64,000 nucleotides of DNA, from NCBI GenBank assembly GCA_943787795.1, contig CALSNU010000002.1, positions 480,001 through 544,000 of the forward strand, read 5' to 3'. Position numbers and translations under genes: made by a program. The notes below the pieces were generated by a model, which saw only the letters and a list, made by a program, of their open reading frames with translations, made no database searches and was not told the DNA's origin. Source of the stretch: an uncultured bacterium (lineage in GTDB: Bacteria > Planctomycetota > UBA1135 > GCA-002686595). Of the stretch, positions 1-64,000 are shown piece after piece. Every line of letters begins with the position of its first letter. Positions within the stretch are counted from its first letter, which is position 1.

Positions 1-1749
1 GATCAGCGCCAGGACGACGAACGGCGCTGCCATGGTCGCGCCGAACACCCCCATGCCGATCACGATTCGCATCACGCCGCCGCTGGCGCCGGCGGCGATC
101 AGGGTGCCGACGAAGGGACCGGTGCAGGTGAAGCTCGTGATCACCAGGGTCAGGCCCATGAGGAAGACCCCGTAGATCCCGCCCGTGCCGCTGGCCTTGC
201 CCGCGGCACCCATGAGGAACTGGGGCGGGTTGAGCGTGATCGCACCGAAGAGCGCCAGGGCGAAGACCACGAACAGGACGCCGATGAACAGGTTCGTCAC
301 GTAGTGCGTGGCGAAGGGCACCAGCAGGGGCCCGGCGAGGACCCCTAGCAGCACGAACATCAGCACGATCCCGAGCCCGTACACCGAGGCGAGCAGGAGC
401 GCGTTGCCGCCCTTCTCGTCCGCCTGCTTGGTGAAGAAGGAGATCGTGATGGGGATCATCGGGTAGGTGCAGGGCATCAGCAGGGTGAAGAGCCCCGCGC
501 CGATGGCCAGCAGGATGAACTCCAGCAGCCCGTCGCTCTCGGTCTCCTGGCCGAAGGAGCGCTTCTCGCCATCCTCCACCGGGGCCTCGATCGTGGGCGT
601 CGACTCCGCCGCGCCGACGACCGCCCCGGCGTCGGTCTCGGTGTCGGTCTCGGCGTCAGTGCCAGTGCCAGTGCCAGTGCCACTACCGGCATCGGGAACA
701 GCGCCAGGTTCCGTGGCTGCCCCTGCGCCGCCGCTGGCCGCCTGCGGGAGCGTCCATGTGGCGAAGGCCGCCGCGAACAGTGCGTCCGAGCCGGACCCCA
801 CGACCTCGATGCCGGAGAATTTCACCGGGAGGCAGGCGCCGTCGTCGCAGGACTGGCCGTCGAGGCCAATCTCCAGGTCACCCGGATCGAAGTCGTCGAA
901 GGCTTCACCGCGGAGGGCGAAGTGGAAGAGGCCCTCGTGGGCCCAGAGCCAGACCTCCTTCGAGTCCGGGTCTTGGGGGTCCTTCTCCTCCTGGACGTAG
1001 CGGAAGGGCTCGGGATACTGAACCTCGTCCTCCCAGTCCACGTTGCCGCCCTCGACGGTGACGGTGGTCGGGGTCCCGATCCCCGGACCCATGTCCTCGG
1101 CGGTGGGGCCGTGGTACATGTGCCAGTGCTCCGGCGTCGCCACCTGCACCACGAGCTCGACGATCTCGCCGTCGTCCCCGTCAAGCACCCTCGCGAACGC
1201 CCGCGCCGCCGCCGCCTCGTCGCCGAAGTCAGGGCTCCAGGTCAGCGGGTCCTCCTCGGGCTCGGCCAGCAGCGACTCGGGGAAGCCCTCCCAGACCGAC
1301 TCCGGCCCAGCCCCGAGGGTCGCGAGGTCCTCCTCAAAGGGGAGGCACTGGTTCTCGTCGCAGACCTGCCCCTCGACGAAGGCGCTGATCGCCCCGGCGT
1401 CCACGCCGGCGGCCGCGGCGCCCCGAGCGGCGGCGAACAGGTAGGTCTTCTTGTCGAAGACGCGCGCCGGCCCGTAGCCCTCGTCCGGCTTCACCTTGGG
1501 CTCGGGGTACCAGACCTCGGTCCACGCTGCGCCCTCAAGCTCCCCGGGGGTCACCGTGGTCGGCAGCCCACCGACCTCGCTGGGGTCCCCCTGGTCATAG
1601 ACCCAGCAGCCGAAGGACGGCCGGACCTGAACGGCCATGAGCACGTCGTCCCCGACGGCCTTCGAGAACAGCTTGACCTTGACGGACTGGGCGCTCGCGG
1701 GTGCAAGGGCCGAGAGTGCGACGAGGAGGAGAGTGAGGAGTCGAGACAT
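1..1749 (-). CDS. dsbD: DsbD-like thiol:disulfide interchange / cytochrome c biogenesis protein (3' end runs off window)
   Basis: Not in the ORF track because it is open at the window edge. Translating from ATG 1749 gives a signal peptide (MSRLLTLLLVALSALAPASAQ), two Ig-like segments with CDENQC and CDDGAC, a G/T/D/E linker, then a transmembrane domain with the DsbD motifs LLMPCTYPMIPITISFF and SFTCTGPFVG. Confidence 0.88.
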   Translation of the reverse strand, partial: MSRLLTLLLVALSALAPASAQSVKVKLFSKAVGDDVLMAVQVRPSFGCWVYDQGDPSEVGGLPTTVTPGELEGAAWTEVWYPEPKVKPDEGYGPARVFDKKTYLFAAARGAAAAGVDAGAISAFVEGQVCDENQCLPFEEDLATLGAGPESVWEGFPESLLAEPEEDPLTWSPDFGDEAAAARAFARVLDGDDGEIVELVVQVATPEHWHMYHGPTAEDMGPGIGTPTTVTVEGGNVDWEDEVQYPEPFRYVQEEKDPQDPDSKEVWLWAHEGLFHFALRGEAFDDFDPGDLEIGLDGQSCDDGACLPVKFSGIEVVGSGSDALFAAAFATWTLPQAASGGAGAATEPGAVPDAGSGTGTGTGTDAETDTETDAGAVVGAAESTPTIEAPVEDGEKRSFGQETESDGLLEFILLAIGAGLFTLLMPCTYPMIPITISFFTKQADEKGGNALLLASVYGLGIVLMFVLLGVLAGPLLVPFATHYVTNLFIGVLFVVFALALFGAITLNPPQFLMGAAGKASGTGGIYGVFLMGLTLVITSFTCTGPFVGTLIAAGASGGVMRIVIGMGVFGATMAAPFVVLALI

Positions 1750-1996
1750 CTTCGTCCTGGATCGGTGCCGTCTCGCGCCGGCGTTGGCGGAAGAGGGGGC
1801 GGGGAGAAGTTAGCAGGAGGCCGCGGAGCCGTGACCGACTGCCACCCGAGGAGTACGGCGTTTTGCGCTCCGTCGGAGGCACAATCAGGGCTCTTGCGGA
1901 CCTGAAACGTGCCTCGATCACGATCCTTGCACCTGACGCTCATGGCGAGAACCGCCGGGCTCCGACACAGTGGAGAGGCGCCCAGCGCCGCGAACC

Positions 1997-2851
1997 ATGA
2001 AGCTACACCACGCCCTTCCGCTCTTGCTGAGCACCCTGACCTTCCTCGCCGTCGCCAACCAGGAGCGATCCTCGCGCGCCCGAGGCGTCTCCCAGACCGC
2101 GCAAGAGCAGGGCGGAGGCAAGGCCACCACCGACGCTCCGGATCAGGCCCGCCGTGACTTCCCGGGCAGCACCCGAGACACGACGCTCGACGTGTTCGGT
2201 CGACGGAAGACCACCTCGGAGGTGAAGTCACCCCAGGAGCTCCTCATCGGCGGATGGAAGCTCCAGAGCATGAAGCTCCGCAAGGGCCCCAAGTCAAGCC
2301 AGGGCGTCTCCGGGCTGCTCGTGATCAGCGACCACTTCCTCTCCCTCGAACTCCACGGCCAAGGGGACCCCACCTCTCGCACCAACGGGCTGGCGTTTCA
2401 CATGTCCCTGGGGGGCGAGTATGTGCTGACGCCCGACGATGGCCTCAGCCTCCGAACCATGATCGGCAGCTTCCAGGACTCCGACAGCGAACAGTTGGCC
2501 TGGGAGCGGACAGGGAAGACGCGCGAGTTCAAGGCGGTCTTCAGCGAGCGCCAGCTCGCCCTCTCATGGGGTGGCGGCGCCAACCAACTCGTCTTCGGCC
2601 GCCGAGCGCCGACGATGAGCGGCCGGGTCGACATCTTCGGCCGCCTGATCCAACCCTCCGCCGACGCCCCCTCTCAGGCCCTGGACATCTTCGGGCGTGA
2701 GTTACCGGAAGAGCCGAGCGAGGAGAAGGACATCTTCGGCCGGAGCATCCCGGGCTCGGGGAACGGGACGACGGGCGCGCAGCCGGGCACCTCCAAGACT
2801 GGTACCTCCAGGACTGGCTCCTCAGGGACTGGCGGCGACCGGCAGCGCTAG
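1997..2851 (+). CDS. Secreted hypothetical protein, possible lipocalin-like domain with repeated D(I/V)FGR motifs
   Basis: Signal peptide from ATG 1997 (MKLHHALPLLLSTLTFLAVA), LIGGWKLQSM (GxW) motif, GC3-rich codons. Confidence 0.7.
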   Translation: MKLHHALPLLLSTLTFLAVANQERSSRARGVSQTAQEQGGGKATTDAPDQARRDFPGSTRDTTLDVFGRRKTTSEVKSPQELLIGGWKLQSMKLRKGPKSSQGVSGLLVISDHFLSLELHGQGDPTSRTNGLAFHMSLGGEYVLTPDDGLSLRTMIGSFQDSDSEQLAWERTGKTREFKAVFSERQLALSWGGGANQLVFGRRAPTMSGRVDIFGRLIQPSADAPSQALDIFGRELPEEPSEEKDIFGRSIPGSGNGTTGAQPGTSKTGTSRTGSSGTGGDRQR

Positions 2852-2858
2852 CTGCCGA

Positions 2859-5435
2859 CTAACACTGGCTGAACCCGCAGGAGTGGCACATCACGCAGCC
2901 CTCCTCGAACGAGATCCCGCCCTCACACTGGGGGCACTTGACCTTGTAGCGCTCGGCGTCGTTCACCTTCGCGCCCGAGGAGCGCTTCTGGTTCGGCTCG
3001 CCGTCAAGCTCTTCGGCGGACACGCGCCCGAGCAGGAGCGCCTCGAGGCCGTGCGCGTCCTTGGCGGTCTTGTAGCGATGCAGCGCGGTCGCGAGGCCGT
3101 CAGCGAGGGACATGATCCGCCCGTCCTTGGTCGGAACCGAGAGGCTGGAGCCGATCCCGGAGAGCTGGGAGACGGCCTTCTCGAGGCTGCCGTTGGAGCG
3201 GAGCCAGAGCGAGAGGATGCGACAGATGGCCTCGAGGTCCGAATTCGCCACGTCGCCGCCCTTGCCGAGCTGCGCGAAGACCTCGCGCTCGAGCCCGCTC
3301 CGCGGATCAACGGACACCTTCACGTGCATGTTGCCGAAGGGCGTCATCTGCCGGATCCGCAGGGACGGCATGATCTCCGGCAGGCGGACGGGGTCGAGCT
3401 GGGCTCCCCCTTGGATGACTTCGGCGGCAGGAGTCGGGTGTGCGGTCCCGGCCCCCGCCGCGTCAGTCGCCATCCCTCCCGTGGGACGGTCGGCGCCCTT
3501 GAGCGCCATGGGCTGCATGTCACGGCAGCCGTCGCGGTACACAGTGACACCTTTCACGCCCATGTCGACAGCCATGTCGTAGATCTGTCGAACATCCTCG
3601 ACGCTGGCGGACTTGGGGAAGTTGATCGTCTTCGAGATCGACGCGTCGCAGTGCCGTTGGAAGGCGGCCTGCATGCGCATGTGCCACTCGGGCGAGATGT
3701 CGTGCGCCGTCACGAACAGGCGTTGGTCCGCCTTGGGGATGTCGTCAAGGTGGGCGATGGTGCCGTCCGCGAGGATCTTCTCCACAAGCTCGCTCGAGAA
3801 GTACCCGGCAGCCTCCGCCGCGCGCTCGAAGACCTCGTTGACCTCGCGCATGACGGTGGGCTTGCCGTCCGCGTCCTTCATGATCTGGCGCTCGAAGGCG
3901 AGGCTGAACATGGGCTCGATGCCCCCAGAGCAACCGGCGATGATGGAGATCGTCCCCGTCGGCGCGATCGTCGTCGTGTAGCTGTTCCTGAGGCGTTTTC
4001 CCAGTGCCTCGAACTCGGAACCTTCCCAGGCCCCGAAGACGCCGCGCTCCTCGGCCAAGACCTCCGAGGCGAGGTGTGACTCCTCGTTGAGCACCCTCAT
4101 GATCTCCTCGCCGAAGGCGCACGCCTCCTGGGAGTCGTACGGCAGCCCGAGGGAGTAGAGGGCGTCAGCGAAGCCCATGACTCCGAGACCAATGCGCCGG
4201 GTCGAGCGGGACATCTCAGCGATCTCCCGTAGGGGATACTCGTTCACCTCGATGACGTCATCGAGGAAGCGCGTGCAGGTGTGGATGACCTCGCGGTACG
4301 CCTCCCAGTGGAAGGTCGACGTGGACGCGCCCGTCGCCTCGTCCGTGCCAGGGATCACGAAGCGGCCGAGGTTGATCGACCCCAGGTTGCAGGAGTCCCA
4401 GGCGTGCAGGGGCTGCTCCCCGCAGGGGTTGGTCGCCTCGATCTGCCCGACATTCTTGATCGGGTTGGTGGCGTTGATGCGGTCGATGAAGACAACGCCC
4501 GGCTCACCGGAGGCGTGGGCATGCTCGACGATCGAGCCCCAGAGGTCACCCACGGTGCAGGCTGCCCCGTCGCGCTCCAGGGCCGACCAGTCGCCGGTGA
4601 GGGGATCGAGCACCTGGTGGACAGCGCTCGGGTCCGCCCTCAGCTGCTCCATGAAGCGATCCGTCACCGCCACGCTGACGTTGAAGTTGTTCAGCTTCGA
4701 CCGGTCGTCCTTGCAGACGATGAAGTCCGCGATGTCCGGGTGATCGACCCGCAGGATGCCCATGTTCGCGCCCTTACGGAACGCGCCCTGCTGGATGGAG
4801 TCCGACGCCTTGGAGAAGACGTCCATGAACGTGAGGGGGCCCGCGCCCTGGCCGCCAGAGCTCTTCACGAGGCGCCCTGCCGGGCGGACCTTTGAGAAGT
4901 TGAAGCCCGTACCGCCGCCGGCCTTCTGGATCAGGGCGGTGGCCTTGACGGACTCGTAGATGCCCTCCACCGAGTCCGGCACAGGGAGCACGAAGCACGC
5001 GGAGAGCATCCCGCTCCCGCGGCCCGCGTTGGTGAGGCAGGGGCTGTTCGGGAGGAACATCCGCTGGCTCATGAGCGTGTAGAAGTCCCTGGCGACCTCG
5101 AGGGCCTCCTCCGGCTCCGCGTCGAACTTCACCTCAGCCCCGGCGACGGTGCGCGCCACGCGCCAGAACATCTGGCGCGGGGTCTCGTCGAGCTCTCCGT
5201 CCTCGCCGCGGATCAGGTAGCGACGCTCGAGCACCTTCAGCGAGTTCTCGCCGAGGTCCGGGTCCGGCAGATCCGCAGGGGGATCAATGCCTCCGAGGAG
5301 CGCCCCGGCGTCCTCCGCGTCTCGCGTCTCACCGGCGGGCTCCGAGGTCTCCGCGCCGTCAGTGACGGCGCTCACTCCGGTGGCCTCAAGGTCGTGCTGG
5401 AGAAGGTCGGCTGCGTGCGGCTGCGTCGAGGTCAC
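2859..5435 (-). CDS. nrdJ: Class II (adenosylcobalamin-dependent) ribonucleotide reductase
   Basis: Motifs LERRYL, FLPNSPCLTNAG, LSACFV, GGGTGFNFS, EATNPCGEQPL, TIAPTGTIS, ISKTINFP and KGVTVYRDG, plus a C-terminal TSCPD-like domain and Zn ribbon (CPQC...CHSC). The start (GTG 5435) is estimated; the ORF-track extension to 6539 overlaps murJ. Confidence 0.95.
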   Translation of the reverse strand: MTSTQPHAADLLQHDLEATGVSAVTDGAETSEPAGETRDAEDAGALLGGIDPPADLPDPDLGENSLKVLERRYLIRGEDGELDETPRQMFWRVARTVAGAEVKFDAEPEEALEVARDFYTLMSQRMFLPNSPCLTNAGRGSGMLSACFVLPVPDSVEGIYESVKATALIQKAGGGTGFNFSKVRPAGRLVKSSGGQGAGPLTFMDVFSKASDSIQQGAFRKGANMGILRVDHPDIADFIVCKDDRSKLNNFNVSVAVTDRFMEQLRADPSAVHQVLDPLTGDWSALERDGAACTVGDLWGSIVEHAHASGEPGVVFIDRINATNPIKNVGQIEATNPCGEQPLHAWDSCNLGSINLGRFVIPGTDEATGASTSTFHWEAYREVIHTCTRFLDDVIEVNEYPLREIAEMSRSTRRIGLGVMGFADALYSLGLPYDSQEACAFGEEIMRVLNEESHLASEVLAEERGVFGAWEGSEFEALGKRLRNSYTTTIAPTGTISIIAGCSGGIEPMFSLAFERQIMKDADGKPTVMREVNEVFERAAEAAGYFSSELVEKILADGTIAHLDDIPKADQRLFVTAHDISPEWHMRMQAAFQRHCDASISKTINFPKSASVEDVRQIYDMAVDMGVKGVTVYRDGCRDMQPMALKGADRPTGGMATDAAGAGTAHPTPAAEVIQGGAQLDPVRLPEIMPSLRIRQMTPFGNMHVKVSVDPRSGLEREVFAQLGKGGDVANSDLEAICRILSLWLRSNGSLEKAVSQLSGIGSSLSVPTKDGRIMSLADGLATALHRYKTAKDAHGLEALLLGRVSAEELDGEPNQKRSSGAKVNDAERYKVKCPQCEGGISFEEGCVMCHSCGFSQC

Positions 5436-5578
5436 GTGGTGTGGACTGGGCTTGGGACTCTTCGTCAACGTCGCCCCATCAGGCACGGGTGCCGACCTGC
5501 GCCCATGATTCTCGCCAGCGGCTTCCGTTGCAAGGGGGGGCCTTCCATCGAGTGCCTCCAGCCCGCGAAGCGCCGGCT

Positions 5579-7375
5579 CTACCCGCGCCCAGGCCGGAGT
5601 CGATCCAGCACCTTCTTGCTGATCGCTCGAACGTCCTCGATCCCCAGCACGAGGGCCGCTCCCAGGTAGGCCCCGCCGCCCGCGCCGATGGCCAGGAAGA
5701 GCGCCAGGGCGGGTCCGAGCACATCGTCGAGCGCCTGCTCGACGGCGCCTGCGGCGACGCCCGAGACGGCAGCGGCCGCGAGGATCCTGGGCAGCGCATG
5801 CCTGAAGGGCACATCGCTCTTGGGGAGCCCGAGGAGACGCGAGAGGCCAGGAAGTAGCATCGCGACGTTGAGGGCGCTCGTCACCGCCGTCGCCGCGGCC
5901 AGCCCCTCCACGTCCATGCCCAGCCCCACGAGGAAGAGCACGTTGAGCAGTCCGTTGAGCACGAGCATCGCGGCGGAGACCTTCACCGGTGTGGAAAAAT
6001 CCCCAACCGAGTAGTAGGTGCGCGCCACGAGGCCCGTGGCGCCGGCCGGGACGATGGCGAAGCAGAGCGCCTTCAGAGCACGGGTGGTCCGATCCACACC
6101 CTCCGGGCCGAAGGCCCCGTGCTCGAAGGAGACCTCCACCACCGGCCTCGCGAGGACGAACAGCCCCACAGCCGCCGGCAAGGCCACCGCGGCGATGGCG
6201 AGGTGCGTGCGGTCGTGCAGCCGGCGCAGGGCCGCCAGCTCCCGACGGTGCCCAAGCTGCTGGAGGGCCGGGAACACGGCGCTGGTGGCGGCGATCGCCA
6301 CCAGCGCGAGGGGGAACTGCTGGACGCGGTTGGCGTAGTAATGGGCCGTGGGGCCGCCGTTCGAGAGCAGGCTCTCGGCCATCAGCCCGTCCACCATCAC
6401 GTTGATCTGGTAGACCGCCGCTCCGAGGGCCAGGGGCGCCGAGCGACGCAGGACCTCTCCGGGGCCGGCAGCTCCCTCCGGGAGGGCACTCAAGCCTCCA
6501 GGGCGCCCCAGGAGCCCCGCTGCGCGCAGCGCCGGCCACTGGATCAAGAGCTGCACGACGCCAGCCATCAGCAGGCCCCAGGCGAGCCAGCGGGCCATGG
6601 CCATGTGCCGCTCCACGTCGGCCATGCTCTCAGCACCGTACTCCGACCTGTCCCCCCATCCGAAGTGCCACGCGATCACCAGCAGCGTGGCGATCCAGGC
6701 GAGATTCATGGCCGCCGGCGCGAACGCGGGCGCTCCGAACTTGCCCCGTACGTGAAGTGCTCCGGTCACCAGGGAGGAGAGGCAGACCAGCACAAGGAAG
6801 GGCATGACCCGGATCGTGAGGTCCCGCACCGCGTCAGGGTCCGCCCCCAGCCAGGACCACTCCGTCCCCGGCAGCTGATCGGGGGCCATCGAGACGGCGG
6901 CCATGACCAGGAGGCTCAGGATGAAGGACACCACCATCAGCAGCCCGAGCGTCTTGCGGAACAGGACCGCTCCCGCGGGCTCTCCGTGGCTCTCATCCAC
7001 CTCGGTCAGAGCCGTCTGAAAGCTCACGGCCAGGGCGCCCTCCCCGAGGAAGCGCCGGAAGAGGTTGGGCACGCGGAACGCGGTCAGGAACGCGTCGAAG
7101 ACGCCTGAGGTGTCCCCGAAGAGCGCCGCCGCCAGCATCTCGCGCGCGTATCCGAGCACGCGGCTCACCAGCGTCAGGCTCGACACCAGCGCCGCGCGGA
7201 GCCCCAGTCGACGGTGCCGATCAGGCGGCCTCGAGGGCTCGGGGTGGGGGTCGATCTCGGGGCGTTCCAAGGGCGCAGCGCTCGGTGGATCCCCGGTGTC
7301 CCCGCGCGCCCGATGGATCAGGAGCGCGGGGAGGTGCCGCCGAGGGAAGCGAGGCCGCTGAAGGTATCGCGTCAC
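5579..7375 (-). CDS. murJ: Lipid II flippase MurJ (MviN)
   Basis: SRVLGYARE, AFRVPNLFRRFLGEGA, YYANRVQQFP and many transmembrane segments. True start uncertain. Confidence 0.93.
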   Translation of the reverse strand: MTRYLQRPRFPRRHLPALLIHRARGDTGDPPSAAPLERPEIDPHPEPSRPPDRHRRLGLRAALVSSLTLVSRVLGYAREMLAAALFGDTSGVFDAFLTAFRVPNLFRRFLGEGALAVSFQTALTEVDESHGEPAGAVLFRKTLGLLMVVSFILSLLVMAAVSMAPDQLPGTEWSWLGADPDAVRDLTIRVMPFLVLVCLSSLVTGALHVRGKFGAPAFAPAAMNLAWIATLLVIAWHFGWGDRSEYGAESMADVERHMAMARWLAWGLLMAGVVQLLIQWPALRAAGLLGRPGGLSALPEGAAGPGEVLRRSAPLALGAAVYQINVMVDGLMAESLLSNGGPTAHYYANRVQQFPLALVAIAATSAVFPALQQLGHRRELAALRRLHDRTHLAIAAVALPAAVGLFVLARPVVEVSFEHGAFGPEGVDRTTRALKALCFAIVPAGATGLVARTYYSVGDFSTPVKVSAAMLVLNGLLNVLFLVGLGMDVEGLAAATAVTSALNVAMLLPGLSRLLGLPKSDVPFRHALPRILAAAAVSGVAAGAVEQALDDVLGPALALFLAIGAGGGAYLGAALVLGIEDVRAISKKVLDRLRPGRG

Positions 7376-7439
7376 TCAGCGGGTACGCGACCGCCCGGAC
7401 CATTTCCTGGTCACGGGGTCCGCCGGCGACCGGGTGGCC

Positions 7440-10031
7440 TCACGGACAGAAAGTGATCTCGAGGCCGTCCGAGAAGTTGAAGCCCGAGCCGCCCACGTCC
7501 CTGAGCCAGAACTGGAAGTTCCAGGTCTCGCCGTTCGCGATCGCGACGGGCAGCGTGGGGAAGTCCAGGGCGTACGACGCCGCGCCTGCCGGGTCGGTCT
7601 GGACCACGGGGAGGCGCTGGAACGCGCCCCCGATGCAGATCGAGCCGTTGCCCACCTGGACCTGGTCCCGGCCCTGGCCGTAGAAGAACAGCCCGAAGCC
7701 CGACGGGTTCGCGTCGGCGACCGTCAGGGACAGCTGGTTCAAGGTGACGTCGGTGGACCCCGTGGCCCCCATGAATGCGCCAGCGGTCCACTGGTTGGGG
7801 GACAGCACGCAGTAGTTCTCAGGCTGAGGGCAGCCCGGATCCGTGGCCTCCACGCGCACGTCGTCCACCGCCGCCTCGACGATGGAGCCGCTGCCGAGAT
7901 CCGACGCGACGAAGCGCACCCTCACCTGGTCGGTCAGCGCCACGTACGCGCCGATGTCCACCGAGGCCTCGATCCACCCCCCGGACGTTCCGGCCCCCGT
8001 GGGCCCCACGACCTCGGCGCTGGTCCAGCTCACGCCACCATCGTCGGAGAGGTCCACGTTGAACACGTCGGCGCCCGGCGATGCGCCCTCGTCGTTCGAG
8101 TACCAACGCACGTACCGCAGGGTGGCTGTCGCCGAGCCGTCGAGGTCGAAGAGGGGAGAGAACAGCGCCGTGCTGCCGCCGTCCACGTCGTTCTCACCAA
8201 GGCCTCCGCCCACGCTCCCCTGGCCCGTGAACCAGCAGCGAGTGCCAGGACTCGGCGAGTTGTCGTTCTCCGGCTGCGCGGCGGTCCCGATCGGGTCCGC
8301 CCGGGTCCACTCCCCCGTGGTCGCGTTGTTCGGCGACCCGACGGTCCAGCCCTGGTCGCCCGCTGCCTCGAAGTCGTAGGCCGCGACCACGCGCACGCCC
8401 ACCGTCAGCTGACCGTCGAGGACCTCGGCTCGGCCCCCCTCGGTGATGGTGACCGTGAAGTTCACGACCTCGCCCACGGGCGTCGAGGGGTCGAGGAGCA
8501 GCTGGAGCGGAGCCGCGCCCGTCCCAGTGGTGAAGGACGGCACCAAGAGGGAAGACTGGGCCGTGGTCACCGTCGCAAACGGGCTCGAGGTGGCGAGGTC
8601 GATGGTCGCCGCTGCCGAGTCCCCGCGTCCGGAGTTGCGCACGAAGGCCGAGACGTCCACGGGCTCGCCCGGCTCGAAGGACCCATCCCCGTCGCCGGCA
8701 TCCGTCACCGTGACCGCCTCGGGCCGGAGCCAGGCGCCCGCCGCGAGCACGGTGCGGGCGAAGCTGGTGAGGTTCTCCTCCGCCAGGGGCACGATCCTGT
8801 TCTGCAGCGGCCAGAAGCCGTCGTTGCCGTTCCCGATCTCGGGGGTCCAGCCGTAGGTGCCCTTGACCCCGTACTCGTAGTCGAACGTGACGCCGTCCGC
8901 CTGGTAGAGGACGATCGAGGCTGGACCGTGGACGTAGCCGTTGTCCGCCACCGCGAGGTCGCCGATCTCACCGATCTCGTCCCAGTCGGGCGGGTACTGG
9001 GTCACGTAGCCCCACGGCGCGAGCCACAGGTCGGAGAAGGTGTGCACCGACAGGGAGGTCTCGAACTCCCGACTGTTGATGAATTGGACCATGGCCTGGA
9101 CCTCCGGCTCGGACGCCGGCGCAGTCCCCCGATACGTCTCCGAAGAGCCGGATCCGCTGGAGCCCGATCCACCCCACTGGAAGGGGTAGTTCCGGTTGAG
9201 GTCCACCCCGGTGCTGCCGCCGTTGCTGCGGCGGTTCTTGCGCCACAGGCCGCCGCCGACGGGGTCGGTCAGGCGATTGAACTCGTAGCCGTCCGGGTTC
9301 ACGCAGGGCACCACGTAGATCTCGCGCTCGTCGAGGAGATAGGTGGCCACGGGGTCGCTGCCGTACTCCTCGAGCAGGTAGCAGAGGAAGTAGAGGGTCG
9401 TCTGCATGCCCATGGGCTCGCGCGCATGGTGCAGCGCGTCGATGCGCATCTCCGGCTCGGGCTCATCCACGCCGGGGTTGTCGGACACCTTCACCATCCA
9501 GAGGTCTCGGCCCTGGAGTGACTGCCCGATGGAGGACTTGGCGGAGACGAACTGGGGGTACGCCGCCGTGAGCTGATCGAGGACCGAGACGACCTCGGCA
9601 AAGGTGTAGTACCCCGACATCGAGCCCTGCCCGTAGGGCGGGTTGAGCCACTGGCCGTACCCCACCCCGGCGTTGTCCTCGGAAGCGCCAGCGGTGAGCC
9701 GCCGCGCGTAGTACCCCGCGAGGTCCTCGATGAGCACCTCCGGCGTGAGCCGAACCCCGCGGATCTGTTCCATCTGCTCGTCGGTGACCAGCAGGGTCGC
9801 CTCGCCGCCCGCGAGGTCCACCGACACCAGATCGAGGTCCAATCGCTGCAGCCGCAGGAGTCCCATGGGGTCCGAGCTCACCTTGACCAGGTGCTGGACC
9901 GTGCCCAAGCTCACCGGGACGGGAACCGCGGGGGCTGCGTCGAGGGGCGCGAGCTCAGGGCCGACGCCTCCCTGGGGCGTGACGGCAGGGGAGAGGGCGA
10001 GCAGGGAGGCGGTCAGGATGGCGATCGTCAT
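7440..10031 (-). CDS. Secreted M14 zinc carboxypeptidase (carboxypeptidase T-like) with C-terminal accessory domains
   Basis: HHAREP zinc motif, NPDGYE, WRKNR, GVDLNRNY, SEPE, SVHTFS, TPEIG; signal peptide from ATG 10031. Confidence 0.9.
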   Translation of the reverse strand: MTIAILTASLLALSPAVTPQGGVGPELAPLDAAPAVPVPVSLGTVQHLVKVSSDPMGLLRLQRLDLDLVSVDLAGGEATLLVTDEQMEQIRGVRLTPEVLIEDLAGYYARRLTAGASEDNAGVGYGQWLNPPYGQGSMSGYYTFAEVVSVLDQLTAAYPQFVSAKSSIGQSLQGRDLWMVKVSDNPGVDEPEPEMRIDALHHAREPMGMQTTLYFLCYLLEEYGSDPVATYLLDEREIYVVPCVNPDGYEFNRLTDPVGGGLWRKNRRSNGGSTGVDLNRNYPFQWGGSGSSGSGSSETYRGTAPASEPEVQAMVQFINSREFETSLSVHTFSDLWLAPWGYVTQYPPDWDEIGEIGDLAVADNGYVHGPASIVLYQADGVTFDYEYGVKGTYGWTPEIGNGNDGFWPLQNRIVPLAEENLTSFARTVLAAGAWLRPEAVTVTDAGDGDGSFEPGEPVDVSAFVRNSGRGDSAAATIDLATSSPFATVTTAQSSLLVPSFTTGTGAAPLQLLLDPSTPVGEVVNFTVTITEGGRAEVLDGQLTVGVRVVAAYDFEAAGDQGWTVGSPNNATTGEWTRADPIGTAAQPENDNSPSPGTRCWFTGQGSVGGGLGENDVDGGSTALFSPLFDLDGSATATLRYVRWYSNDEGASPGADVFNVDLSDDGGVSWTSAEVVGPTGAGTSGGWIEASVDIGAYVALTDQVRVRFVASDLGSGSIVEAAVDDVRVEATDPGCPQPENYCVLSPNQWTAGAFMGATGSTDVTLNQLSLTVADANPSGFGLFFYGQGRDQVQVGNGSICIGGAFQRLPVVQTDPAGAASYALDFPTLPVAIANGETWNFQFWLRDVGGSGFNFSDGLEITFCP

Positions 10032-10200
10032 AGGTGCTGGACGGCACGTCCAAGGGTTGGGTTCCTGCACAAGCATGGGAACGCGGAACCAATGGCGCAG
10101 CCGAGGACGCCTGCACCGACAGCGACGTCTCGAAACAGCGCCTCTCCCCGCTCCCCCTCACGCGGTCCCGGGCCATCACCCGCTAGCCCCCCCCTGGGGA

Positions 10201-11493
10201 TCAGCTGCCGCCGCGCGCCAGGGCTCTCGGGCTCGCCATCGCCCGGATCTCGTCCACCTCGAGGCGGAACGGACCGGCCTTCTTGTCGTAGACGTAGAAC
10301 TCGAGCCCGCGGATCTGCTCGGCCGTGATCGTGCCGCGCATCCGGCGGCCGAAGAAGTGCCGCTCCATGTCCTCGATCCGGACGTCCACGGTCTGCCACT
10401 CGCCGTCCACCGTGGCGAAGCGGGTCCAGAAGGAGTCCCCCCCCATGCCGCTCGAGGTCCGCGCCCCGAAGATGTACGTCCGGCCGTCCCCCTTGACGCG
10501 CAGCTGGATCGTGTCTGCGCCGGCGAACGCGCCGTCCGCGACGCCGCAGCGAATCGAGGAGAAGCCCCCGTTGTTCTCGAGCGAGGTCACCCCCTCGAAG
10601 ATCATCGCGCCCTCGGCCTGACCGATCCGGCCCGTGGACCGGCCGCCCATGACGCCGTCGAGGACGGTGTCCCATCGGCGAGTCTCGGCCACGCCACCGA
10701 AGCTGAAGACCACGCGGCCTGCTTCCTCCACCTCAGGCGCGGGGCGCGGCAGCTCCCCGGCGAGCACCGCGTCGATGATGCCCCGGTAGGCCCAGGCCAA
10801 CTCCCGTGCCCCGGCCGACCGGTTGGCCTCGCTCACCATTCCCAGGAGGACCTCACGCTCCCAGTCCAACAGGCCGAAGCCGCCCCCAAGCCGAAGGGCG
10901 TCGAGGGCCGTGGCGTAGACGGCGCAGCAGCCCGCCTCGTCGCCGTTGTTGAACAGCGCCACGCCACGCTCCACCGCGCCCACGAGCAGCGCCTCGAGCG
11001 CCGCCGAACGCGCCGGCGGGAGCAGGACCCGGTCGATCACGTGGATCACTCCGTTGCTGGCTCGCAGGTCCGCGGCCTCCACCGCTGCCCCATCGACGAT
11101 CACCCGCCCGAGCGCCGCCTGCGCGGCGAGGCGAGTCCCGGCGAGAGTCTCCAGCCCACCTGCCTGGACCACGTCCTCCGCCAGCACCTCTCCAGCCACC
11201 ACGTGGTGCAGGAGGATGCGCGTCAGCTGCGGCCGGCCGCGCTCCGTGAGGAGCTCCTTCAGGGTGTCCTCACCCAAGGCCGAGAAGGCCTCATCCGTGG
11301 GCGCGAACACCGTCAGCGGGCCGTCGCCCGAGAGCGCGTCCACGAGCCCTGCGGCCTCGACCGCGGCCACGAGCGTGGTGAAGTTCCCGGCGCCTACCGC
11401 CAGGTCCACCAGGGTCCCCTCGTCCTGCGGGCGGGCCTGAGTCGTGAGCATGAGGAGGCCTGAGAGGCCGAGGGTGGCGAGGGTCTGATTCAT
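10201..11493 (-). CDS. Fasciclin (FAS1) + CIA30-family domain protein
   Basis: FAS1 motifs TVFAPTDEAF and NGVIHVIDRVL; CIA30 motifs DGVMGGRS, LENNGGFSS and VKGDGRTY; signal peptide from ATG 11493. Confidence 0.87.
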   Translation of the reverse strand: MNQTLATLGLSGLLMLTTQARPQDEGTLVDLAVGAGNFTTLVAAVEAAGLVDALSGDGPLTVFAPTDEAFSALGEDTLKELLTERGRPQLTRILLHHVVAGEVLAEDVVQAGGLETLAGTRLAAQAALGRVIVDGAAVEAADLRASNGVIHVIDRVLLPPARSAALEALLVGAVERGVALFNNGDEAGCCAVYATALDALRLGGGFGLLDWEREVLLGMVSEANRSAGARELAWAYRGIIDAVLAGELPRPAPEVEEAGRVVFSFGGVAETRRWDTVLDGVMGGRSTGRIGQAEGAMIFEGVTSLENNGGFSSIRCGVADGAFAGADTIQLRVKGDGRTYIFGARTSSGMGGDSFWTRFATVDGEWQTVDVRIEDMERHFFGRRMRGTITAEQIRGLEFYVYDKKAGPFRLEVDEIRAMASPRALARGGS

Positions 11494-11668
11494 GGCGGCC
11501 GTCCGGATGTGGATGTGGGAGGTGGAACCGGCAGCCTGGGTCAGCCCAGATGCCATCGGGTCCACACCCGCGCCTTCGGCCCCAAGCAGAGCCTGGATTC
11601 ACCGTACACAGGGATCGAACGGCACTCCGCTCTCCGAGTCCCTGAAGCGGGACTGGCGCCGAGCCACC

Positions 11669-14600
11669 TCAGTCGAAGGACTGGGACCAGGTCGCGTCCC
11701 CGCCGCGCACGCGGAAGTCCCAGCTGAACCGGTCCCCCACGCTCGTCTGCCCCGGGGCCATCACGACCCAGAGCACGTCCCCCGGCTCCATCCAGACGGG
11801 GCCCGAGGTGACGGCGGGCGGCCCGGCAGCGGGGAGGGACTGCTCGAAGAGGGTGGTCGGCGCGCCGCCTGCGACCCGACCGTGGAGCACGCGGGCGATC
11901 AGCTCAGCGCCCGCCACCTGGGTCGAGGCGAGCCCCTCCACCAGATAGAACCCCGCCCGCTGGACCGAGTACCCCGCGGCGACCACGCCCTGGTGCGCCC
12001 CGGGCGCCGCCTCGAGCGCGCCGGGCCCAGGACTGCCGACGCCGCTGGCGATCCACCCATCCGCCGGGGTGGGCCCCGTGTACCTGCGACCCGCGGCGTC
12101 CCAGGTCAGGGCCACGTACTCGTCCGGGTCAAGGGAGTCGCCGAGGTCGTTCCGGCGAAGGAACCAGCCGTCGGAAGGCGAGCCCTGGCGGAAGAGGTCC
12201 GCCGACGTGGCGACCGTGCGCGGGGCGCCGCCCGCCACCGTGAACGGGACCGACGAGGTGACCCCGCCCGCCGGCGTGGCGTCGAGCTGGTACTCGCCAG
12301 GCTGAAGGTCGAAGGCTGGAACGCCCGGTCCGAAGAGCCGGTAGGGGCCGTGGGCCGCCGTCCTGCGATGAAGCTCGACCGGGGCGGACCCGCCAGTGTC
12401 CAGCAGCACAAGCTCAACGTCCCCCTGGGCCACGTCGAGGTTCACCCGGAGGTCCACCTCCCCCGTCCCGAGCCGCAGTGGGTCGAGCTGCTGGCCGGCC
12501 GCCAACGCGCCGATGACCCCGTCGCCGGACATCAACGAGACCGCGCGAACCTCGGCGGTACGCCCGTCCCATCGGTCGAGGAGCCAGCGGTCCACCAGCA
12601 CCGGCGAGCCGTCCACGGGGCGCGGCTCATCGGGCCGCGGCCGCGGGGAGCCGCCGGCGTCGACGATCCCGTTGGGGATCGCCCCGCCGATCCGAGCGGG
12701 GGGCTGGGAGGGCTGACGCCGCGGGTCGCGGAGCGCCGCGAGTCCGGGCCGGTAGGTGAGCGCGTCGAGCCCGAGCCCGCCCGGAGCCCCCGCGGTGTGA
12801 CAGCTCAGGCAGAAGCGGTTCGCGCTCGAGTCCGGCCGCGGCCGGTCCTGGAAGACGGGGCCCTCGGGGAAGTGCACGGCCGACCGCAGGTGGCGCGCGC
12901 CCGAGGGGATCGAGACCCGGTGGACCCCGAGGTCCCTGGTGGCGTCCACGAAGGACGCGTAGCGCTCCTCCGCCGGCTCACCGCGGCGCCGCAGGGCCTC
13001 GCTCAGCTCCCCGTGGGCCCAGTCGGGGAAGCTCGCTGCCACCTGGTCCATCCAGCGCGTGGACTGAGCCGACTCGTCGAACCCGATCAGAGTGCCCCGG
13101 GCGTGGTTGGCCGCGGTCTCAGGGTCCACGTCGTGGGCCAGGACCTTGAACTCGTCCACCCAGCCCCGCAGCGAGGTGGCGCCGGCGGCCGCCGCCCCAC
13201 CCACGGTGATGGCTCCCGCGGAGGCGAGCGGCTGGAAGATGGACCGGGAGGGGTCCTGCCAGCGGTCCATGGGGAATCCGTCCAGGAGCAGCGTGACCCG
13301 CCGCCCCGCGCGCTCGATGCGCAGGCCCAGGTGGGTCCAGGCGCCCTCGCGGAAGAAGCCGTGCACCTCGGGCGCCTGGCCCCCGTCCGGGACGTAGCTG
13401 AAGTCGTCGGGGAGCAGGACACGGTGGAGCACGCGGTCGCCCTTCATGTACCGGAGCGAGGACCGCCCCAGCAGCTCGACGGACGTGCCGTCAGGGAAGG
13501 TGACCAGGGGCCGCCGCTCCCCATCGTCGGCGAAGCGGCAGTCCACGAAGAGGCCGACATAGAACGCCTCAGGGTCAGGGACCCCGGGCCCGGCCCTGTC
13601 GGGGGCGTCGAAGCGCAGGCTCAGCCCGTCCTCGAGCCAAAGGCCCCGACCGTACACGCCGCCGAGGGCCGCCGGCTCGAGGCGACCCGTGGAGCCGCCG
13701 GTGGCAACGAGTTCGCCGAAGGCCGGCAGGCGCCAGCGGTCCGCGTCGGTCGCGGCGTTCTGCAGGTGCACCGGGAGGTCGAAGGCGCGGGTCACCGGGT
13801 TCCAGCCGGAGCGGTGCTCGAGGTCGTTGAACCCGGGCCCCGCGAGATCGGGGAGCGTGAGCCGGCCGTTCATCTCGGCCACGATGAGCGCGCCGGGGTC
13901 GAGCAGGTCGTCGAAGGCCACCTCGTCGGTGTGCTTGCCGTTCTGGACGTGCCACACGACATCCCGGAGGCGCAGCGGCCGGAGGCGGTCCGCGATGTGC
14001 AGCTTGCTCTCGGTCGACTCGATCACCGAGCTGTTCCCGTTGACACCCGAGGGCAGGCCCGGGGTCTCTGACGCCCTGCCGTAGCCGAGCCGAACCCAGC
14101 CGCTGGTCGGGTCCAGGGAGGGCACCCCTGACCCTTCGAACAGGCGCACCAGCCGCTGCTGCGGCCCGACGTTGTAGGGCGCCCCGCCGTACGAGCTCGC
14201 CTCGGAGTGGCCGATGGCGAAGTCCATGTCGTTCAGGAGGCCATCGAGCAGCACCGTCTTGCCTCGGGTCCAGAGGCCCGCCACCGCCACCCCCTGAAAC
14301 GTCCGGCTCGACTCGGCCCCCCAGCGCTCCCTCGGGTCGCCAGGGACGCCCACGGCCTCGTAGCGAGTCTCGGTCCACTCCGCGGCGCTCTGCGGGTCGC
14401 GGTTGGGGAACTGCGGGTTGGGGTCCTGCAGGTGCAGGGTGTCGCCAATCGTGGTGTAGAAGAGATTGCGCGCACCACGGTCGATCCAGGGGTAGGCACC
14501 ACCGAGATCCTCCCAGTCCGGCACGACCTGCCCATCCGGCGCGCGGAAGGGGAACTGCGCGAAGCCGAAGCCCCCCAGCTCCATGGGTCCGTTCAGCCGC

Positions 14601-15457
14601 GGGTCATGGGGCGCATGACTGATCGGGAACACCTCGGTCCAGTGGGCCGGATTGGCGCTTCCTCGGGTCCCTGCGGGGTCCTCGTAGTAGGAGTAGACGA
14701 TGTCCGCCGCCCCCGGCCCCGACGGCGTCGGGAGGTCTGCGGAACGAATTCGCATGACGAGCAGCCGACCGTCCCCCGCGACCATGGGCTCGAAGCCGCC
14801 GCCCGAGTGGAAGGCGCCCGTGGCGAGCTCGGAGAAGTTCGGGCCCGCGATCGTGGGTCCCTCCACCTCGATGCTCGCGATACGCGCCCCGGCCGTCTTC
14901 GGGGCGGCGACCTCGATGGCGAGCGGCGTCATGAACAGCTGCAGGCTACCGCCGGGCCCCCGCGTGGTCACCACGGCCTTGACCTGGTAGCGGTCCCGTC
15001 CGGCGGGCGTGCGGATCGGGAGCTCGTCGTCCCAGAAGCAGCTCTGAATGATCTCTCGCCCTGTGCCCGCCGCGAGGATCTGGGCCTGCGTGACCGGGTC
15101 ACCGCCCACGTAGGCCCAGCCGGTCCAGCGAAGGTTGGCCTCGCCGGGAGGCTGCAGCATGAGCGGGGCGCCGCCGCCCCGGCGACGGAGCTTCTCCGGA
15201 GTGAAGAGGGTGAAGCGCGGCGCGCGCGCCACCGTCATGGCCAGACGGCCATCCTGCGACGTCCGGAATGCAGGCAGGTGAGGGCGCTGGAAGCGGGGGT
15301 CGTGATCCTGCTCGAGCGGCCCCCCCTCATCGAGGACCCCGGTCACCTCTCTCCAGATCGAGGGGGACTCGGGAAGCGATTGCCCCGCTCCCAGGGGTGC
15401 GAGGAGGCCCGAGATGAGCGCCAGCACTCCAGCCCTTCCCTTGCTCGTCATTCGCAT
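11669..15457 (-). CDS. Large secreted hypothetical protein with a LamG/ConA-like region and one c-type heme motif
   Basis: 1262-aa ORF with a signal peptide, LamG-like WTHLGL...LLLDG...GWVDEFKV segment and CLSCH near the C-terminal third. Confidence 0.78.
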   Translation of the reverse strand: MRMTSKGRAGVLALISGLLAPLGAGQSLPESPSIWREVTGVLDEGGPLEQDHDPRFQRPHLPAFRTSQDGRLAMTVARAPRFTLFTPEKLRRRGGGAPLMLQPPGEANLRWTGWAYVGGDPVTQAQILAAGTGREIIQSCFWDDELPIRTPAGRDRYQVKAVVTTRGPGGSLQLFMTPLAIEVAAPKTAGARIASIEVEGPTIAGPNFSELATGAFHSGGGFEPMVAGDGRLLVMRIRSADLPTPSGPGAADIVYSYYEDPAGTRGSANPAHWTEVFPISHAPHDPRLNGPMELGGFGFAQFPFRAPDGQVVPDWEDLGGAYPWIDRGARNLFYTTIGDTLHLQDPNPQFPNRDPQSAAEWTETRYEAVGVPGDPRERWGAESSRTFQGVAVAGLWTRGKTVLLDGLLNDMDFAIGHSEASSYGGAPYNVGPQQRLVRLFEGSGVPSLDPTSGWVRLGYGRASETPGLPSGVNGNSSVIESTESKLHIADRLRPLRLRDVVWHVQNGKHTDEVAFDDLLDPGALIVAEMNGRLTLPDLAGPGFNDLEHRSGWNPVTRAFDLPVHLQNAATDADRWRLPAFGELVATGGSTGRLEPAALGGVYGRGLWLEDGLSLRFDAPDRAGPGVPDPEAFYVGLFVDCRFADDGERRPLVTFPDGTSVELLGRSSLRYMKGDRVLHRVLLPDDFSYVPDGGQAPEVHGFFREGAWTHLGLRIERAGRRVTLLLDGFPMDRWQDPSRSIFQPLASAGAITVGGAAAAGATSLRGWVDEFKVLAHDVDPETAANHARGTLIGFDESAQSTRWMDQVAASFPDWAHGELSEALRRRGEPAEERYASFVDATRDLGVHRVSIPSGARHLRSAVHFPEGPVFQDRPRPDSSANRFCLSCHTAGAPGGLGLDALTYRPGLAALRDPRRQPSQPPARIGGAIPNGIVDAGGSPRPRPDEPRPVDGSPVLVDRWLLDRWDGRTAEVRAVSLMSGDGVIGALAAGQQLDPLRLGTGEVDLRVNLDVAQGDVELVLLDTGGSAPVELHRRTAAHGPYRLFGPGVPAFDLQPGEYQLDATPAGGVTSSVPFTVAGGAPRTVATSADLFRQGSPSDGWFLRRNDLGDSLDPDEYVALTWDAAGRRYTGPTPADGWIASGVGSPGPGALEAAPGAHQGVVAAGYSVQRAGFYLVEGLASTQVAGAELIARVLHGRVAGGAPTTLFEQSLPAAGPPAVTSGPVWMEPGDVLWVVMAPGQTSVGDRFSWDFRVRGGDATWSQSFD

Positions 15458-15475
15458 GTCCTCGGGCTCCGGCGA

Positions 15476-16495
15476 TCAGCGGGACATGGCTTCGAGGAAG
15501 GCCACGAGCTGCGCGGCCTCTTCGTCCGTGAGCTCGATCGCGTCCATGCGATCGGAGAGGTGGGCGTTCGCGTTGCCTCCCTCGCGGTAGAAGTCGACGA
15601 CCTCGGCGAGGGTCGCGAGGCTACCGTCGTGCATGTAGGGAGCCGTCTTGGTGAGCATGCGGAGCCCTGGCGTGCGGAAGCGCCCCTGGTCTCCATCCTG
15701 GCCCGTGATCGCGAAGCGACCCGGCTCAGGTGCGCCGTCGATCACGCCGACGCCGGTGTTGTGGAACGACTCATCGCTGAAGTTGGGCCCGTTGTGGCAC
15801 CGCCAGCAGCGGCCCCGGCCCTCGTAGATCCAGAGCCCCGCCTCCTCGTCCGCGGAGAGGGCCTCGACGTCGCCGTCGCGAAAGCGGTCCACCGGCGAGT
15901 CGCCCACCGTCAGACCGCGCACGAAGCCGGCCAGCGCTGCCGCGAGCGCCGCGTCGTCCACCTCGCGCCCGAAGGCCTTCTGGAACTGCGCAGCGTAGGA
16001 CGGGTCGCTGGAGAGCCTGTTGACCGCCGCGGCCTTGCCCAGCCCCATCTCCTCCGGGTTCTCGATGGGCATCAGCACCTGCTCCTCGAGAGTCGCCGCC
16101 CGTCCGTCCCAGAGGACGTCCTCGCTGAGCCCCTTGTTCAGGAGCGAGGGGGCGTTGCGGACCGTGAGGTAGCCCTCGATGCCGCGGGAGAGCTTGCGGT
16201 TGTCCGCGAAGCCGAGCTCGGGTTGATGGCACGAGGCGCAGGAGACCGAGCGGCGCGGGGACAAGACCGGGTCAAAGAAGAGCCGGCGGCCCAGGTCGAA
16301 GACCTCCTGAGAGGCTCCGAAGCCCTCCGCGAGCTCCTCCACGCCGAGGGGCGCGGTGCGCACGAAGGGTGAGGGGAGGGAGTCCCGGGGAATCAGAGGG
16401 GGGCCCTCGTCGTCCTGCGCGAACTGCGCGGCGACGAGGACCGGCAAGAGGACCAGCCAGCCCAGGCGCCCCGCTCCGATTCCCCGGTCTCCCAT
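15476..16495 (-). CDS. Diheme cytochrome c peroxidase / MauG superfamily protein
   Basis: LGRRLFFDPVLS, CASCH, RNAPSLLN, LWDGRA, CWRCH, FRTPGLR and TAPYMHDGS; signal peptide. Confidence 0.92.
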   Translation of the reverse strand: MGDRGIGAGRLGWLVLLPVLVAAQFAQDDEGPPLIPRDSLPSPFVRTAPLGVEELAEGFGASQEVFDLGRRLFFDPVLSPRRSVSCASCHQPELGFADNRKLSRGIEGYLTVRNAPSLLNKGLSEDVLWDGRAATLEEQVLMPIENPEEMGLGKAAAVNRLSSDPSYAAQFQKAFGREVDDAALAAALAGFVRGLTVGDSPVDRFRDGDVEALSADEEAGLWIYEGRGRCWRCHNGPNFSDESFHNTGVGVIDGAPEPGRFAITGQDGDQGRFRTPGLRMLTKTAPYMHDGSLATLAEVVDFYREGGNANAHLSDRMDAIELTDEEAAQLVAFLEAMSR

Positions 16496-16501
16496 GTCTC
16501 G

Positions 16502-17593
16502 CTACTTGCCCTTGGCCTTGGCCTTGGCCTTCGCCAAGAGGTCCGCGACGACGGCATCGATGTCCGTGCCGGAGTGACCGCGGTAGGCGATGGTGCCGTC
16601 CGTGTCGAGCACGAGGTACGTGGGGTAGCCCCGGACCTTGTAGAGGTCCGAGATCGGCGTCATGGCCTGGCCCTGGAAGGCGCTCAGCCAGGTGAGGCCG
16701 AACTCCTTGACGCCCTCGTGGTAGGCGTCGGGCGCGTCGCCAGTGTTGATTCCGATGAGGGCGAAGGGGTCGTTTTCGTGACGCTCAACGAGCGTCTTAA
16801 GGTGCGGCATGCCGCGCCTGCAGGGGGGTCACCAGAACCCGTAGAAGTCGAGGGCCACGACCTTGCCGCGGTAGTCCTCGATGGAAAACTGGAAGCCGTC
16901 GATCGTCTCACCGACGAAGGTGGGAGCGACCTTGCCGACCTCGGAGTCCTCGGGCGTTGCCTTCGAGGCGCGGGCGGCGGTGCCGTACACGGTGTTCGAG
17001 TACTTCTCACCGATCTCGTCCATCCACTTCTTGGCGCGATCAGGGTCGCTGTCCCCCACGATCGTGGCGGCGAAGAAGAGCGACGCGGCCTTGGCGTTGT
17101 CCGACTTGGCGGTCTTGGCCGCCTTCTCGAGCATGGCCACGGACTCTTCGATCCCGACGTACTTCTTGTTGGCGTTGAGGCTCTTGACCGCGCTGGTGAA
17201 CCACTCGGCGTCCGCGTGGTTGTCGATGATCGACTGGAACAGCGGCGTGAGGACGGCGCCGCGCTCCTTCGAGCGCACGTCGCGGTTCTCCTTGATGTGA
17301 TCCACGAGCCAGAGCGTCGCGCGACCCTCGCCGGCCTTGGACATGGCCTCGAAGCGCGGCCAGTAGCGCTTGATCGGCGAATTGCCCCGGAGCTCGCGGC
17401 GCTGCGCCTTGTCGGCCGCCTTGAGCTCCTTGGTGTACTCGACGAGGGCGGCCTCGAACTCCGTGTCGAGGGCTGTGAAGTCGTCGATGGGCGACGCCGA
17501 AGCCGAAGCAACGGGCACCTCCCTGACGATGGGATCGGCCGCGTACGCGACCATGGGAATCAGTGCGACTCCCAGGATGGACTTGAATCTCAT
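16502..17593 (-). CDS. Exported TlpA/thioredoxin-like disulfide reductase with an in-frame UGA in a UxxC motif (probable selenoprotein, 363 aa)
   Basis: The minus strand reads GAC TTC TAC GGG TTC TGG TGA CCC CCC TGC AGG CGC GGC ATG CCG CAC (DFYGFW-U-PPCRRGMPH). The upstream half has APTF...DYRGKVVALDF; the downstream in-frame half has LIGIN and YKVRGYPTYLVLDTDG. Signal peptide from ATG 17593. Confidence 0.85.
16780..16819 (-). promoter_or_regulatory. Candidate bacterial SECIS hairpin(s) downstream of the UGA
   Basis: Hairpin AGGCGCGG-CAUG-CCGCACCU (16819-16800, one C/A mismatch) and perfect 7-bp hairpin GACGCUC-GUU-GAGCGUC (16796-16780). Confidence 0.5.
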
Positions 17594-17646
17594 GGGTAGA
17601 TAACTCGGGAGAGGGACCTCCTGAGCGTACCCAAATCGACCGTCCC

Positions 17647-17673
17647 CGTTGACATCGAGCGCCGATGTCAACG
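17647..17673. promoter_or_regulatory. Perfect 11-bp inverted repeat, putative operator or hairpin
   Basis: CGTTGACATCG-agcgc-CGATGTCAACG, 54 nt upstream of the UGA-containing gene. Confidence 0.5.
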
Positions 17674-17679
17674 TCCCGA

Positions 17680-17703
17680 GGTAGGGGTTGTGTAGCCCCT
17701 ACC
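17680..17703 (-). terminator. Hairpin right after yqeY, possible terminator
   Basis: GGTAGGGG...CCCCTACC 8-bp stem 4 nt past the stop codon; no U-tract. Confidence 0.45.
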
Positions 17704-17706
17704 CCT

Positions 17707-18147
17707 TCAGAGACGCGCCGCAGCGAGGCGATTGACGAGCTTGCCGTCGATGACGTCTCGGTGGCTGGCCATGACCGCCTTCATCACCTTGCCGATATCG
17801 CACTTCTCGGAGGCGCCTGTATCGGCGATGGCCTGCTCGACGATGGCCGCCGTGGCCGCCTCGTCCAGCATCTGCGGCAGGTAGCCCTCGAGGACCGCGA
17901 TCTCCGCGTCCTCCTTCTCGGCGAGATCGAGACGATCCGCCGCGCGGTACTGCTCGGCGCTGTCCTTGCGCGACTTCACGCCGCGCCGGACCACGGCCAT
18001 GACCCCTGCCTCGTCGAGGTCGGCGCCTCGCTCGATACGCTCGTTCTTCATGGCGGCGATGAGCATCCGCAGGGTGTCCCTGCGGAGCGCATCGCCGGCC
18101 TTCATGGCCGCCTTGAGGTCGTCGCCGATCGTCTGCTCGAGGGACAT
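17707..18147 (-). CDS. yqeY: GatB/YqeY domain protein
   Basis: DLKAAMKAGD, RKDSAEQY, EIAVLEGYLPQML, DIGKVMKAV; ATG immediately after the gyrA stop. Confidence 0.9.
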   Translation of the reverse strand: MSLEQTIGDDLKAAMKAGDALRRDTLRMLIAAMKNERIERGADLDEAGVMAVVRRGVKSRKDSAEQYRAADRLDLAEKEDAEIAVLEGYLPQMLDEAATAAIVEQAIADTGASEKCDIGKVMKAVMASHRDVIDGKLVNRLAAARL

Positions 18148-18148
18148 A

Positions 18149-20758
18149 TCAGTCATCCGAAGGGGTTTCAGGATCGCTCTCATCGCCGGCGCTGGCGGCG
18201 TCGGAGTCCGCTTGGTCTCCGGACGTCACGTCTCCGGAAGTCACGTCCCCGGAGAGGGAGTCGCCCTCGACGCCCTCGCCCTCCTCGTCACCAAACCTCT
18301 CGAGGTCGGAGCTGGAGATGATCTCCACCGAGACGAGGCTGTCCCCGTCCTTGAGGTTGACCAGGCGAACGCCCTGGGTGTTACGGCCCACCGTCGAGAT
18401 GTCCGCGATGGACGTCCGCACGATCATGCCGCTCTCGGTGATAAACATCGCCTCATCCTCCTCGCGGCAGAACTTGGCCGTGATCACCTTGCCGTTGCGA
18501 TCGGTGGTCCGGATGTCGATGACGCCCTGGCCCCCGCGCCCCTTGATGGGGTAGTCGGAGAGCGGTGTGCGCTTGCCGTAGCCGTTGACCGAGGCCGTGA
18601 GCAGGAACGCGTCCGGCTCCGCGACGACCATGCCGACGACCTGGTCGTCCCCCAGGAGCTTGGCGCCCTTGACGCCTCTCGAGGAGCGGCCCATGGCCCG
18701 CACGCCCGACTCGTCGAAGCGAATCGCGCGCCCGCAGGCCATGGAGAGCATGACCGTGTCACCCGGGCTCGCCAGGCGGACGGACACGACCTCGTCGTCC
18801 TCGTCCACGAGGATGGCGCGGATGCCGCCCTTCTTGGGGCGAGAGTACGCCTCGAGCTTCGTCTTCTTCACCACGCCGTTGCGGGTCGCGAAGACGATGA
18901 AGCGCTCCTCGTCGAACTCAGGCACGCGGAGGATCGTGTGGATCTCCTCGCCGTCACGGAGCTTGAGCAGGTTCGTGATGGCGCGCCCCTTGGAGCTCCG
19001 GCCGGCCTCGGGGACCTGGAAGCCCTTCTTCCAGAAGACCTGGCCGTAGTTCGAGAAGAACAGGAGGTAATCGTGGGTCGAGGTCACGAACAGCGACTTG
19101 AGCACGTCGCCCTCCTTCGCCTCTGAACCACGGACACCGCGGCCGCCACGGGCCTGGGTGCGGTAGGTATCCAGCGGCGTCCGCTTGACGTAACCGTCGC
19201 GGGAGAAGGTGACCACCGTGAGGTCCTCGGTGATGAGGTCCGCGATGTCGATGCTGCCGTCCACCTCCTCGATGCTGATCTTCGTCCGGCGCTCGTCCCC
19301 GTACTTCTCGATCACCTCGACCAGGTCCTCGCGGATCATCTCGGTCACGCGCTCGGCGCGCTCGAGAATGTCCTTGAGGTCCGCGATGCGGGCCACCAAT
19401 TCCGCGTGCTCGGCCTCGAGCTTGTCCCGCTCAAGCCCGGTCAGGGAGCCGAGTCGCAGGTCCACGATGGCCTGACTCTGACGGTCAGAGAGGCTGAACT
19501 CGGCCGCGAGGGCCTTCTTGGCCGTGTCGCGATCCGCCGACCCGCGGATGATCTCGATCACCCGGTCGATGTTGTCGACCGCGATCCGCAGACCGTCGAC
19601 GATGTGCTTGCGCTCCTCGGCCTTGCGCAGGAGGTACTTGGTCCGGCGCCGGATGACATCGCGACGGTGGACCAGCCAGGCGTTCATCAGCTCCCGCAGC
19701 GACAGCGTGCGCGGCTGGCGGCGGTCGATGGCCAGGTTGATGATCGAGTACGTGCTCTGGAGCGGCGTGAACTTCCACAGCAGGTTGAGCACCACATGGG
19801 GGTCCTCGCCCTTCTTGACCTTCACCACCAGCCGCATGCCGTCGCGGCTGGAGTAGTCCGTCACGTCGGCGATGCCAGTGATCCGGCCGTCCTTCACGAC
19901 CTGCACGATCTTGGCGATGATCCCGGAGTCCTGACCGCCCTTCTTGGTCTGGTAGGGGATCTCGGTGAAGACGATCTCCTCGCGCCCCTTCTCCTCTTCG
20001 ATGTGGTACTTCGCGCGAACACGGACGAGCCCGCGGCCGGTCCGGTAAGCCTGAACGATGCCGCTGCGGCCCATGATGGTGCCGCCCGTGGGGAAGTCCG
20101 GACCGGGAACGAGGCTGAAGAGTTCCTCCTCCGGCAGGTCGGGGTCATCGAGCAGCGCGATCAGGCCCGCGCCGATCTCCCGCAGGTTGTGCGGCGGCAG
20201 GCTCGTCGCCATGCCGACGGCAATGCCGTCGGAGCCGTTGCAGAGCAGGTTCGGGAAGCGCGAGGGCAGCACCGTGGGCTGCATGCGCGTCTCGTCGTAG
20301 TTGGGCTCGAGGTCGACGGTCTCCTTGTCCAGATCGGACAGGACCTCCATCGTGATCCCTGCCATGCGGGCCTCCGTGTAACGCATGGCCGCCGGCGGGT
20401 CCGCGTCGATGGAGCCGAAGTTGCCCTGACCGTCCACCAGCGGGTACCGCAGGGAGAAGTCCTGGGCCATGCGGACCAGGGTCGGGTAGATCACCGACTC
20501 CCCGTGCGGGTGGTAGTTCCCCGACGTGTCGCCCGCGACCTTGGCGCACTTCCTGTACTTGGCCCGGGGGCTCAGGTTCAGGTCGTTCATTGCGACAAGG
20601 ATGCGTCGCTGCGAGGGTTTGAGGCCGTCGCGAACGTCGGGCAGGGCGCGCGAGTGGATGACCGAAAGGGCGTACGTCAGGTACGACTCTTTCATCTCAC
20701 GCTCGATGGAGCGCGGGGTCGTGTTGCCCCCGAACTGGGGTGCTTCCGTATCGGTCAT
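18149..20758 (-). CDS. gyrA: DNA gyrase subunit A
   Basis: [26 protein letters not shown] (catalytic Tyr), GyrA-box-like QARGGRG, beta-pinwheel repeats and an acidic tail. Confidence 0.97.
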
Positions 20759-21011
20759 TGTTGGTCCCGGGAGAGTGTCTCCCCGTCCCCTTCGGGCGCG
20801 GCGGAGATAGCGGGCTGGCAGGCCCCATCAGCGGGACCCAGCGAGCCGGCTATTATCCGCCCTGGAGCGGTGCGCGGCTAGGTCTCAGAGGCCATTCCAT
20901 GGCCGTTATGGGCCGATTTGGCGCCCTCCCCGAGGCCCCACCGCGCCGCCCGAGACGGCGCCGCCGCAGTACGCCCCTGGCGCCACCTGGCGGCGGAGTT
21001 CCAGAGCGCCC

Positions 21012-22043
21012 TCAGATCGCCCGAAGCGGGGCGTCCTGGAGGTCTCCAGGGAGCATCAAGCCGGCCTCTGTGGCGACCCCATCCACCCACTCAAGGCCCA
21101 CGGCCTCGAAGGGCTGAGCCTCCACATCGACATCCTTCGGCGCGCTCTCCCAGAGGTGCCAGGACTCCCCGGACGCCCAGCCAGGAAGCGTCAGGTCCCC
21201 GCCAGGCCTGAGCTTGTCGGTGGTCGCCAGCAGGGTCGTGATCACCCCGAGCTCGCGCGCCTTCTCCACGAGGGCTCCGGTCCCCACGCGGCCAAGGAAC
21301 TGCTCCGTGCCCAGCGCGTCCGTGCCCAGCCAGACCCGGTCCGCGCGGCGGACCCCGGCGACCAGCGCCGCGTCGTAAACGAAGCGGACCCTGATCCCGC
21401 TCGCCACCAGCCTGCGGGCCAGCCGGCGACCACCGAGGTCGGGGCCGCCCTCCGAGACGATGACCTCCGGCGCAAGCCCCCTGGCCTGCACCAGCTCGAG
21501 GCCGCGCGCGACGGTCTCGGACCAGCCGTGAACCAGGAAGACCTCCCCCTCCTCGATGGCGGCGGCCCCCTCCAGGAGGGGGCGCGCGCAGCCTCCACGG
21601 TCCGGCAGGCGGAGACGCGGCCGCTCGGCGGCGTCCTCCCACCCGGGCCCCGTCAAGGTCTCGGCGGTCTCCAGCCAGAGGGCGCACTCGGCCGCCAAGG
21701 CCTCACGCAGCGCCGGGCTGCCGTCATCGGCGATCAGGGCCCCCACGTGCTCGAGTGAGGCGCGAAAGCGGTCCACCGGGGCCCGCCAGCCCTGCGACTC
21801 CAGGAGCACCCCCAGGCCTTGCTTCAGCGCGGCGCTCACCCCCAGGTCTGCGCAGGAAGGCTCCACCAGCCAGCCGTGGCAGGTCCGCGCGGCCCGCCGG
21901 ACCACGTCCGCAGCAGACGCCGCCCGATCCTCGACCAGGGCGCCGAGACGCTCCGCGAGGGGCTCGCCGGACTCGGCCTCGGGCAGCCCGGCGGAAGGCG
22001 GGGTCCATTCGAAGGTCGAGAGGGGCGTGGACGGGTCAGTCAT
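21012..22043 (-). CDS. eIF-2B alpha/beta/delta-like (ribose-1,5-bisphosphate isomerase-like) protein
   Basis: C-terminal Rossmann-like motifs HGWSETV, VIVSEGGPDLGGRRLA, DAA, ADRVWLGTD, VGT, DK and FEAV...VATEAG. Confidence 0.7.
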   Translation of the reverse strand: MTDPSTPLSTFEWTPPSAGLPEAESGEPLAERLGALVEDRAASAADVVRRAARTCHGWLVEPSCADLGVSAALKQGLGVLLESQGWRAPVDRFRASLEHVGALIADDGSPALREALAAECALWLETAETLTGPGWEDAAERPRLRLPDRGGCARPLLEGAAAIEEGEVFLVHGWSETVARGLELVQARGLAPEVIVSEGGPDLGGRRLARRLVASGIRVRFVYDAALVAGVRRADRVWLGTDALGTEQFLGRVGTGALVEKARELGVITTLLATTDKLRPGGDLTLPGWASGESWHLWESAPKDVDVEAQPFEAVGLEWVDGVATEAGLMLPGDLQDAPLRAI

Positions 22044-22147
22044 GGCAGCGGCCTGCGATTCTCACCGGGCGCCTCCGAGCGGGCAAGGTGATTCCCCTCG
22101 CCCCGGAAGGGGAGGCGCCGCGCGGCGCTCTCTGTCAGGATGCGCCG

Positions 22148-22642
22148 ATGCCCACCCACGACACCACCTCGCTGGACGCCATCGGACCCGCCCTCGGCCG
22201 GGTCTCCAGCGGCCTCTTCATCGTCACCACGCGGGACGAGTCCGCCGCGCCGCTCGGATTCCTGGGCTCCTTCGTCCAGCAGGTCGCGCTCTCACCGCCC
22301 ACGATCTGCGTCGCCATCGGCGCGGATCGCGAGCACCTCACCCAGGTGCGGCGGGAGGGGCGCTTCGGGATCTCGGTCCTCGGGGACGAGGACAAGGCGC
22401 TCATGAAGCCGTTCTTCAAGGGGCCAGATGACGGCTCCCCCTTCGACGACGTGGAGCACTGCGCGGCGCCGGGCGGCACGCCGGTCCTGCAGGACGCGCT
22501 CGCGTGGCTGGAGTGCCGCGTGAGCGGCGAGCACGACGCGGGGGACCACGTGGTGATCTTCGGCGTCGTGGAGGCTGGTTCCCTTCAGGGAGACGCGGCG
22601 CCCCTCACCCATACCCGAAAGAACGGGCTGCGCTACTCCTGA
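22148..22642 (+). CDS. Flavin reductase family protein (DIM6/NTAB)
   Basis: GLFIVTT, SFVQQVALSPP, LAWLECRV, AGDHVVIFG. Confidence 0.9.
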   Translation: MPTHDTTSLDAIGPALGRVSSGLFIVTTRDESAAPLGFLGSFVQQVALSPPTICVAIGADREHLTQVRREGRFGISVLGDEDKALMKPFFKGPDDGSPFDDVEHCAAPGGTPVLQDALAWLECRVSGEHDAGDHVVIFGVVEAGSLQGDAAPLTHTRKNGLRYS

Positions 22643-24276
22643 GCCCGTAGCGCGCTCCGGAGGCGTGGCGCCCACTCGCCCCCCATACGCTCCGCCTCGA
22701 CGACGGCGCGGGCCCTGTCGCCGTCGCGCGCCCGCTCAAGGACGTCAATCATCGCGCGGACCCCGTCGATGTCCCGTAGCTCCGCCAGCTGAGCCAGGGC
22801 CCAGGACCGATCCAACTGCCCGGCCTTCAGCGCGGCCTCGAGCGCGTCCGCGACCGCGACCTTGGTGCCGTCCGGGAGCGAGAGCGCGGCGCTCACGAGC
22901 GGCACCAGCTCCTGCTCGTCCTCGGCGTCGAGGCGGGGCAGCGAGGCCTGCGCCGCGGCGTACTCTCCGCGAGCGAGGCGCACCACCGCCCGGTCGGCGG
23001 GAAAGTCTGCGGAGAGCGACAGCCCCTGGGCCAACAGGCCCACAAGAGCTGCGACCAGCCCTGCCGTTCTCAAGCGGCCCATCTGGGCCTTGAACCTGAT
23101 CCGGAAGCCCTCGTCCGAGAGCGCCCGCTCGAGGAAGGCCACCCTGCGCGAGGGGCTGAAGTGCCGCCAGCTGGCCACGTCCCGAACGCGGCCCCCGACC
23201 CGATCGAGCGCGCTCACGAGCGCGGCGAGGTCGCCCTGAACCTCGAGACTGAAGAGATCGGCCTCGAGCTCGAAGCGGCGTGAGAGCCATCCAAACCCCA
23301 CGTACCAGACCCCAAGCAGCCCGACGCCCGCCGCGCCCTGGAACCAGATCGAATGCCCCTCGAGCACCTCGCGGAACAGGACGTCGCCGACGAAGACCAG
23401 CGCGCACAGCCACGCGATGAAGGCCCCCACGTGACGGCACCGCGCGTGACCGATCTCGTGGGCGTAGACCGCGCTGAGCTCCCGCATGTTGAGCAGCGAG
23501 AGCAGGTGATCGGAAAAGAGCACGGCCCGCCCCCGCTCGCGGAATCCGACGATGGCCGCGTTCGCCATCAGGTCACCGGTCCGCCACACCAGCAGCCGGC
23601 CCGGCTGGAACCCCGCGCGCTCCGCGACGACGTCCAGCGCCTGACGCCGCGCGTCATCGGGGAACGGCTGCGTATCCCAGGACCAGGTGAGCAAGCGAGG
23701 CAGGAGCGTCCCCAGCGACGCGACCATCAGCGCCGTGAAGGCGAAGGACGCCAGCCCGACGTACTGGACCTCGGTACGAAGCCAGTGGCTCTGCCCCACC
23801 GCGATGCTGAACAGGACGAAGAGACCGATGGGGGCGCAGCAGGCGAGCAAGAGGCGCGCCTGGAAGCGCCGCAGGTGACGGCGCACCAGCGGGGTGCCGC
23901 CGTGGACTCGCGCCGAGGCCTGGATGGCTGAGAGCTCGATGAGCGCGAAGGGTGCCATGGCCAGCAGTAGCCCCAGGTCCGGCCAGGCGTCCAGGTCCAG
24001 GGCCAGGCCTGTCCACTCCCGGATTGAACCCAGCCAGTTGGCGCCCAGCACAAGGAGGGCGTAGCCCATCCACCCGGACCCGGCCAGGAGCCGCTCGAGG
24101 CGCCTGGCGCGCACCGTCTGGCCCGCGATCGAGGCCCGGCGCGCGGCGAACCCGATCCCGTGGGGCAGGAGCAGCGCGATGATCAGCGCCTCGGGCCGTG
24201 GCTCGCTCGCCCCCACCCCCGCCTGGGCCAGGGTCAGCGCGACGAGCGCGGCGAGAACAGAGAACAGAGGGCCCAT
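22633..24276 (-). CDS. M48 family (HtpX/Ste24-like) membrane metallopeptidase
   Basis: ANAAIVG, AHEIGH, SRRFELEAD, WRHFS and multiple transmembrane helices. Confidence 0.85.
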   Translation of the reverse strand: MGPLFSVLAALVALTLAQAGVGASEPRPEALIIALLLPHGIGFAARRASIAGQTVRARRLERLLAGSGWMGYALLVLGANWLGSIREWTGLALDLDAWPDLGLLLAMAPFALIELSAIQASARVHGGTPLVRRHLRRFQARLLLACCAPIGLFVLFSIAVGQSHWLRTEVQYVGLASFAFTALMVASLGTLLPRLLTWSWDTQPFPDDARRQALDVVAERAGFQPGRLLVWRTGDLMANAAIVGFRERGRAVLFSDHLLSLLNMRELSAVYAHEIGHARCRHVGAFIAWLCALVFVGDVLFREVLEGHSIWFQGAAGVGLLGVWYVGFGWLSRRFELEADLFSLEVQGDLAALVSALDRVGGRVRDVASWRHFSPSRRVAFLERALSDEGFRIRFKAQMGRLRTAGLVAALVGLLAQGLSLSADFPADRAVVRLARGEYAAAQASLPRLDAEDEQELVPLVSAALSLPDGTKVAVADALEAALKAGQLDRSWALAQLAELRDIDGVRAMIDVLERARDGDRARAVVEAERMGGEWAPRLRSALRAQE

Positions 24277-24315
24277 GGGGCTCGGAATGTAGGTGCAGCG
24301 CCCTCCGGAGAGCAC

Positions 24316-25218
24316 CTACAGACGGTCGAGGATCTTCCGGGTGTTCTTGAAGTGGAGCTTGGCGGCGCCCCGCAGCGCCTCCTCCCCCTGCTCCTCAACG
24401 AGACGGCGTCCCACCGCATCGGTCGGGGCCCCCGCCCCCTTGTGCAGGGGCATCCCGAAGTCCTCCGAGAGCTCCGCGAGCCCGAGCAGGAACTCCTGAC
24501 GGGCGATGATGCTGGCGGCAGCCACCGCGGCGTGGCGCTCGGCGCGCGGCACCTCAGTGAGGCGGATCTTCAGGGGACCGAGGCGCTCGCGGACGAGCCC
24601 GCGGCGCTCGAACTGGTCGACCAGCACGTTCTCTCCAGGGTGCGCCAGCTGCCCGATCACCTCCGCGTGGAGGTCCGCGAGCATCGGATTGAGCGCGGGG
24701 TACTCGGGATAGATGGCGTTGTACTCGTTGGGATCCACGCGCCGGACCGCGAACTCCGTCTCGTCGCGGAGCTGCGCGCCGAGCTTCAGCGCGCGACTGT
24801 CGGTGAGGGTCTTGGAGTCCGCCGCACCCAGGGCCGTGAGCCGCTCCAGCATGTCCCCGTCGGCCCGCACCGCGGCGACAACCAGGGGGCCGAAGTAGTC
24901 GCCCTTCCCGGCCTCATCGCTCCCCGTCACCGGAGGATCGAGGTCAAGGGGGACGTCCTCACGCGCCGCCTTGCGCGCCTTCGGCGCCGCCGCCGCGCCA
25001 GGGTCGAGGTCGGTCCAGCGCGCCACGAAGGCCGCCGGGTCGCCGCCCTGAACCACGAACTTGCCGGAGGAGTAGAGGGTCGCCACAACGCCCTCTCCCT
25101 TCGCGCGGAACTCCGCGTAGGGCACCGTGCCGTACTCGAAGCTACCTGCGGAGAGCCGCGCGCGGAGGGCGGCGAACTGGCCCCGGGGGACCTTGGTCAC
25201 GAACGTGTCTTGGGCCAT
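24316..25218 (-). CDS. rnhC: Ribonuclease HIII
   Basis: N-terminal TBP-like domain (LYSSGKFVVQG), GSDEAGKGDYFGPLVV, DSK, VDQF, VAAASIIAR, AKLHFKN. Confidence 0.92.
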   Translation of the reverse strand: MAQDTFVTKVPRGQFAALRARLSAGSFEYGTVPYAEFRAKGEGVVATLYSSGKFVVQGGDPAAFVARWTDLDPGAAAAPKARKAAREDVPLDLDPPVTGSDEAGKGDYFGPLVVAAVRADGDMLERLTALGAADSKTLTDSRALKLGAQLRDETEFAVRRVDPNEYNAIYPEYPALNPMLADLHAEVIGQLAHPGENVLVDQFERRGLVRERLGPLKIRLTEVPRAERHAAVAAASIIARQEFLLGLAELSEDFGMPLHKGAGAPTDAVGRRLVEEQGEEALRGAAKLHFKNTRKILDRL

Positions 25219-25244
25219 CGCTCGGAGGACCATACTTTGACGGC

Positions 25245-25617
25245 ATGACCGAGCACGAACCCCGGGGCCCCGAAGTCTTCACGACCGACGTCGACGGCGC
25301 CGCTGTGACCGAGCGATCGCCGCAGATGGTGGAGACGCCCCTGGGCAAGCTGGCCCTGGTCCGGGACGGAGAGCGGATCGTGGCCATCGACGCCTGGTGC
25401 CCCCCACCTGGATGGGCCGCTCTGGGAGGGATCCAGCGCGGGGGGAGAGATCGCGTGCCCCTGGCACCGGTGGCGCTACTCCCTCGCGACGGGGCGCTGC
25501 ACCTGGGCACCCAAGGGGGACGAGGAGGAAGCGGCTGAGACGTCCATCGATGTCCACGCCACCGCTCTGGACCCCCAGGGACGGGTTCAGTTGCTGCTCG
25601 GCGGCCGGCCCGGGTGA
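25245..25617 (+). pseudogene. Rieske (2Fe-2S) ferredoxin with an apparent +1 frameshift (possibly an assembly error)
   Basis: Removing one C from the C6 run at 25400-25405 gives ...DAWCPHLDGPLWEG...EIACPWHRWRYSLATGRC..., ending at TGA 25615-25617. Both Rieske boxes are restored. Confidence 0.85.
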
Positions 25618-25763
25618 GCCTGACCTGCGAGGGGGCCTCACCTTGGACGGTCCCCCGGGGCCCCTCGCCCACTACACTCTCGGCCAGAGCCGGCGACATG
25701 GGTCGCCGATCGAGCACCCCTTCCCCATCAAGCACGGCGCGGCGCGCGCCAAGGTCGCACCCC

Positions 25764-27128
25764 ATGGGCCCCCTCAAATCCATCCTCGACGCGATCGGCT
25801 GCACGCCGCTGGTTGAGCTGCAGAAGGTCGGCAAGGAGACCGGCTGCCGCTTCCTCGTCAAGTGCGAGTTCATGAACGCCGGCGGCTCCGTCAAGGACCG
25901 CATCGGTCGGCGCATGGTGCTGGAAGCGGAGAAGTCCGGACGCATCAAGCCGGGCGACACCCTCATCGAGCCCACATCGGGGAACACCGGGATCGGCATG
26001 GCCCTCGCGGCCGCGGTGCGCGGCTACCGGATGATCATCACGATGCCGGAGAAGATGAGCCGCGAGAAGCAGGTCGTCCTCGAGGCGCTCGGAGCGGAGA
26101 TCATCCGCACCCCCAATGATGCCGCATGGGACGATCCCGAGAGCCACATCGGGGTCGCCAAGCAGCTGCAGAGCATGCTGCCCAACGCGCACATCCTCGA
26201 CCAGTACTCCAACGAGAACAACCCGCTGGCCCACTACGAGGGCACCGCGGTGGAAATCCTCGAGCAGACCGACGGCGGTCAGTTCGATTACTTCGTGTCC
26301 GGCGCCGGCACCGGCGGGACGCTCTCCGGCTGCGCACGCCGCCTGAAGGAAGACGCCCCGAACGTCCAGATCATCGGCGTCGACCCCGTCGGCTCGATCC
26401 TCGCCGGACCGGCGCCGATCGGCGCCTACAAGGTCGAAGGCATCGGCTACGACTTCATCCCCGACGTGCTGGACCGCGACCTCGTGGACGAGTGGGTGAA
26501 GAGCGAGGACCACCCCTCGTTCCTCATGGCGCGGCGCCTCATTCGCGAGGAGGGGCTGCTCTGCGGCGGCTCCTGCGGGACCGCGATGGCCGCGGCTGTC
26601 GAGGTGGCCGAGCGCGTGGGCCCGGGCAAGACCTTCGTGGTCATCCTCCCCGACAGCGTCCGCAACTACATGACCAAGTTCATGGACGACGGTTGGATGA
26701 AGCAGCACGGCTTCACGGAGCCGTCATGGGAGGAGGACTCCTGCGGCTCCCTCATCGGCCGGCTCCCCGCCCGTGAGGTCATCACCGCCAGCGGTGACCA
26801 GACCCTCAGCGACGCGATCGAGTGCATGAAGGAGGCCGGCATCAGTCAGCTCCCTGTGGTCGAGGCCGGCCGCCTCGTCGGCATCGTCACCGAGTCCGAT
26901 CTCCTGCGCCGGATCGTCGACGGTCGCGCCCAGCTGAGCGCCACCGTGGCCGAGATGATGTTCAGGAACGTGGAGACGGTCCACGAGAAGGACCCGGCCC
27001 GCAACCTCCTCGAGATGTTCTCGAGGGAGACCGTGGGCGTGGTCGTGAACGACGAGCACCACCCCGTCGGCATCCTGACCAAGATGGACATCGTCGACCA
27101 CCTGTCCTCCGCCAGGTCCAGCAGCTAG
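25764..27128 (+). CDS. cbs: Cystathionine beta-synthase with C-terminal CBS-domain pair
   Basis: KCEFMNAGGSVKDR (PLP Lys), EPTSGNTG, GAGTGGT, VEGIGYDFIP, ILPDSVRNYMTKF; CBS domains (ISQLPVV...GIVTESD, GILTKMD). Confidence 0.92.
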   Translation: MGPLKSILDAIGCTPLVELQKVGKETGCRFLVKCEFMNAGGSVKDRIGRRMVLEAEKSGRIKPGDTLIEPTSGNTGIGMALAAAVRGYRMIITMPEKMSREKQVVLEALGAEIIRTPNDAAWDDPESHIGVAKQLQSMLPNAHILDQYSNENNPLAHYEGTAVEILEQTDGGQFDYFVSGAGTGGTLSGCARRLKEDAPNVQIIGVDPVGSILAGPAPIGAYKVEGIGYDFIPDVLDRDLVDEWVKSEDHPSFLMARRLIREEGLLCGGSCGTAMAAAVEVAERVGPGKTFVVILPDSVRNYMTKFMDDGWMKQHGFTEPSWEEDSCGSLIGRLPAREVITASGDQTLSDAIECMKEAGISQLPVVEAGRLVGIVTESDLLRRIVDGRAQLSATVAEMMFRNVETVHEKDPARNLLEMFSRETVGVVVNDEHHPVGILTKMDIVDHLSSARSSS

Positions 27129-27192
27129 CGCCCCCGCCTCAGCCGCCCGGAGACGGGACCGCTGAACGGGACAACCTGACGGGCGCGGCTGC

Positions 27193-29574
27193 TCAGCGGT
27201 CGCGCCCGTCGGCGTATCCGATCTGCTCAAGCTGCTGCTGCCCCTGGGCGCCAACGCCGAGGATCAGGGGCGGCCGCGATTCGACCGCGTCCTCGACCAG
27301 CTCGCGGATCCGACGCTCGCTGCTCAGGTCGTCCGCCGGACGCATGCCCGCCAGATCCCGCTGCTGCGCTGGATCTCCGATCACGTCGTAGACGCGCAGG
27401 TCGCCCTCCGCGGCGGGCGACGAGCCGAGCGGGTCGTCCTCCGAGGGGCGCACGCGCAGATGAGTCGTGGAGGAACCGCGACGGAGCCCATAGAGCTGCT
27501 GATAGCGGGCCTTGCCCCAGACACCCTTCGTGGTCTCGAAGAGCGCCTCGTCGGGCAGCTGATCCTCGACCAGCTGAATCTGGAGGCCGGGTGTCCGCAG
27601 GCTCGCTCCTGCCAGGTCCGCGAGGGTGGTCGGGACGTGGCGATTGGAGACCACGCCGACTCGGCGCCCGGCAGGGATACCGGGGCCGCGCATGACCAGC
27701 GGGGCCCGTACGAGCTCGTCGAAGACCTCGTGGCCGTGGCCGTGCCGACCGTGCTCGAAGAGCTCCTCCCCGTGGTCCGAGGTGAAGACCACGATGGTCC
27801 GCTCGGAGAGGTCCAGGCGGTCGAGCTCGTCCAGGAGCACGCCGAACCAACGGTCGCCTGTGGCGACGCTCGCGTCATAGAGCTGGCTCGAGTACTCGCT
27901 GATCTCCGGCGTCGGAGCAGGGTCGGAGGGGACGCCGTCGAGGCCCCGCTCCGGCCAGCCGGCGGGGGGGAGCGGGAGCTCCAGCCGCGCCGCCTCCGCG
28001 GGATGAGGCCGGTGCGGCGTGTGGGGGTCGACGAGGTGCAGGTAGAGGAAGAACCGCACCGGCGCGTGGGTCTCCAGCCACTGGAGAGCAGCGGGCATGA
28101 CCTCATCGGACATACGGAACTTGGGCACCTCGACCTCGAAGGTCTCGAAGCCCTGGTCGAAGTAGCGATTGGGCTCGACGATGGGGTTGCCCACAAAGGC
28201 CGCGGTGCTGTAGCCGCGCGCCTGAAGAGCCTCGGCCAGGGTGGGCAGGCGCTGGCTCAGAGTGCACGCCTTGGAGCTCTTGACGCCGTGCGAGTCGGGG
28301 AGCCGCCCGGTGAACAGAGACGCCGTGGACGGCCAGGTCCAGCTGGAGGTCGTGTAGGCGTCCTCGAACACGAGCCCCTCGCGGGCGAAGGCATCCAGCC
28401 TGGGCGTCGTCCGCCGCTCATAGCCGTAGAGGCCGAGGCGGTCGCGCCGCAGGGTGTCCATCACCACGTAGACGATGTTGGGGGCGTCCGGCGTGGCCAA
28501 GCGCCGGGGCTCACGGAACTCCTTCTCCAGCGTCACGCCCCCGAACCCAAGCTGGAGGCCCTCGGCGCCGAGCCCCTCGAGGAGCACCCGCTCCTCCTCC
28601 GAGTCCCACAGCAAGGCCGTCTCGAAGCGGAGGGATTCACCGCCGGTCACCGGCACCCCTGGACCGTCGGGGCCCGCGACGTGGCGCCAGCGGAAGACGC
28701 TCGTGTCCCAAACCCCCGCTGGCATGCGGCGGTGCTCGACCACCTCGGACCAGGCCTCGACGCCCTCCACGAGGATCCGGTAGCGCACCTTCAGGGCGTC
28801 CAGCTCGCGGGGCAGTCGCTGGACGACGGACCCGTCAGCACCCACCGAGGCCATCAGCCGGACCGAGCCGGCGGAGGCGGGCACCGTCATGGCCTGCGCA
28901 GCAGGCGGCGGCATGATGAGCGCGGGCTTGTCCCCGGTGTCGGTCTGCTGGTCCACCGCTGGCGTGAGCACCCCGACTCCTGGCTCGGCACCGGGGCGAG
29001 CTTGCAGTGTCTGGAAGAGATCGGGCGCCGCCACGAGGTCATAGAGCACGACCCGCACCGGGATGCCGGGGCTGTCCGCCTGAACGCGCGAGGCAGCCCA
29101 CCAGATGGGGCTGACTCCGAGCACCACACCAGCGACCAGCGCCACGCGCCCACGGAGACCGAGCGCGTCCACGGCGAACAGCCCTGCTGCGAGGAGCACG
29201 GCGGCGCCGATGCTCCCGGAGGTGAAGCCAACCGTGCCGCCGGGGAACCCCGAGAGGAAGGTCAGCATGAGCAAGGCCACCACAGCGCACACCGCCGCCC
29301 GCACCAGCCGCCTGCCAGTGCGCCGGCCGGCGGTCACCATGAGCATCCCCAGGGTGGTCGCGAAGAGCGCCTCGGCGAGGTGGTCCACCCAGCCGGTCGC
29401 GAGGGCCACCTGCTCGATGCTGCGAGCCTGATCGCCCAGCCGCGCGGGGACCGCGGCGATCTGCAGGGCGCCGCCGATCAGCGCCGCCAGCCCCCCGAGG
29501 AGGAAGGCGCCTGGAAACACCTCCAGGAAGACGTTGGGCCCACCAGAATCCGAGGTCGTGTGCGAGCCTTCCAT
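27193..29574 (-). CDS. Membrane-anchored sulfatase-like / alkaline phosphatase superfamily protein
   Basis: N-terminal transmembrane bundle; PNIVYVVMDTLRRD, SSWTWPSTASLFTG, DPHTPH, TSDHGEE. Confidence 0.85.
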   Translation of the reverse strand: MEGSHTTSDSGGPNVFLEVFPGAFLLGGLAALIGGALQIAAVPARLGDQARSIEQVALATGWVDHLAEALFATTLGMLMVTAGRRTGRRLVRAAVCAVVALLMLTFLSGFPGGTVGFTSGSIGAAVLLAAGLFAVDALGLRGRVALVAGVVLGVSPIWWAASRVQADSPGIPVRVVLYDLVAAPDLFQTLQARPGAEPGVGVLTPAVDQQTDTGDKPALIMPPPAAQAMTVPASAGSVRLMASVGADGSVVQRLPRELDALKVRYRILVEGVEAWSEVVEHRRMPAGVWDTSVFRWRHVAGPDGPGVPVTGGESLRFETALLWDSEEERVLLEGLGAEGLQLGFGGVTLEKEFREPRRLATPDAPNIVYVVMDTLRRDRLGLYGYERRTTPRLDAFAREGLVFEDAYTTSSWTWPSTASLFTGRLPDSHGVKSSKACTLSQRLPTLAEALQARGYSTAAFVGNPIVEPNRYFDQGFETFEVEVPKFRMSDEVMPAALQWLETHAPVRFFLYLHLVDPHTPHRPHPAEAARLELPLPPAGWPERGLDGVPSDPAPTPEISEYSSQLYDASVATGDRWFGVLLDELDRLDLSERTIVVFTSDHGEELFEHGRHGHGHEVFDELVRAPLVMRGPGIPAGRRVGVVSNRHVPTTLADLAGASLRTPGLQIQLVEDQLPDEALFETTKGVWGKARYQQLYGLRRGSSTTHLRVRPSEDDPLGSSPAAEGDLRVYDVIGDPAQQRDLAGMRPADDLSSERRIRELVEDAVESRPPLILGVGAQGQQQLEQIGYADGRDR

Positions 29575-29661
29575 CGGGTGGAGGGTACCAGTCCACTCCC
29601 GCGCCAATCCCGCCTGAGGGCCTTGAAGAACCCCTTCGGCACGCAATTAGTCTACTCTAGA

Positions 29662-31566
29662 TTATTTTACTTCCGTGTATTCTCCGCCGGAGTCCTCCGC
29701 GATCCCCTTCAAGAAGGAGCTCGCCGCCCCGATGGAGATGCAGTGGATCCGGATGCCGCGGACCGAATTCCAGCGCTCGACCTCCTCGCGGATCGCGACC
29801 GGATCCCCGTTCGGAATGCCGTCGGTGAGCAGGTAAATGGTGTCCACGATCTGGTCCTCGAAGGCCGCCGCGAGGCCCTCGTAGGCGTTGGTTCCCCCAC
29901 CTGCTCGCAGGCCCTCGACATAGAGCATCGAGTCCTCGCGGAGCGACTCGTCCATCTCGATCAAGACCTCCTCCATCGGGAGGGCGTTGTCGGCGAACGG
30001 GATGACGTTGAAGAGCGCCCCATCGCGGATGCGCTTGATGACGCCGTTGATCTGCTCTTTCGCGATGTCCAGCCGGGTCTTGCCGTCCTTGACCTTGGTG
30101 GTCATCGAACCGGACGTATCCACCACGAGGGCGAAGTGGTTCGAGATCACCGTCAGCCCGTAGAAGGACACCGCGGACATGCCCTCCTCGCTCTGGTTCG
30201 CCGCGAGCTCGGCCGCGACCTTGCGGGCCTCCTCGAGGGTGGGCATCTGGAAGCCCTCACCCTTGTCCCTCCAGAAGCTCCTCCACGACCCGACCCTGAA
30301 GCCCAGGTCCATCCCGGTCATCATCGTCAGCACGAAGTGGGCGTCGCCCCGGAGCCGCCCGTTCTCGCGGGAGAGGCACTCGATCAACGGCAAGATGGAG
30401 TCCACCTCGCGCCGCCGCCCGGTCTGGCGGATCGCCTCTGCGCGGACCGAGACGTCCTCGTCCTCGAGCAAGGCGTGCAAGGCGCCGAGCGCGTCCGGTC
30501 CCGAGCTCTCCGCGAGGAAGATCGCCGCGGCCTGACGGGCGACCGGGTCGGAGGAACGCGAGAGGCCCACCGCGCCCTTGCCGTTCGAGGTGGCTCGGAG
30601 GACCACGAGCAGGGCGAGGCGGCGAACGGCTGGATCTCGATCCTTGGTCAGCCTCGTCACCGCCGGCAGGCTCTCGGTGCCACCGCGGGTCGCCATGGCA
30701 TCCAGCGCGTAGTAGCGCAGCCGCGGGTCCTTGATCTGAAGCCCGCGGTAGAGCACCTGCTCGACCCCCTCATCCAGCGTCTGGCTCGTCCCGAAGGGAT
30801 GGGCCGCCATCGCGCGCAGGATGGTCTGGCGCATCTGATAGGTGCCCTTCTTGGACCCGACGTACCTGGCCATCCGCTTGAGCGCGTCCAGCTCACGGAA
30901 GGAGGCGAGCACGGCACAGGCCTGAGCCTGGGTACCGGAGCGTGGGGTGACCCAGGACTCGAGCACCAGGTCGAGCAGCTCCAGCTCACCGCGCTCGAGG
31001 ATCTCGGCCTGAAGTCCCCGCAAGGCAGCGGCACGCGACCCCGGGAGCTTGCCCTCCTTTGCAAGTTCGATGAGCGCCTCGGTGGCGCTGGCGCCGAAGC
31101 TCGCCAGAGCGTTCGCTGCCTGGGGCGCCTCCACCTTGTCGCGCCCCTTCGCGGCCCGCAGCGTGAGCCGAATCGCCTTGGGCCCGAGCTCCGCATCCGG
31201 GAGGAAGTGGCGCATGGCGCGGAAGATCGCGCGGAACCGGCCGACCGACTTGACCTGCGAGAGGGATCGCTCGAGCACGCCAAAAGACTGGGCCGTCCCG
31301 AGGACCCCGAGCTCCTCGAAGAGCGCGACCGGGGTCTTGTCCCCCTCCCGCCGGATGGTCGAGGAGATCTCCACCGCCCGATTCTGGGGCGCAGCGGCAG
31401 CGGCGCCGGAGGTCATGGAGCACGCCAGCAGGAGCCCCACCACCCACCGCCGGGAGCTCAGCAGGCGCCTGAGGGCTCCCGACCAGGGGCTCTCCGGGGA
31501 GTTCAGTTGGATCGAATGCATCGGCCGAGGAACGCCGTCTTGGCTGAGGCGGCTCCACGCGTCCAT
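29662..31566 (-). CDS. HEAT-repeat + VWA domain protein
   Basis: HEAT-like repeats (DPAVRRLA, DEDVSVRAEA); VWA MIDAS DTSGSM, GGTN and LLTDG. Start uncertain. Confidence 0.85.
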   Translation of the reverse strand: MDAWSRLSQDGVPRPMHSIQLNSPESPWSGALRRLLSSRRWVVGLLLACSMTSGAAAAAPQNRAVEISSTIRREGDKTPVALFEELGVLGTAQSFGVLERSLSQVKSVGRFRAIFRAMRHFLPDAELGPKAIRLTLRAAKGRDKVEAPQAANALASFGASATEALIELAKEGKLPGSRAAALRGLQAEILERGELELLDLVLESWVTPRSGTQAQACAVLASFRELDALKRMARYVGSKKGTYQMRQTILRAMAAHPFGTSQTLDEGVEQVLYRGLQIKDPRLRYYALDAMATRGGTESLPAVTRLTKDRDPAVRRLALLVVLRATSNGKGAVGLSRSSDPVARQAAAIFLAESSGPDALGALHALLEDEDVSVRAEAIRQTGRRREVDSILPLIECLSRENGRLRGDAHFVLTMMTGMDLGFRVGSWRSFWRDKGEGFQMPTLEEARKVAAELAANQSEEGMSAVSFYGLTVISNHFALVVDTSGSMTTKVKDGKTRLDIAKEQINGVIKRIRDGALFNVIPFADNALPMEEVLIEMDESLREDSMLYVEGLRAGGGTNAYEGLAAAFEDQIVDTIYLLTDGIPNGDPVAIREEVERWNSVRGIRIHCISIGAASSFLKGIAEDSGGEYTEVK

Positions 31567-31672
31567 CGTACCGGAGGCGCGCGCAGCGTTGGCGAGGCCC
31601 GTTGGGACCCGATTCGGGTTCAGTGGCGGAGGCCATCTGGACGACCACTATCCCGCACCCGCGTGCACGACC

Positions 31673-32212
31673 ATGACCGAGTCTGACCCCATCGACGACC
31701 CGCTTGAGCCCTCCGGCCCCTCCACAGGCACGGGGCGGCCCCAGTTCCGGCTCGTGGCCGCGGACCCCACCGCGGATTCGGTCCGCGGCGGGTCCCCCGA
31801 TGAGACCGCAGGCGAGACCGAGTCCAAGGGCGCCGAGAGCGGCTGGGCGGAGGTCTCGAAGTACCTGCTGATCAACGGCGAGCCCTGGACGTCCAGGTGG
31901 GCCAAGGCTCCCGAGGGCTACGTGCGTGTCAAGGCCTCCATCCCCCTCGTGGCCTCCCTGGCGAGGATCAGGAGCCGCTCAGATGCCGCACTGGCGCTGA
32001 CGATGGTGATCGAGACGCTTTACGTGGACTTCCACGTCCAGCTGCCCTGCGGGGCCCTCGACGACGCCGAGATCGCGTTCCTGCTGCCCGAGACCTGTGA
32101 TCCGGAGATCGTCGCCGAGGCGATTGATCGGTCCCTGGAGACCCAGGTCCGCGCCACGGACCTTCAGGGTGGAATGCGGGACCGCACGAAATCGCGGGTC
32201 TGCTCCATCTGA
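31673..32212 (+). CDS. Hypothetical protein, possibly degenerate GGDEF-like
   Basis: GC3-rich ORF from ATG 31673; ALDDAEIAFLLPET loosely resembles the GGDEF signature region. Confidence 0.55.
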   Translation: MTESDPIDDPLEPSGPSTGTGRPQFRLVAADPTADSVRGGSPDETAGETESKGAESGWAEVSKYLLINGEPWTSRWAKAPEGYVRVKASIPLVASLARIRSRSDAALALTMVIETLYVDFHVQLPCGALDDAEIAFLLPETCDPEIVAEAIDRSLETQVRATDLQGGMRDRTKSRVCSI

Positions 32213-32417
32213 CGGGCTAAGCCGCCCTCGAGTGCCTCCCCGAGGGCCATTCGGGCGAATCCCCACCGCAGGCCGAGGGCATTTCAGTGCCCCAAACGGC
32301 GTCCGGATGATGTTCCGGTCCCGATGCCGTGGCTTCTGTTCGGATGGGTGGTCATCTGAGCCAGGGTCGGACCTATCCTCTCCTGCGATTTTCTGGCGCC
32401 CACGCCCAAGCCCAACG

Positions 32418-34295
32418 ATGACTCCGCCGACCGCCCAAGACACCTCCGCAGGTGAGCTCCCCCTCCAGCAGCTCGACCGCGTTGTCATCCGCTTCGCCGG
32501 GGACTCCGGCGACGGGATGCAGGTGACGGGGAACCAGTTCACGCGCACCAGCGCGCTGTTCGGGAACGACCTCGCGACCCTGCCCGACTTCCCCGCCGAG
32601 ATCCGGGCGCCAGTGGGCACGCGGCCCGGCGTGTCGGGCTTCCAGCTCCAGTTCAGCTCCTCGGACATCCACACGCCCGGCGACCAGCCCGACGTGCTCG
32701 TCGCGATGAACCCCGCGGCGCTGATGGTCAACGTGAACGCCCTGAAGAAGGGCGGCATCGTGATCGTCAACACCGACGCCTTCAAGGCGACGGACCTGAA
32801 GAAGGCGAAGTGCGACACCAACCCCCTCGAGGACGGGACCCTCGACGGCTTCCGGGTCATCGAGGTCGGGATCAACTCCCGCGTCTCCGAGGCGCTGGCG
32901 GACTCGCCGCTCTCCAACAAGGACAAGCAGCGCTGCAAGAACTTCTACACCCTGGGCCTGATGTACTGGGTGTACAGCCGCCCGCTCGAGCCGACGCTCG
33001 AGTGGCTGGAGGAGAAGTTCAAGGGCAAGGACGACCTCATCGCCGCCAACCAGACGGCGCTGAAGGCGGGGTACAACGCGGGGGACATCCGCGAGCTCTT
33101 CCAGGGCCAGTACGAGGTCCCCAAGGCGACGCTCCAGTCGGGCACGTACCGCAACGTCATGGGCAACCAGGCCCTGGCCATCGGCCTGGTCGCTGGCGCA
33201 AAGCTCGCCGGCCTCAAGCCGGTGTATTGCTCGTACCCGATCACCCCGGCGTCGAGCGTCCTGGAGTTCCTCGCGGGCTACAAGAACCACGGCGTCGTGA
33301 CGATCCAGTCCGAGGACGAGATCGCCGCGATCTGCTCGGCCATCGGCGCCTCCTTCGCCGGGAGCCTCGGCATGACCGGGACCTCCGGGCCCGGCATGGC
33401 CCTCAAGGGTGAGGCCATGGGGCTCGCGATCTCCACCGAGCTGCCCCTTGTCATCGTCGACGTCCAGCGCGCCGGCCCGTCCACCGGGATGCCGACCAAG
33501 GTCGAGCAGTCCGACCTCCTGAGCAGCATCTTCGGCCGCAACGGGGACGCGCCCATGCCGGTCGTCGCCATCAGCAAGCCCAGCGACGCCTTCGAGCTGA
33601 CCATCGACGCCTGCCGCATCGCGGTGCAGTACATGACGCCCGTCATCCTGCTCTCCGACAACTTCATCGCCAATGGCGCCGAGCCGTGGTCGCTCCCCGA
33701 CCTCGACTCGCTGGAGCCGTTCCCCGTGGAGTTCACGGCCGAGAAGGGCGAGGACTTCCAGTCCTTCGGACGCGACGAGAAGCTCGCGCGCCCCTGGGTC
33801 AAGCCCGGCACGCCCGGCATGGAGTTCCGGATCGGCGGCCTGGAGAAGGCCCCGAGCAGCAACATCAGCTACGACCCGGACAACCACCAGGCGATGACGG
33901 ACATCCGTCACCAGAAGGTCCGGAACGTGGCCGACTCCATCCCGACCCCCGAGGTCGACGGCGCCGACTCCGGTGACCTGCTCGTCCTGGGCTGGGGTTC
34001 CACCGTCGGCATCCTGCGTCAGGCCGTGGACAATGCCCGCGCCAAGGGGCAGAGCGTCTCGCGGATCCACCTGACCCATGTTTGGCCGCTGCCGCACGGG
34101 CTCGACGAGATCTTCTCGCGCTTCAAGTCCGTCATCGTCCCTGAGATGAACGTGGCGCAGATGACCTATCTGCTGCGCGGCGAGCTCCCGGACCACGACT
34201 ACATCCCCTTCAACAAGGTCACCGGCCAGCCCTTCCTCGTCGCCGAGGTCGAAGCCGAGATCAAGCGCGTCCTCGACGAGCGCGCGGGAGCCTGA
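32418..34295 (+). CDS. korA: 2-oxoacid:ferredoxin oxidoreductase alpha subunit (gamma-alpha fusion)
   Basis: RFAGDSGDGMQ, SYPITPAS, QSEDEIAA, TSGPG, QRAGPSTGMPTK. Confidence 0.95.
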   Translation: MTPPTAQDTSAGELPLQQLDRVVIRFAGDSGDGMQVTGNQFTRTSALFGNDLATLPDFPAEIRAPVGTRPGVSGFQLQFSSSDIHTPGDQPDVLVAMNPAALMVNVNALKKGGIVIVNTDAFKATDLKKAKCDTNPLEDGTLDGFRVIEVGINSRVSEALADSPLSNKDKQRCKNFYTLGLMYWVYSRPLEPTLEWLEEKFKGKDDLIAANQTALKAGYNAGDIRELFQGQYEVPKATLQSGTYRNVMGNQALAIGLVAGAKLAGLKPVYCSYPITPASSVLEFLAGYKNHGVVTIQSEDEIAAICSAIGASFAGSLGMTGTSGPGMALKGEAMGLAISTELPLVIVDVQRAGPSTGMPTKVEQSDLLSSIFGRNGDAPMPVVAISKPSDAFELTIDACRIAVQYMTPVILLSDNFIANGAEPWSLPDLDSLEPFPVEFTAEKGEDFQSFGRDEKLARPWVKPGTPGMEFRIGGLEKAPSSNISYDPDNHQAMTDIRHQKVRNVADSIPTPEVDGADSGDLLVLGWGSTVGILRQAVDNARAKGQSVSRIHLTHVWPLPHGLDEIFSRFKSVIVPEMNVAQMTYLLRGELPDHDYIPFNKVTGQPFLVAEVEAEIKRVLDERAGA

Positions 34296-34309
34296 GGAGG
34301 ACCACAAAC

Positions 34310-35314
<1,005 letters not shown>

Positions 35315-35335
35315 ACCCTCGGTGCATGCACCAAA

Positions 35336-35378
35336 GCAAACGGCGCGCCCCCCGCAATGCGGGTGGCGCGCCGTTTGC
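35336..35378. terminator. Bidirectional terminator-like hairpin
   Basis: GCAAACGGCGCGCC...GGCGCGCCGTTTGC long stem between convergent genes. Confidence 0.8.
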
Positions 35379-35398
35379 GTCCGTGAGTTCAGCTGAAC

Positions 35399-35683
35399 TC
35401 AGTCCTCGTCGCCGCTCTTGCGGGTGAAGCCGGGGAACGGGCCGGCGGCGTCGATGGGGTTACCGCCGCTCCAGTACTCGATCGTGTTGAAGACGAGCAC
35501 GTCGCCCATGTAGGCGAACCCGTAGACCGGGATGATGTTCATCCCGATGAAGAGGGCCTCGTTCACAACATCCGAGTCAGAGACCTCGGCGTTCCAGTTG
35601 TTGATCGAGTTGAAGGCGTTGTTCGGGCCGAGGCAGCCGGTGGCGCCGAGCGTGAGCGCGGCGGCAGCGATGAGCTTCTTCAT
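35399..35683 (-). CDS. DUF3332-family small lipoprotein
   Basis: Lipobox ATGC; VVNEALFI, IIPVYG, DVLVFNTIEYWSGGNP. Confidence 0.8.
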   Translation of the reverse strand: MKKLIAAAALTLGATGCLGPNNAFNSINNWNAEVSDSDVVNEALFIGMNIIPVYGFAYMGDVLVFNTIEYWSGGNPIDAAGPFPGFTRKSGDED

Positions 35684-35781
35684 GGTGTATTGACTGGCTA
35701 GTGGGGGATTGAAAGCGTCCAGCGATCAGGCCGTTGACGCAAACGAAGCGTCGACTCTGGCGCCTGACGCGGCGTCAGATG

Positions 35782-38178
35782 CTATCGGCCATCTTCGATG
35801 ACGAGAAGGTTTGAAAGCCCGTTCCCGAAGCGCTCGAAGTCCCTGAACGTCCATTCCACCCGAAAGTCCGGCCCCAATTCGATGGCCTGGGGCTGCTGGT
35901 CGCCCGCGTGACAGTTCCCCAGCACCAGATGGCCATCCTCGAGCTCCTGGACGGTCGTGACCCAGGCGAGCTCGATCCCGTCGAGGTCCTCTGACCCCTT
36001 TCGCCAGCGAACGTCGCCTTCCGGGGAGACGCAGAGCAGGCTGCTCCCGTTCCCCGTCGTGACCAGCGTGTCTCCATCGGCCCGCCGGATCGCCTGGAAG
36101 CACTGGTTCCCGTGCCCCTCGGGCCCATGACCCGCCGCCCTCTCCTGACCGAACAGCGGCACCTCGAAGGTCCACACGACCGCTCCGCTGCGGTCGTACT
36201 CGCGGACCACCCCGTCGTTCTCGTGGGCGACCAGGAAGGTCCCCTTCGGCGTCACCCGCACGAGCCGCGTGTCGTGGTGGGGGTCAGGCCGCTCGAGCGT
36301 CAGCGCGATGGTGCCCGTCAGCTCGCCGGCCCCGTTCACGAAGGCGATCCGCCCCCGACCGGACTCGGCCACCATGGTCGTGCCGTCGTCGAGGCGCTGG
36401 AAGGAGTGAATCTCCACCCGCTCACCGTCGGCCGGTCGGGCGTCGTAGGACCAGAGCGTCTCGCCCGTTCGCGTGTCCACCTCGACGATCTTCGTCCAGG
36501 ACTCCTGCACCAGGACGCGGCCGTGACCGTCGCCGGTTTCACCCAGCCACTGCAGGTCGTGCAGCGCCTGAATGGGTCGCTCCCAGAGGACGTCCGGTCG
36601 ACCGATCGCGACCTCACGCAGCAGGACGACGCGCCCCTTGCTCGCGTCAGCGGCGAGGATCCTACGGGGCTGTCCGTTCGCGAACACCTCGGGTGCAGGG
36701 GCTCCGATGGTCACCTTGACCTGCGGCGCCTGCGAAGAGAACCCGTCAGCCTGCGCGGGCGTGACCGAGGTGCCGAAGAGCACGAGGCGTTGCAGGTGTA
36801 CGAGGCGCCCAATGGCGTCCAGTCCCCCGCCTGTGACCCCGGTGGAGTGGAGGTTGAGATACTCGAGGGACGGAGCCCGCTCGGCCACAATGGACATCGC
36901 AACGTCCGTCACGCCTGTGGACTCGAGGTGAAGCCTCGTCAGGCCCTCCATCTCTGGCAGACCGCGGACGGTGGCGTCGGTGACGCCGGATCGCGCGAGG
37001 TCCAGGTTCACCACCCGGCCGGCGATGGGCGCCAGGGCCCTCACCTGGCCGACGCTCGGCGAGGCATCCGAGTGGCGCCAGCTCACGTCCAGCCGCTGCT
37101 GCCCCATCGGGAAGAGGAGGTCCTCCGCGATCGGTTCGATCCGCGCCCCGCTGGCCTCGCGCAGCTCATCCATGCTCGCCGCCTGCTTCTCCTGATCCTC
37201 TGCCGCTTCGCCGAGCAAGACGCGCAGCTCACCCGTGGGCGCTCCGGCCTCGATCCAGCCCTGCAGGGCCTCGATGGCGGCCTTGTCCAGGCCCTTGCCC
37301 TTGGGGGGCATGGCGTCCACGTCGTCCCGGGGCAGCAGGACCCGATAGAGCAGCTCGCTATCTTCGGGGGACTCGAGGTCCACGCCGTCCTCCCAGCCCG
37401 CGAGCTCGTCAAGGCGCAAGCCGCCCTTGGTCTTGTCCTCGTTGTGGCACTCGAAGCAGCGCGCTCGGAACGTGGACACCAGGAGCTCCAGGTCCACGCC
37501 CGCTCCCTCGTTCTCGCCGTGGCCGGACAGCGGGTCGGCGAATCCGGACAGCGGGTCGGCAGCCCCAGCCGGCGCGTCCACAGCGAACGAGCCTGCGCTG
37601 ACGACCCCCACCGGGCTCTCGGTGGGCGTCACCGCCGGCGGTGAGGTCTCGCTCGCGGGATCCTCCAAGCGCGAGGCCTCGCCTCCCTCGGTCAGGTACG
37701 GCGCGAGCCAGGGCGGGGCCGCAGAGGAGAGGAAGGTCCGCCCGTGCGTGATCATCCCCCCGTGGTGACCCGCGGTCCCGATCACGCCCGCGCAGAGCAG
37801 CGCCAGGAACCCGCGGGCGGCCGCCGCCCGGCGGCTCCGCCCCACGAGGTCCAGGGCCACGACCACGGCCGCGAGGATCGCCGCCGCCACGCCCAACCGG
37901 CGGTGCTCATCGACCAGCTCGCTCGAATAGTCGGATCCCTCGCCCAGCAGCCAGCCGCTCGACGCCGCGAAGGCCGCGGAGAGCGCGAGGAGGCCATACA
38001 TCCAACGGCGCGTGCTGCGGGCCCCGGGAGAGACCAGCGCCACGAGCTCCATGAAGAGCGCCGCGACGGTCAATCCGATGGGGAAGTGCAGCAGCACGGG
38101 GTGCAGGCGGGCATAGAACTCGCTCCACTGCTCCGCGCTGAACGCGGCTCCTTCGGCCGCGGCGATGAGTCCGATCAC
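35782..38178 (-). CDS. Multidomain membrane protein: DUF2231-like TM domain, planctomycete cytochrome c, LRR, beta-propeller
   Basis: RLHPVLLHFPIG...H...AGHHGG.ITHG; CFECH...KGGLRLD...MPP; LRR (LxLxxTxVTD); C-terminal propeller-like repeats. GTG start overlaps the upstream TGA. Confidence 0.82.
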   Translation of the reverse strand: MIGLIAAAEGAAFSAEQWSEFYARLHPVLLHFPIGLTVAALFMELVALVSPGARSTRRWMYGLLALSAAFAASSGWLLGEGSDYSSELVDEHRRLGVAAAILAAVVVALDLVGRSRRAAAARGFLALLCAGVIGTAGHHGGMITHGRTFLSSAAPPWLAPYLTEGGEASRLEDPASETSPPAVTPTESPVGVVSAGSFAVDAPAGAADPLSGFADPLSGHGENEGAGVDLELLVSTFRARCFECHNEDKTKGGLRLDELAGWEDGVDLESPEDSELLYRVLLPRDDVDAMPPKGKGLDKAAIEALQGWIEAGAPTGELRVLLGEAAEDQEKQAASMDELREASGARIEPIAEDLLFPMGQQRLDVSWRHSDASPSVGQVRALAPIAGRVVNLDLARSGVTDATVRGLPEMEGLTRLHLESTGVTDVAMSIVAERAPSLEYLNLHSTGVTGGGLDAIGRLVHLQRLVLFGTSVTPAQADGFSSQAPQVKVTIGAPAPEVFANGQPRRILAADASKGRVVLLREVAIGRPDVLWERPIQALHDLQWLGETGDGHGRVLVQESWTKIVEVDTRTGETLWSYDARPADGERVEIHSFQRLDDGTTMVAESGRGRIAFVNGAGELTGTIALTLERPDPHHDTRLVRVTPKGTFLVAHENDGVVREYDRSGAVVWTFEVPLFGQERAAGHGPEGHGNQCFQAIRRADGDTLVTTGNGSSLLCVSPEGDVRWRKGSEDLDGIELAWVTTVQELEDGHLVLGNCHAGDQQPQAIELGPDFRVEWTFRDFERFGNGLSNLLVIEDGR

Positions 38179-39656
38179 GCGATGACCTCGTGGATCGGCT
38201 CGGCGCCCTCGGTCCCCACGAGCTTCTGGTCGAGCCCGTTGAAGAAGTAGGTCAGCCCGTTCGGGTCGAGCCCGAGCAGGTGGAGGATCGTCGCGTGGAG
38301 CCGCCGCACGTGGAAGCGGTCCTCCACGGCCTTCGAACCGAGCTCATCGGTTTGCCCGACGCTCGTGCCTCCCTTGATGCCGCCGCCGGCCATCCACATG
38401 GTGAAGCCCCAGGAGTTGTGGTCGCGGCCCGTGCCCTCGGCGTACTCCGCCGTCGGCTGGCGCCCAAACTCGCCGCCCCACACCACCAGGGTCTCCTCCA
38501 GGAGGCCCCGCCTCTCCAGGTCGATCAACATCCCGGCGATGGGCTTGTCGGTCCGGCCCGCGTGGCGGGTGTGGTTGAAGATCAGGTCCCCGTGGGCGTC
38601 CCAGTTGTCGTCGTTGTGACCGCCGCCGGAGTACACCTGCACGAACCGGACGCCGCGCTCCACGAGCCGCCGCGCCAGCAGGCACTTGGAGCCAAACCGC
38701 CGCGTCTTCTCGTCGTTGAGGCCGTAGAGCTCTCGCGTACCCTCGTCCTCGCTGGCGAGGTCGACCGCCTCGGGCGCCGTGGACTGCATCCGGTAGGCGA
38801 GCTCGAACTGCTCGATCCGCGCCTGCAGCTGGTCATTTCCTTTCCGCATCGCGGCGTGGGCCTCGTTCTCCGAGCGCAGGTGGTCGAGCAGCGCGCGCTG
38901 CGCGCCGTCCGTCATCCCCGCGGGGCGGTCCAGCCCCAGGATCGGGGTCCCCTCGGTGCGGACCTGGACCCCCTGGAGCGACGCCGGCATGTAGCCGTTC
39001 GTCCAGTTCTTGGCGCCGCTGATCGGGCCCCCCGCCTCGTCCAGCATGACCACATAGCCAGGCAGGTCCTTGTTGACGGACCCGAGCCCGTAGTTCACCC
39101 AGGAGCCCAGACTCGGGTGCCCCGAGATCAGGCGGCCGCAGTTCATGTTCAGCAGCGCCGAGCCGTGAATGGGGCTCTCCGCGTACATGGAGTGCAGGAA
39201 GGCGATCTTGTCCACCTGGGTCCCGACGTGGGGGAACAGGTCGGAGACGTACTTGCCGCACTCGCCGTACTGCCGGAAGCGCCACTTGGGGCCGACCACC
39301 CGGCCCCCGTCTCGCTTGCCACCCCGCCCGAAGGTGGGGACGCTCACGGTCTTGCCGTCCAGCCGGTAGAGGTCCGGCTTGTAGTCGAAGGTGTCGACCT
39401 GGCTCGGACCGCCGTACATGAAGAGGAAGATCACGTGCTTCGCTCGGCCCAACGCGGCCGAGGTGATCGGCTTCCCTGCGAGCGGGTTCGGCCCCCCGGC
39501 GGCCGCGCTGGCTGACGACGCGAGGAACTCGGACCCGAGCATTCCCGTCAGGGCCACCGAGCCGAAGCCCCCGGCGGAGTTCCAGAGGAACTGCCGCCGG
39601 CTCATGTCACAGCCGCGCCCTTGGCCCTGTCGTTGTTCTTGTTCGTTCATGGTCAT
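38175..39656 (-). CDS. DUF1501 family protein (Tat-exported)
   Basis: SRRQFL twin-arginine motif, VIFLFMYGGPSQVDTFDYKP, ARRLVERGVRFVQ, WDAH, GGEFGR, GRDHN. Confidence 0.92.
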   Translation of the reverse strand: MTMNEQEQRQGQGRGCDMSRRQFLWNSAGGFGSVALTGMLGSEFLASSASAAAGGPNPLAGKPITSAALGRAKHVIFLFMYGGPSQVDTFDYKPDLYRLDGKTVSVPTFGRGGKRDGGRVVGPKWRFRQYGECGKYVSDLFPHVGTQVDKIAFLHSMYAESPIHGSALLNMNCGRLISGHPSLGSWVNYGLGSVNKDLPGYVVMLDEAGGPISGAKNWTNGYMPASLQGVQVRTEGTPILGLDRPAGMTDGAQRALLDHLRSENEAHAAMRKGNDQLQARIEQFELAYRMQSTAPEAVDLASEDEGTRELYGLNDEKTRRFGSKCLLARRLVERGVRFVQVYSGGGHNDDNWDAHGDLIFNHTRHAGRTDKPIAGMLIDLERRGLLEETLVVWGGEFGRQPTAEYAEGTGRDHNSWGFTMWMAGGGIKGGTSVGQTDELGSKAVEDRFHVRRLHATILHLLGLDPNGLTYFFNGLDQKLVGTEGAEPIHEVIA

Positions 39657-42583
39657 CAGTCGAGCCAGGTGAACTCGTTCCGGTTGAAGAGGCCGAGCGC
39701 GAACATGCTGAGGGCGCGCTGCTGATCCAGCCCGTGGGCGTCCACGAGGTTGGCGATGAGGACCTCCGCGCGGTCCAGCTCGTCCTCCGCCGGAGCCCGC
39801 GAGAGCGCGCGCTGCATGGCCTCCGCCAGGGCCGCCCGCAGGGTCTCGTGCTCCGTGAGCGAGGCCGCGAAGGCCTCCGCACGGACCTGGGAGAACTCGC
39901 CGTTGAGGGTGAGCAGCGCCTGGGTGGGGACGTTGGTCGGGAACCGCTCCGGGCACGGCATGTCCGGGTCGGGCTGGTCGAGGACCGCCAGCAGAGGCTC
40001 CCGCAGGGACCGCTTCACGTGGATGTAGACGCTGCGCCGGACGGAGTCCTCTTTGGAGGAGCGGCCCCACGCGGCGCCGGGCCGAGATGCGGTCGCGAGG
40101 ACCTCCTTGGGGAGGGGCGGGAAGACGCTGGGTCCGTGCTTGCGCAGGTTGAGCTCGCCGCTGGCGGCGAGCATCGCGTCCCGCACCTCCTCCGCCGTGA
40201 GCCGGCGCGGGTTGAAGCGCCAGAAGAGGTCGTTGCGCGGGTCCGCCTCGAGGGCCTCGTCCGGGCCGACCGTCGCCATCCGGTACGCCTCGCTCTCCAT
40301 GACGAAGCGCTGCAAGGCCTTGCGAGACCAACCGCGCTGAATGAGCTCGTTGGCGAGGTGGTCCAGGAGTTCGGGGTGCGTCGGGCGCTCTCCGAGGCGA
40401 CCGAAGTCACCCGTGGAGCGACAGAGGCCGCGACCGAAGAGGAACTGCCAGGTGCGGTTCGCCTCGACCCGCGCCGCGAGGTGGGCGCCGTCGCCGAAGA
40501 TCCACTCCACCAGGGCGCGCCGCCGGCCGCTGGTGGGCGCCCCGTCCGGCCCGTTCACGGGCGCGGCGTACTCGCCGTCCCCGGCTGTCCCCTTGACCCA
40601 TGCCATGGGCACCCCGGGGCCGACCTGATCCGCCAGCGCATGAACGCTGCCGCGCAGGTTGATGTGCTGCGAGGGGGGTCGAGACCCCACCTCCCGGACG
40701 ACCTGGGCGGGGTAGGGCTTGTTGACCCGCTCGCCCTTCAGCTTCGCCCGGCGCGCGAGCAGGTCTCGGCCGCGCTCGAGGGCAGCGTCCCCCTCACGCT
40801 CCGACGCCGCCGCCTCCAGGAGAGCCACCGGCCCTCCCTCCGCGTTGGGGTCGCACCCCGTATCGAGCCCGATGTCGATGTACTGGCCGCCGAAGTCCTG
40901 CAGGCAAGACACGGCCACCACGTTGCGGCCCACCACCAGGGCGTCCCGGGCGGCCTGGGGCAGCTGGTGGGTGCCGTAGTCCACGATGTACCCGGTCCGC
41001 TCCATCACGAGCTGGCCGTTGATGAACACGCGCACGTCGTCGTCGTAGTGCAGCGTGAGCCGCAGCGCCTCGGGGATCTCCTCGAGCCGGAACGTGGTCC
41101 TCAGCTGGATGAACTTCTCATGCCAGTCCGTGCGCACCACCGACTTCGGGGTCCCCCGCCGACCGAAGCCGGCCCTGCCTTCCCTCCAATCCCGGTGATC
41201 GAACCCCGGCATCTCCCAGCCGTCCACCGGCTCGCCGAAGCGATAGCGCCAGCGGTGCTCCCCCGAACGTGCGTCGGGGATCAGCACGTCGACCTTCGCC
41301 CCGGGTGCGGGTGCATCCAGACCGAGCTCGTGCGCCTCGGCGACGATCGCCTGCTCGGTCTCCGCCAGGTCGGCGTCCCGCTCGCTCACGTGCCGGACGC
41401 CCTCCTCGGCGCGATCGATCAGGTCGGCCTCGGGCCGGCCCCCGTAGTGGCGCACGCCGCGCACGTGGGCCGTGAGCTCGTAGTACTCCTTCTGGGTGAC
41501 CGGGTCCGCCTTGTGGTCGTGGCAGCGCGCGCAGCCCATGGTCGTCGCCATGACCACCTGGCTGAAGGTGTCGACCACGTCCGCGCGGCCGTCCGCGGCC
41601 GCCTGGGGGCGATCCACCGGCTCATCATCCCAGACACCGAGCCGGAAGAACCCGGTGGCGAGGATGGCCTGGTCGCGGTCGCGGGGGTCCTCGAAGTCCG
41701 CGGCGTACTCATCGCCCGCGAACTGGTGCTTCACGAACTGGTCGTAGGGCAGGTCCGCGTCGAAGGCGCGCACGACCCAGTCGCGGTAGCGCCACATGTT
41801 CTGCTTGGGGTTGTCGCGCTCGTACCCGTTGGTCTCCCCGTAGCGCACCAGATCCAGCCAGTGCCGCGCCTGATGCTCACCGTAGTGGGGGCTCTCGAAG
41901 AGGCGATCGAGGAGGGTCGCCCAGGCGGCATCGAAGCCTCGCCCCTCGACGTCCTCGAGGAAGACCTCCCGCTCGGCCACCGTCGGCGGGAGCCCGGTGA
42001 GGTCGAACGTGGCTCGACGGAGGAGCGCCAGCGGTTCGGCCGGTCCGGCGCAGGAGACCCCGGCCGCTTCTCGGCGGGCGGCGAGCAGCGCGTCCACGGC
42101 GTGCTCGTCGTCGTCCCCGGAGGCCGCGACCGGGTCAAGGGGGCCGTAGGCCCACCACTCCGCATCAATATCGATCGTGGCGGCCTCGATGGGGTGGGCT
42201 TCCGGGTCCGCCAGGCGCCCCTCATCCCCCTCAGGCCAGGGCGCGCCCGCCCTCACCCACGCGTCCAGGATCGCGCGCTCATCCCCTGCGAGGCGCCCCG
42301 AGGGGGGCATGGCAAGGTCCGGGTTGCGGTAGCTGATGACCTCGAGCAGTCGGCTTCGCTCGAGGTCGTTGGGCCGAACCGCAGGCCCACGGGCGCCCCC
42401 CTCCTCGAAGGTCGCTGCGTCAGCGAACGACAGACCGCTCTCCCGTCGATCCCCCCCGTGACAGGTCAAGCAGCGGCTCTCGATGATCGCCCTGGCCGAC
42501 TCGAAGCCGTCTCCAGCGGAGCCCGACTGGGCCGAACCAGGCGCGGCGAGGACGAGGGCAATGAGGGGTAGAAGTCGACTCAT
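39656..42583 (-). CDS. Planctomycete cytochrome c / DUF1549 / DUF1553 protein with an inserted jelly-roll domain
   Basis: CLTCH...MPP, LLRRATFDLTGLPPT, WLDLVRYGET, CARCHDHK, PTHPELLD, RRLTAEEVRD, PTQAL. Confidence 0.92.
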   Translation of the reverse strand: MSRLLPLIALVLAAPGSAQSGSAGDGFESARAIIESRCLTCHGGDRRESGLSFADAATFEEGGARGPAVRPNDLERSRLLEVISYRNPDLAMPPSGRLAGDERAILDAWVRAGAPWPEGDEGRLADPEAHPIEAATIDIDAEWWAYGPLDPVAASGDDDEHAVDALLAARREAAGVSCAGPAEPLALLRRATFDLTGLPPTVAEREVFLEDVEGRGFDAAWATLLDRLFESPHYGEHQARHWLDLVRYGETNGYERDNPKQNMWRYRDWVVRAFDADLPYDQFVKHQFAGDEYAADFEDPRDRDQAILATGFFRLGVWDDEPVDRPQAAADGRADVVDTFSQVVMATTMGCARCHDHKADPVTQKEYYELTAHVRGVRHYGGRPEADLIDRAEEGVRHVSERDADLAETEQAIVAEAHELGLDAPAPGAKVDVLIPDARSGEHRWRYRFGEPVDGWEMPGFDHRDWREGRAGFGRRGTPKSVVRTDWHEKFIQLRTTFRLEEIPEALRLTLHYDDDVRVFINGQLVMERTGYIVDYGTHQLPQAARDALVVGRNVVAVSCLQDFGGQYIDIGLDTGCDPNAEGGPVALLEAAASEREGDAALERGRDLLARRAKLKGERVNKPYPAQVVREVGSRPPSQHINLRGSVHALADQVGPGVPMAWVKGTAGDGEYAAPVNGPDGAPTSGRRRALVEWIFGDGAHLAARVEANRTWQFLFGRGLCRSTGDFGRLGERPTHPELLDHLANELIQRGWSRKALQRFVMESEAYRMATVGPDEALEADPRNDLFWRFNPRRLTAEEVRDAMLAASGELNLRKHGPSVFPPLPKEVLATASRPGAAWGRSSKEDSVRRSVYIHVKRSLREPLLAVLDQPDPDMPCPERFPTNVPTQALLTLNGEFSQVRAEAFAASLTEHETLRAALAEAMQRALSRAPAEDELDRAEVLIANLVDAHGLDQQRALSMFALGLFNRNEFTWLD

Positions 42584-42923
42584 GGGGAGCACTGAGGGTG
42601 GAGGACCACCAAGACACTAGGACAGCGCTCCGATTACCGAAACAGCGCCTCATCGTTCCTGGGGCGGCGTCCGGACGCATCACTGGGGACCGCCCGGGCG
42701 TTCCCCAGAAGCCCCTGTGAGAAACCCAAATCAGGACCCAAGGGGGCGGTGGCGCCGAGGCCGTACACAGGGATGTCATTCCCTCGGACCGCTGCCGGGC
42801 GTCCGAGCGCGCGGACCTCTGCCCGTGAGGGTTGAGAATTCGGCCCGTACGGGCGATCCTCTCCGCTCAACATCACCCCCACCCCCTCCGGCGCGCCCAG
42901 GCGCTCCCGACCCCCACCGACCC

Positions 42924-43535
42924 ATGGCCTTCGAAGTCCCCGCCCTCACCTTCGCGCACGACGCCCTCGAGCCCTTCATCAACACGCGCACGATGGAGCT
43001 CCACCACGGGCTCCACCACGGGGCCTACGTGTCGAAATTCAACGCCGCGATCGAGGGCACCGACCTCGAGTCCAAGACCGCCGAGGAGATCGTCTCCAAC
43101 CTCGACGCGGTGCCCGAGGACATCCGCGGCGCCGTGCGGAACAACGGCGGCGGCCACGTGAATCACTCGATCTTCTGGTCGATCATGGGCCCTGGGAAGG
43201 GCGGCGAGCCCACCGGGGAGCTGGGCGAGGCGATCAACAGCACCTTCGGTTCCTTCGAGAACCTGAAGGAGACCTTCAACGGCAAGGGCGCCACGCAGTT
43301 CGGCTCCGGCTGGGTCTGGCTCACGATGACCCCCGAGGGGCGCCTCGAGATCGTCTCCACGCCCAACCAGGACACCCCCATGAGCCAGGGCCACAAGATC
43401 ATCATGGGCAACGACGTCTGGGAGCACGCCTACTACCTGACGTACGAGAACCGTCGCCCCGAGTACCTCAAGGCCTGGTGGAGCTGCGTGGACTTCGACG
43501 CCGTCGCCGCCCGCTTCGCGGCGGCCAAGGCCTGA
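42924..43535 (+). CDS. sodA: Fe/Mn superoxide dismutase (Mn-type signature)
   Basis: LHHGLHHGAYV, NNGGGHVNHSIFW, FGSGWVWL, PNQDTP, DVWEHAYYL. Confidence 0.95.
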   Translation: MAFEVPALTFAHDALEPFINTRTMELHHGLHHGAYVSKFNAAIEGTDLESKTAEEIVSNLDAVPEDIRGAVRNNGGGHVNHSIFWSIMGPGKGGEPTGELGEAINSTFGSFENLKETFNGKGATQFGSGWVWLTMTPEGRLEIVSTPNQDTPMSQGHKIIMGNDVWEHAYYLTYENRRPEYLKAWWSCVDFDAVAARFAAAKA

Positions 43536-43729
43536 CCCGGCGGGGAGCCGTCCCCTCGCCAAGGTGAGGGGCGCGCCAGTGCCTCCCGCCACCCCCGCCG
43601 CCCGCCCCTGGCCTCGCCAGGGGCGGGCGGCGAGCGTTTGCGTCTGGACCGTCGGCGCCCCCGGCGCTCACCCCCCCGGCGCTCACCCCAGGGGTGACGC
43701 TCGGACAGCGAGCCGATCTGGCCGTCCCC

Positions 43730-43830
43730 CATGATCGCGTCGTCCGCGCCCGCCGCGTTGGCCTCGACCTTGGCGAGGATCGACCGCAGCGGGTTGTTGT
43801 GGTGGATCTTCGAGTCGAGGCCATCGGAGG
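43730..43830 (-). pseudogene. Fragment of a class IV (branched-chain-like) aminotransferase
   Basis: LDSKIHHNNPLRSILAKVEANAAGADDAIM is recognisable; the flanks do not resemble the family. Confidence 0.6.
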
Positions 43831-44069
43831 CGGGCGTGTCCGGGCGCGCCTCGAACGAGCGCAACAGCACCGTCGAGATGTTCCGCGGCACGATCCACAT
43901 GGCGCTCCGGAGGACCACCGATTCGGGGTGGGGCGGAGATCGAACGGGGGACGGGTGCTCGGGACGGCACGTCTTTCCGCCGGCCGGGGAAAGGGCTTAT
44001 CCTGCTCTGAGCCCAGCGGGGGCCACAACCAAGACCCCGCCCCCGAAGGCAATGACCCTCCCGAATGCA

Positions 44070-44531
44070 ATGAGACTGCTGCTCCCCGCCCTCACGCTCC
44101 TCGTCCTCCTCACCGCCTCCTGCAACGGCCCGCGCCGTGGATACGGCGCGAGCGACTCGACCGAGGACGTCCTCGTCATGGTCGGCGCCAGCGAGCGCAA
44201 CAGCGCGTTCAAGTTCTACGACGCGGCGGACGGGTGCCCGTCCTATCGCGACGGCGTGAACAAGAAGTACATGGGGATGGTCAAGGCGAAGGAGGAGGGA
44301 GCCCCCTTCCCGCTCCCCGTGGGCACCCCCGTCCACGTCTTCCTCTTCAGCCCCAGGGACACCCCCGTGCTCCTGGCCGACGGAGGCCTGAATGGCGTCC
44401 GCAAGCGCGCGGCCCAGGTGACCATCACCGGTGAGGGCGCGACGCTCACGGCCACCCGCGGGCCGGAGGGCATCGAGTGGACCTTCACGGGACCGGTCAA
44501 GGTGGAGCCCGCCTCCGCGTGCGAGGACTAG
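44070..44531 (+). CDS. Hypothetical lipoprotein
   Basis: MRLLLPALTLLVLLTASC lipoprotein signal; GC3-rich codons. Confidence 0.75.
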   Translation: MRLLLPALTLLVLLTASCNGPRRGYGASDSTEDVLVMVGASERNSAFKFYDAADGCPSYRDGVNKKYMGMVKAKEEGAPFPLPVGTPVHVFLFSPRDTPVLLADGGLNGVRKRAAQVTITGEGATLTATRGPEGIEWTFTGPVKVEPASACED

Positions 44532-44538
44532 CGCGCGG

Positions 44539-46818
44539 TCAGCGGAACGGCGCGCAGCGCGGGCACTCGCAGTCGGGGTCGATCATGCGTCCATCGAGGG
44601 CGCTGGCCTGCTCCGTGGCGTAGCCCAGGGCGGCGACATCCTCGAGGACGGCGGACCCCGTCGGCGCACCGCCGGCGAGGGACTCTGAAGGGTCCGCGCT
44701 GACAAGCCAGCGAACGAGTCCGGCCCGCAGCCGCCGGAGCGCCTCGGGGTGCTCGTCGCTCACGTCCACGAGGGCGTCGGGGTCCTGATCGAGGTCGTAC
44801 AGCTCGACCGAATGCGCCGGAAGCCCGGGTGGGTTACCCCAGCCCTTCTTCTTCAGGTGCAGGAGCAGGTACCAGCGATCGGCGAAGGCCCCCGCGCTGA
44901 GGGCGTTGGCTCCGAGGACGTAGCGGGGCTCCTCGAGGTCCCCATCGAGGACCTCGCCGTCCATCAGCGAACGCCCCTGGAACGGGTTCTCCTCCGCCCC
45001 GAGGGCGAGCTTGTGGAGGGTGCTGGCGAGGGCGCGGTTCTCGACCGGCGTGCGCACCGTTCGGCCCGCCGGGACCCCGGGACCGACGAGGAGCAACGGC
45101 ACCCGGAGCGTGCTCGGATAGAGCCCCTTGTGGTTCCAGTAGAGGCCGATCTCCCCAAGAGCCTCCCCGTGGTCGGAGGTGAAGGCCAGGAGGCCCTGGT
45201 CGAGGCGCGGCTCCTCCTCGAGGAGCTCCCCGAGCAGGCCGTCCAGGTAGGTGACCTCGCCCTTGTAGAGGGCCATGATGTACTCGGCGTCACGGACCTT
45301 CCGGTTCCACTTGGCCACCGCGCGCGGGTCCATCCGCGTGAGCGCCTCCGAGAACGGATCGCCCGAGTAGTACCGCTCCGTGATCCCCTCCCGCGGCTGA
45401 TACGGCGCGTGGACGTCAAAGAGGTGCAGCCAGACGAAGACGTCCTCGTCGGCCTCCGCGCCCGCCAGCAACTCGCGCACCGCCTCCACGGTTGCCTTCC
45501 CGCCCCGGGTCATGCCCTCGGACGGCGAGTCGAACACCTCAAACCCCTGGCCCAGCCCGCTCCTCCAGGGCGTCAGGTGCCGCGCGGAGACGGCCGCCAC
45601 CGTCCGGTAGCCGGCGTCCTGAAAGGTCTCCGCGAGGGTCACTGCGCGCTCGGACAGGAGCTCGACGTTCCCGACGACGCCCGTGTCCCGCACGGGCAGC
45701 CCGGTGAAGATCGAGGCGTGGGACGGGTTGGTGATGGACGTCGCGGAGATGGCGTCCTCGAAGACGGTGCCCCTGGCCGCGAGCGCATTCAGCGCCGGGG
45801 TGAGGGCGCCCCGATCACCCCCGGTGAACCCCACGTGATCGGCGCGGTGGGTGTCGCTGGTGACGAGGAGCACGGTGCTCGGGCGCTCCTCCCACCGCGG
45901 CAGGCCCCGGTGCAACAGCGCGCTGACCACCACCGCGCCCTCGCCTGAAGCCTCCACCCGAAGCTCGCACTCGTCGCCGACCGCGGACGGCGCCGCCTCG
46001 ACCTCGAGCTGAGTCCACCCCAGCCCCCCGACCGTACGGGAGACCTCAGTGACATCGCTCCCATCCCGCAGGGAGAGGCGGACCTCGGCCCCGCCGGAGA
46101 GCGAGGCCGCGTGGACCAAGAAGCGGCTCCCCTGGCGCGGGACCGCGACCCCGACCAGGGATACCCCCGGGAGCAACCCGACCGAGGGCCGACTCCGGTC
46201 GCCGATCTGGACCATCCGCGGCGGCTCGAAGGGGCTCGGGACCGTGGCGACCTCTGGACGCATTGAGAGCCTGATCGAGTGGATCTCGGTCCCGTGGGTC
46301 ATGGCGTTGAAGAGGACCGTCAGCGCCTCCGACGTCCCCGCCGAGGGGAGCGCGAACTCGACCACCTCGGGAGCCAACGGCGCCTGGCGCTCCATGTACT
46401 CGCTGCGATAGATCGCCTCGCGGGACCCGCCATCAGCGACGGAGAAGCGGAGGAAGCCCTCGGTCGAGACGGTGATCTCGACCGTGTTGTAGCGCTCGTC
46501 GGTCCCGCGCGGCAGCGTCAGGGAGAGCGGCCGCCCGGGCCTCGGGATCAACACCCGGTCGGGCGCGCCCGCCTCCCCCTTGACCGCGGTGGGTGCCACC
46601 CCGTTCGTCCCCCACGCCCCGACGGCCTCGGCGTCCAGGGGGAGATCCTCCACCACGACGGTCGGCGCCTGGGACCACTCCCCCCGAGCCTCGAGTTCGA
46701 CCGTCTCCGCGCTGAACCCCACCGCCGTGGGTTCAGGAGCGCAAGCCAGCGCGGCCCCGAGGGCTCCGAGGACGAGCGCGAGCCGGCGAGGCTCTTGGCG
46801 TCGGGTGGTTTCAGGCAT
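44539..46818 (-). CDS. Sulfatase-like / alkaline phosphatase superfamily lipoprotein
   Basis: Lipobox ALAC; VLLVTSDTHRAD, TSITNPSHASIFTG, FDVHAPY, TSDHGE. Confidence 0.85.
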   Translation of the reverse strand: MPETTRRQEPRRLALVLGALGAALACAPEPTAVGFSAETVELEARGEWSQAPTVVVEDLPLDAEAVGAWGTNGVAPTAVKGEAGAPDRVLIPRPGRPLSLTLPRGTDERYNTVEITVSTEGFLRFSVADGGSREAIYRSEYMERQAPLAPEVVEFALPSAGTSEALTVLFNAMTHGTEIHSIRLSMRPEVATVPSPFEPPRMVQIGDRSRPSVGLLPGVSLVGVAVPRQGSRFLVHAASLSGGAEVRLSLRDGSDVTEVSRTVGGLGWTQLEVEAAPSAVGDECELRVEASGEGAVVVSALLHRGLPRWEERPSTVLLVTSDTHRADHVGFTGGDRGALTPALNALAARGTVFEDAISATSITNPSHASIFTGLPVRDTGVVGNVELLSERAVTLAETFQDAGYRTVAAVSARHLTPWRSGLGQGFEVFDSPSEGMTRGGKATVEAVRELLAGAEADEDVFVWLHLFDVHAPYQPREGITERYYSGDPFSEALTRMDPRAVAKWNRKVRDAEYIMALYKGEVTYLDGLLGELLEEEPRLDQGLLAFTSDHGEALGEIGLYWNHKGLYPSTLRVPLLLVGPGVPAGRTVRTPVENRALASTLHKLALGAEENPFQGRSLMDGEVLDGDLEEPRYVLGANALSAGAFADRWYLLLHLKKKGWGNPPGLPAHSVELYDLDQDPDALVDVSDEHPEALRRLRAGLVRWLVSADPSESLAGGAPTGSAVLEDVAALGYATEQASALDGRMIDPDCECPRCAPFR

Positions 46819-46991
46819 GGACCGTGGGTGAGGGCTGGAGCGAGGGGCGGTGCGTCCGGCCCTCGGATCATCTTTCGGACGTGGAGGCGGGTGCGCGGCG
46901 TGGAGTCCCGGGAATCGTGCCGGCACCAGCGGATACGGCGCCCTCCCCGGTGAGGAGAGCAGGGATCGCGCGAGCGCGTACGATGGTCTCG

Positions 46992-49900
46992 ATGCGGTCC
47001 CCTCACATACTCTCCGCCGGCGCCGCTCTGCTGGTGGCCTCGCTCCATGGCGCAGCGGGGGCCGAGGATGAGGCCGGGCCCGTGGACTTCGCGGGCCAGG
47101 TTCGGCCGCTGCTCTCCGACCGCTGCTTCCCGTGCCACGGCCCCGGCGTGGCGAAGCCCGCCGCAGGCCTGCGTCTCGACCTGCGAGACTCGGCCGTGGA
47201 CGAGCTGGGGTTCTCCGCCATCATCCCGGGCGCGCCCGGCGAGAGCGAGCTCGTGGCGCGCCTCCACCACCCCGACCCTGAACGGCGCATGCCACCGGCC
47301 TCTTCGAAGCTCGCGCTCGATGACGACGAGGCCGCTCTCCTCACCCGCTGGATCGAGGAGGGCGCCGAGTACGGTGAGCACTGGTCCTTCGTTCTGCCCA
47401 GGCGCGCGACGCCACCACCGTTCGACGCAAGCGCTTGGCCACTGGACGACATCGACCGCTTCGTCCTCGCGCGCCTCTCGGCGCGCGGATTGACGCCCGC
47501 CCCGGAGGCCGACGCCGCCACGCTCCTGCGGCGCGCCCACCTGGACCTGACGGGCCTCCCCCCGCGGCTCGCTGACCTCGACGCGTACCTCGCCGACGAG
47601 GCGCCGGACCGATACGAGCGGGCCGTGGACCGGCTCTTGGCCTCGGAGGCCCACGCCGAGCACCTGACCGCCCACTGGCTCGATGTCGCGCGCTACGCGG
47701 ACACCTTCGGCTATCAGTCCGACGTGGACACCCACCTCTGGCCGTGGCGCGACTGGGTCATCGAGGCCTTCCGCGAGAACCTCCCCTACGACCGCTTCCT
47801 GACCGAGCAGCTGGCGGGAGACCTCCTGCCGGACGCCGACCAGAGCACGCGACTGGCGACCGCCTTCAACCGCCTGCACCGGCAGACCAACGAGGGCGGG
47901 AGCGTCGAGGAGGAGTTCCGCGTCGAGTACGTGTGCGACCGCGTGGAGACCATGGCGGGCGCGTTCCTCGGCCTCACGGTCGGCTGCGCGCGCTGCCACG
48001 ACCACAAGTTCGACCCCATCACCCAACGCGACTTCTTCGGCCTCTTCGCGCTGTTCGACGGCATCGACGAGTCCGGCCTCTACTCCCACTTCACCAACGC
48101 CACCCCGACGCCGACCCTGGAGCTACCCTCCGAGGTCCAGGCGCGCCGGACCGCGGAGCTCGAGCAGAAGGTCTCCTACGCCCAGGAGGCCGCGAAGGGC
48201 GAGCCGATTCCGTGGCGCGAGGTACTCTCCACCACGTTCGATGGGACTAGTGAATTCGATGGGTCCGGTGAAGAGGGCCCACCGTTCCAGCTACGCGGCG
48301 GCGCGACCCTCTCAGGTGACGGCCCCGATCGGTCGATCGAGCTCGACGGCGAGAACTCGATCGTCTTCCCTGGCGTGGGCGTCTTCCGACGCGCCGACCC
48401 CTTCAAGATCGAGCTGGAGATGCGCTCGCCGGAGCCCTACGACCGCGCGGTGGTGCTCCACCGCACCAAGTCGTGGACGGACTCGGGGAGCAGGGGCTAC
48501 CAGCTCCTGGTGGACCAAGGCCGCCTCATGTTCTCCCTGGTCCACTTCTGGCCAGGAGACGCCATCGCCGTCCGGACCGTCGACCCTGCGCCCGTGGGCC
48601 AGTGGACCAACGTCGAGCTCCGCTACGACGGCTCGAGTCGAGCGGCGGGGATGGAGATCTGGATCGACGGCGAGCCCGCCGCCCTCGAGGTCGTCCGAGA
48701 CCGCCTGACCCGCACGATCCGCGGGGGCTCCATCGAGCACCTGACCATCGGGAGCCGCTTCCGGGACCGCGGCTTCAAGGGCGGGGCGGTGCGGGCCATG
48801 CGGGTGATGGCGCTGCCCTCCGAGGTCCCCAACCCCACGAACACCCTGCGCGCCGCCCGCGCCGTGCTCAACGATCACCGGGACCGCATCCGGCAGATCA
48901 TGACCATGCGGGAGGCGCCGGACCTGCCGGCCGCCCGGCGAACCGCCCACCTGCTCGGCCGGGGGCTCTACTCCGACCGGCGCGAAGAGGTGGCCCCGGC
49001 GACCCCCGGGTTCCTCCCGACCCTGCTCGAGGAGCCGGTGCGCTCGCGGCTGGACCTCTCCCGCTGGCTGACCCACCCCGACCACCCCCTGACCGCCCGG
49101 GTCCACGTGGACCGACTCTGGCGACTCGCCATGGGCCAAGGCCTCGTCCCGAGCCCCGAGGACCTGGGCAGCCAGAGCCGCCCGCCCGTCCACGCGGCCC
49201 TCCTGGACACCCTCGCCCGGGACCTGATCGAGTCCGGCTGGGACTCCCGCGCGCTGCTCCGGCGCATCCTCTGCTCCTCCACCTATCGCCAGTCCGCCGC
49301 GAGCCGCCAGAGCCTCGAGTTGGACCCCGGAAACGAGCTCCTGAGCCGGGCCAGCACCCGCCGCCTCAGCGCGGAGGTCATCCGGGACGCAGCGCTCGAG
49401 GCCGCCGGCCTGCTCGTCCACCGGGTCGGCGGGCCTCCGGTCCGCCCTTATCAGCCCCCCGGCCTCTGGCAGGAGAAGAGCGGCAAGGTGTACCGGGCCG
49501 GCCGCGGGGACGACCTCCGGCGCCGGAGCCTCTACACCTTCTGGCGACGGACCTCTCCGCCCCCCGCGATGACGATGTTCGACGCCCCGGCCCGTGAGGT
49601 CTGCCGCGTGGATCGCCCGGCGACGACCACGCCCCTCCAGGCCCTGGTCCTCTGGAACGACCCGCAGTTCGTCGAGGTCTCCCTCGCCCTCGCCAGGGGC
49701 GCGCTGGAGGTCAGCGGCCTCCCCTCGACGGAGACCACCGCCGCGAGCCTCGACGGGCAGCGGGTGGACTTCATGGTCCGATCCCTCGCCTCCCGGCCGC
49801 CCACCGCCGCCGAACGCGAGTCCATGACGGCGCTGCTCGCCGCCCAGCGAGCGGCGTATCGCGGCGACGTCGACGCGGCCCGCGAGCTGGCGAGCTACTC

Positions 49901-50054
49901 CCTCGAGCGCACCGCCCACCCCGCTCCTGATGCCCCGGCCCAGGGTGGCTCGGACCAGAATGAAGTGCCCGACGAGGTCGCCGTGGAGACCGCGGCCACC
50001 GCCGTGGTCGCCAGCACGCTCCTCGGGCTCCCTGACGTGGTGCAGAGACGATGA
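46992..50054 (+). CDS. Planctomycete cytochrome c / DUF1549 / LamG / DUF1553 protein
   Basis: CFPCH...MPP, WLDVARYADTFG, CARCHDHKFDP, LamG-like insert, RRLSAEVIRD, TTTPLQAL. Confidence 0.92.
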   Translation: MRSPHILSAGAALLVASLHGAAGAEDEAGPVDFAGQVRPLLSDRCFPCHGPGVAKPAAGLRLDLRDSAVDELGFSAIIPGAPGESELVARLHHPDPERRMPPASSKLALDDDEAALLTRWIEEGAEYGEHWSFVLPRRATPPPFDASAWPLDDIDRFVLARLSARGLTPAPEADAATLLRRAHLDLTGLPPRLADLDAYLADEAPDRYERAVDRLLASEAHAEHLTAHWLDVARYADTFGYQSDVDTHLWPWRDWVIEAFRENLPYDRFLTEQLAGDLLPDADQSTRLATAFNRLHRQTNEGGSVEEEFRVEYVCDRVETMAGAFLGLTVGCARCHDHKFDPITQRDFFGLFALFDGIDESGLYSHFTNATPTPTLELPSEVQARRTAELEQKVSYAQEAAKGEPIPWREVLSTTFDGTSEFDGSGEEGPPFQLRGGATLSGDGPDRSIELDGENSIVFPGVGVFRRADPFKIELEMRSPEPYDRAVVLHRTKSWTDSGSRGYQLLVDQGRLMFSLVHFWPGDAIAVRTVDPAPVGQWTNVELRYDGSSRAAGMEIWIDGEPAALEVVRDRLTRTIRGGSIEHLTIGSRFRDRGFKGGAVRAMRVMALPSEVPNPTNTLRAARAVLNDHRDRIRQIMTMREAPDLPAARRTAHLLGRGLYSDRREEVAPATPGFLPTLLEEPVRSRLDLSRWLTHPDHPLTARVHVDRLWRLAMGQGLVPSPEDLGSQSRPPVHAALLDTLARDLIESGWDSRALLRRILCSSTYRQSAASRQSLELDPGNELLSRASTRRLSAEVIRDAALEAAGLLVHRVGGPPVRPYQPPGLWQEKSGKVYRAGRGDDLRRRSLYTFWRRTSPPPAMTMFDAPAREVCRVDRPATTTPLQALVLWNDPQFVEVSLALARGALEVSGLPSTETTAASLDGQRVDFMVRSLASRPPTAAERESMTALLAAQRAAYRGDVDAARELASYSLERTAHPAPDAPAQGGSDQNEVPDEVAVETAATAVVASTLLGLPDVVQRR

Positions 50055-51451
50055 GGCCGCTCGACCCGAAGACGCGCCTCCACCTCGACCGGCGCGGGCT
50101 CCTCCAGGGAGCCACCCTGGGCCTCGCCGGCGCCGCCCTCGGGCGCCTCGGCCAGGCGCAGGACGCCCCGACCCTCCACCACGCCCCCCGCGCCAGGCGC
50201 GTGATCCACCTCTTCATGAGCGGTGGACCGTCCCAGCTCGACCTGTGGGATCCCAAGCCTGTCCTCCGCGAGCGGAACGGTGAGGAGCTCCCGGACTCGG
50301 TCCGCCAGGGGCAGCGGCTCACCGGCATGTCCGGCAACCAGGCCTCCCTGCCCCTCGCCGGCTCGATCTTCGAATTCAGCCAGCATGGGGAGAGCGGCAC
50401 CTGGGCGAGCGACCTCCTCCCGCACACCGCCGGGATCGTGGACGACCTCTGCGTGGTCCGGACGATGGTCACCGACGCGATCAACCACGACCCCGCGGCG
50501 ACGTTCCTGCTCACCGGTTCGGAGATCGCCGGGCGCCCCTCCCTCGGCGCGTGGCTGAGCTACGGCCTCGGCTCCCTCAACGGAGACCTGCCTGAGTTCT
50601 GCGTGATGGTGACCCAGGGCAAGGGGGGCCAGCCGCTCTACGAACGCCTCTGGGGCTCGGGCTTCCTCAGCGCCCGCCACGCGGGCGTCCAGTTCCGCAG
50701 CGGGAGCGAGCCGGTCCTCTTCCTCAACGACCCCCCGGGCATCGACCGCGCGACCCGCCGCAGGATGCTCGACGCCCTGCGCGGCGCGGCGGGGAGCGGC
50801 GACGACGCGGCCAGAGCGCGCATGGCCCAGGCGGAGCTCGCCTTCCGCATGCAGGTGTCCGTCCCCGAGGTCGCGGACCTCTCCGACGAGCCCGACTCCA
50901 CCTTCGAGCTCTACGGCGAGGACGCCAGGCGGCCGGGCAGCTACGCGGCCAACTGCCTGATCGCGCGGCGCCTCATCGAGCGCGACGTCCGCTTCGTCCA
51001 GCTCATCCACCAGGGCTGGGATCAACACGGGAGCCTGCCGGGCGCGATCCGCACCCAGTGCAGGGAGACCGACCAGGCGTCCGCGGCGCTGGTCACCGAC
51101 CTGAAGCGCCGCGGGCTGCTCGACGACACGCTGGTGATCTGGGGCGGTGAGTTCGGGCGGACCTGCTACAGCCAGGGTGCCCTGAGCCCCACGAACTATG
51201 GCCGCGACCACCACCCGCGCTGCGCGAGCCTCTGGATGGCCGGCGCCGGGGTCCGCGCCGGGACCACCCACGGCGAGACGGATGACTTCGGCTACAACGT
51301 CGCCCGCGACCCCGTGCACGTGCACGACCTGAACGCGACGCTGCTGCACCTGCTCGGGATCGACCATGAACGGCTGACCCACCGGCACCAGGGTCGCCGC
51401 TACCGGTTGACCGACGTGCACGGCTCGGTGATCGAGCCCCTGATCGGCTGA
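50051..51451 (+). CDS. DUF1501 family protein (Tat-exported)
   Basis: DRRGLL motif, VIHLFMSGGPSQLDLWDPKP, GWDQH, GGEFGRT, GRDHHP; ATGA overlap with the upstream gene. Confidence 0.92.
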   Translation: MRPLDPKTRLHLDRRGLLQGATLGLAGAALGRLGQAQDAPTLHHAPRARRVIHLFMSGGPSQLDLWDPKPVLRERNGEELPDSVRQGQRLTGMSGNQASLPLAGSIFEFSQHGESGTWASDLLPHTAGIVDDLCVVRTMVTDAINHDPAATFLLTGSEIAGRPSLGAWLSYGLGSLNGDLPEFCVMVTQGKGGQPLYERLWGSGFLSARHAGVQFRSGSEPVLFLNDPPGIDRATRRRMLDALRGAAGSGDDAARARMAQAELAFRMQVSVPEVADLSDEPDSTFELYGEDARRPGSYAANCLIARRLIERDVRFVQLIHQGWDQHGSLPGAIRTQCRETDQASAALVTDLKRRGLLDDTLVIWGGEFGRTCYSQGALSPTNYGRDHHPRCASLWMAGAGVRAGTTHGETDDFGYNVARDPVHVHDLNATLLHLLGIDHERLTHRHQGRRYRLTDVHGSVIEPLIG

Positions 51452-51628
51452 GCCCAAGGCGCGCGGTGGCTCCAGGGGAGACAGCCGCAGGGCCCTCGTC
51501 CCCTAGCGGGACAGTCTGAGGCCGAGTTTGCGCGACTCGAACGCGGGACGGGCTCTGGCTCAATGCCGGCGCTCGAGGGTGTCGATGCCTTTGGGGTGGG
51601 AGCCCTCTGGAGCTCTCCAACCCAGATC

Positions 51629-52525
51629 ATGAGCACCGAGAAGCGCCCCAAGATCGCATCCTTCGCTGTCGCAGCGTCCGCGATCCTCTGCCTGTTCATC
51701 TACAGCCTCGACGAGCCGAAGCCCCTTTCGTCCGACGAGGCTGAGACCCTCTCCTCCGTCAGCCTCATGCCAGTCGGCGGCCGGATCGAGATCCACTCCG
51801 AAGGGAGCAGGCTGGTTCGGGTCGAGCCCCGCGATGACGAGGAAGTGCGAGGGGGAGAGCCGATCGAATCGATGATCGAGGTCGAGGAGCCGGACGCCAT
51901 CGACGTCGCGGAGGCCCAGGCCAGCGAGGCTCGGGCCGCGCAGACCCTGCGGATCATCGCCATGGCCCAGCACCGGTTCCAGGAGGCGCGCACCGTGGAC
52001 ATCAACTGCGACCACCTGGGCGAGTTCGGTTACCTCGCCGAGCTCACGGGCACCGCAGAGCTACGCAGCGGCGGCAGCAACTCCACGCAGGACGTCTCCG
52101 AGCTGAACGCCTTCCTCCCGCCGAACTTCGCGGAGATGGTCTCGACGTCCGAAGGCGGCGCCTGCGAGCTTGGTGGCTACCTCTTCGCCGTGTACCTGCC
52201 CGCGACCCCGACCTTCAGCGGAGAGGTCACCGGGCTCGCTGAGGCGCTGCACGGCGGCAGCGGAGAGTCCATCCCTGACCCCAACCAGAGCGCTCTGCGA
52301 TGGTGCGCCTATGCCTGGCCGACCAGCGAGACCTTTCCGGCACGCCGAGCCTTCTTCCTCGACGCCTCCGGACTTGGCCTGAGCACCCCGAACGGCCCCG
52401 ATGCCCCGCAGCAGTACATCGGCGCTGCCCACGCGCCGAGCTGGGACGCGGCCTACGCACGCCCTGATATGTCGGGCCAAGTCGGCGGCGAAGAGACCTG
52501 CGACGAGAACGTCTGGAAGCCCTAG
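51629..52525 (+). CDS. Hypothetical protein with pilin-like/DUF2950-like C-terminal region
   Basis: N-terminal hydrophobic anchor; AAQTLRIIAMAQHRFQ, GEFGYLAELTG, GGYLFAVY, WCAYAWP, RRAFFLD. Confidence 0.6.
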   Translation: MSTEKRPKIASFAVAASAILCLFIYSLDEPKPLSSDEAETLSSVSLMPVGGRIEIHSEGSRLVRVEPRDDEEVRGGEPIESMIEVEEPDAIDVAEAQASEARAAQTLRIIAMAQHRFQEARTVDINCDHLGEFGYLAELTGTAELRSGGSNSTQDVSELNAFLPPNFAEMVSTSEGGACELGGYLFAVYLPATPTFSGEVTGLAEALHGGSGESIPDPNQSALRWCAYAWPTSETFPARRAFFLDASGLGLSTPNGPDAPQQYIGAAHAPSWDAAYARPDMSGQVGGEETCDENVWKP

Positions 52526-53808
52526 CGGCCTGAGCCTGGACGAGGGTCAGGGGCGTCCGGCTCGTGCTCTCCAGGGACCCGCTCCGCGGGACCCGCCGCC
52601 TGCGGTGCCCCGTAGGCCCTGACCAATGACGTGAGTGCCGCCGCCCGCGGCTTGAAGTCGCTCAGCGCCTCGGGTGCCGAGGTCGCGCCCCAGGACCGCT
52701 CCGCCAGGTAGGGGAGGACGCCCGAGAAGGCCTCAACGCCCTCGGCGCCGCGAACCTCCAGCTCTGAGCCGATCACGAGCGAGGAAGCCGCCCGCGCCTG
52801 ATCAGAATCCGCCGCTCCAGGGAAGCGCAGCGGGCTCCAGGAGTAAGCCGCCAGGTCGGGAGAGATGCGCGCCCGCTGCCCGCCAATCTGGGGCCCGCCA
52901 ATCTGGGGCCCGGCGATCTGGGGCTCGGCGATCTGGGGCTCAGGCCTCCAGGATCCGCCGGAGGTGATCAGGGGCCGACCGGCACGAATGAACGGGGTGA
53001 GGTCTGCTGGCTCTCCGGGGCGGCACAGGAGCGGACGCTCGCCTGGCACCTGATCCGCCCCTTGACTTGCGCGGGCGAAGGGCAGATCGCCCGATGGACG
53101 GTCCAGCACGATGGCGATCCCCCGGGCGGCAGCGTCTTCAGCGAGCCCCTGAACGAGCCCTTGAACAAGCGTCTGCTGGCGAACCTTCGACTCCTCGCCT
53201 GCGACGCCCGCGCCCTCGAGCACCAGGCCCTCGAGCACCAGCGCGTTGAACGACCCGAGGAAGAGGAGGTCGAGCAGGCGCTTCGCTGTGGGAAGGTCAA
53301 GCTCTCCGGAGAGCCGGACCGCGCGCCATCGAAAGCGCGGGGCGTCGTCGAGGCGGACGGGCGGCAGCGACCACCCCTGCGCGCCAGTTGGGTCCTCCGT
53401 GGAACCCTGCTCCAGGAGCTGCAGCATCCGCGCTGCCGCGCGGGCGACCCCATCCGGGGTGCGACCCGAGAGGGCCACGTGATCCTCGAACACCTCGATC
53501 GAGAGCGCCTCTGGGCCCTCGCCGACCGCGTCGGCCGTGTAGCCCAGGGTGAGCACGACGTCACCCGACCGCGAGGGAGGAGCCCCCATCACGACCTCCT
53601 GACCGAGCCGCGCCGAGAGCATCTCGGCCATCAGCCCGGCGAGGGGTTCGAGCTCGGCGACCTGGGTCACCACGCGGAGCTCATCCGGAATGACAAACGG
53701 CGAGAAGCGCGGCTGAGCCATGGCCACGCCGGGGACCGTGGGCGGAGGGGGCGGAGGCGTCCAGTCCTGGACGAGGGGAGCGGAGAGCGCGAGGAGGAGG
53801 GTAAGCAC
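52522..53808 (-). CDS. Degenerate GH20 (beta-hexosaminidase)-like protein
   Basis: GH20 domain-2-like region (EALSIEV...GVARAAARMLQL), DAPRFRWR and C-terminal LAERSWG; catalytic core motifs missing. Confidence 0.6.
   Translation of the reverse strand: MLTLLLALSAPLVQDWTPPPPPPTVPGVAMAQPRFSPFVIPDELRVVTQVAELEPLAGLMAEMLSARLGQEVVMGAPPSRSGDVVLTLGYTADAVGEGPEALSIEVFEDHVALSGRTPDGVARAAARMLQLLEQGSTEDPTGAQGWSLPPVRLDDAPRFRWRAVRLSGELDLPTAKRLLDLLFLGSFNALVLEGLVLEGAGVAGEESKVRQQTLVQGLVQGLAEDAAARGIAIVLDRPSGDLPFARASQGADQVPGERPLLCRPGEPADLTPFIRAGRPLITSGGSWRPEPQIAEPQIAGPQIGGPQIGGQRARISPDLAAYSWSPLRFPGAADSDQARAASSLVIGSELEVRGAEGVEAFSGVLPYLAERSWGATSAPEALSDFKPRAAALTSLVRAYGAPQAAGPAERVPGEHEPDAPDPRPGSGR
52882..52941 (-). 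repeat. 15-bp coding tandem repeat x4 (PQIAE/PQIAG/PQIGG/PQIGG)
   Basis: ATCTGGGGC recurs every 15 nt. Confidence 0.8.
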
Positions 53809-53990
53809 GGGGTGATCCTAGGCCCCATCCGCCCCGGCGACGACCCCAGGCCACTCCGAGGCCCCATTCGCGAGACACGCCCGAGGGGTTCGGCCCGAAT
53901 GGAAGGGACCAGGTGTCGTGACTTCAGCGGCGCCCGGCGGTCGCTTCAGACCCGACAGTCCGGGCCCTGGGACTCGACGGCGTCGCCCGG

Positions 53991-54083
53991 CTGAGTCCCT
54001 CAACTGAGTCCCTCAACTGGATCCGTCAACTGGATCCCTCAACTGGGTCCCTCAACTGGGTCCCTCAACTGGTCCCCCAGCTG
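53991..54083. repeat. Intergenic 13-bp tandem repeat (6 full + 1 partial copy)
   Basis: CTGAGTCCCTCAA x2, CTGGATCCGTCAA, CTGGATCCCTCAA, CTGGGTCCCTCAA x2, CTGGTCCCCCAG. Confidence 0.92.
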
Positions 54084-54147
54084 CGTGGCGATCCTGGACA
54101 GCCCCGCCCAGGAGCCTCTTCAGGGAGGCGCAGGCGCCCCCCCGGTT

Positions 54148-55029
54148 TCAGCCTCGGCGCGTGTGCTGAAGCGCGAAGGTCAGGGTGCTGTCTACCGCCA
54201 CCTCAAGGGTCTGGATGGACTCGGGGGACTCCAGCGGGTGTGAGGCACCCAACCCGTGATCCGCCCCCTCGATCAGGAGCGCCTCTCCGCGCTGCGCTCG
54301 CTCACTGAGCATCACCGCCGCGTCGTAGGCGACCGTCCCGTCCTCGAGTCCATGAATGGCGAGGAGAGGAGCTTGGAGCCGGCTCGCCGCGGCTGGGATG
54401 TTGAAGCGATCCACGTTCTGCTCGAAGTCCTCGAGGCCGGCGAGGCCCATCCTGTGCACCTGCCCTGTCCGGGCATTCGGGACCGGGAGGTACCCGTCCT
54501 CACGCCAGCGGGCCTTCATGGCCTCATCGAAGCGGTCGGCGTCTCCGATGGCGGCCCAGGTCACGAGGGCGGCCGGTGCCTCTTCAGCCGCCGAGATCAC
54601 CGCCATGCCGCCTCCGCGGCTGTGGCCGAACAGGACCTCCCTCTCCGGATCCACGCCTGGGAGGCTGCGCGCGAAGGTCCGCACCCGCGCCATGTCCTCG
54701 AGCTGGCGCGAGTACGAGTCGTTGAAGAATGCGTCCTCGTCATCCATCGCCATGGGGTCCTCGCCGACACCAGAGCCCGAGGTGTTCATGGAGACGACCA
54801 CGAACCCCGCCGCAGCCAATCGTCGGCTCAGGTGCGGGAAGAACCCCCAGTCCATGAACCCCTTGAAGCCGTGCACGAGGACCACGAAGGGACGGGTCGC
54901 GCCACCGCTGGGGACCTCAGGGGCGTCCGCGAGCTCGACTCGAACTCCAATCCTCCGGCCGGGCTGGTCGGGGTAGGTGAGGAAGATCCGCTCCTGATGG
55001 AGCCTCTCAGGCTGTGCTGGTTCTGCCAT
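54148..55029 (-). CDS. Alpha/beta hydrolase
   Basis: HGFKGFMDWGFF, GHSRGG nucleophile elbow, IHGLEDGTV, GADH. Confidence 0.9.
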   Translation of the reverse strand: MAEPAQPERLHQERIFLTYPDQPGRRIGVRVELADAPEVPSGGATRPFVVLVHGFKGFMDWGFFPHLSRRLAAAGFVVVSMNTSGSGVGEDPMAMDDEDAFFNDSYSRQLEDMARVRTFARSLPGVDPEREVLFGHSRGGGMAVISAAEEAPAALVTWAAIGDADRFDEAMKARWREDGYLPVPNARTGQVHRMGLAGLEDFEQNVDRFNIPAAASRLQAPLLAIHGLEDGTVAYDAAVMLSERAQRGEALLIEGADHGLGASHPLESPESIQTLEVAVDSTLTFALQHTRRG

Positions 55030-55045
55030 GGTGAAGCCGCGGAGG

Positions 55046-55876
55046 TTAGCCCTCCCGGAGATCAAGCAGCGCCTCCAGGTGCGGGAACACCTCGACAATC
55101 CTCCGCCAACCGGGCACCGGCTGCTCGCCAGAGAGGACGAACTTGACCTCGAGCGCCGCCGCGATCCCGCTCGCCGGCGCTGCCCCCTGGTGTCCCGCAT
55201 TGTCGGCGATGACGTAGAGGTCCTCCACATCGGTCGAGATCTCCCGCGCGCGCCGCGCGACCTCCCCGATCCGCGCCGGCTCGTAGGGCCCCTGACCCAC
55301 GAGCCGCAGCATGCCCACCGGTCCGGTCGCTCGGTGCCGGCGCGGCGGCGCATCCCAGCGCTCGTCCTCGTCCAGGTGAGCCAGGGACCACCCCGCCCCC
55401 GCAAGGACATCGAGCGCACGGCGCTCGTACCAGGAGCGGTGCCCCGCGCAAAGGACCAGCGGCGCGGGCGACAGGATGCGCGCGAGGTCCCCCAGGGCGC
55501 GGGCCTCCGATGGCCCGAAGAGCGTCCCGTCGGCGAGCGTCGCCACCAACCCGCCTAACCGCTCGCGGCGGACGAGCGGGGCGATGGAATCCCGGAAGCG
55601 TCCCGCGTCGGCGGCGCGCTCCTCTGGCGCCCTCGAGAGGTCCAGCACCGTGGACGGTACGCGCACGAGGAGCCGCGTTCGGGGTCGATCCTGCAGCGCG
55701 GCTGCCCAGCGCACGATGTGCTCCTCGCGCGGGAGAACGTGGGCTGTGACGTCGACCTCCACGGCCCCGAAGTACTGGCCCAAGAAATTGAGCGGGTCGA
55801 AGTCCAGGCCGCGCTGCAGCGGCCAGGCACGATCCAGCGCAGGGTGCGTCCACCCGGAGGGGCCGATACGGATCAC
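55046..55876 (-). CDS. DUF72-family protein (divergent)
   Basis: IRIGPSGW, YFGAVEVD, HRSW, LRLVG, YVIADN; GTG start overlaps the upstream TGA. Confidence 0.7.
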   Translation of the reverse strand: MIRIGPSGWTHPALDRAWPLQRGLDFDPLNFLGQYFGAVEVDVTAHVLPREEHIVRWAAALQDRPRTRLLVRVPSTVLDLSRAPEERAADAGRFRDSIAPLVRRERLGGLVATLADGTLFGPSEARALGDLARILSPAPLVLCAGHRSWYERRALDVLAGAGWSLAHLDEDERWDAPPRRHRATGPVGMLRLVGQGPYEPARIGEVARRAREISTDVEDLYVIADNAGHQGAAPASGIAAALEVKFVLSGEQPVPGWRRIVEVFPHLEALLDLREG

Positions 55877-56665
55877 CAGTCGACCTCCACGCCGAGCCGC
55901 CTCGCGGCCTCGACCTCCGCGGCCACCAGGGCGTCTCCAACCCCCTGGCTCACGGCTCGAAGGTCTTCATCCGTGGCGCCCGGATCCACGGAGATCGGTG
56001 CCCCGATGACCACCTGCACCCGACTGAAGGGCAAGGGGAGCAGGAACCGATCCCACGAGTTCAGGCGCGCGGCGCTGGCAGCGGCGAAGCCGAACGGGAC
56101 GATGGGGAGCCCGGAGTCCCTGGCCAGGAAGGCCGCACCGCGGTTCACGCGATGGATCGGGCCGCGTGGCCCGTCCGGCGTGATGGCGACCGCACCACCC
56201 CCGCTGAGCATCTCGCGCATCGACTTGAGCGCCCGCACGCCGTAGCGGCTTGAGGATCCTCGGAGCGTGCGGTAACCGAGCCGTTCCAGCGTGGTGTTGG
56301 CGAGCTCCCCGTCCCCGGACATGGACACGAGGATGACCGTGTTCACCCCCCGCGAAGACCGGTGCGGCCGCGGCCATCCGCCCGTGCCAGAGGACCGCCA
56401 CGCAGCCATCTCCACCCTCGAGGAGCTCCTCTCGCCGCTCGCTGTTGGCCACCTTGACACGCCACGTCCAGCCGAGCCCGCGCAGCAACGGGGGGACCAT
56501 GAGGGGCACCAGCGGTGACAGTACCCGCCGACGCAGGTCCCGAAAGCGGCGGCGCAGCGGCCCGTTCCGACGGGAACGGTCGCTGCGCTTGTACTGCCAG
56601 CCAGAGTCCGCGGCGCCCCCAGGTGAACGGACGTCCGAGGACTCCCCCTCACGGTCATCGGACAT
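55873..56665 (-). pseudogene. DUF374 / lysophospholipid acyltransferase family protein with an apparent +1 frameshift (possibly an assembly error)
   Basis: The N-terminal half (…VLWHGRM…PVFAG) and C-terminal half (VILVSMSGDGE, RGSSSR, ITPDGPRGP, SWDRFLLPLPFSR) join if one base is removed from the C6 run at 56346-56351. Confidence 0.85.
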
Positions 56666-58938
56666 CACTTGCCTGGGCTCTTGTAGATGCGATGGGGGTC
56701 ATCTCCCAGGCCATCCTCGTCCACAGCGTTGGCGCCCATCGACCAGATCACGTAACCGTCATCCGTCAGCTTGTAGCGCAACTTTCTCCCCCAGCCATCG
56801 CTGATTCCACTCGCGAGGTAGGCGGGCTTGCCGTCGTCGGAGCGCGCGAGCGCCTCGAGGTTCTGTGGCAGCTCGCCATCGTGATCCAGCTGATACATCT
56901 TCACCGCGACCTCCACGCTCATCAGCTGAGACTGTGTATCGGACTCGGCTCCCACGGGGGACGGAGGCTCCGGGATCGAGCCCTCGACCTCCAGGAATTC
57001 GGAGTCGAGCTCGTCCCAGACTTCAATGTCCACAGCGGCGGGCATGAACATCACGGACGCGCTCCCGACCCCGAAGAGGATCGCGGGGATCTCCGGGCCC
57101 AGGGAGGACACCGTGATGTCCATGAACCCGTCGTCGACCTTGACCCAGCGGCGCTCGCTGGCACTGAAGTGGCGCGTCAGAACGTCCATGTCGGGCAGCG
57201 AATCCAGCTTGAAGGGCAGCGGCAGGTCCGCTTCCCCCCCCGCAAGATCGCCGATCATCGGAGCCAGCGCCCGCAGCTGCGTGTAGAGATTGCCGTAGAA
57301 CACCGCCCAATCGGCGAAGCTCACCATGGTCGCGTCACCTGAGAGCTCGGCGGCGCTCAGCCCCGCGTGCACCTCTGCCTCTTGACCCGCCTCGGCCAGC
57401 TTGGCCACCCGGCGCACCTCCCGCTTGGCGTGACTTGGCAAGGTCGAGATCAGCACGCGATCGTCCATGACCGTGACGGTCGGACGGCTGAAGCTGGAGG
57501 GGTCAATGGGCAGGCCCAGCTGCATCCCGCCCTGGCCACCAGCCAGGGCGCTGAAAGACCAGGTGTACACCGTCGCTCCCCGGTACTCGGTGCGCTGCCC
57601 GTCCACGCCGTCCTCCATCATCTCCATGAGACCGTCCATGCCCCGCACAAAGGCCTCGCGGTCGTCGAGGCTCGCGACGGCCATCAGGTTAGGCGCCGAG
57701 AGGAGCGAGCGGAGCTTCGGGAGGCTGTACGAGATCGACCCACCGAGGGGCTCAATCAGGTCGCGGTCGATGCGGAACCCGTACGCAGTCTCCATGCCTT
57801 GCATGACCTCCTCCATCTCCTCCGAGCTGACGTCGTTGGAGGCCTGGACCAGGAGATCAAAGAGCTGCTCCGGGTCAAAGCTAGCCACGGAGGTCACCAG
57901 GGCGTCGGGGTGTGCGAGGGTGAGGCTGGATGGCTGCAGTGGGGTGCCGCCGACCATCTTTAGGCTGGAGATGGGCGGGGAACCAGGAATCCAGCCGGTC
58001 GTCAGATAGCGCCCATCCGCACCGATGCCGAAGTTCCAGTGCCCTCCACGGAGCATCGCGGTCCCCGGAGCGCCGAGCATCAGCTCGGTCATGGTGACCG
58101 CGGGGCCCGCCAAGAGCGCCCAGGTCGGGCCGGCAGGGTCGGTCAGCTCCAGCAGGCTTGAGAGGCCGGCATAGGCAGGGGTGTAGAGCTCCATGACGGT
58201 GGTCCCCTCCGCGGCGCCGAGCCTCTCGCGACCGACCTCGATCTCGGCGGAGAAAGCGCGGGGTGCCGCGCGACTCAACCGCGCGAGCTCCTTGCCGAGG
58301 TCCTCGATCCCGACCGCCATCAGCGCCCGCGTGCCGCCAAAGGCCATGTACTCCGTGGGAGCGTCCACGGATCCGGAGATCTCCATGACCGTGAGCCGCG
58401 GCGAACCGAATGCCCCGCCGTCTCCGTCGAGGCTCATCGCGCGAGTCGCGACCTGTTGCGATCGCCTCCCCACGAAGACGTCGCGCATGACCGTCGTCCA
58501 AGCCTCGCAGGAGGCCTCGTCTTCAAAGTCGACCACGACGCGCAGATCGAGGTCCGGGACCGATGTGTCCCCGTCCAGCAGCCCCACGAGCCCCAACACC
58601 GAGTCTCCCCCCGAACCACCGAGGTCAAGTGACATGGAGACCGATCGGACCCCCTTGTGCAGATCGAGGATCCGGGGGAGCTCCCCCTCCATTCCACGCA
58701 GCTGTGCGACGAGCAGCTCGACCGGATCGACCGGCCCGCTCCCCATGACGTCTCCAAGCGCAGCGTGCAGCTCCTCGTCCGCCATCGTCCGGGCCAGCGC
58801 CGTCCCACCGAAGGCGTCGAGGGCCGCCTGAAGATCGGGGATCACCACGACGAGGTCGGCGCCCTTGGGGTGGAGGTCCTGCGCTGTGGACTCGGGGGAC
58901 TGGGCGGCGAAGAGGGCGAGGGAGAGGAGGATCGACAT
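56665..58938 (-). CDS. Secreted hypothetical protein with a C-terminal GspG/pseudopilin-like domain
   Basis: Signal peptide; C-terminal AVKMYQLDHDGELPQNLEAL...DGWGRKLRY...IWSMGAN...GDD. Confidence 0.7.
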   Translation of the reverse strand: MSILLSLALFAAQSPESTAQDLHPKGADLVVVIPDLQAALDAFGGTALARTMADEELHAALGDVMGSGPVDPVELLVAQLRGMEGELPRILDLHKGVRSVSMSLDLGGSGGDSVLGLVGLLDGDTSVPDLDLRVVVDFEDEASCEAWTTVMRDVFVGRRSQQVATRAMSLDGDGGAFGSPRLTVMEISGSVDAPTEYMAFGGTRALMAVGIEDLGKELARLSRAAPRAFSAEIEVGRERLGAAEGTTVMELYTPAYAGLSSLLELTDPAGPTWALLAGPAVTMTELMLGAPGTAMLRGGHWNFGIGADGRYLTTGWIPGSPPISSLKMVGGTPLQPSSLTLAHPDALVTSVASFDPEQLFDLLVQASNDVSSEEMEEVMQGMETAYGFRIDRDLIEPLGGSISYSLPKLRSLLSAPNLMAVASLDDREAFVRGMDGLMEMMEDGVDGQRTEYRGATVYTWSFSALAGGQGGMQLGLPIDPSSFSRPTVTVMDDRVLISTLPSHAKREVRRVAKLAEAGQEAEVHAGLSAAELSGDATMVSFADWAVFYGNLYTQLRALAPMIGDLAGGEADLPLPFKLDSLPDMDVLTRHFSASERRWVKVDDGFMDITVSSLGPEIPAILFGVGSASVMFMPAAVDIEVWDELDSEFLEVEGSIPEPPSPVGAESDTQSQLMSVEVAVKMYQLDHDGELPQNLEALARSDDGKPAYLASGISDGWGRKLRYKLTDDGYVIWSMGANAVDEDGLGDDPHRIYKSPGK

Positions 58939-59008
58939 GTTGGGATGCCTCAGGGCAGGGTGCCGGGCTGGGTGCCGGGCTGGGGGGCGGTCGATCAGGT
59001 GAGATCGG

Positions 59009-60478
59009 CTACTTGTTCATGAACGCGCGAAGCTGCTCGTCACGTTCCGAGATGCTCTTGCGAATCGAGGCGAAGATGTTCGCCGTCTCCTCCCGTTTTT
59101 CCATCGCGTCCTTCAACTCCTCGTGAAGGCGTGAGAGTTCGGGGTCCCCACCGTCGACGAGGAACGCGACAAACAGCCCTGACTGGTTGATGAGCCGCGA
59201 GGTCTCCTCGTTCTGGCCGCTCGCCTCAAAGTCGAAGACGTCGTCAAAGTCAAGCAGGCCGCCCTGAGCGTTGAGGTTCGATGCTGACCACTTTCGAGCC
59301 CAGTAGGGGTCGCCACCCCGCTTGATCTGATTGTCCTTGAACCAGCGTGACGCGTAGCACGCCGCGCCCCATCGGAACCACCGGGGGAGCTTGTGGGCAC
59401 GAAGCCGAACCGCGGCGAACTCCGGCGTGACCTCCCCCTCTCCATAGACGTCATCGAGTCCGTCGAAGCAGGGGTCGATGGACTCCACGAAGGAGAGGCC
59501 GTAGGCGAAGCGCGCGTCGTGCAGACCGAACAGATCTCCTGACTCATTCTCCTCGTCCCAGAAGGTCACCCCCATGCCGAGGTACCGCTCCTCGTCAAAG
59601 TCAAACCAGAGGTCTGCGAAGGCGGAGCGATTGAAGGCGGACATCGCCAGCGGGTCGAGCTGTGGGAGGTCGTAGTCGTCGTCGCCGTCCATGAACCGCA
59701 GGTACTCGGACCGACTGCGAACCACCATGAAGGCGGGCTGATCATCCCCTCCGAACCCGAAGACCTTGAGCATGTCAAAGTACGCCTGCTCAGCCTGCTT
59801 GGCCGCCTTCATGGCCGTCTCACGACTGCAGGTGGTCCAGACCGTGGCGCGCTTCTCGGGGATCCTCCACGGCGTCTCGATGTCCCCATGCCACTCGTTG
59901 GCGGCGGCTAAGGGGAGCCACTTGTCATCGCACTTCCAGAGCCCCTCATCGAGCTTGCCGACCTCGTCAGGGGAGACCCAGTTGAGGTCTTGGAGCTTCC
60001 ACCCTTCGGCCAGCCGCTTGCGCGCCACCGGGTCGTACCACTCATCCGTCGCGGCGTCTTTCTTCCACCCCTTGTCGAGGTAGACCACGTCCGCCGGCGA
60101 CACCCACTTGCCGTCGTACTTCACGAGACCGCGCTCCTTGGCGATCTTCGACATGTACCGCTCGAGGGCACGCTCGGAGTCATACCACTTGCCCTCGAAC
60201 TGCACGTGACCGAGCGCCGCGTGGGCCTCCGCGTGGTCCGGCGCAGCCTTGATCACCTTGTTGAGCACGCGCTTGCGGTACTTCTTGCGATCGTCTTCCT
60301 CCAGGGTCCACTCGTAGAGCGCCCACAGCTTCTCAGGGTCGTCTCCAGCCGCCTTGAGCAGGGACTTGTAGTCCTCGACCTCCACGACGATCGAGGGTTC
60401 GCCGATTGGCGCCACACCCGTGAGCGAAGCGACGGAAGCGGTCATGGGCGAGACGGCGAGAAAGAGAGAGATCAGCAT
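59009..60478 (-). CDS. Secreted hypothetical protein
   Basis: 489-aa ORF with signal peptide; repeated G(H/L)VxxxGKW motifs; LPRWFRWGAACY. Confidence 0.75.
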   Translation of the reverse strand: MLISLFLAVSPMTASVASLTGVAPIGEPSIVVEVEDYKSLLKAAGDDPEKLWALYEWTLEEDDRKKYRKRVLNKVIKAAPDHAEAHAALGHVQFEGKWYDSERALERYMSKIAKERGLVKYDGKWVSPADVVYLDKGWKKDAATDEWYDPVARKRLAEGWKLQDLNWVSPDEVGKLDEGLWKCDDKWLPLAAANEWHGDIETPWRIPEKRATVWTTCSRETAMKAAKQAEQAYFDMLKVFGFGGDDQPAFMVVRSRSEYLRFMDGDDDYDLPQLDPLAMSAFNRSAFADLWFDFDEERYLGMGVTFWDEENESGDLFGLHDARFAYGLSFVESIDPCFDGLDDVYGEGEVTPEFAAVRLRAHKLPRWFRWGAACYASRWFKDNQIKRGGDPYWARKWSASNLNAQGGLLDFDDVFDFEASGQNEETSRLINQSGLFVAFLVDGGDPELSRLHEELKDAMEKREETANIFASIRKSISERDEQLRAFMNK

Positions 60479-60646
60479 GGAATCTTCAAGTCAACGAGGA
60501 TGCGAGCCGGGCAGCTTGCCCGCTCGGACGATATAGCTCCTATAATGCCGGGCCATGCGCCAGGGGGGAGACCCCTGGCCGCTCTGAGCCAAGAGAAGCT
60601 CGGGACCCAGTCGAACCCTAAACGCCTCGCACAACAGGCAAGCACG

Positions 60647-61642
60647 ATGGCCAAGCACAAGGCTGCCACCGAAATCACGATCGCCCAGGAAGAGCAGTCC
60701 GCATTCGCGACGCTGGTCTTCAAGTACAAGTGGCCGGCTCTCTCGGCTCTGGCTGTGGGCGCCGCTGCCGTCCTGTACACACAGAGCGCCTCGCAGGCCG
60801 CGACGGAGTCAGAGCGGGCGGTGTGGGGCCAACTGTACGAGGCCTCGACCGCGGATGATCCACAGGCTGCGCTGGAGGCGCTGACCGCCCAGGACACAGA
60901 GGGGGTCGTCGCCGCCTGGGCGTATGTGGATCTGGCCAGGACCCACCTCCAGGATTCGGAGTACGAGGCGGCCATCGCAGCCATCCAGAGCGCTCAAGCG
61001 CTCTCTCCGGCCCTCCTCAGCTCGCTCGAGTTCCCGATCGGGCCCGACGGTTCCGGCCAGTCCATCCTCGACCACCTCGAGGCCAGCGTCGCTCAGGAAG
61101 CCGCCTGGACACTGGAGCACCCGGGCATCTTCGAGAACCCCCCGCTGCCCGAAGGCTCGCCGCGCGTCGAACTCATGACCGATCTTGGGCCGATCATCCT
61201 CGGCCTTGACAGCGCCGCGGCCCCTGGCCATTCAGCGAACTTCCTCACGCTGGTGAAGGATGGCTACTACAACGGCACCCGCTTCCACCGGATCCAACCT
61301 GGCCGCTTCATCCAGGGTGGTGATCCGAACTCCAGGGACGATGACGCGAGCACCTGGGGCCTTGGGGGGCCCGAGAAGACCGTTCCCGCCGAGGAATCCG
61401 GCCTCATCCACGCGGAGGGCGTTCTCGCCGCCGCCAAGGTGTCTGGCGCGGTCAATTCCTCCGGCAGCCAGTTCTACCTGACGGCCTCCCCTCAGCATCA
61501 GTTCGACGGCAACTACGTCGTCTACGGGAGAGTGCTGGAGGGTCTGGACCTCGTGAAGGAAGTCTCCAACGGGGAGATCCGTGAGGAGAAGGCGGAGACC
61601 CCCGTTGAGCCTGTGACGATCATCAGCACCAGGATCCTCTGA
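60647..61642 (+). CDS. Membrane-anchored cyclophilin-type peptidyl-prolyl isomerase
   Basis: N-terminal TM and TPR-like helices; NFLTLVKDGYYNGTRFHRI, IQGGDP, SGSQFY, YVVYGRVLEG. Confidence 0.92.
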   Translation: MAKHKAATEITIAQEEQSAFATLVFKYKWPALSALAVGAAAVLYTQSASQAATESERAVWGQLYEASTADDPQAALEALTAQDTEGVVAAWAYVDLARTHLQDSEYEAAIAAIQSAQALSPALLSSLEFPIGPDGSGQSILDHLEASVAQEAAWTLEHPGIFENPPLPEGSPRVELMTDLGPIILGLDSAAAPGHSANFLTLVKDGYYNGTRFHRIQPGRFIQGGDPNSRDDDASTWGLGGPEKTVPAEESGLIHAEGVLAAAKVSGAVNSSGSQFYLTASPQHQFDGNYVVYGRVLEGLDLVKEVSNGEIREEKAETPVEPVTIISTRIL

Positions 61643-61665
61643 TCCGCTTTACCTGCTCCGGCCCG

Positions 61666-61709
61666 ACGAAGAAGGGGCGGTGGACCGTGGTCCACCGCCC
61701 CTTCTTCGT
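61666..61709 (+). terminator. Long GC hairpin, probable intrinsic terminator
   Basis: ACGAAGAAGGGGCGGTGGACC-gt-GGTCCACCGCCCCTTCTTCGT, 24 nt after the PPIase stop. Confidence 0.8.
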
Positions 61710-61771
61710 GCCCGGAGGCTGACGGCACCCGCGGCCGATCAGCGATCTCCCCACCTTGCCTTCAGGCTTCA

Positions 61772-61787
61772 TGTTCCACGTGGAACA
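61772..61787. promoter_or_regulatory. parS: parS site 1
   Basis: TGTTCCACGTGGAACA, a perfect palindrome matching the parS consensus TGTTNCACGTGNAACA. Confidence 0.92.
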
Positions 61788-61878
61788 CGGAGCTCCCGCC
61801 CGGCGCCACTCCAGCGGCACCCGGTGCTTCGATGGAGAACCAGCATGGCGCGTTCTCGTCCGACCTGGACCCCTGGAG

Positions 61879-61894
61879 TGTTCCACGTGGAACA
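61879..61894. promoter_or_regulatory. parS: parS site 2
   Basis: TGTTCCACGTGGAACA. Confidence 0.92.
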
Positions 61895-62158
61895 CGCCAA
61901 TTCGGTGCTGGGCCCATCCCTGAAAGGGACCACCCCGGAGCTGTACTCCTACGGCCTTCATAGCTCAACGGACCAGGATCCCCCGGCTCGGTCCTGGGGC
62001 TCCGATTAACGGCAGGGGTCGCTCCCCTGGAGTGATCGCTCTCCGGGCCCCGGCCAGGCGTTCACAAGCCACGACCGGCACGGTGCTCCCGCCCCGTGGG
62101 CGAGCTTGCCCGGCGGCAAAGGGGTTCGATTCGTGGGCCAGCGGAGATGGCCCATTGA

Positions 62159-62174
62159 TGTTCCACGTGGAACA
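62159..62174. promoter_or_regulatory. parS: parS site 3
   Basis: TGTTCCACGTGGAACA. Confidence 0.92.
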
Positions 62175-62420
62175 ACCGCCACGCTCACTCCACCTTCAAC
62201 CAAGCCCCAAGCGCCACCACAACCCCAAGGGCCCCGTTGCGATGGCCAGGACCACCTCGGAACCGCCGCCTGGGCCTCCCCTCAGGTCGCGCAACCTTCG
62301 CGAGCGGCTCCAACCCCGAGCCTGCCGGACCACCGACCGGCGAAGCCCGATTCATCACCAAGGGCGGCCGGGACCACGAGCGACACGACGTCAGAGCACG
62401 GACCGAAGCTCTGGAGCGGT

Positions 62421-62436
62421 TGTTCCACGTGGAACA
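62421..62436. promoter_or_regulatory. parS: parS site 4
   Basis: TGTTCCACGTGGAACA, within a 20-bp palindrome at 62419-62438. Confidence 0.92.
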
Positions 62437-62737
62437 ACTCACCTACGACCATGTCATTTCCAATTGTGGACAACCCACCTTCGCACTCTCCGGGTCCCCA
62501 GCCTCCGTCTCAGGCTTGGTCACTGCACCACGCACTGGAGGCGCGAGAGCAGCTATCCCGCCAGAGTCGCGCTGCGGCCACCACATCACGGAGTCCGTGG
62601 AGAACTGGTGGAGAACTACCCGCAGATCGACAAGACCCAACGCAGGCAGGCTCCGCTCCCCCCCCGACCCAGCGACCCACCCCACCCCGTCGATGGAGGA
62701 CCCCCAAGGACCACAAGGCGTTGTGGCCCTGGCAGAT

Positions 62738-63703
62738 TCAGATCGAGTCCTTGGGCGCCATCTGATCGCAGAGACGCTCGAGCTCATCGCGATTGGCGTA
62801 GTCCAAGGTGATCGAACCGCGGTACTTGCTGCCGTTCCGAAGCGTCACCTTGACCCCGAGGGCTTCCCGGAGGCGCCCCTCCATCTCACCCACCCAGGCC
62901 GGCTGCGTCGCGCCCACCTTGCTGGCCCCCGTGGAGCCAGCGGGGGCCTCTGAGGCTCCGCCGCTGCGAGTCAGCCGCTCGGTCTCGCGAACCGAGAGTT
63001 GTTTCCTCACGACTTGACCGAGGGCGCTGCGGATCGCCGCGGGGTCCGCCAGGCCAAGAAGGGCCTTGGCGTGACCGGAGGTGATCATGCCCTGGCTGAG
63101 CGCCTCGAGGGCCTCCTCTGGGAGGTCGAGCAGGCGAAGCTGGTTGGCGACCGAGGAGCGCTTGATTCCCATGCGCTCGGCCACCTGCTCCTGATTCAGG
63201 CCCACGCGATCCATGAGCGCTCGATAGCCGCGCGCCTTCTCCACCGGATCCAGGTCCATGCGCTGGATGTTCTCGACGATCGCCAACTCCAGGCTCACCT
63301 CGTCCGAGACGTCATCGCGAACCACCGCGGGAATGACCTGCAGACCTGCGTTCCTGGCGGCACGCCAACGACGCTCGCCCGAGATGATCTCGAAGCCACT
63401 GCCCTCCCGCCGAACTGTGATCGGCTGCAGTACGCCGTGCCGAAGGATGCTCTGACGAAGCTCCTCGAGCCCCTCCGACTCGAACACCTTGCGAGGCTGG
63501 TCCGGGTTTCGGCGGATCGCTGCCAGCTCCACCATCCGGCCGACGGTCTCCGCCGCGTCGGGCGCTTCCTCGGATCGGGGCGGCTCAGCCTTCGCGGGCA
63601 CGGCGCCCTTGCCCTGGGGAACGACGGTCTTGGGGCGCTCTGCTTGTCCGTCTTCAGGCTGCCCCAGAAGGGAGCCAAGGCCTCGACCGAGTCGACGTTC
63701 CAT
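62738..63703 (-). CDS. parB: Chromosome partitioning protein ParB/Spo0J
   Basis: RLGRGLGSLL ParA-interaction peptide, NPDQPRKVF, GVLQPI, SGERRWRAA, ENIQRMDL, HTH (QEQVAERMG..RSSVANQLRLL), GHAKALL. Confidence 0.96.
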   Translation of the reverse strand: MERRLGRGLGSLLGQPEDGQAERPKTVVPQGKGAVPAKAEPPRSEEAPDAAETVGRMVELAAIRRNPDQPRKVFESEGLEELRQSILRHGVLQPITVRREGSGFEIISGERRWRAARNAGLQVIPAVVRDDVSDEVSLELAIVENIQRMDLDPVEKARGYRALMDRVGLNQEQVAERMGIKRSSVANQLRLLDLPEEALEALSQGMITSGHAKALLGLADPAAIRSALGQVVRKQLSVRETERLTRSGGASEAPAGSTGASKVGATQPAWVGEMEGRLREALGVKVTLRNGSKYRGSITLDYANRDELERLCDQMAPKDSI

Positions 63704-63887
63704 GGGGTTCTTGATCGAGGGGCGGTGAGGGACTGGCGAGCGAGCCGGGACGAGCGGCGCGCGACTCTAGAGCAAGCCGTACACCTGTCAAGGGACACCG
63801 TCCCGGACACCTTGATGGCTCTTGATCAAGGGTAGCGAATGTCTGGATTCTCGACGGAGAGCGTTAGGCTCTGGGCGGATGAGCTGC

Positions 63888-64000
63888 ATGAACGTCACCC
63901 TCGGTCTCGTCCGGCACCACCTGCGCCAACCGCTCGGTTGGGTGCTCATCGTCGCCCTCTTGTTGTCCTGGCCGGCGCTGCGGACCTTCCTCCCGCTTGG
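63888..64000 (+). CDS. Start of a probable membrane protein (runs off window)
   Basis: MNVTLGLVRHHLRQPLGWVLIVALLLSWPAL..., open to the edge and divergent from parB. Confidence 0.45.
   Translation, partial: MNVTLGLVRHHLRQPLGWVLIVALLLSWPALRTFLPL

Follow-up and report, generated by a model that had tools for sequence, protein, structure and literature searches.

The window analysed, a stretch of 64 000 nucleotides, carries on its minus strand a gene that a standard ORF list cuts in two (16829-17671 and 16502-16810). Translation from 17593 to 16502 gave 363 codons with one internal stop, a TGA at 16831-16829, and the next ATG, at 16810, lies in frame 21 nt past it. The earlier note had read the two ORFs as in-frame halves of a single gene with no other lesion, and both points were borne out by the translation. 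The TGA lies in the context FYGFW-TGA-PPC-RRGMPH, i.e. W-U-P-P-C, in which the predicted selenocysteine (Sec) is residue 255; U255 and C258 are the sole Sec/Cys positions of the read-through protein. Public database entries end the upstream product at 254 aa; the note had remarked that genes of this class are often mis-annotated as split. The features of the locus are collected in Table 1.

Table 1. Features of the redoxin locus and of its surroundings in the window; hairpin positions with a plus sign are counted from the UGA.
Feature	Position	Strand	Basis or remark
Read-through gene, predicted exported UxxC TlpA/ResA-type selenoprotein, 363 aa	16502..17593	-	TAG stop 16502-16504
In-frame UGA, predicted Sec 255, nucleophile position	16829..16831	-	Frame, conservation, independent contig
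Codon of resolving Cys258, between UGA and next ATG	16820..16822	-	Invariant in 28/28 aligned proteins
Signal peptide (residues 1-18), likely cleavable, without a lipobox Cys	17540..17593	-	By eye; hydropathy; low pLDDT
N-terminal alpha-solenoid (TPR/HEAT-like), residues ~38-212	16958..17482	-	AlphaFold helices, pLDDT 94-98
TlpA/ResA/DsbE-type thioredoxin domain, residues 213-354	16532..16957	-	Pfam; structural matches
Proximal hairpin with CAUG loop, +10 to +29; predicted to compact the spacer	16800..16819	-	MFE; z -2.26 vs synonymous recodings
Distal hairpin of 7 bp with a GUU loop at +40 (C-GUU-G at +39); likely SECIS/SelB site	16780..16796	-	Covariation, RNAalifold
Di-haem cytochrome c peroxidase/MauG-family gene, two CxxCH, 6 nt after the redoxin stop; candidate partner	15476..16495	-	Pfam CCP_MauG 166.8 bits
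DsbD-like gene, 5' part	1-1257	-	C-terminal thioredoxin domain with U-V-V-C just outside the window, G000:C2:479457

The W-UGA-x-x-C motif was dropped as evidence by itself, since bare W-TGA-x-x-C occurs in ~90 frames of the six frames of the genome, few of them in redox domains, a count no higher than chance. The case for U255 rests on the domain context and on conservation, not on the motif. A genome-wide recoding, which the note had discounted, does not apply: UGA is the stop codon of 1991 of the 2445 long codon-typical ORFs, and the genome has prfB.

Pfam matches of the read-through protein span the TGA and exceed their gathering scores: AhpC-TSA (PF00578) with 55.3 bits against 26, Redoxin (PF08534) with 49.8 against 26.6 and Thioredoxin_8 with 48.3 against 27. 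The NCBIfam equivalog cut-offs were not reached for ResA (74.5 vs 170), TlpA (50.4 vs 230) or DsbE (29.8 vs 123). With respect to the UGC-containing TlpA selenoprotein family, the motif here is UPPC and NF041054 was not among the NCBIfam matches. AlphaFold2, run with a 28-sequence alignment, gave a model of mean pLDDT 91.2 in which a disordered N-terminus is followed by helices (residues 39-211) and by a ResA/DsbE-type domain, so that the long helical N-terminal domain foreseen in the note was recovered. Structural matches of the thioredoxin domain were Chlorobium DsbE (Z 20.9, rmsd 1.6, 136 aligned), Bacillus subtilis ResA (Z 20.6) and Bradyrhizobium TlpA (Z 15.7); Foldseek and profile searches were consistent with ResA/TlpA/DsbE, and Pro324, in the Y/F/W-P-T loop, is invariant in the alignment. 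On these models the protein resembles ResA, TlpA and DsbE by fold and stands outside those NCBIfam equivalogs. The N-terminal domain folded alone had no Foldseek match at E<=0.001, and VIA-align returned generic helical repeats only, the best Z of 11.2 being to designed repeats. A signal peptide had also been proposed and appears likely by eye, from a hydrophobic stretch ending in AYA, and from hydropathy, with an 11-residue peak of 2.6 at residue 6; export of the protein is highly likely.

Conservation of the UGA was followed outwards from the genus. The codon is kept in 17/17 other genomes of the genus, and TGG-TGA was found at this column in 31/31 domains of 30 loci, 30 of these domains coming from 29 other genomes. 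A scan of the phylum gave matches at E<=1e-22 in 42 of 201 genomes, with one TGA in 77 of the 80 matches; where 30 phylum loci were fetched, the column held TGA in 34 of 35 domains and TGC in one. Altogether, 78 distinct domains carry TGA (69) or Cys (nine) at the site, and TGC stands at the UGA column in eight homologues. This pairing of UGA with Cys at one column is what the note had asked an alignment to look for, and it places the UGA at the position of the nucleophilic Cys, as had been claimed. UxxC redoxins are, as also stated there, a recognised class of selenoproteins, catalogued in Table 1 of PMC13188914.

The idea that a Cys gene acquired the TGA by nonsense mutation or by a miscalled base is refuted by this conservation and has a negligible probability. 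The assembly does carry frameshifts in a paralogue of the gene (G000:C1:752700-754123), but 29 other genomes and loci elsewhere in the phylum have the same TGA, which is also read by an independent contig of DNA origin (run X4, from a study outside those flagged as possible sources) that spans 16400-17354 with one difference, at 16886. Two contigs from RNA libraries, X17 and X18, bridge the UGA codon (nine of 14 and four of eight differences listed, respectively), for which DNA carry-over is possible, and neither is counted as proof of the sequence or of expression; for contig X7, two of three differences are listed. The paralogue itself (L086) has the same +39 hairpin as the gene studied here and a helical N-terminal part spread over three frames; its frame shifts are likely assembly indels.

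The half of the gene after the UGA is under purifying selection, with synonymous to nonsynonymous ratios of 11:3, 16:3, 9:1 and 11:5. Among 11 close relatives, synonymous variation dips at U+1 to U+17, where 2/16 sites vary against 111/257 elsewhere (Fisher p 0.017). A true stop at the UGA, with a restart at the ATG 21 nt on, would yield a helical protein plus a thioredoxin half devoid of catalytic activity. This would agree with the 254-aa upstream product held in databases and with UGA being the main stop of the genome, and because Sec insertion competes with RF2 some truncated product is to be expected. However, the Cys between the UGA and the ATG is invariant, the Met is not conserved (I or L in several orthologues), and one fold would be divided between the two products; we consider this explanation very improbable.

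The host genome, of 4.7 Mb and 85% complete, was searched for selA, selB, selC and selD, the check proposed in the earlier note, and all four were present. selA, selB and selD scored above curated cut-offs and the tRNA-Sec reached 69 bits (Rfam); SelB has its barrel and the winged-helix 3 domain above cut-off, and selD carries its own in-frame TGA. Across other genomes, selA and selB were each found in 40 of the 41 genomes searched and selD in 59 of 61 genomes of the order; one genome (G003, 78% complete) keeps the UGA, yet selA and selB were not found in it. The note had named a lack of Sec machinery together with TGC or TGT in close relatives as grounds for giving up the selenoprotein; the machinery is complete and the close relatives have TGA in 30/30 domains of 29 other genomes. 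Some Deltaproteobacteria are known to have Cys tRNAs with a UCA anticodon, and as the genome is 85% complete the UGA might be read as Cys by such a tRNA, or as Trp. Against this, the only tRNA with a TCA anticodon, located by ARAGORN at default settings, is of the Sec type and matches the Rfam tRNA-Sec (relaxed settings gave noise), and FdhA and SelD of the genome have UGA at their Sec sites. Decoding as another residue thus appears highly improbable. The readings as error, pseudogene or re-initiation are rejected, and from the sequences we infer Sec insertion, a prediction that we hold as practically certain for this UGA.

The earlier note made no mention of a SECIS. MFE folding of the 60 nt that begin at the UGA gives a pair of hairpins (-21.5 kcal/mol, z -2.7). 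For the distal hairpin, 91.7% of 144 cells were paired over 24 sequences, with 14 compensatory changes in which both sides differ, in a test where the structure was taken from one of the 24 and kin are not independent. This level of pairing was reached in 0/500 shuffles, and slid registers gave 27-44%. The distal hairpin was also the only consensus helix returned by RNAalifold on a 17-sequence subset from which the HERSLV type was excluded, and the changes in it tie amino-acid and codon choice on both arms. Cys homologues pair just 0-3 of six positions. The hairpin was equalled by 4/300 synonymous recodings, and a comparable one at +39-41 follows 23 of the 1991 UGA ends of long ORFs. Over positions 15400-18300, Rfam gave no SECIS-type or other meaningful family, with one chance match, and a promoter and terminator scan gave nothing above shuffles.

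The 69 UGA domains fall into 25 with a GGUC loop at +32, 29 with a GU-type loop at about +39/40 and 15 below both thresholds; the hairpin threshold was passed by 0/9 Cys domains. All 25 domains with the +32 GGUC loop read HERSLV. The 18-nt hairpin of this class is nearly invariant across families and always encodes HERSLV (phylum loci, e.g. L119-L141), so that the RNA element appears to fix the peptide. Its 3' arm is the stretch that, in the +40 hairpin, forms the loop and the 5' arm. Trees used to compare the +32 and +40 classes, built with the trait columns masked and with the 15 weak and nine Cys rows left out, required at least two changes on starred branches and four on the best tree; the trees are unrooted, and no order of the shift is claimed.

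The distal hairpin agrees with the bSECIS model in its loop (3-9 nt, G in the first two loop positions, N1-G-U-N-N2; here GUU), its stem (4-16 bp; here 7 bp) and its energy (-9.5 kcal/mol, limit -7.5), as scored with our own script. It differs from that model in its spacing, which is 39 nt to GUU or 38 nt to CGUUG instead of the 16-37 nt from UGA to apical loop given as the consensus in PMC13188914, and in the separate hairpin between UGA and stem. No hairpin at +17 to +38 passed the bSECIS loop rule. At 29 candidate UGA sites of the genome, scored by a strict no-bulge rule and partly chosen by a hairpin filter, the loop lies at +18 to +25 in 21, at +33/34 in SelD and at +39/40 in the present gene and its paralogue, and was absent from five. 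With most loops of the genome at +18 to +25, a longer SelB is not favoured as the reason for the distant loop.

The nearer hairpin was assessed in the same genes, with identical windows merged and with classes set by the distal loop rather than by the +9..+32 region. The idea that it is a conserved element of fixed register was unsupported, as 58% of cells were paired and 114/500 shuffles were as high. Compared with synonymous recodings, the +9..+32 region was more stable (z<-1) in every one of the 24 distant-loop genes (mean -10.5 kcal/mol, z -2.5); the same threshold was passed in 4/24 +32-loop genes, 2/9 Cys genes and 10/15 weak genes. On these counts the proximal hairpin is selected for, though its register varies. 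With it folded, 9-15 nt (median 12) are unpaired between the UGA and the distal stem, as against a linear 30-32, and 21 ordinary UGA sites of the genome have 9-17 unpaired nt (median 12), counts in which the first 8 nt were held unpaired by construction and the 21 comparison sites were partly picked by the hairpin filter. A proximal hairpin of -4 kcal/mol or better is present in only 11/24 +32-loop genes.

SelD of the order offers a similar comparison. In 5/5 genes whose loop lies at +33/34 there is a proximal hairpin, with energies of -6.6 to -7.8 kcal/mol, and in 10/11 genes whose loop lies around +27 no proximal hairpin is more stable than -3.4 kcal/mol, in a set of 17 rows from 31 loci of which one row is Cys and in which three of the five long-spacer genes come from one genus. 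A test of independent pairs for loop distance against proximal hairpin found two pairs on starred branches (p 0.5) and was underpowered.

Sec might instead be inserted with the proximal hairpin, at +10 to +29 with the loop CAUG, as the SelB site and the distal one in a helper role, such as a brake on the ribosome or a stabiliser of the mRNA. The proximal hairpin occupies the usual SECIS position, and selection for it is indicated in the 24 distant-loop genes as well as in 10 of the 15 UGA domains below both hairpin thresholds, so that it may suffice alone in the latter. Its shifting register between orthologues speaks against this arrangement, as does the likeness of the distal loop to the GU/GG loops that follow 21 further candidate UGAs in this genome, and we regard it as rather unlikely. 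The opposite assignment, with the distal hairpin as SelB site and the proximal hairpin as spacer, is modestly favoured by the sequence comparisons. When a UGA is in the A site, about ten downstream bases lie inside the ribosome. The proximal hairpin would then fold at the ribosome entry site, with the A site within reach of SelB-GTP-Sec-tRNA bound to the distal GU loop. Whether Planctomycetes at large use such a two-hairpin SECIS, in which SelB would measure an unpaired path of ~12 nt rather than linear distance and the spacer hairpin would allow the site to lie up to 40 nt away, we rate as an even question. Overall, we think it very probable that the locus holds one gene, its UGA almost certainly read as Sec, whose product is likely an exported U-P-P-C thiol-disulfide reductase and whose SelB site likely is the GU-loop hairpin 38-39 nt downstream, which the nearer hairpin is predicted to place at an ordinary distance.

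An SECIS of the Clostridium OhILAs MsrA is reportedly described with two stem-loops and may be a precedent. The literature searched, which did not extend to key older papers including the original bSECISearch paper, held no account of a spacer-hairpin SECIS. BSepDB (PMC13326102) gives a canonical SECIS for 87.4% of its entries and describes the rest as uncharacterised, and both BSepDB and deep-Sep note atypical SECIS elements as unresolved.

Among catalogued selenoproteins, the protein stands closest to the UxxC families listed under PF00578 (Prx-like thiol:disulfide oxidoreductase), PF08534 (Redoxin) and cd02966 (thiol-disulfide isomerase-like) in Table 1 of PMC13188914 (119 families), with which it shares the Pfam domains, UxxC at the N-terminal redox position and splitting by gene callers; the 'Prx-like 1' family had 225 sequences in the GOS survey (PMC2398784). 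It differs from them in its likely signal peptide, its 175-residue alpha-solenoid and a SECIS-like loop beyond the model spacing. Kim et al. (2016) listed two thioredoxin-like selenoprotein candidates, split in IMG, in planctomycete P1, with a Cys homologue in Singulisphaera; neither of these 'thiol-disulfide isomerase-like thioredoxin' entries had a SECIS by bSECISearch (PMC4807772 S9 Table). Both those candidates and the present gene are planctomycete and split; the likeness is by description only, and no SECIS structure was proposed there. The protein is a new member of a known UxxC class, and the new part is a likely SECIS variant that departs from the canonical model in its spacing.

ResA, DsbE and TlpA are extracytoplasmic reducing redoxins, Cys-only and membrane-anchored. 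The present protein shares their fold, but they have no solenoid and it scores below their NCBIfam cut-offs. Three residues past its second Cys it has Gly, at the position of ResA Glu80, which we take to be a residue with a functional role. It probably acts as a disulfide reductase after export and carries an alpha-solenoid at its N-terminus. Its selenolate would attack a substrate disulfide and Cys258 would resolve the bond, as in ResA/TlpA; the DsbD-like protein with its own UxxC (G000:C2:479457) could supply the electrons, and the solenoid likely binds client proteins. A reducing role of this kind, in which the DsbD of the genome, a UxxC candidate as well, would provide electrons for exported proteins bound by the alpha-solenoid, seems fairly probable.

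The peroxidase/MauG gene adjoins the redoxin gene in 16/17 other genomes of the genus and in four more distant genomes (G020, G110, G028 and G036); no peroxidase gene lies within ~1.5 kb of the redoxin in most other loci of distant homologues. A Cytochrom_C_asm gene is present elsewhere in the genome. The di-haem peroxidase is the leading single client, e.g. for reduction of its CxxCH motifs, an assignment that is tentative and on balance unlikely. A contig titled Paracoccaceae (L058) has the planctomycete-genus order gyrA-yqeY-redoxin-peroxidase and is likely mislabelled or misbinned.

The genome contains 29 candidate Sec-UGA sites in 27 genes, a list hand-picked from coding-potential screens and probably incomplete. 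Those that resemble known families are FdhA, SelD, SelW/Rdx, AhpD CxxU, a PrdB-like, a SelL-like, a DF family and a DG-like candidate, the DsbD UxxC, six TlpA-like and two Trx7-like UxxC proteins. Many of the 27 have apparent signal peptides, and close relatives of the lineage occur in marine metagenomes. Directly upstream of one small UxxC Trx7 candidate, on the same strand, lies prfB, encoding RF2 (L092, G000:C7:98718-100220).

Three FG-GAP/ASPIC-UnbV proteins (L102, L103 and G000:C1:1248719) share the motif U-S-x-[YF]-W-R and, at +19, a hairpin with a GUG loop. Their TGA is conserved in 11/11 domains read, from 12 loci, and two paralogues without the UGA carry Gln there rather than Cys. ASPIC/FG-GAP candidates are among the entries proposed in the S9 Table of PMC4807772, and none is among the families consulted in the table of PMC13188914. 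L099 (G000:C2:428135, minus strand) encodes an exported protein that matched neither Pfam nor NCBIfam and has the motif GHPLGC-T-U-(G/N)NG. TGA stands at the same site in 12/12 loci including G000, and the motif may resemble that of eukaryotic selenoprotein N. Two ORFs have two in-frame UGAs each, L100 (G000:C4:265626 and 265386) and L105 (G000:C5:49310 and 48764), with a GU-loop hairpin behind every UGA and no family match; L105 has CxxCH before its first UGA. Further UGA candidates without a selenoprotein family match are L097, L098, L101 and L106, namely DsbD_N with GYI-U-IC, FG-GAP with W-U-C, GSC-U-G and VPGVW-U-PG.

The protein by itself corrects an annotation, as database entries are cut at 254 aa. 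The RNA element matters more, for the planctomycete redoxin candidates of 2016 had no detectable SECIS (PMC4807772 S9). A two-hairpin SECIS, if true, would free the protein sequence near the active site, and would account for some of the 12.6% of selenoprotein genes in bacteria that lack a canonical SECIS. A spacer-hairpin rule would widen SECIS searches and guide the placement of SECIS elements in engineered selenoproteins. A 2026 review (PMC13188914), in its accessible text, ties large selenoproteomes mainly to anaerobes, and Planctomycetes are absent from that text. If the present reading is true, the genome would hold a hidden exported selenoproteome, with 27 candidate genes, several of them in uncatalogued families.
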